Origin: Opitutales bacterium
GTDB lineage: Bacteria > Verrucomicrobiota > Verrucomicrobiia > Opitutales > JABSRG01
NCBI GenBank assembly: GCA_049599475.1
Contig: JBMYOQ010000039.1
Span: 1 to 37,435 of the forward strand
Direction: 5' to 3'
DNA length: 37,435 bases
Below, piece by piece: positions 1 through 37,435 of this stretch. Within the stretch, counting starts at the first letter, position 1; each line of letters starts with the position of its first letter. Below the pieces are notes generated by a model that had not been told where the DNA came from, did not search any database, and saw nothing but the letters and a program-made list of their open reading frames with translations. Both the position numbers and the translations under genes were made by a program.

Positions 1-52
1 TGGTGCACTTTGACCCGCAAACGAGTGGTGCACTTTAACCCGCAAAATGACA
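1..52. mobile_element. Terminal repeat region of an IS21-family insertion sequence (element lies upstream of the window)
   Basis: Two 20-bp tandem repeats, TGGTGCACTTTGACCCGCAA (1-20) and TGGTGCACTTTAACCCGCAA (26-45, 19/20 identical), followed by a terminal ...AATGACA (5'-TGTCA on the minus strand). Tandem subterminal repeats plus a TG/CA end are typical of IS21. Confidence 0.7.
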
Positions 53-491
53 AGAGATCCCATTGAAAAAGGCGGTCAGCCTTCTGTTTCTCCTAGCCGA
101 AAGACGCACAAAATCCTTTCCAAGAATCCTAGGATTTTTCGAAGGATTAATTGATCAATCAACTGACGATTCCGTAAGCACACATATCGAATCGCTCCTG
201 AACGATTATTTGAAGGTGCTTTTTGGCGATTGGGAACAAAATCGCTACGTTATCTCTTGGATATTCTTTTTCCTCAAAAAAAGAGGAATGAAAGTAAGAG
301 TTAAGAAGCAGGCTTCCAATCTCATAATAAAATCAATACGTAGTAATAAGCAGCTAATCTTCGGTGCTGCTTCTGATTTTAAACTGTTCAAGAGAATCAC
401 GAAGAACTCATCCCTCGATGCTCTTTCCGAAACGCTAGATGTGTTTGAACCTAAGTGGGAATCGCAACAAGGAGTGAATATATCAAGGTAA
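53..491 (+). pseudogene. 3' fragment of a gene interrupted by the IS; possibly the C-terminal region of an Abi/defence-type reverse transcriptase
   Basis: The frame is open right up to the IS junction, with only a TTG start at 63. AT-rich. The NRYVISWIFFFL...IFGAASDFKLF...LDVF segment resembles C-termini of ~500 aa defence RTs as I recall them (unverified). Confidence 0.45.
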
Positions 492-504
492 ACCAAACGA
501 CCCC
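488..504 (+). repeat. Cassette-delimiting direct repeat, copy 1 (GTAAACCAAACGACCCC)
   Basis: Motif overlaps the TAA stop of the 63-491 ORF; recurs at 1970, 3024 and 3481. Confidence 0.85.
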
Positions 505-617
505 GAAAAGAATGATATGTCATTTTAAATCCCCTCGATTTAAAAACTTGGGGCTAAATATCTCCTTTTCGACGCGACAATAATAAGTGAAACAGACTAG
601 GTTATTCTGAGGAACAT

Positions 618-1313
618 ATGAGTAAATATAACTGGCATTTTAACGAGTTTGTCCAGGTGGGCCGCGATTATACTTCAATAGAAGAGGTCAAGGTTTACGA
701 TGAGACTCACTCCCAATTTCGAGATATAGCTTTGGAGGCAAATGATGCATTAGATCGACTTGGTGTTGCTCCGAATCAGGTTCTAGTTGATATCGGATCG
801 GGTACAGGAATCTTTTCTCGTGAGGCATCAAAAAGAGGTATGGTCGTTCATGCTTCTGATGTTTCTGAAACAATGATTTCATATGCTCAGGAACAAACAA
901 AAGGGTTTGAAATTATGTTTCATCATGCCGGTTTTCTTACTCTAGATTTGCCGGATGCTAGTGTGGACTTTATCACCACGACATTTGCTTTTCATCATCT
1001 CCCAGATTATTGGAAAGGGATTGCTTTGAAGAGGATATGGCGGATGCTCAAAACAGGGGGGCAGCTCTATTTGAGAGACGTAATTATTCAAGAAGAGAAC
1101 TCTTTCGAAAACATCGAAGCGTTGATATCTCATCAAGAATCTTTAGGGGGCGATTTTCTTCGTGATGATGCTATCGAGCACTTCCGCGATGAAAACTCTA
1201 CGTATGATTGGGTGATGGATGGGTTGATAGATCGCGCGAGCTTTCAGGTGGTTTCGAAAGAGTTCGCGGGAGGTCTCTTGGGGACTTACTATTGCAGAAA
1301 GAGAGAAGAATAG
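618..1313 (+). CDS. Class I SAM-dependent methyltransferase
   Basis: VDIGSGTG motif I, SDVSETM motif II, AFHHL, LKTGG. GAGG RBS upstream. Confidence 0.9.
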   Translation: MSKYNWHFNEFVQVGRDYTSIEEVKVYDETHSQFRDIALEANDALDRLGVAPNQVLVDIGSGTGIFSREASKRGMVVHASDVSETMISYAQEQTKGFEIMFHHAGFLTLDLPDASVDFITTTFAFHHLPDYWKGIALKRIWRMLKTGGQLYLRDVIIQEENSFENIEALISHQESLGGDFLRDDAIEHFRDENSTYDWVMDGLIDRASFQVVSKEFAGGLLGTYYCRKREE

Positions 1314-1317
1314 TCAT

Positions 1318-1803
1318 ATGATGATTACAAGAGAAGTAGAGGCGGCGATCAACGAGAGTGTTTTGTGTTGGCTGGGCTCTGTCTCAAGCGATGGGGTTCC
1401 AAATGTTTCTCCCAAAGAGGCGTTCATTCATGATGGCGCTGGGAAGCTATTGATTGCAAATATTGCATCACCAGTAAGCCAAAAGAATTTAGGAGCATGC
1501 GATCGTGTTTGCGTTAGCTTTATCGAGATTTTCACACAAAAGGGTTATAAAATAGAAGGCCGTGCGAGAGTTCTGAATGATGAGGATGAGGGATATGGTT
1601 ACCGAAAGAGAAAATTGCTTTCAGTAATTGGTGATTCCTTTGATATTCTTTCTATTTTCGAAATTTCTCCACTTTCAATAAATAGAATTATCGCGCCCAG
1701 TTACAGAGTTTTTCCTGATTCAAGCGAAGATGATCGAATAAAAGAGTCTATTACGAGCTATAGGGTCGCTGAGTATCAAGATAGGCAGAACAAAACGAAG
1801 TAA
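1318..1803 (+). CDS. Pyridoxamine 5'-phosphate oxidase family (split-barrel FMN-binding) protein
   Basis: CWLGSVSSDGVPNVSPKE and IANIASP...KGYKIEGRA motifs. Confidence 0.85.
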   Translation: MMITREVEAAINESVLCWLGSVSSDGVPNVSPKEAFIHDGAGKLLIANIASPVSQKNLGACDRVCVSFIEIFTQKGYKIEGRARVLNDEDEGYGYRKRKLLSVIGDSFDILSIFEISPLSINRIIAPSYRVFPDSSEDDRIKESITSYRVAEYQDRQNKTK

Positions 1804-1969
1804 GGATTACTCTTGATCTCTTGATAGAGGGCACGTGGTTTACGGATTGGGCAATTGGATGAGCCAATTCGGTTCCATGTCATTCTCTTCTTCCACCAGG
1901 GGCCCAATATCTTAGCGTTCCTGTTATTCAGTAAGGCAGAGCTCGTCGTTGCATGAAAGCAGTCCAGCA

Positions 1970-1985
1970 GTAAACCAATCGACCC
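1970..1985 (+). repeat. Cassette-delimiting direct repeat, copy 2 (GTAAACCAATCGACCC, 1 mismatch)
   Basis: 15/16 identity to copies at 488 and 3481. Confidence 0.75.
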
Positions 1986-2221
1986 TGGAAACCTTCGGCC
2001 AGAGGCCAGACCACCTTGCAAAAGATCCTGGCAAGCCTCCACTACCGCTTCGATCAGGTAAGCCGAAAAGCCCCATGCCGCCCCGAGCAAAGTACCAAAC
2101 CCCGTATGGCCCCGATATCTTCGACGCGTATGACGGTTGACTGAATTGGGATGAATGTCTCTGTTCCAGATGAAGTTTATACTTCCATCGGCGCACATCA
2201 CCTTTAGCGTTCGAAAAGAAA

Positions 2222-3016
2222 ATGACAAAGGAAACTTATACCCCTGGGCATACAAAGAATGCGACGGATTTCATGGGGAAGCGCACCCTGGAGTCACATG
2301 GCTTCTTTTTTCGGCCCTACTTGGAAGACAGCCTTGATGTGTTGGATCTCGGTTGCGGCCCAGGAACGATTTCGATTGGTCTCGCTCAATCGACTAGTGG
2401 ACGTGTCGTGGGAATCGATTTTGGCGAGTCTCAGATCGACAAGGCGAGAGAGAACGCTACAGCTGCGGAATGCTCGAATCTCGAGTTTCATCTTGGGTCC
2501 TGTTACGAATTACCTTTTGAGGATGAGTCTTTCGACCGGGTTTTTTCACATGCTCTGATGGAGCACTTGCGCGATCCCGTCGCAGCACTGAAAGAAGCTT
2601 GCAGGATTCTGAAGCCGAATGGAGTTATTGGTATATGTAGTCCTGATGCGGACGGATGGTTGTTATCACCCCCATCCAATGAGCTGCATTCTGCCGTGAA
2701 CGCCTATGCCGACTTGCAGGCATCTAATGGAGGTGACCTGCGGATTGGGAAGAAGTTTGGCGTCATTTTGAAGGAGGCCGGATTCGCAGATATTCATCTA
2801 AGCGCACGGTATGAATGCTATTCATCCCTTCAGTTCATCGGTGAGTATCTAGCGTTGCAGCTTGAACAGAAGGGCATGCTCCAAGAAGCAAGGACTTTTC
2901 GGGATTGGAGTGGCAGCGACGACGGAATGTTTGCCCAAGCTTGGGTAGCCGCAATCGGAATAAAGAAGTCGAACAATGCGGAGAAGGCAACGCCTAGCGG
3001 CGCGTCTGTGCTTTGA
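2222..3016 (+). CDS. Class I SAM-dependent methyltransferase (UbiE/Methyltransf_31-like), integron-cassette-like
   Basis: LDLGCGPG, GIDFGESQ, LPFEDESFD, HALMEHL, LKPNG. GTTCGAA lies 6 bp before the ATG and the 3' end runs into an attC-like hairpin. Confidence 0.9.
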   Translation: MTKETYTPGHTKNATDFMGKRTLESHGFFFRPYLEDSLDVLDLGCGPGTISIGLAQSTSGRVVGIDFGESQIDKARENATAAECSNLEFHLGSCYELPFEDESFDRVFSHALMEHLRDPVAALKEACRILKPNGVIGICSPDADGWLLSPPSNELHSAVNAYADLQASNGGDLRIGKKFGVILKEAGFADIHLSARYECYSSLQFIGEYLALQLEQKGMLQEARTFRDWSGSDDGMFAQAWVAAIGIKKSNNAEKATPSGASVL

Positions 3017-3024
3017 CGTTCGAG
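2968..3024 (+). mobile_element. Integron attC-like recombination site (57 bp)
   Basis: GTCGAAC (R''-like) ... GTTCGAG (R'-like) enclose an imperfect palindrome, AATGCGGAGAAGGCAACGCCTAGCGGCGCGTCTGTGCTTTGAC. It overlaps the end of the upstream gene. Confidence 0.6.
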
Positions 3025-3038
3025 TAAACCAAACGACC
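3024..3038 (+). repeat. Cassette-delimiting direct repeat, copy 3 (GTAAACCAAACGACC)
   Basis: Exact 15-mer, starting at the last base of the attC R' box. Confidence 0.85.
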
Positions 3039-3080
3039 ATATTTCCACAGAATAGGCCTACGATTGCTTGCGTACTCTTC

Positions 3081-3149
3081 GATACAACTATTGTGGAGAT
3101 CCAAGACGGAGGAAATGTCTTTCATATGGACATTCTAAAAAATAAGTGA
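3081..3149 (+). pseudogene. Remnant of the C-terminus of a colicin/pyocin-type HNH DNase toxin
   Basis: Translates as DTTIVEIQDGGNVFHMDILKNK*, compare colicin E9 [20 protein letters not shown]. Its TGA overlaps the ATG of the downstream immunity-like gene (TGATG). Confidence 0.5.
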
Positions 3150-3406
3150 TGAACGAAAAATTAGTGAAAGAGCTCAGAGCTCTCTTTTTAGAGCTTTGGG
3201 ATATGCCGAATGACTCACGTTACGAAGAGATAGAACAGAGGCTAGCGGACATCTGTCCAGACCCTGACTGGCCTGATCATTTAGATGAATTTGCTACAGA
3301 TGACGAAACCTTAGATGTAGATCGCGTTTTAAGTAAGATAGCTGAATACAGACCCGATATTTTTATAGTTAAGGAATCTGGTGAGGTCATAGAAGGTGAT
3401 GAATAA
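3149..3406 (+). CDS. Colicin-DNase-type (Im9-like) bacteriocin immunity protein
   Basis: 85 aa acidic helical protein. ICPDPDWPDHL...LDVDRVLSKIAEYRP parallels the HPDGSDLIYY...SPEGIVKEIKEWR pattern of Im proteins, and it is coupled to an HNH remnant. Confidence 0.55.
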   Translation: MNEKLVKELRALFLELWDMPNDSRYEEIEQRLADICPDPDWPDHLDEFATDDETLDVDRVLSKIAEYRPDIFIVKESGEVIEGDE

Positions 3407-3480
3407 CAATGATAATACTAGCACACCACACAATCGCGCCAGCAAAGCTGATCACGATATCTGCTGTCGGGCATTTCAAA

Positions 3481-3496
3481 GTAAACCAAACGACCC
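3481..3496 (+). repeat. Cassette-delimiting direct repeat, copy 4 (GTAAACCAAACGACCC); array boundary
   Basis: Exact 16-mer match to copy 1; last copy before the higher-GC backbone genes. Confidence 0.85.
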
Positions 3497-3528
3497 TTTG
3501 ATACGCATAATTCAATAGATTCAAAATT

Positions 3529-3562
3529 AAAACGCCTGAGCCATTGAGAGGCGCAGGCGTTT
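3529..3562 (-). terminator. Rho-independent terminator of the 3578-5454 operon
   Basis: AAACGCCTGAGCC-attgaga-GGCGCAGGCGTTT hairpin with an A-run on its left, just past the minus-strand stop at 3578. Confidence 0.7.
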
Positions 3563-3577
3563 CTTGATCCGTCAGGC

Positions 3578-3967
3578 CTATAGCGGCGGAGGTGTGGCTG
3601 GCCCTGGGTAAGCTGCCTTTAGTTTCCCTTTCTTCCGCATCTTGTCGAAGTTGAACATGTTGAAGAAGTGCATCGCGCCGAGAACCAGCATGACGATGCC
3701 GAGCTTGGTGGTCGCGTATTCGATCCCGGCTATCAGGTTGACTGGTTTTTCGCCGACTCTGAGAAACATGAGGACAAAGCCTATGTTGATGAGGTAGAAG
3801 CCGACGACGAGCAGGTGGTTGACTGCATCCGCGCGAGCTTCGTCGCCATGGAAGGCATCAATGAGAAAGAGCCTTCCGTTTTTGTGTAGGGTCCGCGCGA
3901 CCCAGATGGTCATCGCAAGACTGATTAAGAAGTAGAGGGTGTAGATGATTATGATTGTGAGTTCCAT
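3578..3967 (-). CDS. Conserved integral membrane protein (3 predicted TM)
   Basis: Hydrophobic segments, LHKNGRLFL...VNHLLVVGFYLINIG...LGAMHFFN. Co-oriented with the TIGR01777 and GbsR genes. Confidence 0.75.
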   Translation of the reverse strand: MELTIIIIYTLYFLISLAMTIWVARTLHKNGRLFLIDAFHGDEARADAVNHLLVVGFYLINIGFVLMFLRVGEKPVNLIAGIEYATTKLGIVMLVLGAMHFFNMFNFDKMRKKGKLKAAYPGPATPPPL

Positions 3968-3984
3968 GGTTTATACCTTTCCGC

Positions 3985-4902
3985 TTAGGGTTTTATGAGA
4001 TTCCTCAAGGCTTGCTTGAGGGTTGGGAATTGGTGCTGGAATCCGGCTTCGACGAATCGGCGCGGGATGCAGTTTCTGCCGCGTAGGGCTAGTTCAGGTT
4101 CCGTGCGTAGTAGGCAGCAACCGAGACGAACGAGCCAGGTCGGCGCGCGTGGAGCCCAGGGGCGTCTCATGATGGCTCGGAGCTCGGACATGAACTCGGC
4201 ATTGCGCACCGGGTTCAGCCCGGTTGCATTATAAAGGCCTTCAATACTTTCGCGTTCGATGGCCCAGTGAAACATCTCATTTAGGTCATCGATATGAATC
4301 CAGCTATAGTATTGTTTCCCCGATCCGACGGCTCCACCCAGGAAGCATCGTGTGACCCATTTTAGGCGATTTAGCGCACCTCCATCTCTGCCGAGGACGA
4401 AGCTTATTCGAAACAATACTTTTCGGGCGTGTGGAATATCTTCGTCGTTGAAAGCCTGCTCCCAGGCCATTGCTACTTCAGGTGAAAAGCCGTGCCCAGG
4501 GCTGGCCGATTCATCGCGAAGCTCTTCGCCGGCATCACCGAGAATCGCGGTCGTGGCTGCTTGTATCCAAAATTTGGGTGGTTTTTTGGATTGTCGAAAT
4601 ACTTTTCCCAATACACGCACAGAGTCTAATCGTGATTCTAGAATCTCGCGGCGATTGTTTGCTGTGTAGCGGCAATCGACATTCTTCCCTGTAAGATTGA
4701 TTATTCCCCGTGCGCCGTCTAGCTCGGCAGCCCATGGGCCCAGGGTTTTACCGTCCCACAATACCTGCTGAGCGCCGCTTGGATCGGCCTTAGGCCTTCT
4801 GGTCAAAATGGCGACTTCGTATCCGCGCTCTAAAAGATTTTGAGTGAGCGCTTGGCCTATGAATCCACTACCGCCGGCGATAATTATCTTTTCATGTTTC
4901 AT
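3985..4902 (-). CDS. TIGR01777 family NAD-dependent epimerase-like oxidoreductase (YfcH-like, DUF1731 C-terminus)
   Basis: GGSGFIG Rossmann motif, ILESRLDS, GSGKQYYSWIHIDD, NAEFM, AGFQHQFPTL. Confidence 0.9.
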   Translation of the reverse strand: MKHEKIIIAGGSGFIGQALTQNLLERGYEVAILTRRPKADPSGAQQVLWDGKTLGPWAAELDGARGIINLTGKNVDCRYTANNRREILESRLDSVRVLGKVFRQSKKPPKFWIQAATTAILGDAGEELRDESASPGHGFSPEVAMAWEQAFNDEDIPHARKVLFRISFVLGRDGGALNRLKWVTRCFLGGAVGSGKQYYSWIHIDDLNEMFHWAIERESIEGLYNATGLNPVRNAEFMSELRAIMRRPWAPRAPTWLVRLGCCLLRTEPELALRGRNCIPRRFVEAGFQHQFPTLKQALRNLIKP

Positions 4903-4910
4903 CGTTATTG

Positions 4911-4934
4911 AACTTTCAGGAAAAATTGAAAATT
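4911..4934. promoter_or_regulatory. Putative GbsR/MarR-family operator (second copy)
   Basis: AACTTTCA-N8-TGAAAATT, near-identical to the palindrome at 5469-5492, just upstream of the TIGR01777 start. Confidence 0.65.
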
Positions 4935-4947
4935 TAGATCAAATAAG

Positions 4948-5454
4948 TTAAAGCAGCTTTAAGAGTTTAGGCATGAGTTTGTTGCGCTCAGACTTGGAGA
5001 CTTTCTCCATCATAGAATCTGCCACGGAGACAAATGCTTCGAGATTGGTTACCTGATCAAGAAAGGCCTTTTCTTCGTCGGTCTTAGCTTTTCCCTGCCC
5101 GCTCTTGCATTGTTGAAGAAGTTCGAGGGCTGGAGTGATTTCTCTACGACGCCGCTCGCTCGCAATCGTGCAGAACATTTTCCATACATCTTTTTCGGCC
5201 TCGAAATATTCCTTTCGATCCCCCTTGTAGGTGATTCTGCGAATAAGGCCCCAGCTCACTAAGTCTCGCAGATTGGTGTTTGCATTGCCTCTGCTGATCG
5301 CGAGCTCGTCCATGATCTGCTGAGTCGAAAGCGGATCTGTGCTGATCATCAGGCAAGCGTGGATCTGAGCCATAGTCCGGTTGATACCCCATAAACTCCC
5401 CAGGACTCCCCACTGGGTAATGAATTTATTGCGAGTCTCTTCGAAGTCCTTCAT
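4948..5454 (-). CDS. GbsR/MarR family transcriptional regulator
   Basis: FITQWGVLGSLWGINRTMAQIHA, ISRGNANTNLRDL wHTH, GDRKEYFEAEKDVW. Confidence 0.9.
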   Translation of the reverse strand: MKDFEETRNKFITQWGVLGSLWGINRTMAQIHACLMISTDPLSTQQIMDELAISRGNANTNLRDLVSWGLIRRITYKGDRKEYFEAEKDVWKMFCTIASERRRREITPALELLQQCKSGQGKAKTDEEKAFLDQVTNLEAFVSVADSMMEKVSKSERNKLMPKLLKLL

Positions 5455-5468
5455 GGCTTATATGATTG

Positions 5469-5492
5469 AACTTTCAGTAATTATTGAAAGTT
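5469..5492. promoter_or_regulatory. Putative GbsR/MarR autoregulatory operator
   Basis: Perfect 8-8-8 palindrome AACTTTCA-gtaattat-TGAAAGTT, 14 bp upstream of the regulator ATG. Confidence 0.7.
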
Positions 5493-5695
5493 GGCAACAA
5501 AAAACGAATGCTGCTCCGACAGAGGTGGCGGCCGAAGATCTGGGCAATCCCAAACGGGTGGATCTAGCTATTGTAGGGCAAGACGCGTAATGCGTAGGAG
5601 CCTCAATGCATTCGGCTCGCTAGCAGTAAGCAGTTTTTTGTGGATTTTCGTAGCGGATCTATGTTTCTATTTTGGACTGTCTTTCCTTTCTTGCT

Positions 5696-6148
5696 ATGAA
5701 TGATTTTGAATTGATTACAAAAGCCGAAGTGGTGCTAGCTCAGCGGGCTTGGGCATCTGCCGTTATTGCCCAGGATCTGGAAACCCTGCTTGCTTTGTAT
5801 GATTTTGGAACGCCCGATGAACCGCTTCTCTTTAAGCCGACATTGGCGGACCAGATTCGCGTGGATGAAGCGGGTGCGCGCTCTTACTTTGTCGGGGGGA
5901 ATCCTGACTACCCGCACGACCATGGTTTTTTGAAGTTGGCGTGGAAGCGAGTGGAGTTTCAAAGCGCGGTGGGCCCAATCCTCAAGGCCGGAGGCCTCGG
6001 ATACAAAGATATGGGGCAGTACACATTTGTGAATGCTGAGGGCGATGCCACGCGTGCAGACTATACCTTCACCTATCACAAAAAGGGCGGAAAGGTCCTG
6101 ATTTCCCTACATCACTCTTCGCTTACTTGGATTCCGCCTAAGAAGTAG
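5696..6148 (+). CDS. COG4337 / iota-class carbonic anhydrase-like protein (NTF2-like fold)
   Basis: LFKPTLA, SYFVGGNPDYPHDHGF, MGQYTF, YTFTY and C-terminal LHHSSL motifs. ATG at 5696 preferred over TTG at 5672. Confidence 0.8.
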   Translation: MNDFELITKAEVVLAQRAWASAVIAQDLETLLALYDFGTPDEPLLFKPTLADQIRVDEAGARSYFVGGNPDYPHDHGFLKLAWKRVEFQSAVGPILKAGGLGYKDMGQYTFVNAEGDATRADYTFTYHKKGGKVLISLHHSSLTWIPPKK

Positions 6149-6228
6149 ATTTGAATGAACATGGGCGACTGAATAAGGCGCTCCATGGACGTCATCAATC
6201 TTAGTTCCTGGAATCCATTTTGTGATGA

Positions 6229-6993
6229 ATGTCACAATTTGAGCGTTTACCTAATGGCTTCAGCGTGGATGGATATCAGGTGGAGCTCATTGAGAAAATC
6301 TCTAGAAGCAAAGCAGTATTCTTTGATTTGTTTCACACATTGGTCTACCTGCATACGGAAGGCCCGAATTCGGTAAATACCTACACGCATCTGGGTTTTC
6401 CGCATGATGTTTGGTTCGATCTTATTTTCGAGTCTTCAGAAGAGCGATTGAAAGGGAAAACTCGTGACAAATACGCCATTATCCGTGACCTCGCACATGA
6501 GTATGATCCGTCGATCGATGAGGCTCTGATTCGCTTTGACGTGGAGGAGCGGGTGAAACGCTTTCAAGCGGGCTTTGATAATCTTACTGAGGAGCGATTT
6601 GCGGTCATACAGTCTCTAAAGCATGCAGGCTTGTCTATTGGTCTCATCGGCAATGCCGACGCTGTAGAAATCACGGGTTGGTATGATTCGAAGATCTCTC
6701 GATTGTTTGATTCGGTGATCTTTTCTTTTGATGTAGGAGCGGTTAAGCCGGAACCGGCAATTTATGAAATTGCCCTGGAGTCTTTAGGAGTATCGGCCAC
6801 GGAGTCGGTGTTCGTGGGGGATGGTGCCTCTCATAAATTGAAGGGTACCCGTGAACTCGGATTTACCACTGTAATGACAACGGAAATACTCGCCACCCTA
6901 TGGCCTGAGAAAATTCCTGCACGCACGCCCTTTGCAGATTATGTGGTTTCGCGGCTGAGTGAGCTCGTTAGTATCCCAGACGAAAGGCTGTGA
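6229..6993 (+). CDS. HAD family hydrolase
   Basis: FFDLFHTL motif I variant, KPEPAIY, VFVGDG. Confidence 0.85.
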   Translation: MSQFERLPNGFSVDGYQVELIEKISRSKAVFFDLFHTLVYLHTEGPNSVNTYTHLGFPHDVWFDLIFESSEERLKGKTRDKYAIIRDLAHEYDPSIDEALIRFDVEERVKRFQAGFDNLTEERFAVIQSLKHAGLSIGLIGNADAVEITGWYDSKISRLFDSVIFSFDVGAVKPEPAIYEIALESLGVSATESVFVGDGASHKLKGTRELGFTTVMTTEILATLWPEKIPARTPFADYVVSRLSELVSIPDERL

Positions 6994-7036
6994 GATCAAT
7001 CTCGACTGCCTCAATCAAATCGATTTGCATTGGACA

Positions 7037-8380
7037 ATGAGTTTCATGAATTGGAACCCCGATGACACCGATAGATCCATCGATGAGATCCCGGTGAGCG
7101 TGTTAAGTGGCTTCTTGGGTGCAGGGAAGACCACACTGCTTAATCATATATTAGTTGCATCGTCTTCAAGGCGGTATGCGGTCTTGGTGAATGATCTGGG
7201 CGAGGTAAATATTGATGCAGCTCTGATTAAGAGTGAGATTAAGGAGATGGAAGGAGCGATTGGGGGGATGCTCGAGCTGCAAGGTGGATGTATCTGTTGC
7301 ACCATACAGACGGACCTATTGGACGCGTTGCTTGAGCTTTCTCAGAAATTTAAACCGGAACATATTCTGATAGAGGCGACCGGAGTCGCGGAGCCTCGAT
7401 CCATTGTTGAGACCATTTATTCGGTAAATCCATTTGGCAAAAGTGGCACTGACTTTCTTAAGATTGCGAATCTGTTGACAGTCGTCGATGGCGGCAATTT
7501 AGAGCAGTATTTTGAGTCTGATGAAAATACGGGAGTCTCTAAACGGAAGCACTTGCTCAACAACGATCCGCGTCGTCCTCTCCAGGAGCTCCTGATGGAA
7601 CAGGTCGAGTGTGCGGACATATTATTGATCAATAAATCGGATACGTTGAGCGAGGATAACCGGCGTCGATTCAATTCCTATTTAAAGAGCTTAAACGACC
7701 ATGCCGAGATCTGGGAAACCAGTTTTGGCGCGGTCGATGTAGAACGGCTCATGCAGCATGAACGATTCTGTGTGGACAGAACATTGATCGGGGCCAGGTG
7801 GCGGCAGGAAATGTTTGAAAACCTCGATGCGCAGAACGATTCATCAGAGTGTTCCGGACATTCCCATCAAGAGCATTCCTACCATGATCACGGCCACGAT
7901 CACGGCCGCCATCAGGCGCATGACCACGATCATTCGTGTGATCAGCATTCCTGTGGTCACGATCACTCTCATGATGATCACGCTCATCACGATCACAAGG
8001 ATTACGGTCTGGAAACATACGTTTTCAATGCCCGTAGACAGTTTGTTGAATCGAAATTGTTGAAAGTATTTAGGACCGGTCTCGTGGGGGTAATTAGAGC
8101 TAAGGGCTTTTATTGGACAGAGCGCGTCCCTGAGAGAGTTGGACTCTTGTCGCTAGCGGGTAAAATACTTCGGGCGGACTATATGACCGATTGGTTTTAC
8201 GGAATGGTCCGAAATGGAGAAATAAGCTACGAAGAGCTGCCAGAGCTAGTACGCAGTGCTTGGCTTCCTGATTACGGCGACAGAAGGCAGGAGATCGTTT
8301 TTATTGGCATTGATCTCGACCGCGAAGGAATCGAGCGTGCTTTGACGGAGTGCTTTGTGCCCGCGGAAATCGTCAGTTAA
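7037..8380 (+). CDS. COG0523 (CobW/ZigA/YciC-like) G3E GTPase metallochaperone with His-rich insert
   Basis: SGFLGAGKTT, VNDLGE, GCICC, EATG, NKSD, a long His/Asp tract and CobW_C (RAKGF, DRRQEIVFIG). Start probably 7037 or 7046. Confidence 0.92.
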   Translation: MSFMNWNPDDTDRSIDEIPVSVLSGFLGAGKTTLLNHILVASSSRRYAVLVNDLGEVNIDAALIKSEIKEMEGAIGGMLELQGGCICCTIQTDLLDALLELSQKFKPEHILIEATGVAEPRSIVETIYSVNPFGKSGTDFLKIANLLTVVDGGNLEQYFESDENTGVSKRKHLLNNDPRRPLQELLMEQVECADILLINKSDTLSEDNRRRFNSYLKSLNDHAEIWETSFGAVDVERLMQHERFCVDRTLIGARWRQEMFENLDAQNDSSECSGHSHQEHSYHDHGHDHGRHQAHDHDHSCDQHSCGHDHSHDDHAHHDHKDYGLETYVFNARRQFVESKLLKVFRTGLVGVIRAKGFYWTERVPERVGLLSLAGKILRADYMTDWFYGMVRNGEISYEELPELVRSAWLPDYGDRRQEIVFIGIDLDREGIERALTECFVPAEIVS

Positions 8381-8449
8381 ACGGTTTGTTTCTTAGACCT
8401 CTTCGATCTACACCGGTGCGACAACGTTTATGCTACTTGCTCAAGGTAT

Positions 8450-8531
8450 GGTAATGATAGCTCGCCGAGCTATCCGTCAGCTTTTGCGTGAGCGAGATCC
8501 GAAATGGACACTTCGGCGAGGCGTCCCTAGC
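8450..8531. repeat. REPIN-like doublet (two inverted GTAG-type REP hairpins)
   Basis: GGTAATGATAGCTCGCCGAGCTATCC ... GGACACTTCGGCGAGGCGTCCCTAGC between convergent genes. Confidence 0.55.
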
Positions 8532-8569
8532 ACAATTTATTATAGAGGGATTATTCCAACTTCAGAAAT

Positions 8570-9067
8570 CTAGAGCTGAGTCGGGTTTGGAGCATTTCCA
8601 TATATTGCTTTGGGGTCGAAGGCTTTAGATTTTTCGACAAATTGGAGGTTCACGGGTGCGTCCGCTTTTCCTATCGGGACTTCGCGATAGAAGCATGATC
8701 GGTAGCCAACGTGACAGGATGCCTCGTCCCCGCCAGCGGTTGGCTCCGTCAAATCGACTTCTATCACCACACAGTCTTGGTCGTCATCGATGAGCATTCG
8801 TTTCACATGCTGGTACATCCCGGAGCTCTCGCCTTTTTTCCAAAGCGCCTTCCGAGAACGCGACCAATAGTGGGCTAGCCCAGTTTCGATGGTAAGGGTG
8901 AGCGCCTCGGAATTCATAAATCCAAGCATCAACACTTCGCGGGTGGTGGCATGCAAGGTAACGCACGGGAGGACACCCTTGTCATCGAATTTCGGCGCTA
9001 GTTTTCGGCCTTCCTCGACTTGTTCGACACTCTCTCGTTTAGCAAAAAGCGTGGATGATTCGTTCAT
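8570..9067 (-). CDS. hisI: Phosphoribosyl-AMP cyclohydrolase (probable low-zinc paralog)
   Basis: VLMLGFMN, YWSRSRKALWKKGESSG, IDDDQD (canonical DCDxD), SCHVGYRSCFYR. Confidence 0.9.
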   Translation of the reverse strand: MNESSTLFAKRESVEQVEEGRKLAPKFDDKGVLPCVTLHATTREVLMLGFMNSEALTLTIETGLAHYWSRSRKALWKKGESSGMYQHVKRMLIDDDQDCVVIEVDLTEPTAGGDEASCHVGYRSCFYREVPIGKADAPVNLQFVEKSKAFDPKAIYGNAPNPTQL

Positions 9068-9102
9068 CCTGCAACCATTAATACGATCTTCTACAACTCA
9101 AG

Positions 9103-9127
9103 CTTAATGAAAGTTACTTTCATTAAG
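9103..9127. promoter_or_regulatory. Fur/Zur-family operator palindrome
   Basis: Perfect 12-1-12 palindrome CTTAATGAAAGT-T-ACTTTCATTAAG, 35 bp upstream of hisI. Confidence 0.7.
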
Positions 9128-9144
9128 AAGAAGAGGCAGAGCGC

Positions 9145-9453
9145 TTACTTTTTGATTCGGTTATCGAGAATATCGGACCAGGACTTTGCCACGGGGACCG
9201 GATCTACTCCGCTTCCTCCCCATGGATTACAGCGTATGATCCGCTTCAATGAAAGCCATAGACCTCGAACGGCACCATGAATTTTCACGGCCTCTATCGC
9301 GTATTGTGAGCAGGTCGGATAGAACCGGCATCCGAACCCAGGCCCCGCTATGGCATGAAGAATCGGTGACAGCACCAGCTGATATAGTCGAAGAAATCCA
9401 AGAATAATTCTATGGATCCATCCGAGTCTGATTGGCTTAGTCTTGATGCTCAC
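9145..9453 (-). CDS. yidD: YidD-family membrane protein insertion efficiency factor (paralog-like context)
   Basis: [39 protein letters not shown]. Confidence 0.85.
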
Positions 9454-9504
9454 GCGTGGTCATCAAAATACTTGCTCAACGCAAATTGCCAAGAGGGGAC
9501 TGGT

Positions 9505-9990
9505 TCAATCAGAGATTATCTTCTGAATCTGCCGGCCTAACTTTTCTGCCGAGTCTGGACGACTACTTTTATCGAACAGGTTGATTAAAGCCTGCGGTCC
9601 GCCTCGAATGTAGCCTCCGCTGAGGAGTGGGGCGGCGTCGGAATCGAGCAACCACCAGGTCGGGAATGTATCGGCGCTCAATGCCATGCGCAGATTCTCT
9701 TGTGCTGGATCGATGGTCTTAGAAGAGCGCAGATCGCAGGCGATCAACACGCACACTAGGTTTTCTGCTGCATAGCGTTTGAAGGTGTCTCTTTCAAAGA
9801 CCTCTCGCTTGAGACGTTTGCAAGGAGGACAGAGCTCCAAATCTGAGAAAACGAGGAGAATCTGTTTGTTCAGTGTTTTTGCCTGCTCTAGGGCCTGTGT
9901 AGCATCCTTGAGCCAAAGGTCTTCGCCCGTGGCTTTCAGAGATCCTAACATTAGACCTATGGATAGGATACTCCAGCGAAGGCTTACCAT
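9505..9990 (-). CDS. Secreted thioredoxin-fold protein
   Basis: Signal peptide, CPPC motif, FPT cis-Pro loop; overlaps the TBDR stop. Confidence 0.8.
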   Translation of the reverse strand: MVSLRWSILSIGLMLGSLKATGEDLWLKDATQALEQAKTLNKQILLVFSDLELCPPCKRLKREVFERDTFKRYAAENLVCVLIACDLRSSKTIDPAQENLRMALSADTFPTWWLLDSDAAPLLSGGYIRGGPQALINLFDKSSRPDSAEKLGRQIQKIISD

Positions 9991-12104
9991 ACGGCAGTCA
10001 GGCGAATGTAATAGATCCTGGGCTGAGAGGGACCGTAAAAGTAAGTCGGGTCGCGATCTGCGCCGGTGTCGAGAAGATCGTCTTGACGGTCGTCTAGGAT
10101 GTTTTCAATTCCAGCGGCTATTATGAGGTGCTGGGCGCCGAAGACATCATGGAATTCCTTAGAGATTCCCAGATCAATGACGTAGAAGGGATCCGTTTCG
10201 CGCCAGATGTCCGCATCCTCGCCGACTGCGAGCATCTCTCCCGTGTAAGTGAGCAGTGCGTGGGCGTCGAAGAGATCCTCATTGTCATAATTGATTCCTA
10301 GATGGCTCGTCCACTCTGGGCGCTCGATGAATTCATCTGTGCTTAGCCCAGTCACGCGATCAATGGTTTCATCGAAGCGCGCATGAATGTAAGATAAACC
10401 GCTGTCGATGCTCCAGTTGTCATTGATTTGCCAATTCACGTTGTTCTCCCATACGAAGATTTCGGAATCAGGGCCATTCACTCGGAGCCAAGTGTCTGGG
10501 TCGCCCGAGACGTCTCCGCTATCGTCAATTTCAAAGGTATCTTCGAGCATCGTATAGTGCACTTGGGAATGAATGATCACATCCCCTTCGTAGGCCGTAG
10601 GAGTGAATTCGCCTCCGAAACTGAATGTTTGCGAGCTCTCTTCTTTCAGTCCATCGCTATTGAACAGGAAAATTGCACCCCCGTTGGTAACACCGATATG
10701 CTGATCTTCGTTGAAGGCACCGGGTGCATTGAAGCCTGTCGACCAGGATGCTCTCAGAGTCAGTTCATCGTTGGCAAAGTAACGAGCTGCGAGTCGTGGG
10801 GAAAAGATAGTGTCGTCTACATTGTCATGTTCGTCGACCCGAATACCTGGAACGACTTCGAGCTTCTCAGAAATTTCCCATTGGTCCTGAACAAAGGCGC
10901 TCAGATTGCCAAAGCTGTCCTCAGTTGTTGGAATAATTGCGGGTTCGAAGAGCGAACCATCCGTGAGTTCTTCATAGCGATACTGCACACCATAGCTCAA
11001 TGTATGGTCGCCGATCGTATTGTTGAACTGACTCTCAAGGTAGTAGACTTTGTTGTCGGTGAGCCCCCAGATAGTCCGAGCTGTGGCGTCAATGGCAGTC
11101 GCGTTATTAGCGATCCAGGCTTCTGTCACATCGCCTGAGAATCCTGCATTCTCATAGGCGCGCTGGGCGTTGTCTGCGCGGGCCCCGTAGAAACTTTCGC
11201 GGGTGATACCCAGCATGCTCGCACCTAGACTGTAGTTGAAATCTGGAGAGACTTTTTGACTCCATGATACCTGCGCTAGGTGAATCTCGTGCGCGAGTGA
11301 TTCTGCGACTTCTGCGCGTTCCTCTGGCTGGTCGAGCTGATCTCCACCTCGGTGCTCTTGATCCATGTATTGATAATTGAACTTCAGGTCTGAACCGGAG
11401 TTTGGGTGGATCCATGCCTGAGCACCTACAACACTGCTCTCGAACTCTGGAATCTCGGAAAATCCGTCTGTTGTCAGATCAAGTCCTTCGCGATCCTGGA
11501 AGTATGCGTATCCAGTGATGCTGTAAGTGCCGTTTGGATCCACGTAGTCGCCGCGAGCAGAGGCTTCCCAGTTTGTCGCGTCCCCCAAGATGCTTTCGAA
11601 ACCGGCTATGACTTCTATTCCTGATTCGATGGGTTCTTCGGTGATCAGGTTGATCACCCCGGCCATGGCTTCAGGTCCATAGAGAACTGAGCTGCCCCCC
11701 TTGACGACTTCAATGCGATCGATGAAAACTGCCGGAAATAGATCAGCACCATAGACTTTGGCCAATCCGGAGTAGAGAGGAGCCCCGTCAAACAATATCG
11801 CCGTGTAGTCTGTGCTGAGGCCTAGCAGCTGGATTTGATTGAGGCCACAATTTTGGCAGTCGTTCTCGAAGCGCGCGGAAGGAATCAGCTTCAGCGCATC
11901 CTTGAAAGACGAGACATTGTATTCGCTGAGATCTTCTGATGTAAGAAGCTCAGTCTTTACGGGGGCCTCGCTAAGGAGGCGCTCGGTGCGCGTCCCAGTT
12001 ACCACGAATGCGTCGAGGTCTATAACTTCTGTCTCTGTCTGAGCGAATGTGTTTGCGGAAAGCGCGAGCGAAGTGCCGAGCGCAATATGTATATTATTTT
12101 TCAT
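9984..12104 (-). CDS. TonB-dependent receptor (probable metal uptake, CxxC in plug)
   Basis: Signal peptide, VVTGTRTE TonB box region, CQNCG in plug, IDRIEVVKGGSSVLYG, C-terminal W. Confidence 0.92.
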   Translation of the reverse strand: MKNNIHIALGTSLALSANTFAQTETEVIDLDAFVVTGTRTERLLSEAPVKTELLTSEDLSEYNVSSFKDALKLIPSARFENDCQNCGLNQIQLLGLSTDYTAILFDGAPLYSGLAKVYGADLFPAVFIDRIEVVKGGSSVLYGPEAMAGVINLITEEPIESGIEVIAGFESILGDATNWEASARGDYVDPNGTYSITGYAYFQDREGLDLTTDGFSEIPEFESSVVGAQAWIHPNSGSDLKFNYQYMDQEHRGGDQLDQPEERAEVAESLAHEIHLAQVSWSQKVSPDFNYSLGASMLGITRESFYGARADNAQRAYENAGFSGDVTEAWIANNATAIDATARTIWGLTDNKVYYLESQFNNTIGDHTLSYGVQYRYEELTDGSLFEPAIIPTTEDSFGNLSAFVQDQWEISEKLEVVPGIRVDEHDNVDDTIFSPRLAARYFANDELTLRASWSTGFNAPGAFNEDQHIGVTNGGAIFLFNSDGLKEESSQTFSFGGEFTPTAYEGDVIIHSQVHYTMLEDTFEIDDSGDVSGDPDTWLRVNGPDSEIFVWENNVNWQINDNWSIDSGLSYIHARFDETIDRVTGLSTDEFIERPEWTSHLGINYDNEDLFDAHALLTYTGEMLAVGEDADIWRETDPFYVIDLGISKEFHDVFGAQHLIIAAGIENILDDRQDDLLDTGADRDPTYFYGPSQPRIYYIRLTAVW

Positions 12105-12176
12105 AGCATAGCTTTCTTCAGGAAAATGCAGGCAGTCACCTAGGTCTCGCGAGCAGAAGGTAGAGACATAGTTCTT

Positions 12177-12269
12177 AATTGAGACCCAGTTGCATTAGTG
12201 TCGTGGATCGAGTGCAGACCGTGTAGCGATATTTTGTTCAGTCAATCTTTTTGTGACTGAGTCTCATTA
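12177..12269. promoter_or_regulatory. Two Fur/Zur-family boxes upstream of the TonB receptor
   Basis: AATTGAGACC-C-AGTTGCATTA (12177-12197) and TTTTGTGACT-G-AGTCTCATTA (12249-12269); same n-1-n geometry as the 9103 palindrome. Confidence 0.55.
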
Positions 12270-12698
12270 TTGATTAAAAATCAAATTCTTTACATTAGCT
12301 CAGCTTACATAAAACGAGTAGCCGCGGATTCATCCCGACCCGCAGACTCTATTGAGGTGGAGGATGAGAGATATGAAACTGTGATCGAAGCAGGATCAAT
12401 TGTCACCGGCGACTTATTCAGTATAAACCAGTAAAAACACGAAGAGATCGTAAATACCTTTAAGGCAGATTTGTTTGTGATGAAAACTGCATCCTTGGGC
12501 CAAGTGTGCACCTTTAAGGATAAACCGTGGATCGCAATGCAAGGTGGTAGCGAACTGATCCAGGCTGGAGATGCTACTCAGGACAATTGAAAGTATACCC
12601 AATGACAGCAAAACTGGCGGCCTTGTTTACGCTGCATTTTTCGGAATTACTCATCAGCGAGTAATCCCAAGATAGATTTCAATCGGATCGAAAAGGGG

Positions 12699-14012
12699 CT
12701 ACTGGCGTATGGAGGCGGGCTCTTCGGCTTCCATGGGTGCTAGGGACCATGTGTCCATTCGATACGCTTCTGCCGCGGCTTCTACTTCGCGCATCACGCG
12801 AGTGAAATTGCCTCCCCAGAGTTTCGCGATAGCCTCTTTGGAATAGCCGCGACGGACCAGTTCTACAGTGACCTGTCCCATTTCGCTGATATCCATCACT
12901 TCCTGGACACCGCCTCCGCCATCGAAGTCCATTCCGATACCAACATGCTCTATCCCCGCGACAGATACGGCGTGGTCGACGTGGTCGACGAAATCAGCGA
13001 GAGTAGCGCGGGGCTGAGGGGACGCGGCCTCAATTTCTGCTCTGCGGCTCATGGCTGCTTTGCGGCGTTCGGGATCTGTGATCGTCCACCAACGAGGGAA
13101 GTCTTTGTTGAAGGCCTCAGTTGCGGCCTTACGCTCGGGCGATGATTCAGGGAGATCAGCGAGGTAAGCGCTGTATCCATTGATTTGTATTACGCCTCCA
13201 TTTTTCGCCAGTGCTTTGAGCATGTCGTCCTTGAGGTTTCGAGGATGTGAGAAGACGGCATCCACGGACGAATGGCTAGCGATGATCGGAGCCGTCGATA
13301 ATTCGATGGAATCCCAGAAGGTTTCGTCAGAGGTATGCGACACATCCACGAGGATGCCTAGACGGTTCATTTCTTTTACGACTTCCTCGCCGAATGGGCT
13401 GAGTCCTCCGTGTTCAGGGCCTTTCGGATCGGTCGAAGAATCGGCAATATCATTGTTTGTGAAGTGGCAAAGCGTAATGTACCGCACTCCGAGCTCGTAG
13501 AATTCCTGGAGCAAGCCGAGGTCGTTTCCTATTGGATATCCGTTTTCTATTCCTATGTAGATTGCCCGTTTGCCTGTCTTTTCGATTCGATAGGCTGCAT
13601 CGGCGGTAGTAGCCAATTCCACGGTTTCGCTATTCGCGGCAATAGCCTCATGCACTTTGTTGATCATGGCAAAGGCACGTTCCTTGGCTTGTGTATTGCC
13701 TTCTCCATTGCGAGGGCCCTGAGATACGAAACACGCGAAAAAGACTCCGTCCATCCCGCCTTCAATCATTCTCGGAAAATCAACCTGGGCCAGATCGGGA
13801 ACCCATTGGTGACGTTTTGCGACGTCGAATCCGTCCCGCATCATGACCATCGGAGTATCTGCATGAGTGTCGAGTGTGAGAACGCTTTCGTGTATTTCCG
13901 CCGCCTTGCGAGCGAGCTCTAATTCAGAGAGTTCTAGGTCTTGGGCGAGAGGATATCGAGGAGCCAGAAAAAATCCGGCGCAGAGTATGGTCAATTGAAG
14001 ATGTGCGGGCAT
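12699..14012 (-). CDS. Membrane dipeptidase (peptidase M19)
   Basis: DTHAD, GIENG, YITLCH, DVSH, ASHS, HVGIGMDFDGGG, WGGNF; signal peptide. Confidence 0.93.
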   Translation of the reverse strand: MPAHLQLTILCAGFFLAPRYPLAQDLELSELELARKAAEIHESVLTLDTHADTPMVMMRDGFDVAKRHQWVPDLAQVDFPRMIEGGMDGVFFACFVSQGPRNGEGNTQAKERAFAMINKVHEAIAANSETVELATTADAAYRIEKTGKRAIYIGIENGYPIGNDLGLLQEFYELGVRYITLCHFTNNDIADSSTDPKGPEHGGLSPFGEEVVKEMNRLGILVDVSHTSDETFWDSIELSTAPIIASHSSVDAVFSHPRNLKDDMLKALAKNGGVIQINGYSAYLADLPESSPERKAATEAFNKDFPRWWTITDPERRKAAMSRRAEIEAASPQPRATLADFVDHVDHAVSVAGIEHVGIGMDFDGGGGVQEVMDISEMGQVTVELVRRGYSKEAIAKLWGGNFTRVMREVEAAAEAYRMDTWSLAPMEAEEPASIRQ

Positions 14013-14137
14013 CCGTCATATTTCTCGGTGGATGGTCCATGTCAATTGTGAGAAGCTCTTTCGCTCTTCAGTTAAGAAGCCTTATCGAACACCCCGGGAA
14101 AAAGTGTTGGTCGACGCTTGCCGAAATGAAAACGCAG

Positions 14138-14174
14138 AAAAAGCGCCGCCTCTATGTCTGAAGAGAGCGGCGCT
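14138..14174 (-). terminator. Rho-independent terminator downstream of the ThuA-like gene
   Basis: AGCGCCGCCTCT...AGAGAGCGGCGCT hairpin with an A-run on its left. Confidence 0.65.
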
Positions 14175-14203
14175 ATCTAATACTTGTGAAGGAGGGAATA
14201 TCG

Positions 14204-15031
14204 CTACATCGCGAGTCCGTTCTTCGCCGAACCATCTGCATTGATATTGTCTGTTGCCCAAAGGGCGCTGCGGATCAGTAGTTTTTCGAAGTTTTCGTCG
14301 AGCATCTCTTCGCTGGTGTGCCCAATTGAAAGGGAGATGATTCGTGTCTTATCTGGGCCGTATTCGTTCGTCCAAACAATCGCGAGTTCAGGAGTGCGTT
14401 TATCCCTGATCGTTTGAGCACCTTTGGCGAGTACTGTAGCTGTATCAAAAATTTGGATGTTATTATACAGCTCACCTACGGGTGTGGTCCAATCCTCGAG
14501 GCCTGTGATGACTGGATGCTCAACGTTTTCGTATGTCACGTCAACGGGAGCGCGTGGGCCATGGCCAGATGATTGAAGGCCGATCATTTCAAACCACTTT
14601 GCATTGTCCGCACCGAGCTCTACTGGGTTTTTGAAATCGCCTCTTCTATAGCTGTGCATCGCGCAATGGATGTTTATTGCAGGAACTCCCTTCAGGTGCG
14701 CATTTAGGACGCGTTCGATGTATTCTAAGTCACTTACCCGAGCACTGCATTCGTTGTGGATAATTAGGTCATAGAATTCTGCCCAGTCATCACTCTCATA
14801 CTCGGCGAATGTTGCATTTGGTTTTTTTGTGGAGCCGTGTGCGATAGTGACCTCAGCTTTCAGTGAAGATTCTATGAGGTTCTTGATAACCAGTCCCTGT
14901 TCGTCGTAATCGTGACAGCACCCCCCATTGACTAGTAGGATGTTCAGTTTTGTTTCTGCCTGAGCGTTCGAAAAGGCAGCGAAAACTGCGAAAGCTAGAA
15001 GAGCGCGTTGGAGGGGGAGTAGAAGTTTCAT
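14204..15031 (-). CDS. Secreted ThuA-domain (class I GATase-like) protein
   Basis: Signal peptide, GGCCHDY, IHCAMHSYR, HPVITGL, GELYN, WTNEYG, SIGH. Confidence 0.85.
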   Translation of the reverse strand: MKLLLPLQRALLAFAVFAAFSNAQAETKLNILLVNGGCCHDYDEQGLVIKNLIESSLKAEVTIAHGSTKKPNATFAEYESDDWAEFYDLIIHNECSARVSDLEYIERVLNAHLKGVPAINIHCAMHSYRRGDFKNPVELGADNAKWFEMIGLQSSGHGPRAPVDVTYENVEHPVITGLEDWTTPVGELYNNIQIFDTATVLAKGAQTIRDKRTPELAIVWTNEYGPDKTRIISLSIGHTSEEMLDENFEKLLIRSALWATDNINADGSAKNGLAM

Positions 15032-15265
15032 GACTGTAAAACGGGGTTAAGGATGATTGCATTAAGGCCGGTTTTTACGGTATACATAATATCACTTTGC
15101 CTTCGTTGTTAATTGGAGATTTTACGCAAGCTTGTGCATGTTTTAAGCATTCGCTCTTTTATCAGTGTTATGATAGAATCTTTGTTCTACGCGATTGCGT
15201 AGTGTGTCGGGTCTTACTGATTGGACCTGTAAAACAAACGCGAGAGAGCCGATAGTTTGGCTACT

Positions 15266-15901
15266 CTACTGATAGGAGATACGATATGCGCAGCGGGTGT
15301 CTCCGGCCATGAGGTGCTCTACACGTTCTACTGTATTTTCTGGAAAAAGGGCTGAGAAGACCTCAAGCTCGCTGGTGCAAAGGCCCAGGCAGTTTTGGGC
15401 GGCGGAGCAGATGGCGCAGTGGCGCTCGATCAAGAGAAGGTCGGATCCGTCTTCTTCGACAACTGCCATGTAGCCTTCCTGAGTTCGGATATCGGCGAGC
15501 TTTTCCACGCGTTGCTTTAATGTCGAAGTCGATGCTAAGGATTCTTGGTATCCATCGACTTGTTCTCGGGTGCGTGTTTGAAGGAGTTTTTTGACGCCTT
15601 TGTCTCCGAACGCTGATCGGATCTGAGAGATCAACGAGACTGAAAGTTCGGCGTGAGCATCCGGGAAAATACGGTTTGCCGCTTCAGTGAGTTTCCAGAT
15701 CTTCTCGGGGCGTCCTCTTCCAGAGGCTTGTTCAGAGACATCGACTAAGCCTTCGGATGTTGCCGAGTGAAGGTGCTTGAGTGTGCCCATTTTGCTTAAG
15801 CCGAGTCTCTGGGCGAGCTGATCAGCGGTAGATGGCCCATGCTCTTTCAGGAGGCGAAAGAGGTTTCGGCGAGTTACAGTCATGCGGCCATCTTGTGTCA
15901 T
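15266..15901 (-). CDS. SufR-like (COG2345) Fe-S-binding HTH transcriptional regulator
   Basis: N-terminal wHTH with GRGRP, EGYMA, ERHCAIC...LCTSEL...CAY Cys pattern. Confidence 0.85.
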   Translation of the reverse strand: MTQDGRMTVTRRNLFRLLKEHGPSTADQLAQRLGLSKMGTLKHLHSATSEGLVDVSEQASGRGRPEKIWKLTEAANRIFPDAHAELSVSLISQIRSAFGDKGVKKLLQTRTREQVDGYQESLASTSTLKQRVEKLADIRTQEGYMAVVEEDGSDLLLIERHCAICSAAQNCLGLCTSELEVFSALFPENTVERVEHLMAGDTRCAYRISYQ

Positions 15902-15923
15902 TTTTAAATAAATAAATATAAAG

Positions 15924-15956
15924 GTTTACAAAATCAAATCTTAATGTTTTGTAAAC
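15924..15956. promoter_or_regulatory. Putative operator of the SufR-like regulator
   Basis: Perfect 10-bp inverted repeat GTTTACAAAA-N13-TTTTGTAAAC in the 59-bp divergent spacer. Confidence 0.65.
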
Positions 15957-15960
15957 GCTT

Positions 15961-17712
15961 ATGTTTACTAAAGATTCCGTAGAGTGGATTCCGGTAGGAA
16001 CTTTTGATGAGCTCGTCGATGAGCAACCTGTTGTTGTTCGAGGAGCTGATCGGCAGATTCTTGTGTTTCGAGATGGCGAGGGCTTGCGTGCGGTCGATAA
16101 TCGCTGCCCACACATGGGGTTCCCACTAAATAAAGGGACGCTCAACAATGGTATGGTGACCTGCTATTGGCACCACGCGCGATTTGATGGGGAATCTGGA
16201 TGCACTTTTGATCTCTTCGCCGATGATGTTCCCGTCTACAATACGAAGATTGAAGATGGGATTGCTTATGTGGAATCCTATCCGCGGGTGCCGGCCTCGA
16301 AGTCCTATTTCCGCTCTCGCTTAGATCGTGGCATAGAGCAAAATATCAGCATTGTCATTTCAAAGAGTATTATCGGATTGCTCGAAGCGGGAGCGACCAT
16401 TGAAGAGCTCGTGGAGCAGTTGGTCGACTTCGGTCAGGCCAATCACGAGAGCTGGTCATCCGGTATGACCATGACAATCATGGCGGCAAATTTGTGGCCT
16501 TTTCTGTCAGACAACACGCGTGCCTATTTTGCGGTGGAGGCTGCATTACAATTGGCAAGTGATTGTGCTGGACAAGCCTCGCGGCGCGATCGCCTTGCTC
16601 TGGAAGGCAATCAAGCGAGTTTGGAGCGTTTGCGGGTGTGGAGTAAGGGTTGGGCTCAGGTGCGGCAGAGGGATGGCCTTGAACGCACTCTCTTGACAGT
16701 GGTTGATCGCTACGGAGTGGATGGCTTAGGTGAAATCCTTTTCGATGTCGTGAATGAACGGATCTATTCATCCACAGGACATGTATTGGATTTTTCAAAC
16801 AAAGCTATGGAGCTTGTCGAACTGTTGGGAGAAGAGAAGGCGCAGGCATTCTTGCCTATTTTGGTGCCGTCGATAGCTCAGGCCCGAGGGGCAGAGGAGC
16901 GTAGCTCATGGCGCTCGCCGGTGGATTTAATTGAGCTCATTCACAGGCAAGAGGATCGATTGAAATCAATCAAAGTGCTCGATAAGGGTAAGCCCTTGCC
17001 TGATGATTTTAGGACGGTGCTATTGGGTGATGTTCCGTCAGGTATTCTGGATACAATTATAGATGCACTCGAAGAAGGAGTCGATCCATGCCTCATCGCT
17101 CGCGAGATTGCATATGCTGCGAGTCTACGCTTGGCGTGGTTTCCACAGTCGAACGATATTGGGGATTGGTTTAATCCAGTCCATACGTTCAACTTCGCGC
17201 ACGCCGTTCACCGGGGGCTTCTGCGATCAAAAGAAAAGACCTTTGCAGCGTTGCGTGGGCTTCTGAGCGGCGCAATGTCTGTATATTTGGATCGCTTTCT
17301 CAATATCCCGCCTGCACGTATCCCGGGTAAGCCGGCCGACTTGGAAGGCCTGCCTGAGGAAGCATCTGAATTGTTGTCTGGGCTAAAATCTTGTCTGGAT
17401 TCGACGACGACAGCCATGAAAGCCGGGGCCTATGCTGTAGCGTATTTAAGAAAAGGATACGACGCGTCGGCCTTGGTGGATGCACTGGTATTCTTAACTC
17501 TGCGTGAAGATCTTGATTTTCACAAAATGCAGAATATGGAAGCGGCGGTCAGGGAATCACAGCACTGGCCTGAGGGCTCTGTTGAGCGCGAGCATCTTTA
17601 CCTAGGTGCCATACGATACCTGGCAGCCCATTGTCCCACTCAGAGGAGTCGATCCAAAATGACTCAAATTGCGATCCGTCTGCAACGCAAAGAAGCGATT
17701 TTTGAGGGTTAA
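15961..17712 (+). CDS. Rieske [2Fe-2S] domain protein with large helical C-terminal region
   Basis: CPHMGFPL and CYWHHARF Rieske motifs; C-terminal repeats with GH, VHTF and DFH His motifs. Confidence 0.85.
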   Translation: MFTKDSVEWIPVGTFDELVDEQPVVVRGADRQILVFRDGEGLRAVDNRCPHMGFPLNKGTLNNGMVTCYWHHARFDGESGCTFDLFADDVPVYNTKIEDGIAYVESYPRVPASKSYFRSRLDRGIEQNISIVISKSIIGLLEAGATIEELVEQLVDFGQANHESWSSGMTMTIMAANLWPFLSDNTRAYFAVEAALQLASDCAGQASRRDRLALEGNQASLERLRVWSKGWAQVRQRDGLERTLLTVVDRYGVDGLGEILFDVVNERIYSSTGHVLDFSNKAMELVELLGEEKAQAFLPILVPSIAQARGAEERSSWRSPVDLIELIHRQEDRLKSIKVLDKGKPLPDDFRTVLLGDVPSGILDTIIDALEEGVDPCLIAREIAYAASLRLAWFPQSNDIGDWFNPVHTFNFAHAVHRGLLRSKEKTFAALRGLLSGAMSVYLDRFLNIPPARIPGKPADLEGLPEEASELLSGLKSCLDSTTTAMKAGAYAVAYLRKGYDASALVDALVFLTLREDLDFHKMQNMEAAVRESQHWPEGSVEREHLYLGAIRYLAAHCPTQRSRSKMTQIAIRLQRKEAIFEG

Positions 17713-17730
17713 AACGGCGGGCTCCCTGAC

Positions 17731-17746
17731 TGGACTGGTGCTTGCT
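17731..17746 (+). promoter_or_regulatory. Putative sigma54 (-24/-12) promoter
   Basis: TGGACTGGTGCTTGCT (GG-N10-GC); would give a near-leaderless transcript at 17758. Confidence 0.45.
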
Positions 17747-17757
17747 GTTGTGAACGC

Positions 17758-18864
17758 ATGAAAACCTGTGAAGTCGTTCGCTATACTTTGGAAAACCCTG
17801 GGGATGTGTCCGCTCTGAAGGCTGCTATTGATTCGGGCTCCGTGGCCCCTGAATCCATACGTGCGGTGATTGGAAAGATGGAGGGGAATGGCGGAGTCAA
17901 TGATTTTACCCGTGCTTTCTTCACCCAGTCCTTGTTCTATATGTTGGCGGATTACCTTCCGGGTTCAGTGGACGTGTTGAAAGCGCGTATTCCCTGCGTT
18001 TTATCGGGGGGCACTGAAGGTGTATTGAGCCCGCATTACACCATTTTTTGTGTTTCAGAAGCAGAGGATGTGAGCAATTTGGAAAGCGTGCTTGCTCTGG
18101 GGAGTGCGATGAGTCGGGTGCTGGAGCCGGATGAAATTGGGCTGATGGCTCACGTTGCAGTCTGCAGAGATGCCGTTCTAGCGGCCATGGCAGATGCTGA
18201 TTTGTCCGCTGAAGAGGTGAGTTTTGTCCAAGTCAAATGTCCGGCGATATCGGCGGTTCGGGCGCAGGCTCTCATTGATGAAGGGAAGTCCGCCTGTGCA
18301 TCGAATTCTGGGCAAATCATGGCCTTGTCACGGGTTGCTGGAGCTTGGGGTGTGGGGGTTGCCTTGGGTGAGCTGTCTATGGATCAATTGAGTGACGATG
18401 CGATGTTGAAGGATTTTTCACTCCTGAGCTCTCGCGCGAGTATTTCTTCCGGTTTGGAGATAGATCGATGTGAAGTCGTCGTACTTGGAAATAGTAACAG
18501 CTGGGGGGGGAATCTGCAGATTGCGGCTTCCCCGATGACTGATGCCCTAGATTTGTCGGGCCCTTTCAAGGCCCTAGAAAAGTTGGGTATCGATGCTGCG
18601 CCACCACTTTCACAAGAGGATGCCCAGCGTATACGTTCAGTTTTGGTAAAGTGTGAACCGGCCCGGAGTGGAAAGATTCGGGGCAATCGCCATACCATGT
18701 TGGACGATACCGATATCGATCCGCAGCGTCATATCCGAGGCGCAGTCGGAGGTATGGTCGCTTCTGTCGTGGGCGATGGCCGCATTTTTGTATCGGGAGG
18801 CGCTGAACATCAGGGGCCGGACGAGGGCGGCATCGTCGCAGTGATCGCGGAGGTTGCTGGGTGA
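17758..18864 (+). CDS. Ring-opening amidohydrolase of the cyanuric acid hydrolase/barbiturase family (AtzD/TrzD-like)
   Basis: GKMEGNGGVNDFTR, SGGTEGVLSPH, VQVKCP, RHTMLDDTDI, FVSGGAEHQGPDEGG. Confidence 0.92.
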   Translation: MKTCEVVRYTLENPGDVSALKAAIDSGSVAPESIRAVIGKMEGNGGVNDFTRAFFTQSLFYMLADYLPGSVDVLKARIPCVLSGGTEGVLSPHYTIFCVSEAEDVSNLESVLALGSAMSRVLEPDEIGLMAHVAVCRDAVLAAMADADLSAEEVSFVQVKCPAISAVRAQALIDEGKSACASNSGQIMALSRVAGAWGVGVALGELSMDQLSDDAMLKDFSLLSSRASISSGLEIDRCEVVVLGNSNSWGGNLQIAASPMTDALDLSGPFKALEKLGIDAAPPLSQEDAQRIRSVLVKCEPARSGKIRGNRHTMLDDTDIDPQRHIRGAVGGMVASVVGDGRIFVSGGAEHQGPDEGGIVAVIAEVAG

Positions 18865-20264
18865 TGTCGGAAAATATAACCCATTGCGCAGGAGTCGAAT
18901 TAAGGCGGCAGGTCGCTGAGGGCGCACTATCCGTGGCGGAAATCGTGGATGCGCACCTGGATGCCATTGAGAAGCGCAATCCTGCTTTAAATGCATATTG
19001 TACGATCGCTGCTGAACGGGCGCGCGCGCAAGCCACTGAGGCGGACGTTCGCTTGGCACGGGGGGCATCCCCTCGGCCTTTGGAGGGCTTCACCGTCGCA
19101 GTCAAAGACATCACAGAAACTCAGGGAATACGGACGACTTATGGCTCGAAGCTGTATCGAGATTACGTCCCAAGTTTTGATAATTCCGTGGTCGGTCGCC
19201 TGAAAGATGCGGGAGCAATTTTGCTGGGAAAAAGCAATACATCTGAATTTGCGGCAGGAGCGCATGCCACCAATGAGCTATTTGGTCCAACGCGCAACCC
19301 TTGGAATACGGCGCTCACCGCGGGAGGTTCAACGGGCGGCGGTGCTGCGGCGGTATCCGCCTGCATGGCGACCGTCGCTGAGGGTTCAGACCTCGGAGGT
19401 TCGTTGAGAATCCCGGCATCCTTTTGCGGGGTGGTGGGCTTGCGGCCGACGGAAGGGCTGGTGCCCACTTTCCCCTCAAGCGCTCCGTGGGATACCCTGC
19501 AAGTGCAAGGCCCCATTGCGCGTCATGCCGAGGATCTGGTAACGGTGCTCGCTGCTATTGCCGGACACGATCCGCGATCACCCGTATCTGCACCTGTCGC
19601 ATACAATGTCTTAGAACAAATCAATCAATGTGAGAGCAAAAAATTGCGTATCGCCTACGTAGATACCTTGAGCGGAATCAGGCCGGATTCTGCGATTAGT
19701 AAATCCAGTGAAGAAGCACTGCAGAAATTAGCGGCCGTGGGTGTCGAAGTGGAGCAGGTAGATCTGGATCTGAGTGACGGGCGCGATGCCTTCATAGCGC
19801 TTCGAGGGATGCACATGGTCCAGCATCATGTGGATAGGCTTGAGCAGTTGGATCAACTCGGTCCGAATCTGCGTAAGAACTTGGAACAGGGCCTCCGGAT
19901 TACCGCAAAAGATGCCGCGCTCGCCGAAAAAACACGCGCGTCCCTCACGGCCCGTCTAGGAAAAGTTTTGGAACGCTACGATGCCGTAGTGACGCCGTGT
20001 ATGCCGATTGAGCCCTTCCCGGTGGAGCAAAACTATCCAACCGAAATCAATGGCAAGCCCATGGAGACCTACATCGACTGGGTGGCGCAGACATTTCTGG
20101 TCACCCTTGCCAGCGTGCCGGCAGCGTCAGTCCCGTTTGGCTTGAGCTCGCGGGGCTTGCCGATGGGTTGGCAGTTGATTGGAGCGCGATGGAAGGACGG
20201 TGAGGTGCTGGCCTTGGCTAAGCGTATTCAGAGCGTTTTGGATATCGGGATGCCTCCGCTGTGA
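18861..20264 (+). CDS. Amidase signature family protein (possibly AtzE-like)
   Basis: VAVKD, GKSNTSEF, TRNPWN, GGSTGG, GSDLGGSLRIPASFCG; translationally coupled to the upstream gene. Confidence 0.9.
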   Translation: MMSENITHCAGVELRRQVAEGALSVAEIVDAHLDAIEKRNPALNAYCTIAAERARAQATEADVRLARGASPRPLEGFTVAVKDITETQGIRTTYGSKLYRDYVPSFDNSVVGRLKDAGAILLGKSNTSEFAAGAHATNELFGPTRNPWNTALTAGGSTGGGAAAVSACMATVAEGSDLGGSLRIPASFCGVVGLRPTEGLVPTFPSSAPWDTLQVQGPIARHAEDLVTVLAAIAGHDPRSPVSAPVAYNVLEQINQCESKKLRIAYVDTLSGIRPDSAISKSSEEALQKLAAVGVEVEQVDLDLSDGRDAFIALRGMHMVQHHVDRLEQLDQLGPNLRKNLEQGLRITAKDAALAEKTRASLTARLGKVLERYDAVVTPCMPIEPFPVEQNYPTEINGKPMETYIDWVAQTFLVTLASVPAASVPFGLSSRGLPMGWQLIGARWKDGEVLALAKRIQSVLDIGMPPL

Positions 20265-20340
20265 GCCACGGGTAAACCCAGTCGAATTTTTTTAGCACTA
20301 ATCTGAAAAATCGACATCGCTCTTGCTAGGGAGATGCCTG

Positions 20341-21708
20341 ATGGCTGAAACCTCCTCTTCCTCTGACCCAAATCCTCCCGCTCAACAGGAACTCATTTAT
20401 CGCTTGAATGAACGTCCTAAGACGGTGTGGGAAACCATCTTCTATGGCTATCAGCACACGATGGTGGATATCTCGCCGTTTATTGTGCCCCTGGGTGTCG
20501 CAAGCGCGATCGGAATGACCGTGAGCGAGTCGTCGTATTTTATTAACCTGTGTCTGTTCGCCATGGGAATCGCGACACTTTTGCAAACGACGATCGGGAA
20601 CCGCCTGCCCATCGTGCAAGGTCCCTCGGTGATTCTGATTGGTGTCGTGGCGAGTATTGGACAGAAGCTCGGAGCGGCCGTTATGTGGGGCGCGATCTTT
20701 GTTGGCGGTTTGCTCGAAATGCTGTTGGGGGCTTCCGGATTATTGCGATATCTACAGAAGCTGTTCCCGCCTGCCGTGTCGGGTGTGGTCGTGATCTGTA
20801 TCGGGATCTCGCTTGGCCAGGTCGCGGTGATGCTGGCTGTGCGCGATGGCACGGCATCTCATTTTATGTATTCCGGGCTGGTGATGTGTATGATTTTTGT
20901 CTTACAGATCCGCTTTCCTAACGCACTGAATGGCTTGGTCGCCCGTGGATCGATCTTGTTCTCCATGTTCTTTGTCGGAGCCGTTGTAGCCGGATTTGCT
21001 GGGGATGTTAATTGGGACCTCGTGAAAGAAAAACCATGGTTTTCAATCCCGAGTTTATTCCCCTATGGAGGTCCGGGCTTCGGGTGGGAATTTGTGGTAG
21101 CGGCGATTTTAACATGCCTTGCTGGCTACTTGGGCTCTGTCTTTGAATCGTTGGGCGACTATGCCGCAACGTGTGCGGCTTGCGATGAACCTTACACCGC
21201 CAAGGTAATGAATCGCGGTATTTTTGCCGAAGGCCTCGGGTCCATGGTAGCGGCTATGTTTGGAGGGCTGCCTTGTACAAGCTTTACGCAGAATATCGGA
21301 ATTATCGCGACCACGCGTGTAGCCAGTCGCGTCGTTGTCCAAGTCTCCGCGGTTGTATTCATCCTATATGGCATTTGCCCTAAATTCGGAGCCTTGCTCG
21401 TAGCGATGCCGGGAGCTGTTCTCGGGGGTGTCTTTTTGGTGATCTGCGGTATGATAACGATCACCGGCATGCGCCTGGTGTCGATGGCAGAGTCCACCAC
21501 GGTCAATCAAATGGTGATCGGCCTCACGCTCGTGATTTCTTTAGGTCTCCCGTTTTACATCAAACAAAGCCTGCCAGCCGAGTGGGCTGAGTCATTGCCG
21601 ACATTGTTGAATCTTATTGTGACGAACAGTGTTGTACTCGTCGTTGTGGTCGGTATGACTCTGAATATTTTGTTGCGCTACGTGCTAAAGCCGAAGGAGA
21701 CGAAGTAG
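20341..21708 (+). CDS. NCS2 (uracil-xanthine permease) family transporter
   Basis: YQH in TM1, RLPIVQGPS, ESLGD, TSFTQNIGIIATTRVASR signature. ATG at 20341 preferred. Confidence 0.9.
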   Translation: MAETSSSSDPNPPAQQELIYRLNERPKTVWETIFYGYQHTMVDISPFIVPLGVASAIGMTVSESSYFINLCLFAMGIATLLQTTIGNRLPIVQGPSVILIGVVASIGQKLGAAVMWGAIFVGGLLEMLLGASGLLRYLQKLFPPAVSGVVVICIGISLGQVAVMLAVRDGTASHFMYSGLVMCMIFVLQIRFPNALNGLVARGSILFSMFFVGAVVAGFAGDVNWDLVKEKPWFSIPSLFPYGGPGFGWEFVVAAILTCLAGYLGSVFESLGDYAATCAACDEPYTAKVMNRGIFAEGLGSMVAAMFGGLPCTSFTQNIGIIATTRVASRVVVQVSAVVFILYGICPKFGALLVAMPGAVLGGVFLVICGMITITGMRLVSMAESTTVNQMVIGLTLVISLGLPFYIKQSLPAEWAESLPTLLNLIVTNSVVLVVVVGMTLNILLRYVLKPKETK

Positions 21709-21732
21709 GGAGGGACTCGGTCCTGTATCTGG

Positions 21733-22001
21733 GGTCTCACGCGAAGGCGCGAAGCCGCGAAGGAAGTTTGTTTCTATCTCTCTAATTGGTCAAAAGTCGT
21801 TTAGCGAAACAGGGAGGGATATTGTCCTCAATGTCCGCCGCGGTTGGCGCGTTGGCTCAATGGACGCTGGGACAGCGTCCCTCCCTAATATTCAGAATGA
21901 GTATCATGATCTCGATATGAATGGGGCTTCTCGAGCAGCAAATCAAACCTCACTACTCTCTCCATCCAAAGCTTCGCGGCTTCGCGCCTTCGCGTGAGAC
22001 C
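21733..22001. repeat. Nested inverted-repeat element (30-bp perfect outer IR, REP-like inner IR)
   Basis: GGTCTCACGCGAAGGCGCGAAGCCGCGAAG (21733-21762) and its exact reverse complement (21972-22001). Inner imperfect pair AGGGAGGGATATTGTCC (21811) and GGGACAGCGTCCCTCCCT (to 21886). Confidence 0.85.
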
Positions 22002-22021
22002 TCACTCAGAACCCAAGCCAT

Positions 22022-22819
22022 TTAGCCCGAAAACCTAAAGGCCAGCAACTCCCGCGGTGACGTCGCCAGTGCATTCATGTATTCAGAATAAGATCCGATT
22101 TCAGGATCGTCGATAACCCGACTGAGCACCGAGAAGTCCACCTCTTTTTCTGTAAATGGATAGGGGCATATTTTATACCGATGCTCACCCATGTATTCAA
22201 AATTCAATGTGATCTTCTCATCCGTATCATATCCTTTCGGGACATAGCCGATTTGAAAATCTTCGCAGGTGCCTTTGCAGATTAAGAGTCCGAGGCGGTC
22301 CCATACCTGCATGAGCGCGTAATTGGTCTGAATGACTCGCTCGCTCATGCTATCCAGACTGCCCATGTCTTCCATCAACGATTCGCGAAACTTAGCCTCC
22401 TCTGCGATATAGGTATCGATGATTGTTTGCTCCTCAGGATTTCGGATGGGCCTGATTTGTCCAGGGTCGGTGCCGAAGCGTTTATTGTAAATGCCTACGC
22501 CGTGCATGGAGAGGAGGTAGCCTGCATAGGGGTCTTTGGAAGCTGTTTGCTGCGTACCGTTTTGATAAATCGCGATGTGGGTGTCGTAAGGCAATGTGAT
22601 GTAATCGTGGGGAATTCCCTGCGCTTCGTTCCATGTCGGAGAAATGTCTTCTTGAGCCCACGCTAGATCATGCTCGAATGCCAGACGAAGCATCGAATCG
22701 CGCGGCGCGGGTGTGGCGAAGTCCTCATTACCCCAGGCTGCAGCAATTTGGCCGACGCAGTCCGAGTGGTGGGCTTGTGAGACGTAGCGTGTTTTATTTG
22801 AGTCGGAACTGATTATCAT
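22022..22819 (-). CDS. DUF3891 family protein
   Basis: SQAHHSDCVGQIAAAWGN, EHDLAW, DPYAGYLLSMH, QVWDRLGLLIC, ICPYPF. Confidence 0.85.
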   Translation of the reverse strand: MIISSDSNKTRYVSQAHHSDCVGQIAAAWGNEDFATPAPRDSMLRLAFEHDLAWAQEDISPTWNEAQGIPHDYITLPYDTHIAIYQNGTQQTASKDPYAGYLLSMHGVGIYNKRFGTDPGQIRPIRNPEEQTIIDTYIAEEAKFRESLMEDMGSLDSMSERVIQTNYALMQVWDRLGLLICKGTCEDFQIGYVPKGYDTDEKITLNFEYMGEHRYKICPYPFTEKEVDFSVLSRVIDDPEIGSYSEYMNALATSPRELLAFRFSG

Positions 22820-22838
22820 GGGAATTCTGTAAATCGGG

Positions 22839-23597
22839 TTATCGCTTCAGGCTCCAAGGGAAACAGACTTTTTGAACCCCACATACCGATTGGAATAAGG
22901 ATAGGGTGACTGCCACGAGCACGGTCAGGCTGGCCCAGGCTTGGGGGACTTTAAACATCGAGGTGGAGAATTGTATCAAATAGCCGAGGCCTTGGTCTGC
23001 GGCCATAAACTCCGCCACAACGGTTCCTATAATGCAAAGAGTAATCGATACTTTGGCGCCGACAAAGATATGCGGGATCGCGTAAGGTATGCGGATCTGG
23101 GTAAACGCGCGCCAGGTGTTGCCTCGCAGACTCTGGGAGAGTTCGATCAGTTCGCTGGGGGTCTCTTTGAGGCCGGTGGTGATCGAGATAGCGAGTGGGA
23201 AAAAGGTGATCAGAACAGAGATGAGTATCCGTGTGGTGTCTTCGGATCCGAAAATCACGATAATAATAGGGGCCACCGCGATCACGGGAATGGCTTGGAT
23301 AATCACCAGGAGCGGATAAACGCAGGCCGAGAGCCATTTGGATTGGGTGAGCGCGATCCCAGTTATCAGCGCGATGACAAAGGATATAATAAACGCCAGC
23401 AAGGCCACGCGCAGGGTAGACCACGCGTGTTGAAACCACTGTTCAAAGTCGAGAAACTGAAAGGCCTGAGCTATCGAGCTGGGCCGTGGCAAGATATACT
23501 CGGGGATCTCGAAAAAACTCACCGCAAGCTCCCAAACAATCACGATCAGTGTGACTGTTAAAAACGGAAGGGCTCGTGTGAGTACGTCAGGTTTCAT
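22839..23597 (-). CDS. ABC transporter permease (SsuC/NitT/TauT type)
   Basis: WEL...LPRPS, IPVIAVAPI, FFP, IGTVVAEF...GLGY. Confidence 0.9.
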   Translation of the reverse strand: MKPDVLTRALPFLTVTLIVIVWELAVSFFEIPEYILPRPSSIAQAFQFLDFEQWFQHAWSTLRVALLAFIISFVIALITGIALTQSKWLSACVYPLLVIIQAIPVIAVAPIIIVIFGSEDTTRILISVLITFFPLAISITTGLKETPSELIELSQSLRGNTWRAFTQIRIPYAIPHIFVGAKVSITLCIIGTVVAEFMAADQGLGYLIQFSTSMFKVPQAWASLTVLVAVTLSLFQSVCGVQKVCFPWSLKR

Positions 23598-23611
23598 TAC
23601 GTTAAAAAAAT

Positions 23612-24367
23612 CTATGGCCGCGCAATGAGATGTTTCCGCAAAGTCGCCGAAAGCTCTGCCAGCTGCGGGCAGTCAAGTGTGTCGGGACCCCGTGGACGGG
23701 AAATGTCGTTTGTGAGCTCGGTGCGCATGCTGCCCGGCTGAGTATCCATGATTAGGATACGATCGGATAATAGAGCCGCTTCTTGGATGGAGTGGGTGAC
23801 AAAGACCACGGTGAGCGGACGGCTTTGCCAGATTTTCAGCAACTCGAAGCTCAAGGTGTCGCGAGTGAGGGCGTCCAGAGCCGCAAAGGGTTCATCCATC
23901 AACAGAATCTCGGGGTCTTGAATTAGAGCGCGCGCGAGAGCTACACGTTGCTGCATGCCTCCTGAGAGTTGATCCGGGAGGTGATCTTTGTAAGGGGAAA
24001 GCTGAGTCAACTTGAACAGCTCGTCTGCCTTTTCGCGGGCTGCATCGTTGATGGGCGTGCCGGTATGTTTGAGCGGAAACAGGACATTGTCCCAAGCACT
24101 GGCCCATGGGAGCAGATTGGGCTTTTGGAAAACCATACCCGTTTTGCGGTGCGGTGCTTTAAGGGGAGCATCGTTAATTTTCACAACGCCCGTTGTCGGT
24201 TTCAAAAGTCCGGCAATGACACGGAGGAGAGTCGATTTGCCACAGCCCGATGGTCCGACAATTACGATGAATTCGCGCTGCTTGATCTGAAAAGATATAT
24301 CATCGAGTGCTACGAATTCGGCGCCTTTCTGCGTGTAGGTTTTCCGAATGGAATCCAGCTCGATCAT
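23612..24367 (-). CDS. ABC transporter ATP-binding protein (NitT/TauT type)
   Basis: GPSGCGKST, LSGGMQQR, LLMDEPFAALD, FVTHS. Start at MIELD (24367). Confidence 0.93.
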   Translation of the reverse strand: MIELDSIRKTYTQKGAEFVALDDISFQIKQREFIVIVGPSGCGKSTLLRVIAGLLKPTTGVVKINDAPLKAPHRKTGMVFQKPNLLPWASAWDNVLFPLKHTGTPINDAAREKADELFKLTQLSPYKDHLPDQLSGGMQQRVALARALIQDPEILLMDEPFAALDALTRDTLSFELLKIWQSRPLTVVFVTHSIQEAALLSDRILIMDTQPGSMRTELTNDISRPRGPDTLDCPQLAELSATLRKHLIARP

Positions 24368-24396
24368 GGGTGTTTTCAATAGACTGAGCCCGGGGC

Positions 24397-25413
24397 CTAC
24401 TGCGTGATGCTGGGCTTGAAGCTTCGATCGACGGCAGATTCGGGGTCGAAACTCTCGATCGCTAAGTTCTGCGCCTGGGCTACCCGTTGCCAAGTGGCCG
24501 CTACGCGCTTCGGCTCCATGGCTCCGAGCCCGTCGGTGAGGGTGGTCTCGTTATGTATCAAGCGCAGCGCATCTTGTAGGGGTCCTGTGACATCCTCGAT
24601 ACTGAGTTCCGGGACTTGTTTGATGACGGCTTGCGCGGCGCGTTCTGGGTGGCTCTTGCAAAATTCGAGCGATTTATGGAAGGCACGCAAAAATCCTTTG
24701 GCTGCTTCGGGGCGCTCTTTGAGAAATTTATCCGAAGCGACTAAGGTTGCCGAATACATCATCAACCCCTCATCGGCCCACGGTAGAATATCGATCTGCT
24801 TGCCCGCTCGCTCAGCGAGTTGGGTGTATCGAGAAACATCCGTCAGCCATGCAATGATGCCGTCGACGCGCCCTGTTACGAGCATGGGTCCGAGCGTGCT
24901 CGGATCTACCTTGAGCAGCTTCACGTCGGTCTCTTTGAGCCCCGCGTCTTCGAGAACCAAGGGCAGATACATATTCGAAGAGGTGAAGGGGGATGTCGCG
25001 ATGCGCAGGCCTTTCACTTTCTGCATGTTGGTAAGCCCGTGCTTTTTGAGAGCGTAAAAGGCATGCGGACCTTGGTTGAAGATAGACATGACCGCGGTTG
25101 CCGGGATGTCCTCATTGGCCTTGGCTGTGAAAAAGGCTCCCATGCCCGAGGAACCGATGTCGGCCACGCCGGTGGCGAGTTTTGAGAGAGCCTGCGTAGA
25201 GCCCTTGCCCGGCTCTATCGAAATCTCCAAACCTTCCTCTGCAGCGAAGCCTTCTTCGATGCAGACATAGATCGGTGCTTTATCGCCGCCAGGAAGCCAG
25301 TCGAGCTGGTAGCGGACCTTTTCCAATCCCCATGCATGCATCGTCAGTGAAAAGGCGATACATGCTGGTAGAAGGTTCTTTAAAGTACGTTTCAGATACA
25401 TCCAAATATCCAT
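24397..25413 (-). CDS. ABC substrate-binding protein (NMT1/THI5-like)
   Basis: Signal peptide, QLDWLPGG, EEGLEISIEPGKGS, FLKERPEAAKGFLRA. Confidence 0.88.
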   Translation of the reverse strand: MDIWMYLKRTLKNLLPACIAFSLTMHAWGLEKVRYQLDWLPGGDKAPIYVCIEEGFAAEEGLEISIEPGKGSTQALSKLATGVADIGSSGMGAFFTAKANEDIPATAVMSIFNQGPHAFYALKKHGLTNMQKVKGLRIATSPFTSSNMYLPLVLEDAGLKETDVKLLKVDPSTLGPMLVTGRVDGIIAWLTDVSRYTQLAERAGKQIDILPWADEGLMMYSATLVASDKFLKERPEAAKGFLRAFHKSLEFCKSHPERAAQAVIKQVPELSIEDVTGPLQDALRLIHNETTLTDGLGAMEPKRVAATWQRVAQAQNLAIESFDPESAVDRSFKPSITQ

Positions 25414-26414
25414 TACTTCGCGAAATTCGCTGCAATCCGTGCCTGTAGATAATCGTGGGCCGTGATCGGGTCGTATTTACCTTCAGGGCCTTGAATCATG
25501 GCGTCTTTATTGCCTTGGCAGAAAAAGGCTATGGAGTATCGAGCCCCTTGATACTCCTCAGGCTTCGGCATGCGCACGCGGTGTAGGGTGGAGAGCAGTT
25601 TATCATCCGCCCAACGCATCAGCATGTCGCCGATGTTGCATGTGACCACGCCTGGGAGCGGTGGCACATCGGTCCACTGTAATTCCTCGCCTTCAGACTC
25701 GATGCCTGGGCAAAGCTGCAAGCCGCCTTGTCCTGGGCGTTGATGGAGGAGGGTGAGGCAGTCAAAATCGGTGTGAGCCCCAGCGCGCCAGAGTTCGAAG
25801 TCCTCGGGCTTGGCGCCTTCCATTTCAAGATAGTGAATGAGGCGGAGGGTCGATTGGTATTCGGGCGACATGGGGTCGTGGCAATCCGTGAAAAAGTCGC
25901 TCGCGAATCCGAGCTTCATGGCAAAGCAATCGAGCACCTTCATGCCCAGCGCCCAGTTTGCGCGCTCAAAGGCGAGCATGGTGGCTTTGAATCCCGGGAC
26001 TTCGGCGCCGGTTGGCCAAAGTTTCGACATTCGTGGTAAAGTAATTTGGTAAGATTCCTTACGGTCGGCGGTTCCGGTCGAAGGCCGCACTTGTGCGCGA
26101 TATTCCCAGCCAGCATTGGTGCCCTGGAGCATTGGATATTTTTCCTTCGTTTCTTCTGGTTGAGAAAAGAAACCTGCTGAAAGGGAGAATGCCTCATCGA
26201 CCAATGAAGGGTCGATGCCGTGATTTACCAGCTGGAAGAAACCGATTTTTGTAGCTGCATCCCAGAGCGCATCAGCAATTTCGGCTTTGCGCTCAAAATA
26301 GTGGCTCATGTCAATCTGCGGAATATCGCGTTCTTTAATGCCACCGACACCGCCGATTCCGGCTTCTTTTTTGAGTTCTTGAAGAGGAGCAGCGTTCGAA
26401 TTTGAGTCAGTCAT
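25413..26414 (-). CDS. 2-oxoglutarate/Fe(II)-dependent dioxygenase (isopenicillin N synthase-like)
   Basis: GFFQLVNHG (DIOX_N), HTD...H facial triad (GAHTDF, STLHRV), RYS. Confidence 0.92.
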   Translation of the reverse strand: MTDSNSNAAPLQELKKEAGIGGVGGIKERDIPQIDMSHYFERKAEIADALWDAATKIGFFQLVNHGIDPSLVDEAFSLSAGFFSQPEETKEKYPMLQGTNAGWEYRAQVRPSTGTADRKESYQITLPRMSKLWPTGAEVPGFKATMLAFERANWALGMKVLDCFAMKLGFASDFFTDCHDPMSPEYQSTLRLIHYLEMEGAKPEDFELWRAGAHTDFDCLTLLHQRPGQGGLQLCPGIESEGEELQWTDVPPLPGVVTCNIGDMLMRWADDKLLSTLHRVRMPKPEEYQGARYSIAFFCQGNKDAMIQGPEGKYDPITAHDYLQARIAANFAK

Positions 26415-26680
26415 AGTGTGGATATCTCGTTATAAGGGTTCATGTGAATTACATTATAATCCGAGTAATGACCCACATGCCGAAGCATGCTGACAGCTTG
26501 TACTCGCACTTTCGAAACAGCTAAAGCTGTACCCTCTGGATGAGTTTCTAGAGTAAATCTCGAAACTCCATTCGCATCGAAACTAGAATATTCGTTCCGG
26601 ATAATAGGGAGGGACGTTTTCCCAGGCGGAGGCTTGCCGGAGATGGCGTAGCAATGGCGCTGCGTTTAGAGAAGAAATGG

Positions 26681-26767
26681 GGTAGCAACCGATCTCCGAG
26701 CGGTTGAATACAGCAATTTCGCCCAGCTGATACGCCGCATTCGGCCGCTCGGAGATCGACCGCTACC
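26681..26767. repeat. REPIN-like doublet (GTAG-type REPs)
   Basis: GGTAGCAACCGATCTCCGAGCGGTTG ... CGGCCGCTCGGAGATCGACCGCTACC inverted pair. Confidence 0.7.
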
Positions 26768-26868
26768 GATGACATCATCCTAAACGCAGCGCCATTACGA
26801 GTAAGCCTAAGTCCGTTGCCCCTAGCGTCCTTTAAGCCATCTCCGAGAGACGATAAGCAGAATATTCC

Positions 26869-26902
26869 AAAAGAAAAAGGCTGCCCCTTGAGGGACAGCC
26901 TT
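26869..26902 (-). terminator. Rho-independent terminator of the TonB receptor gene
   Basis: AAGGCTGCCCC-ttga-GGGACAGCCTT hairpin with an A-run on its left, ~30 bp past the stop. Confidence 0.75.
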
Positions 26903-26933
26903 CGTGAAGTGTTGGATACGATTGAATCGTAAT

Positions 26934-29474
26934 TTACCAAGAATATGCGACAGAGAGGTCTGCGCGGAATCCTTGCGTTGGGAGAAGGAGTTCGTCGAAG
27001 AAGAGGTTCGCCGACTTATATCCGTTCTCGTCTGTAATGTTGTAGAGATTTATACGAGCGTTCCAATTGTCATTGAATTTATAGGATACAGATCCATTCC
27101 ACTCGAAGTATGAAGGCAGAGTGACATACCCGAAGTAGCCTGTTTCCACTTCCTCATACCAAGAGAACCCGAGGGTCGCTGAGAGACCGAAGTCTGAAAC
27201 GTAGTTTCCGTAGAGGCTGAAGAACTTGTCAGGTCTGCCGGGCTCTTCGGGGTCCGTCGTGAATTCGTCATTAATAGCGCCGCCGAATGAGTTGAAGCGC
27301 AGGGCACCGTAGCGTGAAAGAGCTTCCTCGTAAGAGATACCTTGTTTCTCAGCGATGTATTGGAAAGGCACACCCAAGATTGTTTGAGCTCCCTTGCGCA
27401 CGGTTTTGAGCCATGTGGCGTTACCTGTTACGAAGAAGTTTTCGTTCACTGCCAAGCTCATCTCCAATTCCACGCCGTTCGTATTTGTTCCGATCGTGCG
27501 CATAGCTTGAGCGCTGAATTGTGTACGATTTTGTTCATACACGGCCAGTGAGAAGAAGAGTTTGTCGTCGAGTAGGCTTCCTTTCAAACCTGCTTCGATT
27601 AGGTCAGATCCTTGGATATATGTCTCATTGCGGACGGTGCCTACGTTTACTTCTGAAGCTTGGCCATCGTCGATAAAGGCAGCTTCGGCACCTGTTATGT
27701 AAGGCTTGAGGCCGAAAGGTGCGTCGTAGCTGATGCTCACCGAGTAAGTGTCATAAGAGTCAGTCGAGCTCTCTGGCTCGTTGCTGGAACGGTCGAGCCA
27801 GCCGAAGTTTACTGTATCCATGTCGACTTCGTGCCACGCATAACCTGCGTTGACATTGATTTTGTCGAAGAATTTCAGATTTATGGATGCAAAGAGTCCG
27901 AGATCGCCATATTCGCTCTCTACCCAGTCATCGTAGATTCGGGTCTCACGATTAAACCCAGAGCCGACTACGTTGTTGGAACTCGCGATCGCGAAGCGTT
28001 GGTCCGCAGTGACCTCAGCAGTCAAATCACGGTAGGCGAACGGTTCATTCAAGAATGCTGACCGAGCCACCATGTCGGTGTAGCGATAGCTTCCACCTGC
28101 GATGATGGATCCATCAACGGAGTCACCGAAGTCGGGAGTGAATACTGCGGTAATCTTATTTTCGATTACGTGGCCTTCATAGTCGTTGTTGAAACCGTAA
28201 GTCGTATTACGCTGGGTGTCGTAGTAATCATAGAAGAGCTGATTTTTAATCGAGAACGTGTCTGAAGGATCCACCATGATATCGAAGAAACCAGTGAGAT
28301 TTCTTGAAATGCCGTAGTCCTCAGGTTCGGTATATCCGGTTTTTTCGCTGATGGTCGTGGTCCCTGTGATGTCGAGGGCGGCAAGACTTTCACCTGTGAT
28401 GCCGTCGCCATCTAAGTCATCAGGAATACCTCCCGCGCCCTCTGTCATGTTGGCTGCGATCCAGTCGTCTAGGAGCAGGCCACTGAATCCGTGGATGATT
28501 TGACCATCGGAATTAAGAGTGATAGCGGGTAAGGCGTTTGAGAACTGTCCGAAACCAGAACCGCCGTCTGTCTCGACAGGTTCGATACGGCCACTACCAT
28601 CAATGTCTCGGCGGCTTACCGCTGCCGAACCTGTGATGTAGGTGTGGTTGTCTACTAAGTCTTGCGTGATACGGTTCCAGCCCGGGTTCTGAATTTGATC
28701 GAAATCTCCGTATTGGAAACCGGTTTCAATTGAGACCGTGTCGCTTAGGTCCAGAACGAAAGTTGCCTGGGTAATGACGTCCTTATTCCCTACGTAGTCA
28801 TAGAACCCCCCGGAATCTTCCACGCCCAGGAAGGTATAAATACCGCCGCTCTTTCCGGCAATTTCAAGAGGGGTGCCGTATTCGATGGACGCCTTCTTCT
28901 TGTCGTAAGTACCGATTGTTGTGCTGATTTTACCGGTGGATGTCTCCAGGAACTTGGTGGTGGTCCCGCGAGCTGTCTTAGGATAGTAATTCAGAAGGCC
29001 ACCGATAGAGCCCACACCATATGAGACGGGCGGTGGCCCTTTGATAATTTCAAATCTGTCTGCTGCTCCGATCGGTGTGCGGAAATTGCCTCGATTGGTG
29101 AGCTTTTTAAAACCGCGGAAGTAGTTGTCACCAATGGTGTTACGAATATCTACATTACCTTCGATACCGAATTGGTTATTAGAAAATGTTCCGGCGGAAA
29201 CGGCTGCGATGTCGCCTACAGAATCGATTCCGTAGCTGTCCAGAGTAGCTCCCTCTACGATCGTGATTGAGCGCGGGATATCTACGATTTTTTGGCCCTC
29301 CCCGAAAACCGAATCAATCTGGCGGTTGGGCATAATGCCTAGCGGGTCGTCCACGACGGCTTCCGTCTCAATCGCTTCGAGCTCCATCGTTTCTTCTTCT
29401 TGGGCAAATGCCAAATGTGTCGTACACAATGCAGAGACGAGCGCAGCCCGTCTGGCGTATTTAATCTTAGTCAT
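26934..29474 (-). CDS. TonB-dependent receptor
   Basis: Signal peptide, DIPRSITIV plug, FEIIKGPPPVSYG..GGLLN, NLYNITDE, C-terminal W. Confidence 0.92.
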   Translation of the reverse strand: MTKIKYARRAALVSALCTTHLAFAQEEETMELEAIETEAVVDDPLGIMPNRQIDSVFGEGQKIVDIPRSITIVEGATLDSYGIDSVGDIAAVSAGTFSNNQFGIEGNVDIRNTIGDNYFRGFKKLTNRGNFRTPIGAADRFEIIKGPPPVSYGVGSIGGLLNYYPKTARGTTTKFLETSTGKISTTIGTYDKKKASIEYGTPLEIAGKSGGIYTFLGVEDSGGFYDYVGNKDVITQATFVLDLSDTVSIETGFQYGDFDQIQNPGWNRITQDLVDNHTYITGSAAVSRRDIDGSGRIEPVETDGGSGFGQFSNALPAITLNSDGQIIHGFSGLLLDDWIAANMTEGAGGIPDDLDGDGITGESLAALDITGTTTISEKTGYTEPEDYGISRNLTGFFDIMVDPSDTFSIKNQLFYDYYDTQRNTTYGFNNDYEGHVIENKITAVFTPDFGDSVDGSIIAGGSYRYTDMVARSAFLNEPFAYRDLTAEVTADQRFAIASSNNVVGSGFNRETRIYDDWVESEYGDLGLFASINLKFFDKINVNAGYAWHEVDMDTVNFGWLDRSSNEPESSTDSYDTYSVSISYDAPFGLKPYITGAEAAFIDDGQASEVNVGTVRNETYIQGSDLIEAGLKGSLLDDKLFFSLAVYEQNRTQFSAQAMRTIGTNTNGVELEMSLAVNENFFVTGNATWLKTVRKGAQTILGVPFQYIAEKQGISYEEALSRYGALRFNSFGGAINDEFTTDPEEPGRPDKFFSLYGNYVSDFGLSATLGFSWYEEVETGYFGYVTLPSYFEWNGSVSYKFNDNWNARINLYNITDENGYKSANLFFDELLLPTQGFRADLSVAYSW

Positions 29475-29513
29475 ATCGATTGTAGTCAGTCAGAGATTTT
29501 GTCTGAGCGAAAA

Positions 29514-29529
29514 AGCACCCGACATGCCA
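29514..29529 (-). promoter_or_regulatory. Putative sigma54 promoter for the TonB receptor
   Basis: Minus strand TGGCATGTCGGGTGCT (GG-N10-GC). Confidence 0.65.
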
Positions 29530-29661
29530 TCGCCATTTTTTCGTAACAAATTTATTAAAGGGGCTGCTGTGGTACAGATGTGAGCATTTTAAATTTTGCC
29601 GAATCAGCTCGACGTAACCTCAGGTGTTGAGCTCTACGCTTTAGAAACGCTACCTATAAAT

Positions 29662-29677
29662 TGGCTTATTTTCTGCA
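29662..29677 (+). promoter_or_regulatory. Putative sigma54 promoter for the flavoprotein gene
   Basis: TGGCTTATTTTCTGCA (GG-N10-GC), ~35 bp before the ATG. Confidence 0.6.
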
Positions 29678-29712
29678 TAGCTATTGGTTTGTGAATTTCC
29701 CATATTTCAAGC

Positions 29713-31173
29713 ATGTCCATTGACGAGTTGCGGCCTGAGGAGTCAGCTGCTTTGGTTAGTTTGACGGCGCGTGTGCGCAGCGAGATCGAGTACTTCGGCT
29801 ATTATGCGAAGCCTTGGGTAAAGCCCGCGATCGACGCCGGGGGCCAACCTGTGCATGATGTTGTCATTATTGGAGCTGGGCAAAATGGCTTGGGAATTTA
29901 CCACGGTTTGCGTCAAAACGGTATTTCTCGGTGTCTGATCATTGATGAGAATTCACCTCAAAGCGCTGGCAATTTTGCCCAGTATGATCGCATGCTCGCT
30001 CTGCGTACCCCGAAGGACTTAACGGGGCTCGATTATGGTTTGGCGAGCCTGACATTTCGCAGTTTTTGGGAAGCGCTCTACCCTGAACGTGACTGGGACA
30101 GCTTAGAGAAGGTCGGACGCGAAGATTGGAGCCATTATCTTCAATGGTATCGTGATACGCTAGAGATTCCGGTGCAATACGAGCACGCGTTGGTGCGTTT
30201 GGAGCGAGAGAATTCGCAGACGGTGCGCGTCATCGTAAAAAAATCAGAAGGCGCTGAACTGATATATTATACGCGCAGTGTGGTGATCGCGACTGGGTTC
30301 CAGGCAGAGACGGTTAAAAGAATTCCGATGGATATTATCGGAAATACTTCAGAGTCTTTGTGGGCGCACGGGGCCGATCCCATTGATTTTTCGGCTCTTC
30401 GCGGCAAACGTATTGCAATTCTAGGACACGGAGCGGGCTCTTTCGATTCAGCTGCCATGGCTTTAGAGGCGGGCGCAGCGGCAGCGACTGTGTATTACCG
30501 TCGCAAATCCATGCCGCGCGTGAATCCCTTTAGGAAGCTGGAACTCGCAGGTTTGATGGCCAACTTTCACGAGCTCGATGAGGAGACCCGTTGGAAGATT
30601 GCTTGGCTGGTGAGCCATCGAGATCAGCCTGCTCCCGAGCTGGCCATGCGCCGCGTGGCGGATCATCCGGGTTTCTCTGTGCAACCCGGAGTGGGATGGA
30701 CTGCTCTGAAAGAGAATGATGCGGCTCTCGAAATTTTGCTCTCTAATGGAGAAACAGAGTCTGCCGACTTCGCTATATTTGCTACCGGATTTGAGCGACG
30801 TCCCTTGGAGCGACCCGAGCTTCAGTCCTTTGCTGCGGAGATTTCGACTTGGGAGAATTTCGAGCCTCCCGCGGGTTATGAATCTGCAGGACTCAGCGGA
30901 TATCCAAGGCACGGCTCCGGTTATGAGCTCTTGCCCAATGCGAACGCGCTGGATTCATTAGCCTCGCATATTTTCAACTTTAGCTTCAGCTCGGGGCTTG
31001 ATCACGGCCCTCATATTACATCGATAAGTGGTATTCGATTCTCATTACAAAGGATCGTTACGGGCGTCAGTAGCCTGTTAACGCGACTGGATGAGGATGC
31101 GTATTTTGAGGATTTTTCAGAGAATCCTTCCCCCGAAGCCTATTTGGATGATTTTCCTGAAATTATTGGATAA
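29713..31173 (+). CDS. NAD(P)/FAD-dependent monooxygenase, HpyO (FAD-dependent urate hydroxylase)-like
   Basis: DVVIIGAGQNG, RMLALRTPKDLTG...LTFR...YLQWYR, ATG, GHGAGSFD, second ATG motif. Confidence 0.75.
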   Translation: MSIDELRPEESAALVSLTARVRSEIEYFGYYAKPWVKPAIDAGGQPVHDVVIIGAGQNGLGIYHGLRQNGISRCLIIDENSPQSAGNFAQYDRMLALRTPKDLTGLDYGLASLTFRSFWEALYPERDWDSLEKVGREDWSHYLQWYRDTLEIPVQYEHALVRLERENSQTVRVIVKKSEGAELIYYTRSVVIATGFQAETVKRIPMDIIGNTSESLWAHGADPIDFSALRGKRIAILGHGAGSFDSAAMALEAGAAAATVYYRRKSMPRVNPFRKLELAGLMANFHELDEETRWKIAWLVSHRDQPAPELAMRRVADHPGFSVQPGVGWTALKENDAALEILLSNGETESADFAIFATGFERRPLERPELQSFAAEISTWENFEPPAGYESAGLSGYPRHGSGYELLPNANALDSLASHIFNFSFSSGLDHGPHITSISGIRFSLQRIVTGVSSLLTRLDEDAYFEDFSENPSPEAYLDDFPEIIG

Positions 31174-31202
31174 TTCTCTTATTACTCCTCTGCGCTCGCC
31201 AA

Positions 31203-32462
31203 TTATCGGCTGGGTAGGACCGCGTTGAGGATGATGCCCAGGATGCCTGCAAGGCCGACTCCACTGATGATGAAATCTCCAAACTCAATGGTGAGCTGGC
31301 CGACACCGATTACCATGATTACTGCGAAAATAATATAGTTCTTTGGGTCCTCGAAATCGACTTTTGCCAGAATCATGGTCTTTAGGCCAATAGATGCGAT
31401 CATTCCGAAAACGAGAATGAGGATGCCGCCCATCACGGGTGTTGGAATTGTTTGAAGGACCGCACCGAGTGTGCCGACAAAAGAGAGCACGATTGAAGTG
31501 ACCGCCGCGATACGCATGAAGCGGACGGAGTATGCGCGGGTCAGGGCGATGGCTCCTGTGACTTCCGAATAAGTTGTGTTGGGAGGGCCGCCGAGTGCGC
31601 CTGCGAGTGCCGTTGCTATGCCGTCGCCAAGAATGGTGCGATGGAGTCCGGGCTCCTTCAGGTAATCTTTTTTTGTGACAGATTGGATCGCTAAAATATC
31701 ACCAAAGTGCTCCACCGCAGGAACGATCGCTACGGGTAAAAAGAGTAAGATTGCGGGGAGTGAAAACTCCATCCATTCGAAGGTGCCAGCCTCGCTAGCA
31801 GTGGCCCAGGGCCATTGAAGCAATGAGGCGCTGGTAATTGGAGTAAAATCTACCAACCCGAGAGGAATCGAAACGATATAACCCACGACGATTGCGATCA
31901 GGATCGGAAGCAGGTTCAGGGTGCGGTTCTTATTGAGTGCCATCGCTATGGCGGTTCCCGCTGTCGCAAAGGATACAATCAATGCGGTGCCACTGAACTC
32001 ATCGGTACCACCTAGCTTTACCGCCATGGATGCCGCTGTTGGCGCGAGCCCCAGGCCAATGACCATAATCACAGGTCCGGTGACAATGGGTGGGAGAATC
32101 TTTTTTATAAATCCAGAGCCAAACAGAGCGATCGCTATCGAGAAAAGACAGTAGAGGATGCCCACGCTGAACATACCGCAAAACGTCGCTCCATAGCCAT
32201 ACTCTTCGAGTGAAATGTTCATCGGCGCGAGAAACGCAAAGGAGCTCGCGAGGAAAACGGGAACCTTGCCCTTTGTGATCACTGTGAAAAGGAGCGTGCC
32301 TGCACCTGCTGTGAACAAGGCAATAGAAGGATCCATCCCCACGAGAATGGGAATGAGCACGAGGGCTCCGAATGCCACAAAAAGCATTTGGACCCCGACG
32401 GTGTAAGTTTTCCAGGACGACAAGCTAGGCTCGTTGCTAATGTCGTTTGCTTGAGCGGGCAT
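31203..32462 (-). CDS. uraA: Uracil permease (NCS2)
   Basis: QMLFVAFGA, PVFLASSFAF, EHFGD, GGPPNTTYSE. Confidence 0.85.
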   Translation of the reverse strand: MPAQANDISNEPSLSSWKTYTVGVQMLFVAFGALVLIPILVGMDPSIALFTAGAGTLLFTVITKGKVPVFLASSFAFLAPMNISLEEYGYGATFCGMFSVGILYCLFSIAIALFGSGFIKKILPPIVTGPVIMVIGLGLAPTAASMAVKLGGTDEFSGTALIVSFATAGTAIAMALNKNRTLNLLPILIAIVVGYIVSIPLGLVDFTPITSASLLQWPWATASEAGTFEWMEFSLPAILLFLPVAIVPAVEHFGDILAIQSVTKKDYLKEPGLHRTILGDGIATALAGALGGPPNTTYSEVTGAIALTRAYSVRFMRIAAVTSIVLSFVGTLGAVLQTIPTPVMGGILILVFGMIASIGLKTMILAKVDFEDPKNYIIFAVIMVIGVGQLTIEFGDFIISGVGLAGILGIILNAVLPSR

Positions 32463-32501
32463 ACAAGGCGAGTGTTGAGAGTTTCAGTCGTCTGCCCAGA
32501 T

Positions 32502-32517
32502 AGCAGTTAAATTGCCA
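32502..32517 (-). promoter_or_regulatory. Putative sigma54 promoter for uraA
   Basis: Minus strand TGGCAATTTAACTGCT. Confidence 0.65.
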
Positions 32518-32521
32518 GAGT

Positions 32522-33454
32522 TTAGTCGGGCTGTTTATTCTGGGCTCGGTTTCGAAGGAGTAGCGCTTTGAGGATACGAAGAGAGTTCAAGTCGTTGGTA
32601 ACCGAAAGTACTGATAATATTATGACAAATGTCCCGAAGAGCTGGGCGAGCAGCACCGTTTCATTGAGAAACAGGCACCCTAGGAGGACGGCCCAAATGG
32701 GCTGAAGGAGGGCCGTCGTACCGACTTTGACTGCTTCATATTTTGAAATAATAGTGAGGAAAAAGATAGCGGGTAGGGCAGTGCTGAATATGCCCAGAAG
32801 CAAAACTGCGAGAAAAGATTGGATACTCCAATCGAGTGACCAATCCTCGCCGAGGCCCCAACTGATCGCCAAGGCCATGACGGTGGCGAAGAGGAGTTGT
32901 CCGCTTGCTATGAAAGCTGGCTGAGAGGGCTGTGCCCAGCGCGCGTAGACCATTCCGAGTCCAAAGCTCGCGGAAACTCCAATCATCAGTAGGTATCCTT
33001 TCAAGCTCCCGAGGGTATTGAGCTCGAAGGCTGAACTTACCACGAAAAATACGCCCAACGATCCTGTGACGAGGCTGATGATCGTGGTCAGGGTCAATTT
33101 CTCATCGCGCAGGAGGAGTGCAGCCCCAACGCCGGTGATGATCGGTGTTGTTGCGCGTAAAATTCCCGCCTCGGCACTTGAGATCGAAGTGATGGCTAGT
33201 GCTGCCAGGCAATTCGGGAGCCATCCGTTTAAGGTGCCGATCGCAAGCATGTCGCGAACTACCTTCTTATTGAGAGTGATTTCCCGCCTATAGGCGCACA
33301 CGATTCCCATGATAGGTAATGCTATGCCTGCTCGAAGTGCTGCCAAAAGAATCGGAGGAATGTCCGTGCTGGATACTTTGAGGAAAATGTGAGCACTGCC
33401 CCACATGAAAGACAGGGCCATGAGCGCTGGGAATATACCTTTCCCGGCAGTCAT
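32522..33454 (-). CDS. DMT/EamA family transporter
   Basis: WGS, PP..LAALR, about 10 TM helices, LGCLFLNE. Confidence 0.88.
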   Translation of the reverse strand: MTAGKGIFPALMALSFMWGSAHIFLKVSSTDIPPILLAALRAGIALPIMGIVCAYRREITLNKKVVRDMLAIGTLNGWLPNCLAALAITSISSAEAGILRATTPIITGVGAALLLRDEKLTLTTIISLVTGSLGVFFVVSSAFELNTLGSLKGYLLMIGVSASFGLGMVYARWAQPSQPAFIASGQLLFATVMALAISWGLGEDWSLDWSIQSFLAVLLLGIFSTALPAIFFLTIISKYEAVKVGTTALLQPIWAVLLGCLFLNETVLLAQLFGTFVIILSVLSVTNDLNSLRILKALLLRNRAQNKQPD

Positions 33455-33547
33455 GTGGAGGTTTTGTTTGTATCTGAATTCAATGACACGCAGTCGGGAG
33501 CAATGTGCAGGTCATCCGCACGGATTAAAGGTCGTAAAACTACGAAT

Positions 33548-33624
33548 AGCACAATCGGAGCCTAGTTTGTGAATGCAGTGTAGATTGGTGCTCTCTTTGT
33601 ATATGCGATGGCACACGCTAAGCT
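33548..33624. promoter_or_regulatory. Divergent putative sigma54 promoters (EamA minus; DUF2165 plus)
   Basis: Minus AGGCTCCGATTGTGCT (33548-33563); plus TGGCACACGCTAAGCT (33609-33624). Confidence 0.55.
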
Positions 33625-33654
33625 AACTTCCGGGCGAAACCTCTTCTTTTGCTC

Positions 33655-34185
33655 ATGGAACGCTATCTAGACCTTGCATGGGGGCGCTACGCAAAACTCG
33701 TGTTGCTCCTCTCCGCTGCCATTTTTTATTTCATCACTGTTTTCAACAATATCGTCGATTACAGCGCGAACCTCCGGTTTATCCAGAATGTCGCGGGCAT
33801 GACGGATACCTTCAACGATACGCTTCTTTGGCGACGGATGGAATCGGATTTCATGCACTGGCTCCTCTATGTCGTAATTATCGGCTGGGAGCTCCTCGCG
33901 GGAGTTTTGTGTGTCTACGCTGGCTACCTTTGCTGGAAATACCGAAACGAGGGCGCTGCATTGTTTAAGCGCGCGCGCACTGCGGGTATGATCGCGCATT
34001 TATTCGGACTCATGCTATGGTACTTCGCTTTCATCATTGTCGGTGGACAATGGTTCCTGATGTGGCAAAGCGAGAATTGGAACGGCCAAGACGCTGCCTT
34101 TCGGATGATTGGTATCACGGGCCTAATTCTGCTGTTCCACGGTCTGTATCCAGACGATTTCAAAGAAGAAGCGTCGGCTGAGTAA
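33655..34185 (+). CDS. DUF2165 family membrane protein
   Basis: FNNIVDYSAN..F...V..M.DTF, GGQWFLMWQSENWNGQDAAFR. Confidence 0.9.
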   Translation: MERYLDLAWGRYAKLVLLLSAAIFYFITVFNNIVDYSANLRFIQNVAGMTDTFNDTLLWRRMESDFMHWLLYVVIIGWELLAGVLCVYAGYLCWKYRNEGAALFKRARTAGMIAHLFGLMLWYFAFIIVGGQWFLMWQSENWNGQDAAFRMIGITGLILLFHGLYPDDFKEEASAE

Positions 34186-34300
34186 TCCAAGCGTCTCTGT
34201 GTTAAAGAGGCGAAAGCATTTTAGAGGCAGAGAATTTTGAAGGCCGCTCAGCCAGTTCGCTCCATGCACGAGGCGAATGGTATTACAATACTTTCCCATC

Positions 34301-34316
34301 TGGAATAGCAGATGCA
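34301..34316 (+). promoter_or_regulatory. Putative sigma54 promoter for the CNT-deaminase-NUP operon
   Basis: TGGAATAGCAGATGCA (GG-N10-GC), ~40 bp before ATG 34358. Confidence 0.55.
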
Positions 34317-34357
34317 ACACGCGTTCGAACCCCCATCTATCCTCAAGGTATGAAATC

Positions 34358-35644
34358 ATGGAAATCCTCCGAAGTATTATAGGAATTGCTGCCTTCATTG
34401 GGATCGCATGGGCGTTGAGTGAGAACAGGAAGTATAATTCATGGAGGTTGATTGCTTCAGCTTTGGGTTTACAGTTCGTGCTAGCTTTTTTGGTCCTGAA
34501 GGTCCCATTCGTGGCGGTCATCATCGATGGGGCGACTCAGTTTTTTATATCCATGATTGCCTTTGCGAATGATGGTGCCGCATCGGTGTTTGGAAAATTG
34601 AATACAGAGGCTCCGAATTATGGCACCATTATCGGCTTCCGTGTCTTACCAGCAGTGCTCTTTTTCTCCGCGTTGACAGCGGTTTTGTACTATTACGGCA
34701 TTCCTCAGAAATTAGTCTATGCCCTCGCATGGCTGATGAGCCGGACCATGAAACTCTCGGGCGCCGAGAGTCTGGCTGCCGCGGCCAATGTCTTTTTCGG
34801 CCAGACGCAGGCACCCTTAGTGGTGAAGCCGTATTTGGAAAAAATGACACGGTCGGAGATCATGGCCTTGATGACGGGCGGCTTTGCCACGGTGTCTGGG
34901 ACCTTGTTTGGGGCCTATGTGATTGCCTTAGCTGGCGAGGATCCTGTGCAACAGGAGCTGTTCGGGAAACATTTAATCTCGGCCTCGATTCTCTCTGCGC
35001 CGGCAGCCTTGCTGTTTGCGAAGCTCATGGTGCCTGAGACAAATCGGGGCTCAGACTCACTCGAAATGACAAATGCTGATACCGGCACGAATGTCTTCGA
35101 TGCGGTGTGCCAAGGGACAACGGAAGGCCTGCGTTTGGCTTTAAATGTCGGGGCAATGTTGATCGTTTTTATAGCGATGGTCACCATGGTGAATTACCTC
35201 ATTGGAGACGTCTTCGGGGCCCAAACGGGACTGAATGTTTGGGTGGAAAATATCACCGAGGGACGCTTTGACCGCTTCAGCCTAGAGTTTGTCTTTGGTA
35301 TTCTCTTCGCACCTTTTGCTTGGTTGATCGGAGTGAATAACTCAGACCTCATGGTCGCAGGCCAGTTGCTCGGACAAAAGATGGTGATAAATGAGTTCGT
35401 TGCTTTTCTGAGTCTGGGTGAGCTCAAAAGTACAGGTATGATCACGGATGAGCGGTCCATCATCCTCATCAGCTATGCCTTGTGCGGTTTCTCTAATTTT
35501 GCCTCGATGGGGATACAAATTGGCGGCATTAGTTCCGTCTGCCCGTCGCAGCGGCCCACGATTTGTGCTCTTGCCTTGAAGGCGCTCATAGCGGGCTCTC
35601 TCGCCTGTTTTGCAACAGCGTGCGTTGCCGGTGTATTTTTGTAA
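34358..35644 (+). CDS. NupC/NupG family concentrative nucleoside transporter (CNT)
   Basis: LSENRK, SGAESLAAAANVFFGQT, GFATVSG, NEFVAF, YALCGFSNF. Confidence 0.92.
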   Translation: MEILRSIIGIAAFIGIAWALSENRKYNSWRLIASALGLQFVLAFLVLKVPFVAVIIDGATQFFISMIAFANDGAASVFGKLNTEAPNYGTIIGFRVLPAVLFFSALTAVLYYYGIPQKLVYALAWLMSRTMKLSGAESLAAAANVFFGQTQAPLVVKPYLEKMTRSEIMALMTGGFATVSGTLFGAYVIALAGEDPVQQELFGKHLISASILSAPAALLFAKLMVPETNRGSDSLEMTNADTGTNVFDAVCQGTTEGLRLALNVGAMLIVFIAMVTMVNYLIGDVFGAQTGLNVWVENITEGRFDRFSLEFVFGILFAPFAWLIGVNNSDLMVAGQLLGQKMVINEFVAFLSLGELKSTGMITDERSIILISYALCGFSNFASMGIQIGGISSVCPSQRPTICALALKALIAGSLACFATACVAGVFL

Positions 35645-35677
35645 TTGTGAGCAAATGACAGTAAACTGAAGAGATCG

Positions 35678-36181
35678 ATGACTGAACCGTCTTTAGAACA
35701 GCAAGAGAAATGGATGCGACATGCATATCAGCTCGCGGAAGCGTCTGTTAAATCAGGAAACCATCCGTTTGGAGCCTGTTTGGTCTTAGATGGTGAAATT
35801 ATCTTTGAAGCTCAAAACTCGGTGCATTCAGATGGCGATCCCACGCGACACGCAGAAATGAACTTGATTCAGAAAGCCTCTAGTTTGACGAAGGATAAAT
35901 TGAACCGAGCTATTTTGGTGACCAGCACTGAGCCGTGTGCGATGTGCTCCGCTGGCATGTATTGGGCGGGAATCAAGCGGGTGATTTACGGATGTGCCGC
36001 TGCCGACCTCGATCGCATCGCCGGCCCCTCGCTCAAATGTCATAGTCATGACGTTTTCGAAGGCGCGGTAAACCCGCCTCAAGTGATTGGGCCCGTATTG
36101 CCCGAAGAAGGAGTGAAGCAGCACGTGGCGTATTGGCCAATGCTTCAGGCAGAAGAGGGACACACGCAAGCCCACGAGTAA
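35678..36181 (+). CDS. Zn-dependent nucleoside/nucleobase deaminase (CDA fold, guanine deaminase-like)
   Basis: PFGA, DPTRHAE, EPCAMC. Confidence 0.9.
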   Translation: MTEPSLEQQEKWMRHAYQLAEASVKSGNHPFGACLVLDGEIIFEAQNSVHSDGDPTRHAEMNLIQKASSLTKDKLNRAILVTSTEPCAMCSAGMYWAGIKRVIYGCAAADLDRIAGPSLKCHSHDVFEGAVNPPQVIGPVLPEEGVKQHVAYWPMLQAEEGHTQAHE

Positions 36182-36186
36182 TTTTT

Positions 36187-37176
36187 ATGAATGTAACTGA
36201 ATCCAAGAAAATACCGGTCAAGGTCGTCATCTTGACGATGTTTGAATTCGATGACGAGCGCCCTGGAGAACGCCATTATTGGGTCGAGCGCCTTAGGTTG
36301 GACACCATTTACCCTTTGCCCGCGTGCCATTCAGATATCTATTCCGATGGAAACGGCCTACTGCTCATCACCACAGGTATGGGGGTCTCAAATGCCGCAG
36401 CATCTGTGATGGCCCTCGGCATGGACCCGCGTTTTGATTTTAGCAAAGCCTATTGGTTGGTTGCAGGTATTAGCGGAATCGATCCGCATCAAGGCTCCAT
36501 GGGGAGCGCGGTGTGGACGGATTATGTGGTTGATGGTGGGCTGGCTCACGAACTGGATGCCCGGGAAATCCCGGATGACTGGCCTACAGGGTATATGCCG
36601 CTGTTGTCAAAAAAGCCTTACGACCGAGATGGCCTCTACATCGACCCCAGTCAGGTATTCGAGCTCAATTCAGGTCTCCTCCAATGGGCGTATCAATTAA
36701 CCAAAGACACGCCGCTATTGGACCGTCCCGAATTAGAAAGCCGCCGCGCTGAATTTGAAGGACTTCCCAATGCTCAGAAAAAGCCCTCAGTCATGATCGG
36801 GAGCCATCTGTCCGACTCGACCTTTTGGCATGGTGCGAAGATGACCGAGTTTGGGCAGGGATGGATCGATTTCTGGACCGAGGGCAAAGGCACTTTTACC
36901 ACAAAAGCAATGGAAGATAGCGGAACGCTCCAATCGCTGCGCAATTTAGATAAAGCAGGGATTGTGGATTACGACCGAGTGATGATTTTGCGGACGGCTT
37001 CAAACTACTCCATGCAATCGCCCAATATGACGGCGTATCAAAGCATCGCTCGCGAACACGGCGCATCACTCTCAGCTTTAAATGAAGCCCTCGAAGCCGC
37101 CTTCCGAGTTGGCAACCCCGTAGTCCAAGAGCTCCTAGATAACTGGGAAAAATACTCAGAGGAAATCCCGAAATAG
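36187..37176 (+). CDS. Purine nucleoside permease (NUP family, phosphorylase-like fold)
   Basis: TMFE...PGE, NAAASVMALGMDPRFDFSKAYWLVAGISGIDP, AMEDSG, LRTASNY. Confidence 0.88.
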   Translation: MNVTESKKIPVKVVILTMFEFDDERPGERHYWVERLRLDTIYPLPACHSDIYSDGNGLLLITTGMGVSNAAASVMALGMDPRFDFSKAYWLVAGISGIDPHQGSMGSAVWTDYVVDGGLAHELDAREIPDDWPTGYMPLLSKKPYDRDGLYIDPSQVFELNSGLLQWAYQLTKDTPLLDRPELESRRAEFEGLPNAQKKPSVMIGSHLSDSTFWHGAKMTEFGQGWIDFWTEGKGTFTTKAMEDSGTLQSLRNLDKAGIVDYDRVMILRTASNYSMQSPNMTAYQSIAREHGASLSALNEALEAAFRVGNPVVQELLDNWEKYSEEIPK

Positions 37177-37182
37177 CTCGAA

Positions 37183-37400
37183 CGGGTAGCGGTCGCTCAC
37201 ACCTTCGGCTTGCTCAGGTCCTCGAGCTCGTCGAGACGGCGAGCGTGCACGGCTCAGCCCAGAAGTGTTCGGCATGTTTTTTGATGCCGTAAATCTATGA
37301 GTTAAGCCCGGGGTTGTAGGGCTCAGGCTCGTCCTGATGCCGCAGTGTTTAGGCTCGGCTTGAGTGCTGCGGCGTTCGGGCGAGCCGAGGCCCTGCTATG
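37183..37400. repeat. Degenerate REP-like repeats
   Basis: GGGTAGCGGTCGCTC... start, CCTTCGGCTTGCTCAGGTCCTCGAGCTCGTCGAGA hairpin, and a loose inverse end ...GGCGAGCCGAGGCCCTGCTA. Confidence 0.35.
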
Positions 37401-37435
37401 TTAGTTTGTGTCAAGACCGTTGGATGTGTTTAGTT

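Follow-up and report, generated by a model that had tools for sequence, protein, structure and literature searches.

In the usual view, integron cassette arrays gain new members at attI, and reshuffling is confined to attC sites. To our knowledge the known exceptions (delta-attI, attG and truncated attC) have all been seen in mobile integrons of clinical origin or in assays in the laboratory. Integrative elements can also accrete in tandem at one att site, examples being CIME/ICE arrays and IMEX elements at dif. In the delta-attI-type cassettes of mobile integrons described in PMC12901181, 14-18 nt of attI replaces attC; these sites retain the G|TT crossover and have the consensus AAACAAAGTTRRRY. 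For attG, bioRxiv 10.1101/2022.09.11.507474 states that double-stranded sites outside attI and attC can receive cassettes, and that G|WT is required at the cut.

Here we describe a 16-bp repeat near the left end of a 37.4-kb stretch of DNA from an Opitutales bacterium (Verrucomicrobiota); the whole stretch, 37,435 nt, is referred to as the window. Positions 1-3500 form the promoter-distal tail of a classical chromosomal integron, specific to this lineage, and not a new capture system, and the 16-mer is a private oddity within that known system. Short, recently and exactly copied, and set in unrelated DNA on both sides, the repeat is best explained as a layer separate from the integron.

Integron setting

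Three attC sites were located by a covariance model (R1, built on 8 sites, with 14 pairs of which 11 show compensatory changes), and they split the region into ordinary integron cassettes (Table 1). The integron integrase of this genome lies on another contig (C120:5184-6110; TIGR02249, 350.3 bits, cut-off 265), so that on the window's own contig the region is an attC cluster without an integrase; an attI region is also present in the genome, and its end reads ...GGACTG|TTAGGT. Because three attC sites are accompanied by an IntI above the curated cut-off, gene capture here needs no undescribed system. An earlier note, made from the letters of the window, had seen a gene-cassette array, which these results bear out, and had proposed an undescribed gene-capture system, for which they leave no need.

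The attC sites differ in quality. In the one cassette of textbook form, the methyltransferase (Methyltransf_31, 3e-30) is followed by an attC that scores 24.5 bits (E 4.2e-5) outside the training set and whose hairpin pairs the R'' box GTCGAAC with the R' box GTTCGAG. The stems of the other two sites fold poorly. The first had an nhmmer E of 0.096 before its addition to the profile. For the second, the nhmmer match at 2075-2219 came from a profile of alignment A2, which contained that stretch, so this match is not independent of its query. The genome has a homogeneous 127-nt attC family with a covarying stem that is common to the sister species and to one genus of the family. The locus thus resembles a sedentary chromosomal integron, or CALIN, in that its same-strand cassettes are bounded by attC of one family, in that IntI and attI are found in the genome, and in its typical cargo of methyltransferases, orphan ORFs and a defence reverse transcriptase. 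It is unlike such arrays in carrying four non-attC 16-mers.

Table 1. Coordinates of features at the left end of the window
Feature	Position	Strand	Details
Insertion sequence end	1-52		two 21-nt subterminal repeats; interrupts the array; contig begins here
UG14-type defence reverse transcriptase, C-terminal fragment	54-491	+	RT_UG14 profile 365-492 of 493, E 9.6e-26
16-mer copy 1	488-503	+	exact
SAM methyltransferase	618-1313	+	Methyltransf_25, 1.8e-18
PNPOx-like protein	1318-1803	+	PNPOx_N, 6.9e-14; 4 nt past the methyltransferase
attC, degenerate stem	1785-1923	+	crossover G|TT at 1917|1918; 81 bits, but in the model training set
16-mer copy 2	1970-1985	+	1 mismatch, A->T at position 10; inside ORF-less 292-nt cassette 1918-2209
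attC, aberrant 5' end	2094-2215	+	crossover 2209|2210; 36.4 bits, E 6.4e-8, outside the training set
Integron cassette, textbook form	2210-3018	+	methyltransferase 2222-3016, then 57-nt attC 2968-3024
16-mer copy 3	3024-3039	+	1 mismatch, last base A; first G is the final base of the attC R' box
85-aa acidic ORF	3149-3406	+	orphan
16-mer copy 4	3481-3496	+	exact; final element before the conserved chromosome
Terminator-like hairpin of converging chromosomal operon (3578-5454, -)	3531-3565	-	z -3.33; 0/200 shuffles fold equally well

On its left the array is interrupted by an insertion sequence, which cuts through the UG14 defence reverse transcriptase. Of the contig ends, 26 carry this type of insertion-sequence end and 31 carry the opposite type, with target duplications of 5-6 bp; no partner flank of the copy at positions 1-52 was found. 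The gene that had been read as truncated and defence-like proves by profile match to be an RT_UG14 reverse transcriptase of which 130 C-terminal aa remain; its full-length homologues have 510-540 aa and bear RVT_1. The N-terminal part is not among the 5 RVT_1 matches in the genome, and a search of 400 further genomes from the phylum gave no homologue of the C-terminal domain. A link to the reverse transcriptase was rejected; the group II intron on contig C3 has unrelated flanks. Homologues of the reverse transcriptase stop 2-3 residues past DVF; the frame in the window runs 11 codons longer, to a TAA at 489-491 that is indeed supplied by copy 1, and copy 1 itself starts ~30 nt past the natural end of the gene.

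Further to the right, the homologue of the PNPOx-like protein in the sister species stands alone. The 85-aa ORF has no Pfam family, and a homologue search returned only the ORF itself among 5 candidates, which leaves the suggestion of a toxin remnant plus immunity gene unsupported. Copy 3 abuts the R' box of the preceding attC (3018-3024), and copy 4 marks the border with the chromosomal backbone, both as earlier described: likeness to the sister species begins at ~3591-3615. The terminator-like hairpin to the right of copy 4 is followed by a T-run on the - strand. Identity to the nearest species is 69%, and the neighbouring genes differ there.

The 16-mer repeat

The repeat, GTAAACCAAACGACC(C), is real and unique to this locus in the genome. 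A motif scan of the window confirmed four same-orientation copies, at successive spacings of 1482, 1054 and 457, and returned as its sole further match a sequence with 3 mismatches on the - strand at 25847, in keeping with the observation that the rest of the window holds no copies. By chance 0.24 matches are expected in the window, and 5 were reached in 0/100 shuffles. At up to 1 mismatch, the 4.68-Mb genome contains 5 matches, namely the four window copies and one with 1 mismatch on another contig (C7:87405), which lies within a 601-aa open frame and codes for VNQTT; the repeat is therefore clustered and not dispersed, 4 of these 5 matches falling in this array. When the 15-mer is sought with up to 2 mismatches, the whole genome gives 19 matches against 11 for a reversed control.

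On neither side do the four copies have related flanks (lowest p 0.14 in 12 pairwise local alignments), no second shared box was found around them, and the segments between copies differ in base composition. Copies 1 and 4, which form the outermost junctions, agree in 22/24 bases, including 6/8 of those preceding the core, and copies 1 and 2 agree in 19/22. The core is non-palindromic, as had been stated, with no dyad symmetry, and no Xer/dif 11-6-11 dyad was seen by eye in or around it.

Several known classes of repeat do not fit. The lead towards REP elements and RAYT transposases fails: there are 5 copies and not hundreds, the motif is non-palindromic, and the 12 Y1_Tnp-like matches are all on other contigs. 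The repeat is also not a CRISPR, as had been argued from its length; casposon-type integration was rejected with it, since the genome (96.6% complete) gives 0 Cas1 matches, the repeat has 16 nt against at least 21, and there are no terminal inverted repeats. Nor is it the end of the insertion sequence that interrupts the contig or of another IS or MITE, because the insertion-sequence ends at contig ends carry other sequence and the genome has no further copies of the motif. Orphan modules of a polymorphic toxin, with the motif read as VNQTT codons, were dropped: the frame stays open for 26, 52 and 37 codons past copies 1-3 but encodes peptides with no likeness to one another, and past copy 4 it closes after a single codon.

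In an integron every cassette boundary is expected to be an attC, and at the 16-mers this is not what is found. With filters off, the covariance model gives no match at E <=10 at any of the four copies, and together with the missing partner box and the unrelated flanks this upholds the view that the repeat is not an attC; an attC on either strand is rejected by the model, and a crude R''/R' scan agreed but discriminates poorly. The short array repeats of delta-attI and R''-truncated-attC cassettes, as described in PMC12901181, are comparable in length (14-18 nt) and likewise stand where an attC is expected, just past a gene. Unlike the delta-attI sites of that source, the 16-mer lacks a GTT on the cassette (+) strand, both inside it and at its 3' edge, and it bears no likeness to the attI end of this genome; unlike the truncated attC sites reported there, it fails a weight-matrix test (see below). 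It also differs from attG as characterised in bioRxiv 10.1101/2022.09.11.507474, since there is no G|WT on the cassette strand. The two GTT triplets of the 16-mer sit on the other strand, so that their use as attG would invert cassettes, contrary to the observed order.

Searches for the 16-mer elsewhere

Matches at up to 1 mismatch occur in 79 of the 401 genomes scanned from the order, in counts that resemble the reversed control; only the window's own genome exceeds 2 matches, and the matches in the others are never close together, so that the other 400 offer no second example of a cluster. A dispersed motif was rejected accordingly. In metagenomes, at least 119 loci carry one copy each, and among the matches listed there was neither a second copy in the flanks nor an attC-profile match; the codon periodicity of these flanks indicates that most are the coding VNQTT word, as at C7:87405. 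A viral scan gave 12 loci with a single match each and no cluster, and nothing on plasmids matches positions 53-3600. The 16-mer is absent from 7 array loci of two relatives, and the genome's other arrays contain nothing equivalent to it.

Origin of the repeat copies

We tentatively suggest, as the simplest route to this pattern, that the 16-mer copies may have arisen by repeated insertion of DNA into a single 16-bp core where the array meets the chromosome. Genes in the tail were captured classically, by IntI acting on folded attC sites. The original 16-bp site would have had the last cassette, that of the reverse transcriptase, on one side and the chromosomal operon's terminator on the other. 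Each insertion event would leave one extra copy of the core, whether by conservative recombination between identical cores or by insertion with a 16-bp target duplication. The integron cassettes now found between copies would be there either because the inserted pieces bore attC sites or because they later received cassettes at such sites.

Short identical direct repeats with unrelated flanks are what cores or target duplications leave, and the expectation for tandem integration at an att core, identical cores in direct order with unrelated DNA between them, agrees with what is seen here. Removal of the sole cleanly bounded cassette (2210-3018) puts copies 2 and 3 245 nt apart. Repeated insertion is further supported by the restriction of the motif to this locus, by the position of copy 4 at the conserved border and of copy 1 near the end of the reverse transcriptase, by the silence of the attC model, by the likeness of the outermost copies and by the differing composition of the segments. 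Against it, the pieces between copies hold attC of the genome's own family and so are not foreign elements, and they have neither terminal inverted repeats nor common arm sequences; the core is asymmetric, the genome has no Cas1-type integrase, and the sets scanned contain no second example. No recombinase gene adjoins the locus, the insertion sequence having removed what stood to its left. The sole other run with this DNA (X2, same strain, 2-4x) has the same arrangement, and joints at the repeat are absent from the contigs of two runs, contigs being a form of data that drops rare forms. None of the three outcomes that the earlier note named as refuting its proposal was seen, the comparison of strains being limited to that run and to the species at 69% identity.

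Tandem accretion at an att site is a described parallel to repeated insertion: in both, identical cores in direct order stand at every junction, the pieces lack a recombinase of their own, and the site is unique in the genome. The present locus departs from it in that its pieces are of 0.46-1.5 kb and made of integron cassettes, and in that, judged by eye, neither an integrase nor an Xer-type 11-6-11 layout is visible in or around the core. The more specific proposal of a non-attC insertion route in the integron tail, by which pieces of 0.5-1.5 kb would be stacked at a 16-bp double-stranded core by IntI (at a non-GTT site) or by another, putative recombinase, we consider distinctly unlikely.

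The exceptions would be joined by one from nature if cassettes in a chromosomal integron of an environmental verrucomicrobial lineage are bounded by a short repeat other than attC. If an attC-independent route were true, growth of arrays could take place at the far end in addition to attI, and an active 16-mer would offer genes a new place of entry; debris only, it still shows decay at the far end of the array. As a single private example, the locus carries limited weight for now.

Alternative explanations

The copies could instead be the 5' stubs of four near-identical attC sites that kept the R'' box, the unpaired spacer and the start of the stem but lost their hairpins by replication slippage or decay in a degenerating tail, a reading that we regard as rather unlikely. 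The tail does hold visibly decayed attC sites, among them the poorly folding stems at 1785-1923 and 2094-2215, and the motif has a suggestive layout of xxxxAAC, 5 nt and the start of a stem; it has AACCAAACGA in common with one true attC of the order (genome G120), matches 9/10 bases of the attC at 1785, and in copy 1 is directly followed by the beginning of a 7-bp stem. Cassettes with an R''-only truncated attC are described from mobile integrons in PMC12901181, and attC loss by slippage is stated in bioRxiv 10.1101/2022.09.11.507474. However, in a weight matrix of 25 true attC 5' ends, 23-52% of 115,528 genomic AAC sites score at least as high as the motif, and at least 20 other places in the window surpass it in gapped likeness to the 5' end of the 2094 attC. 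The covariance model finds nothing at any copy, there is no R' or other second box, and no GTT occurs from copy 3 to the next gene. Hairpins after the motif do not reach significance (z of -1.8, +0.3 and -1.0, with a fourth value of -3.3 that belongs to the terminator); true attC sites score no better, so that these values tell nothing. Stubs would, moreover, require four independent deletions that stop at the same base.

That the 16-mer is a cis-acting binding site (an operator, promoter element or RNA motif) upstream of cassette genes appears very unlikely. The distance from copies 1, 2 and 3 to the + strand gene that follows is indeed 115, 237 and 107 nt, and copy and gene share one orientation. 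Yet copy 4 has no downstream gene, no other copy occurs in the 4.7-Mb genome, the motif is missing from the arrays of relatives, and neither promoter-like matches nor Rfam families were found at the copies; binding alone, besides, rarely preserves 16/16 identity.

Finally, it is hardly credible that the copies reflect chance, or an assembly artefact that fused unrelated pieces at a common word, even in a metagenome-assembled genome broken at ~57 insertion-sequence ends: the shuffles speak against chance, assembly word sizes exceed 16 bases, a 21.7-kb contig of run X1 covers positions 26-9000 with zero differences, and a contig from an independent study (X2) spans copy 2 and both of its flanks.

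Integron setting of the locus

An integron integrase is encoded on another contig of the genome (C120:5184-6110; TIGR02249 scored 350 bits in a genome search, the cut-off being 265), where its gene is adjoined by an attI-like region and three cassettes divided by 127-128-nt sites that start with xxxxAACAAGTC and end with CTTTAGCGTTxxxx. Ten sites across the assembly, including two within the window, match a profile of them. Eight of the ten can be aligned with a 14-pair stem, with compensatory changes at 11 pairs, and the stem begins 12 nt in from either end, matching the expectation for an attC R box plus unpaired spacer. When a covariance model from the aligned sites was run over window positions 1-6000 with filters off, it identified three attC sites (see table), which place crossover points at 1917|1918, 2209|2210 and 3018|3019. 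The methyltransferase gene at 2222-3016, with its start codon 12 nt past a crossover and its own attC, is a textbook integron cassette. The same attC family has 10 matches in the sister species and 12 in another genome of the taxonomic family; of the 151 genomes searched in the order, 8 contain a match. Taken together, the attC sites in the window and the integrase elsewhere in the genome bear out the earlier note's reading of the locus as a cassette array; its proposal of an undescribed gene-capture system gives way mostly to an ordinary integron, because these sites and the TIGR02249-positive integrase account for the setting.

The attI-like region occurs in three copies (C120:6526-6763, C77:13534-13906 and C5:~137,770-138,159), 86-98% identical, with TGTCGCATAAAMGGA repeats and cassettes after each. 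The C120 copy alone lies beside an integrase gene, and the neighbour of the C77 copy is a purine nucleoside permease gene. A cassette at a C77 locus (L069, 15749-17548) carries a 599-aa NACHT/STAND NTPase which, with the UG14 reverse transcriptase described below, suggests that arrays of this genome carry defence genes.

Features of the cassette array (window coordinates; start only for the 16-mer)
Feature	Position	Strand	Basis
attC	1785-1923		covariance-model match; training member
attC	2094-2215		covariance model, E 6.4e-8; outside training set
attC, short	2968-3024		covariance model, E 4.2e-5; outside training set
16-mer copy 1	488	+	pattern search; exact
16-mer copy 2	1970	+	pattern search; one change
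16-mer copy 3	3024	+	pattern search; last base changed
16-mer copy 4	3481	+	pattern search; exact

A clustered repeat private to this genome

Beyond the ordinary integron, what is left is a private 16-base repeat inside the array. Its four copies, noticed in the earlier note, are real and non-random: 0.24 matches are expected in the window by chance and five were reached in 0 of 100 shuffles, the sole further window match in the pattern search being at 25847, on the opposite strand with three mismatches. They are also clustered with respect to the assembly (4.68 Mb in 146 contigs, the window being the initial 37.4 kb of C39), where four of the five matches with at most one mismatch are the window copies; the fifth, at C7:87405, codes for VNQTT as part of a 601-aa open frame. 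At two mismatches or fewer the 15-mer has 19 matches, versus 11 for a reversed control. The likeness extends only slightly past the core: copies 1 and 4 agree at 22 of 24 bases, copies 1 and 2 at 19 of 22. When the four copies were aligned together with 60 nt of flank to the left and right, no conservation emerged outside the core. In 12 pairwise local alignments of 150-170-nt flanks the lowest p was 0.14, and a word search detected no second box that three or all four downstream regions have in common.

Of the 401 genomes searched in the order, 79 contain a match with at most one mismatch; none except this one has more than two, and pairs elsewhere are never close together. At least 119 metagenome loci have one 16-mer each, with no second copy in the retrieved flanks (332 kb in total) and no attC-profile match at any of those listed. 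Among the matches listed (L072-L190), the exact 16-mer appears singly in many unrelated metagenome contigs, and codon periodicity in the flanks indicates that these are mostly the VNQTT coding word of a conserved gene with no relation to the array. Each of 12 viral loci has a single 16-mer, and no short repeat exceeds two copies in seven array loci of the sister species and the family relative. Within the searched genomes and the metagenome and viral loci listed, no cluster of the 16-mer occurs elsewhere, and the repeat is private.

A second public sequencing run, from another study, contains the same strain in the same arrangement at 2-4x depth. No joint at the 16-mer was found in the contigs of the two runs, which are uninformative on rare forms. 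One 263-nt contig of the second run starts at window 504, the first base past copy 1, which may be chance at this depth (about 1 in 20 by rough count).

Origin of the repeat

Several known classes of element were rejected. The 16-mer is not an attC: the covariance model matched none of the four copies at E up to 10 with filters off. The sequences of insertion-sequence ends at contig ends of the assembly exclude an origin as such an end. The REP/RAYT-like lead of the earlier note fails on five non-palindromic copies, with 12 Y1-transposase-like matches all located elsewhere. The repeat is not CRISPR- or casposon-like, as the genome has no Cas1 match, and no known RNA family or promoter-like site matched at the copies. 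Integron attG sites require G|WT (bioRxiv 10.1101/2022.09.11.507474) and delta-attI sites G|TT (PMC12901181) on the cassette strand; unlike both, the 16-mer has GTT solely on the opposite strand, so that cassettes would be inverted.

We tentatively rank first a reading in which DNA would have been inserted repeatedly at a single 16-bp site where the array meets the chromosome, because identical short direct repeats amid unrelated DNA are the trace of a recombination core or target duplication, and because the outermost copies lie immediately past the final intact gene end and immediately ahead of conserved chromosome. This reading has clear weaknesses: the enzyme is hypothetical, the pieces consist of the genome's own integron material and have neither arms nor terminal repeats, and no second example was found. 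Second, and unlikely, the 16-mers may be stubs of decayed attC sites, made up of the R'' box, the spacer and the beginning of the stem, which agrees with the integron setting and known precedents; AACCAAACGA is common to the 16-mer and one true attC of the order, and the 16-mer resembles the 5' ends of the attC sites at 1785 and 2094. However, the sequence tests do not support it: under a weight matrix from 25 true attC 5' ends, 23%-52% of the genome's 115,528 AAC sites do equally well, and the gapped likeness to the 2094 attC is weaker than at no fewer than 20 other window places. A binding motif is improbable, and an artefact, last in order, very unlikely. Mechanisms outside these readings take about a third of the probability.

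Ends of the array and adjacent genes

The contig begins within an insertion-sequence end (window 1-52) of a type present at 26 contig ends, the other end type of the element being present at 31 (about 57 broken ends in the assembly). The element has paired 21-nt subterminal repeats and target duplications of 5-6 bp; the partner flank of this copy was not found, and the interior is absent from the assembly. The first window gene, described in the earlier note as a truncated defence-like gene, encodes the C-terminal 130 residues of a UG14-type defence reverse transcriptase, matching the 493-position profile over 365-492. Its 3' end is complete. Full-length relatives are 510-540 residues long, with RVT_1. 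Relatives end two or three residues past a DVF motif, whereas the window frame continues for another 11 codons to a TAA inside copy 1. Elsewhere in the genome, a group II intron (C3:~129,785-131,900, minus strand) contains a 447-aa reverse transcriptase; its domain V/VI match, at 38.6 bits, is just under the Rfam gathering score of 40.

At the right end, a large protein collection contains no relative of the ORF at 3149-3406, and no Pfam family matches it, which leaves the suggested toxin remnant plus immunity gene without backing. Right of copy 4, a strong hairpin (z -3.3) has a T-run after it on the minus strand. Beyond it is an operon of three genes with 69% identity to its counterpart in the sister species, where it has other neighbours and the motif is absent. 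Inverted-repeat boxes AACTTTCA...TGAAAGTT (4911-4934 and 5469-5492) flank a MarR/PadR-like gene (4948-5454) and look like putative operators of that gene. Further on, positions 6959-8380 encode a protein of 473 aa that includes a long stretch rich in His and Asp (HDHGHDHGRH...); judged by eye, the protein looks like a putative metal-chaperone GTPase.
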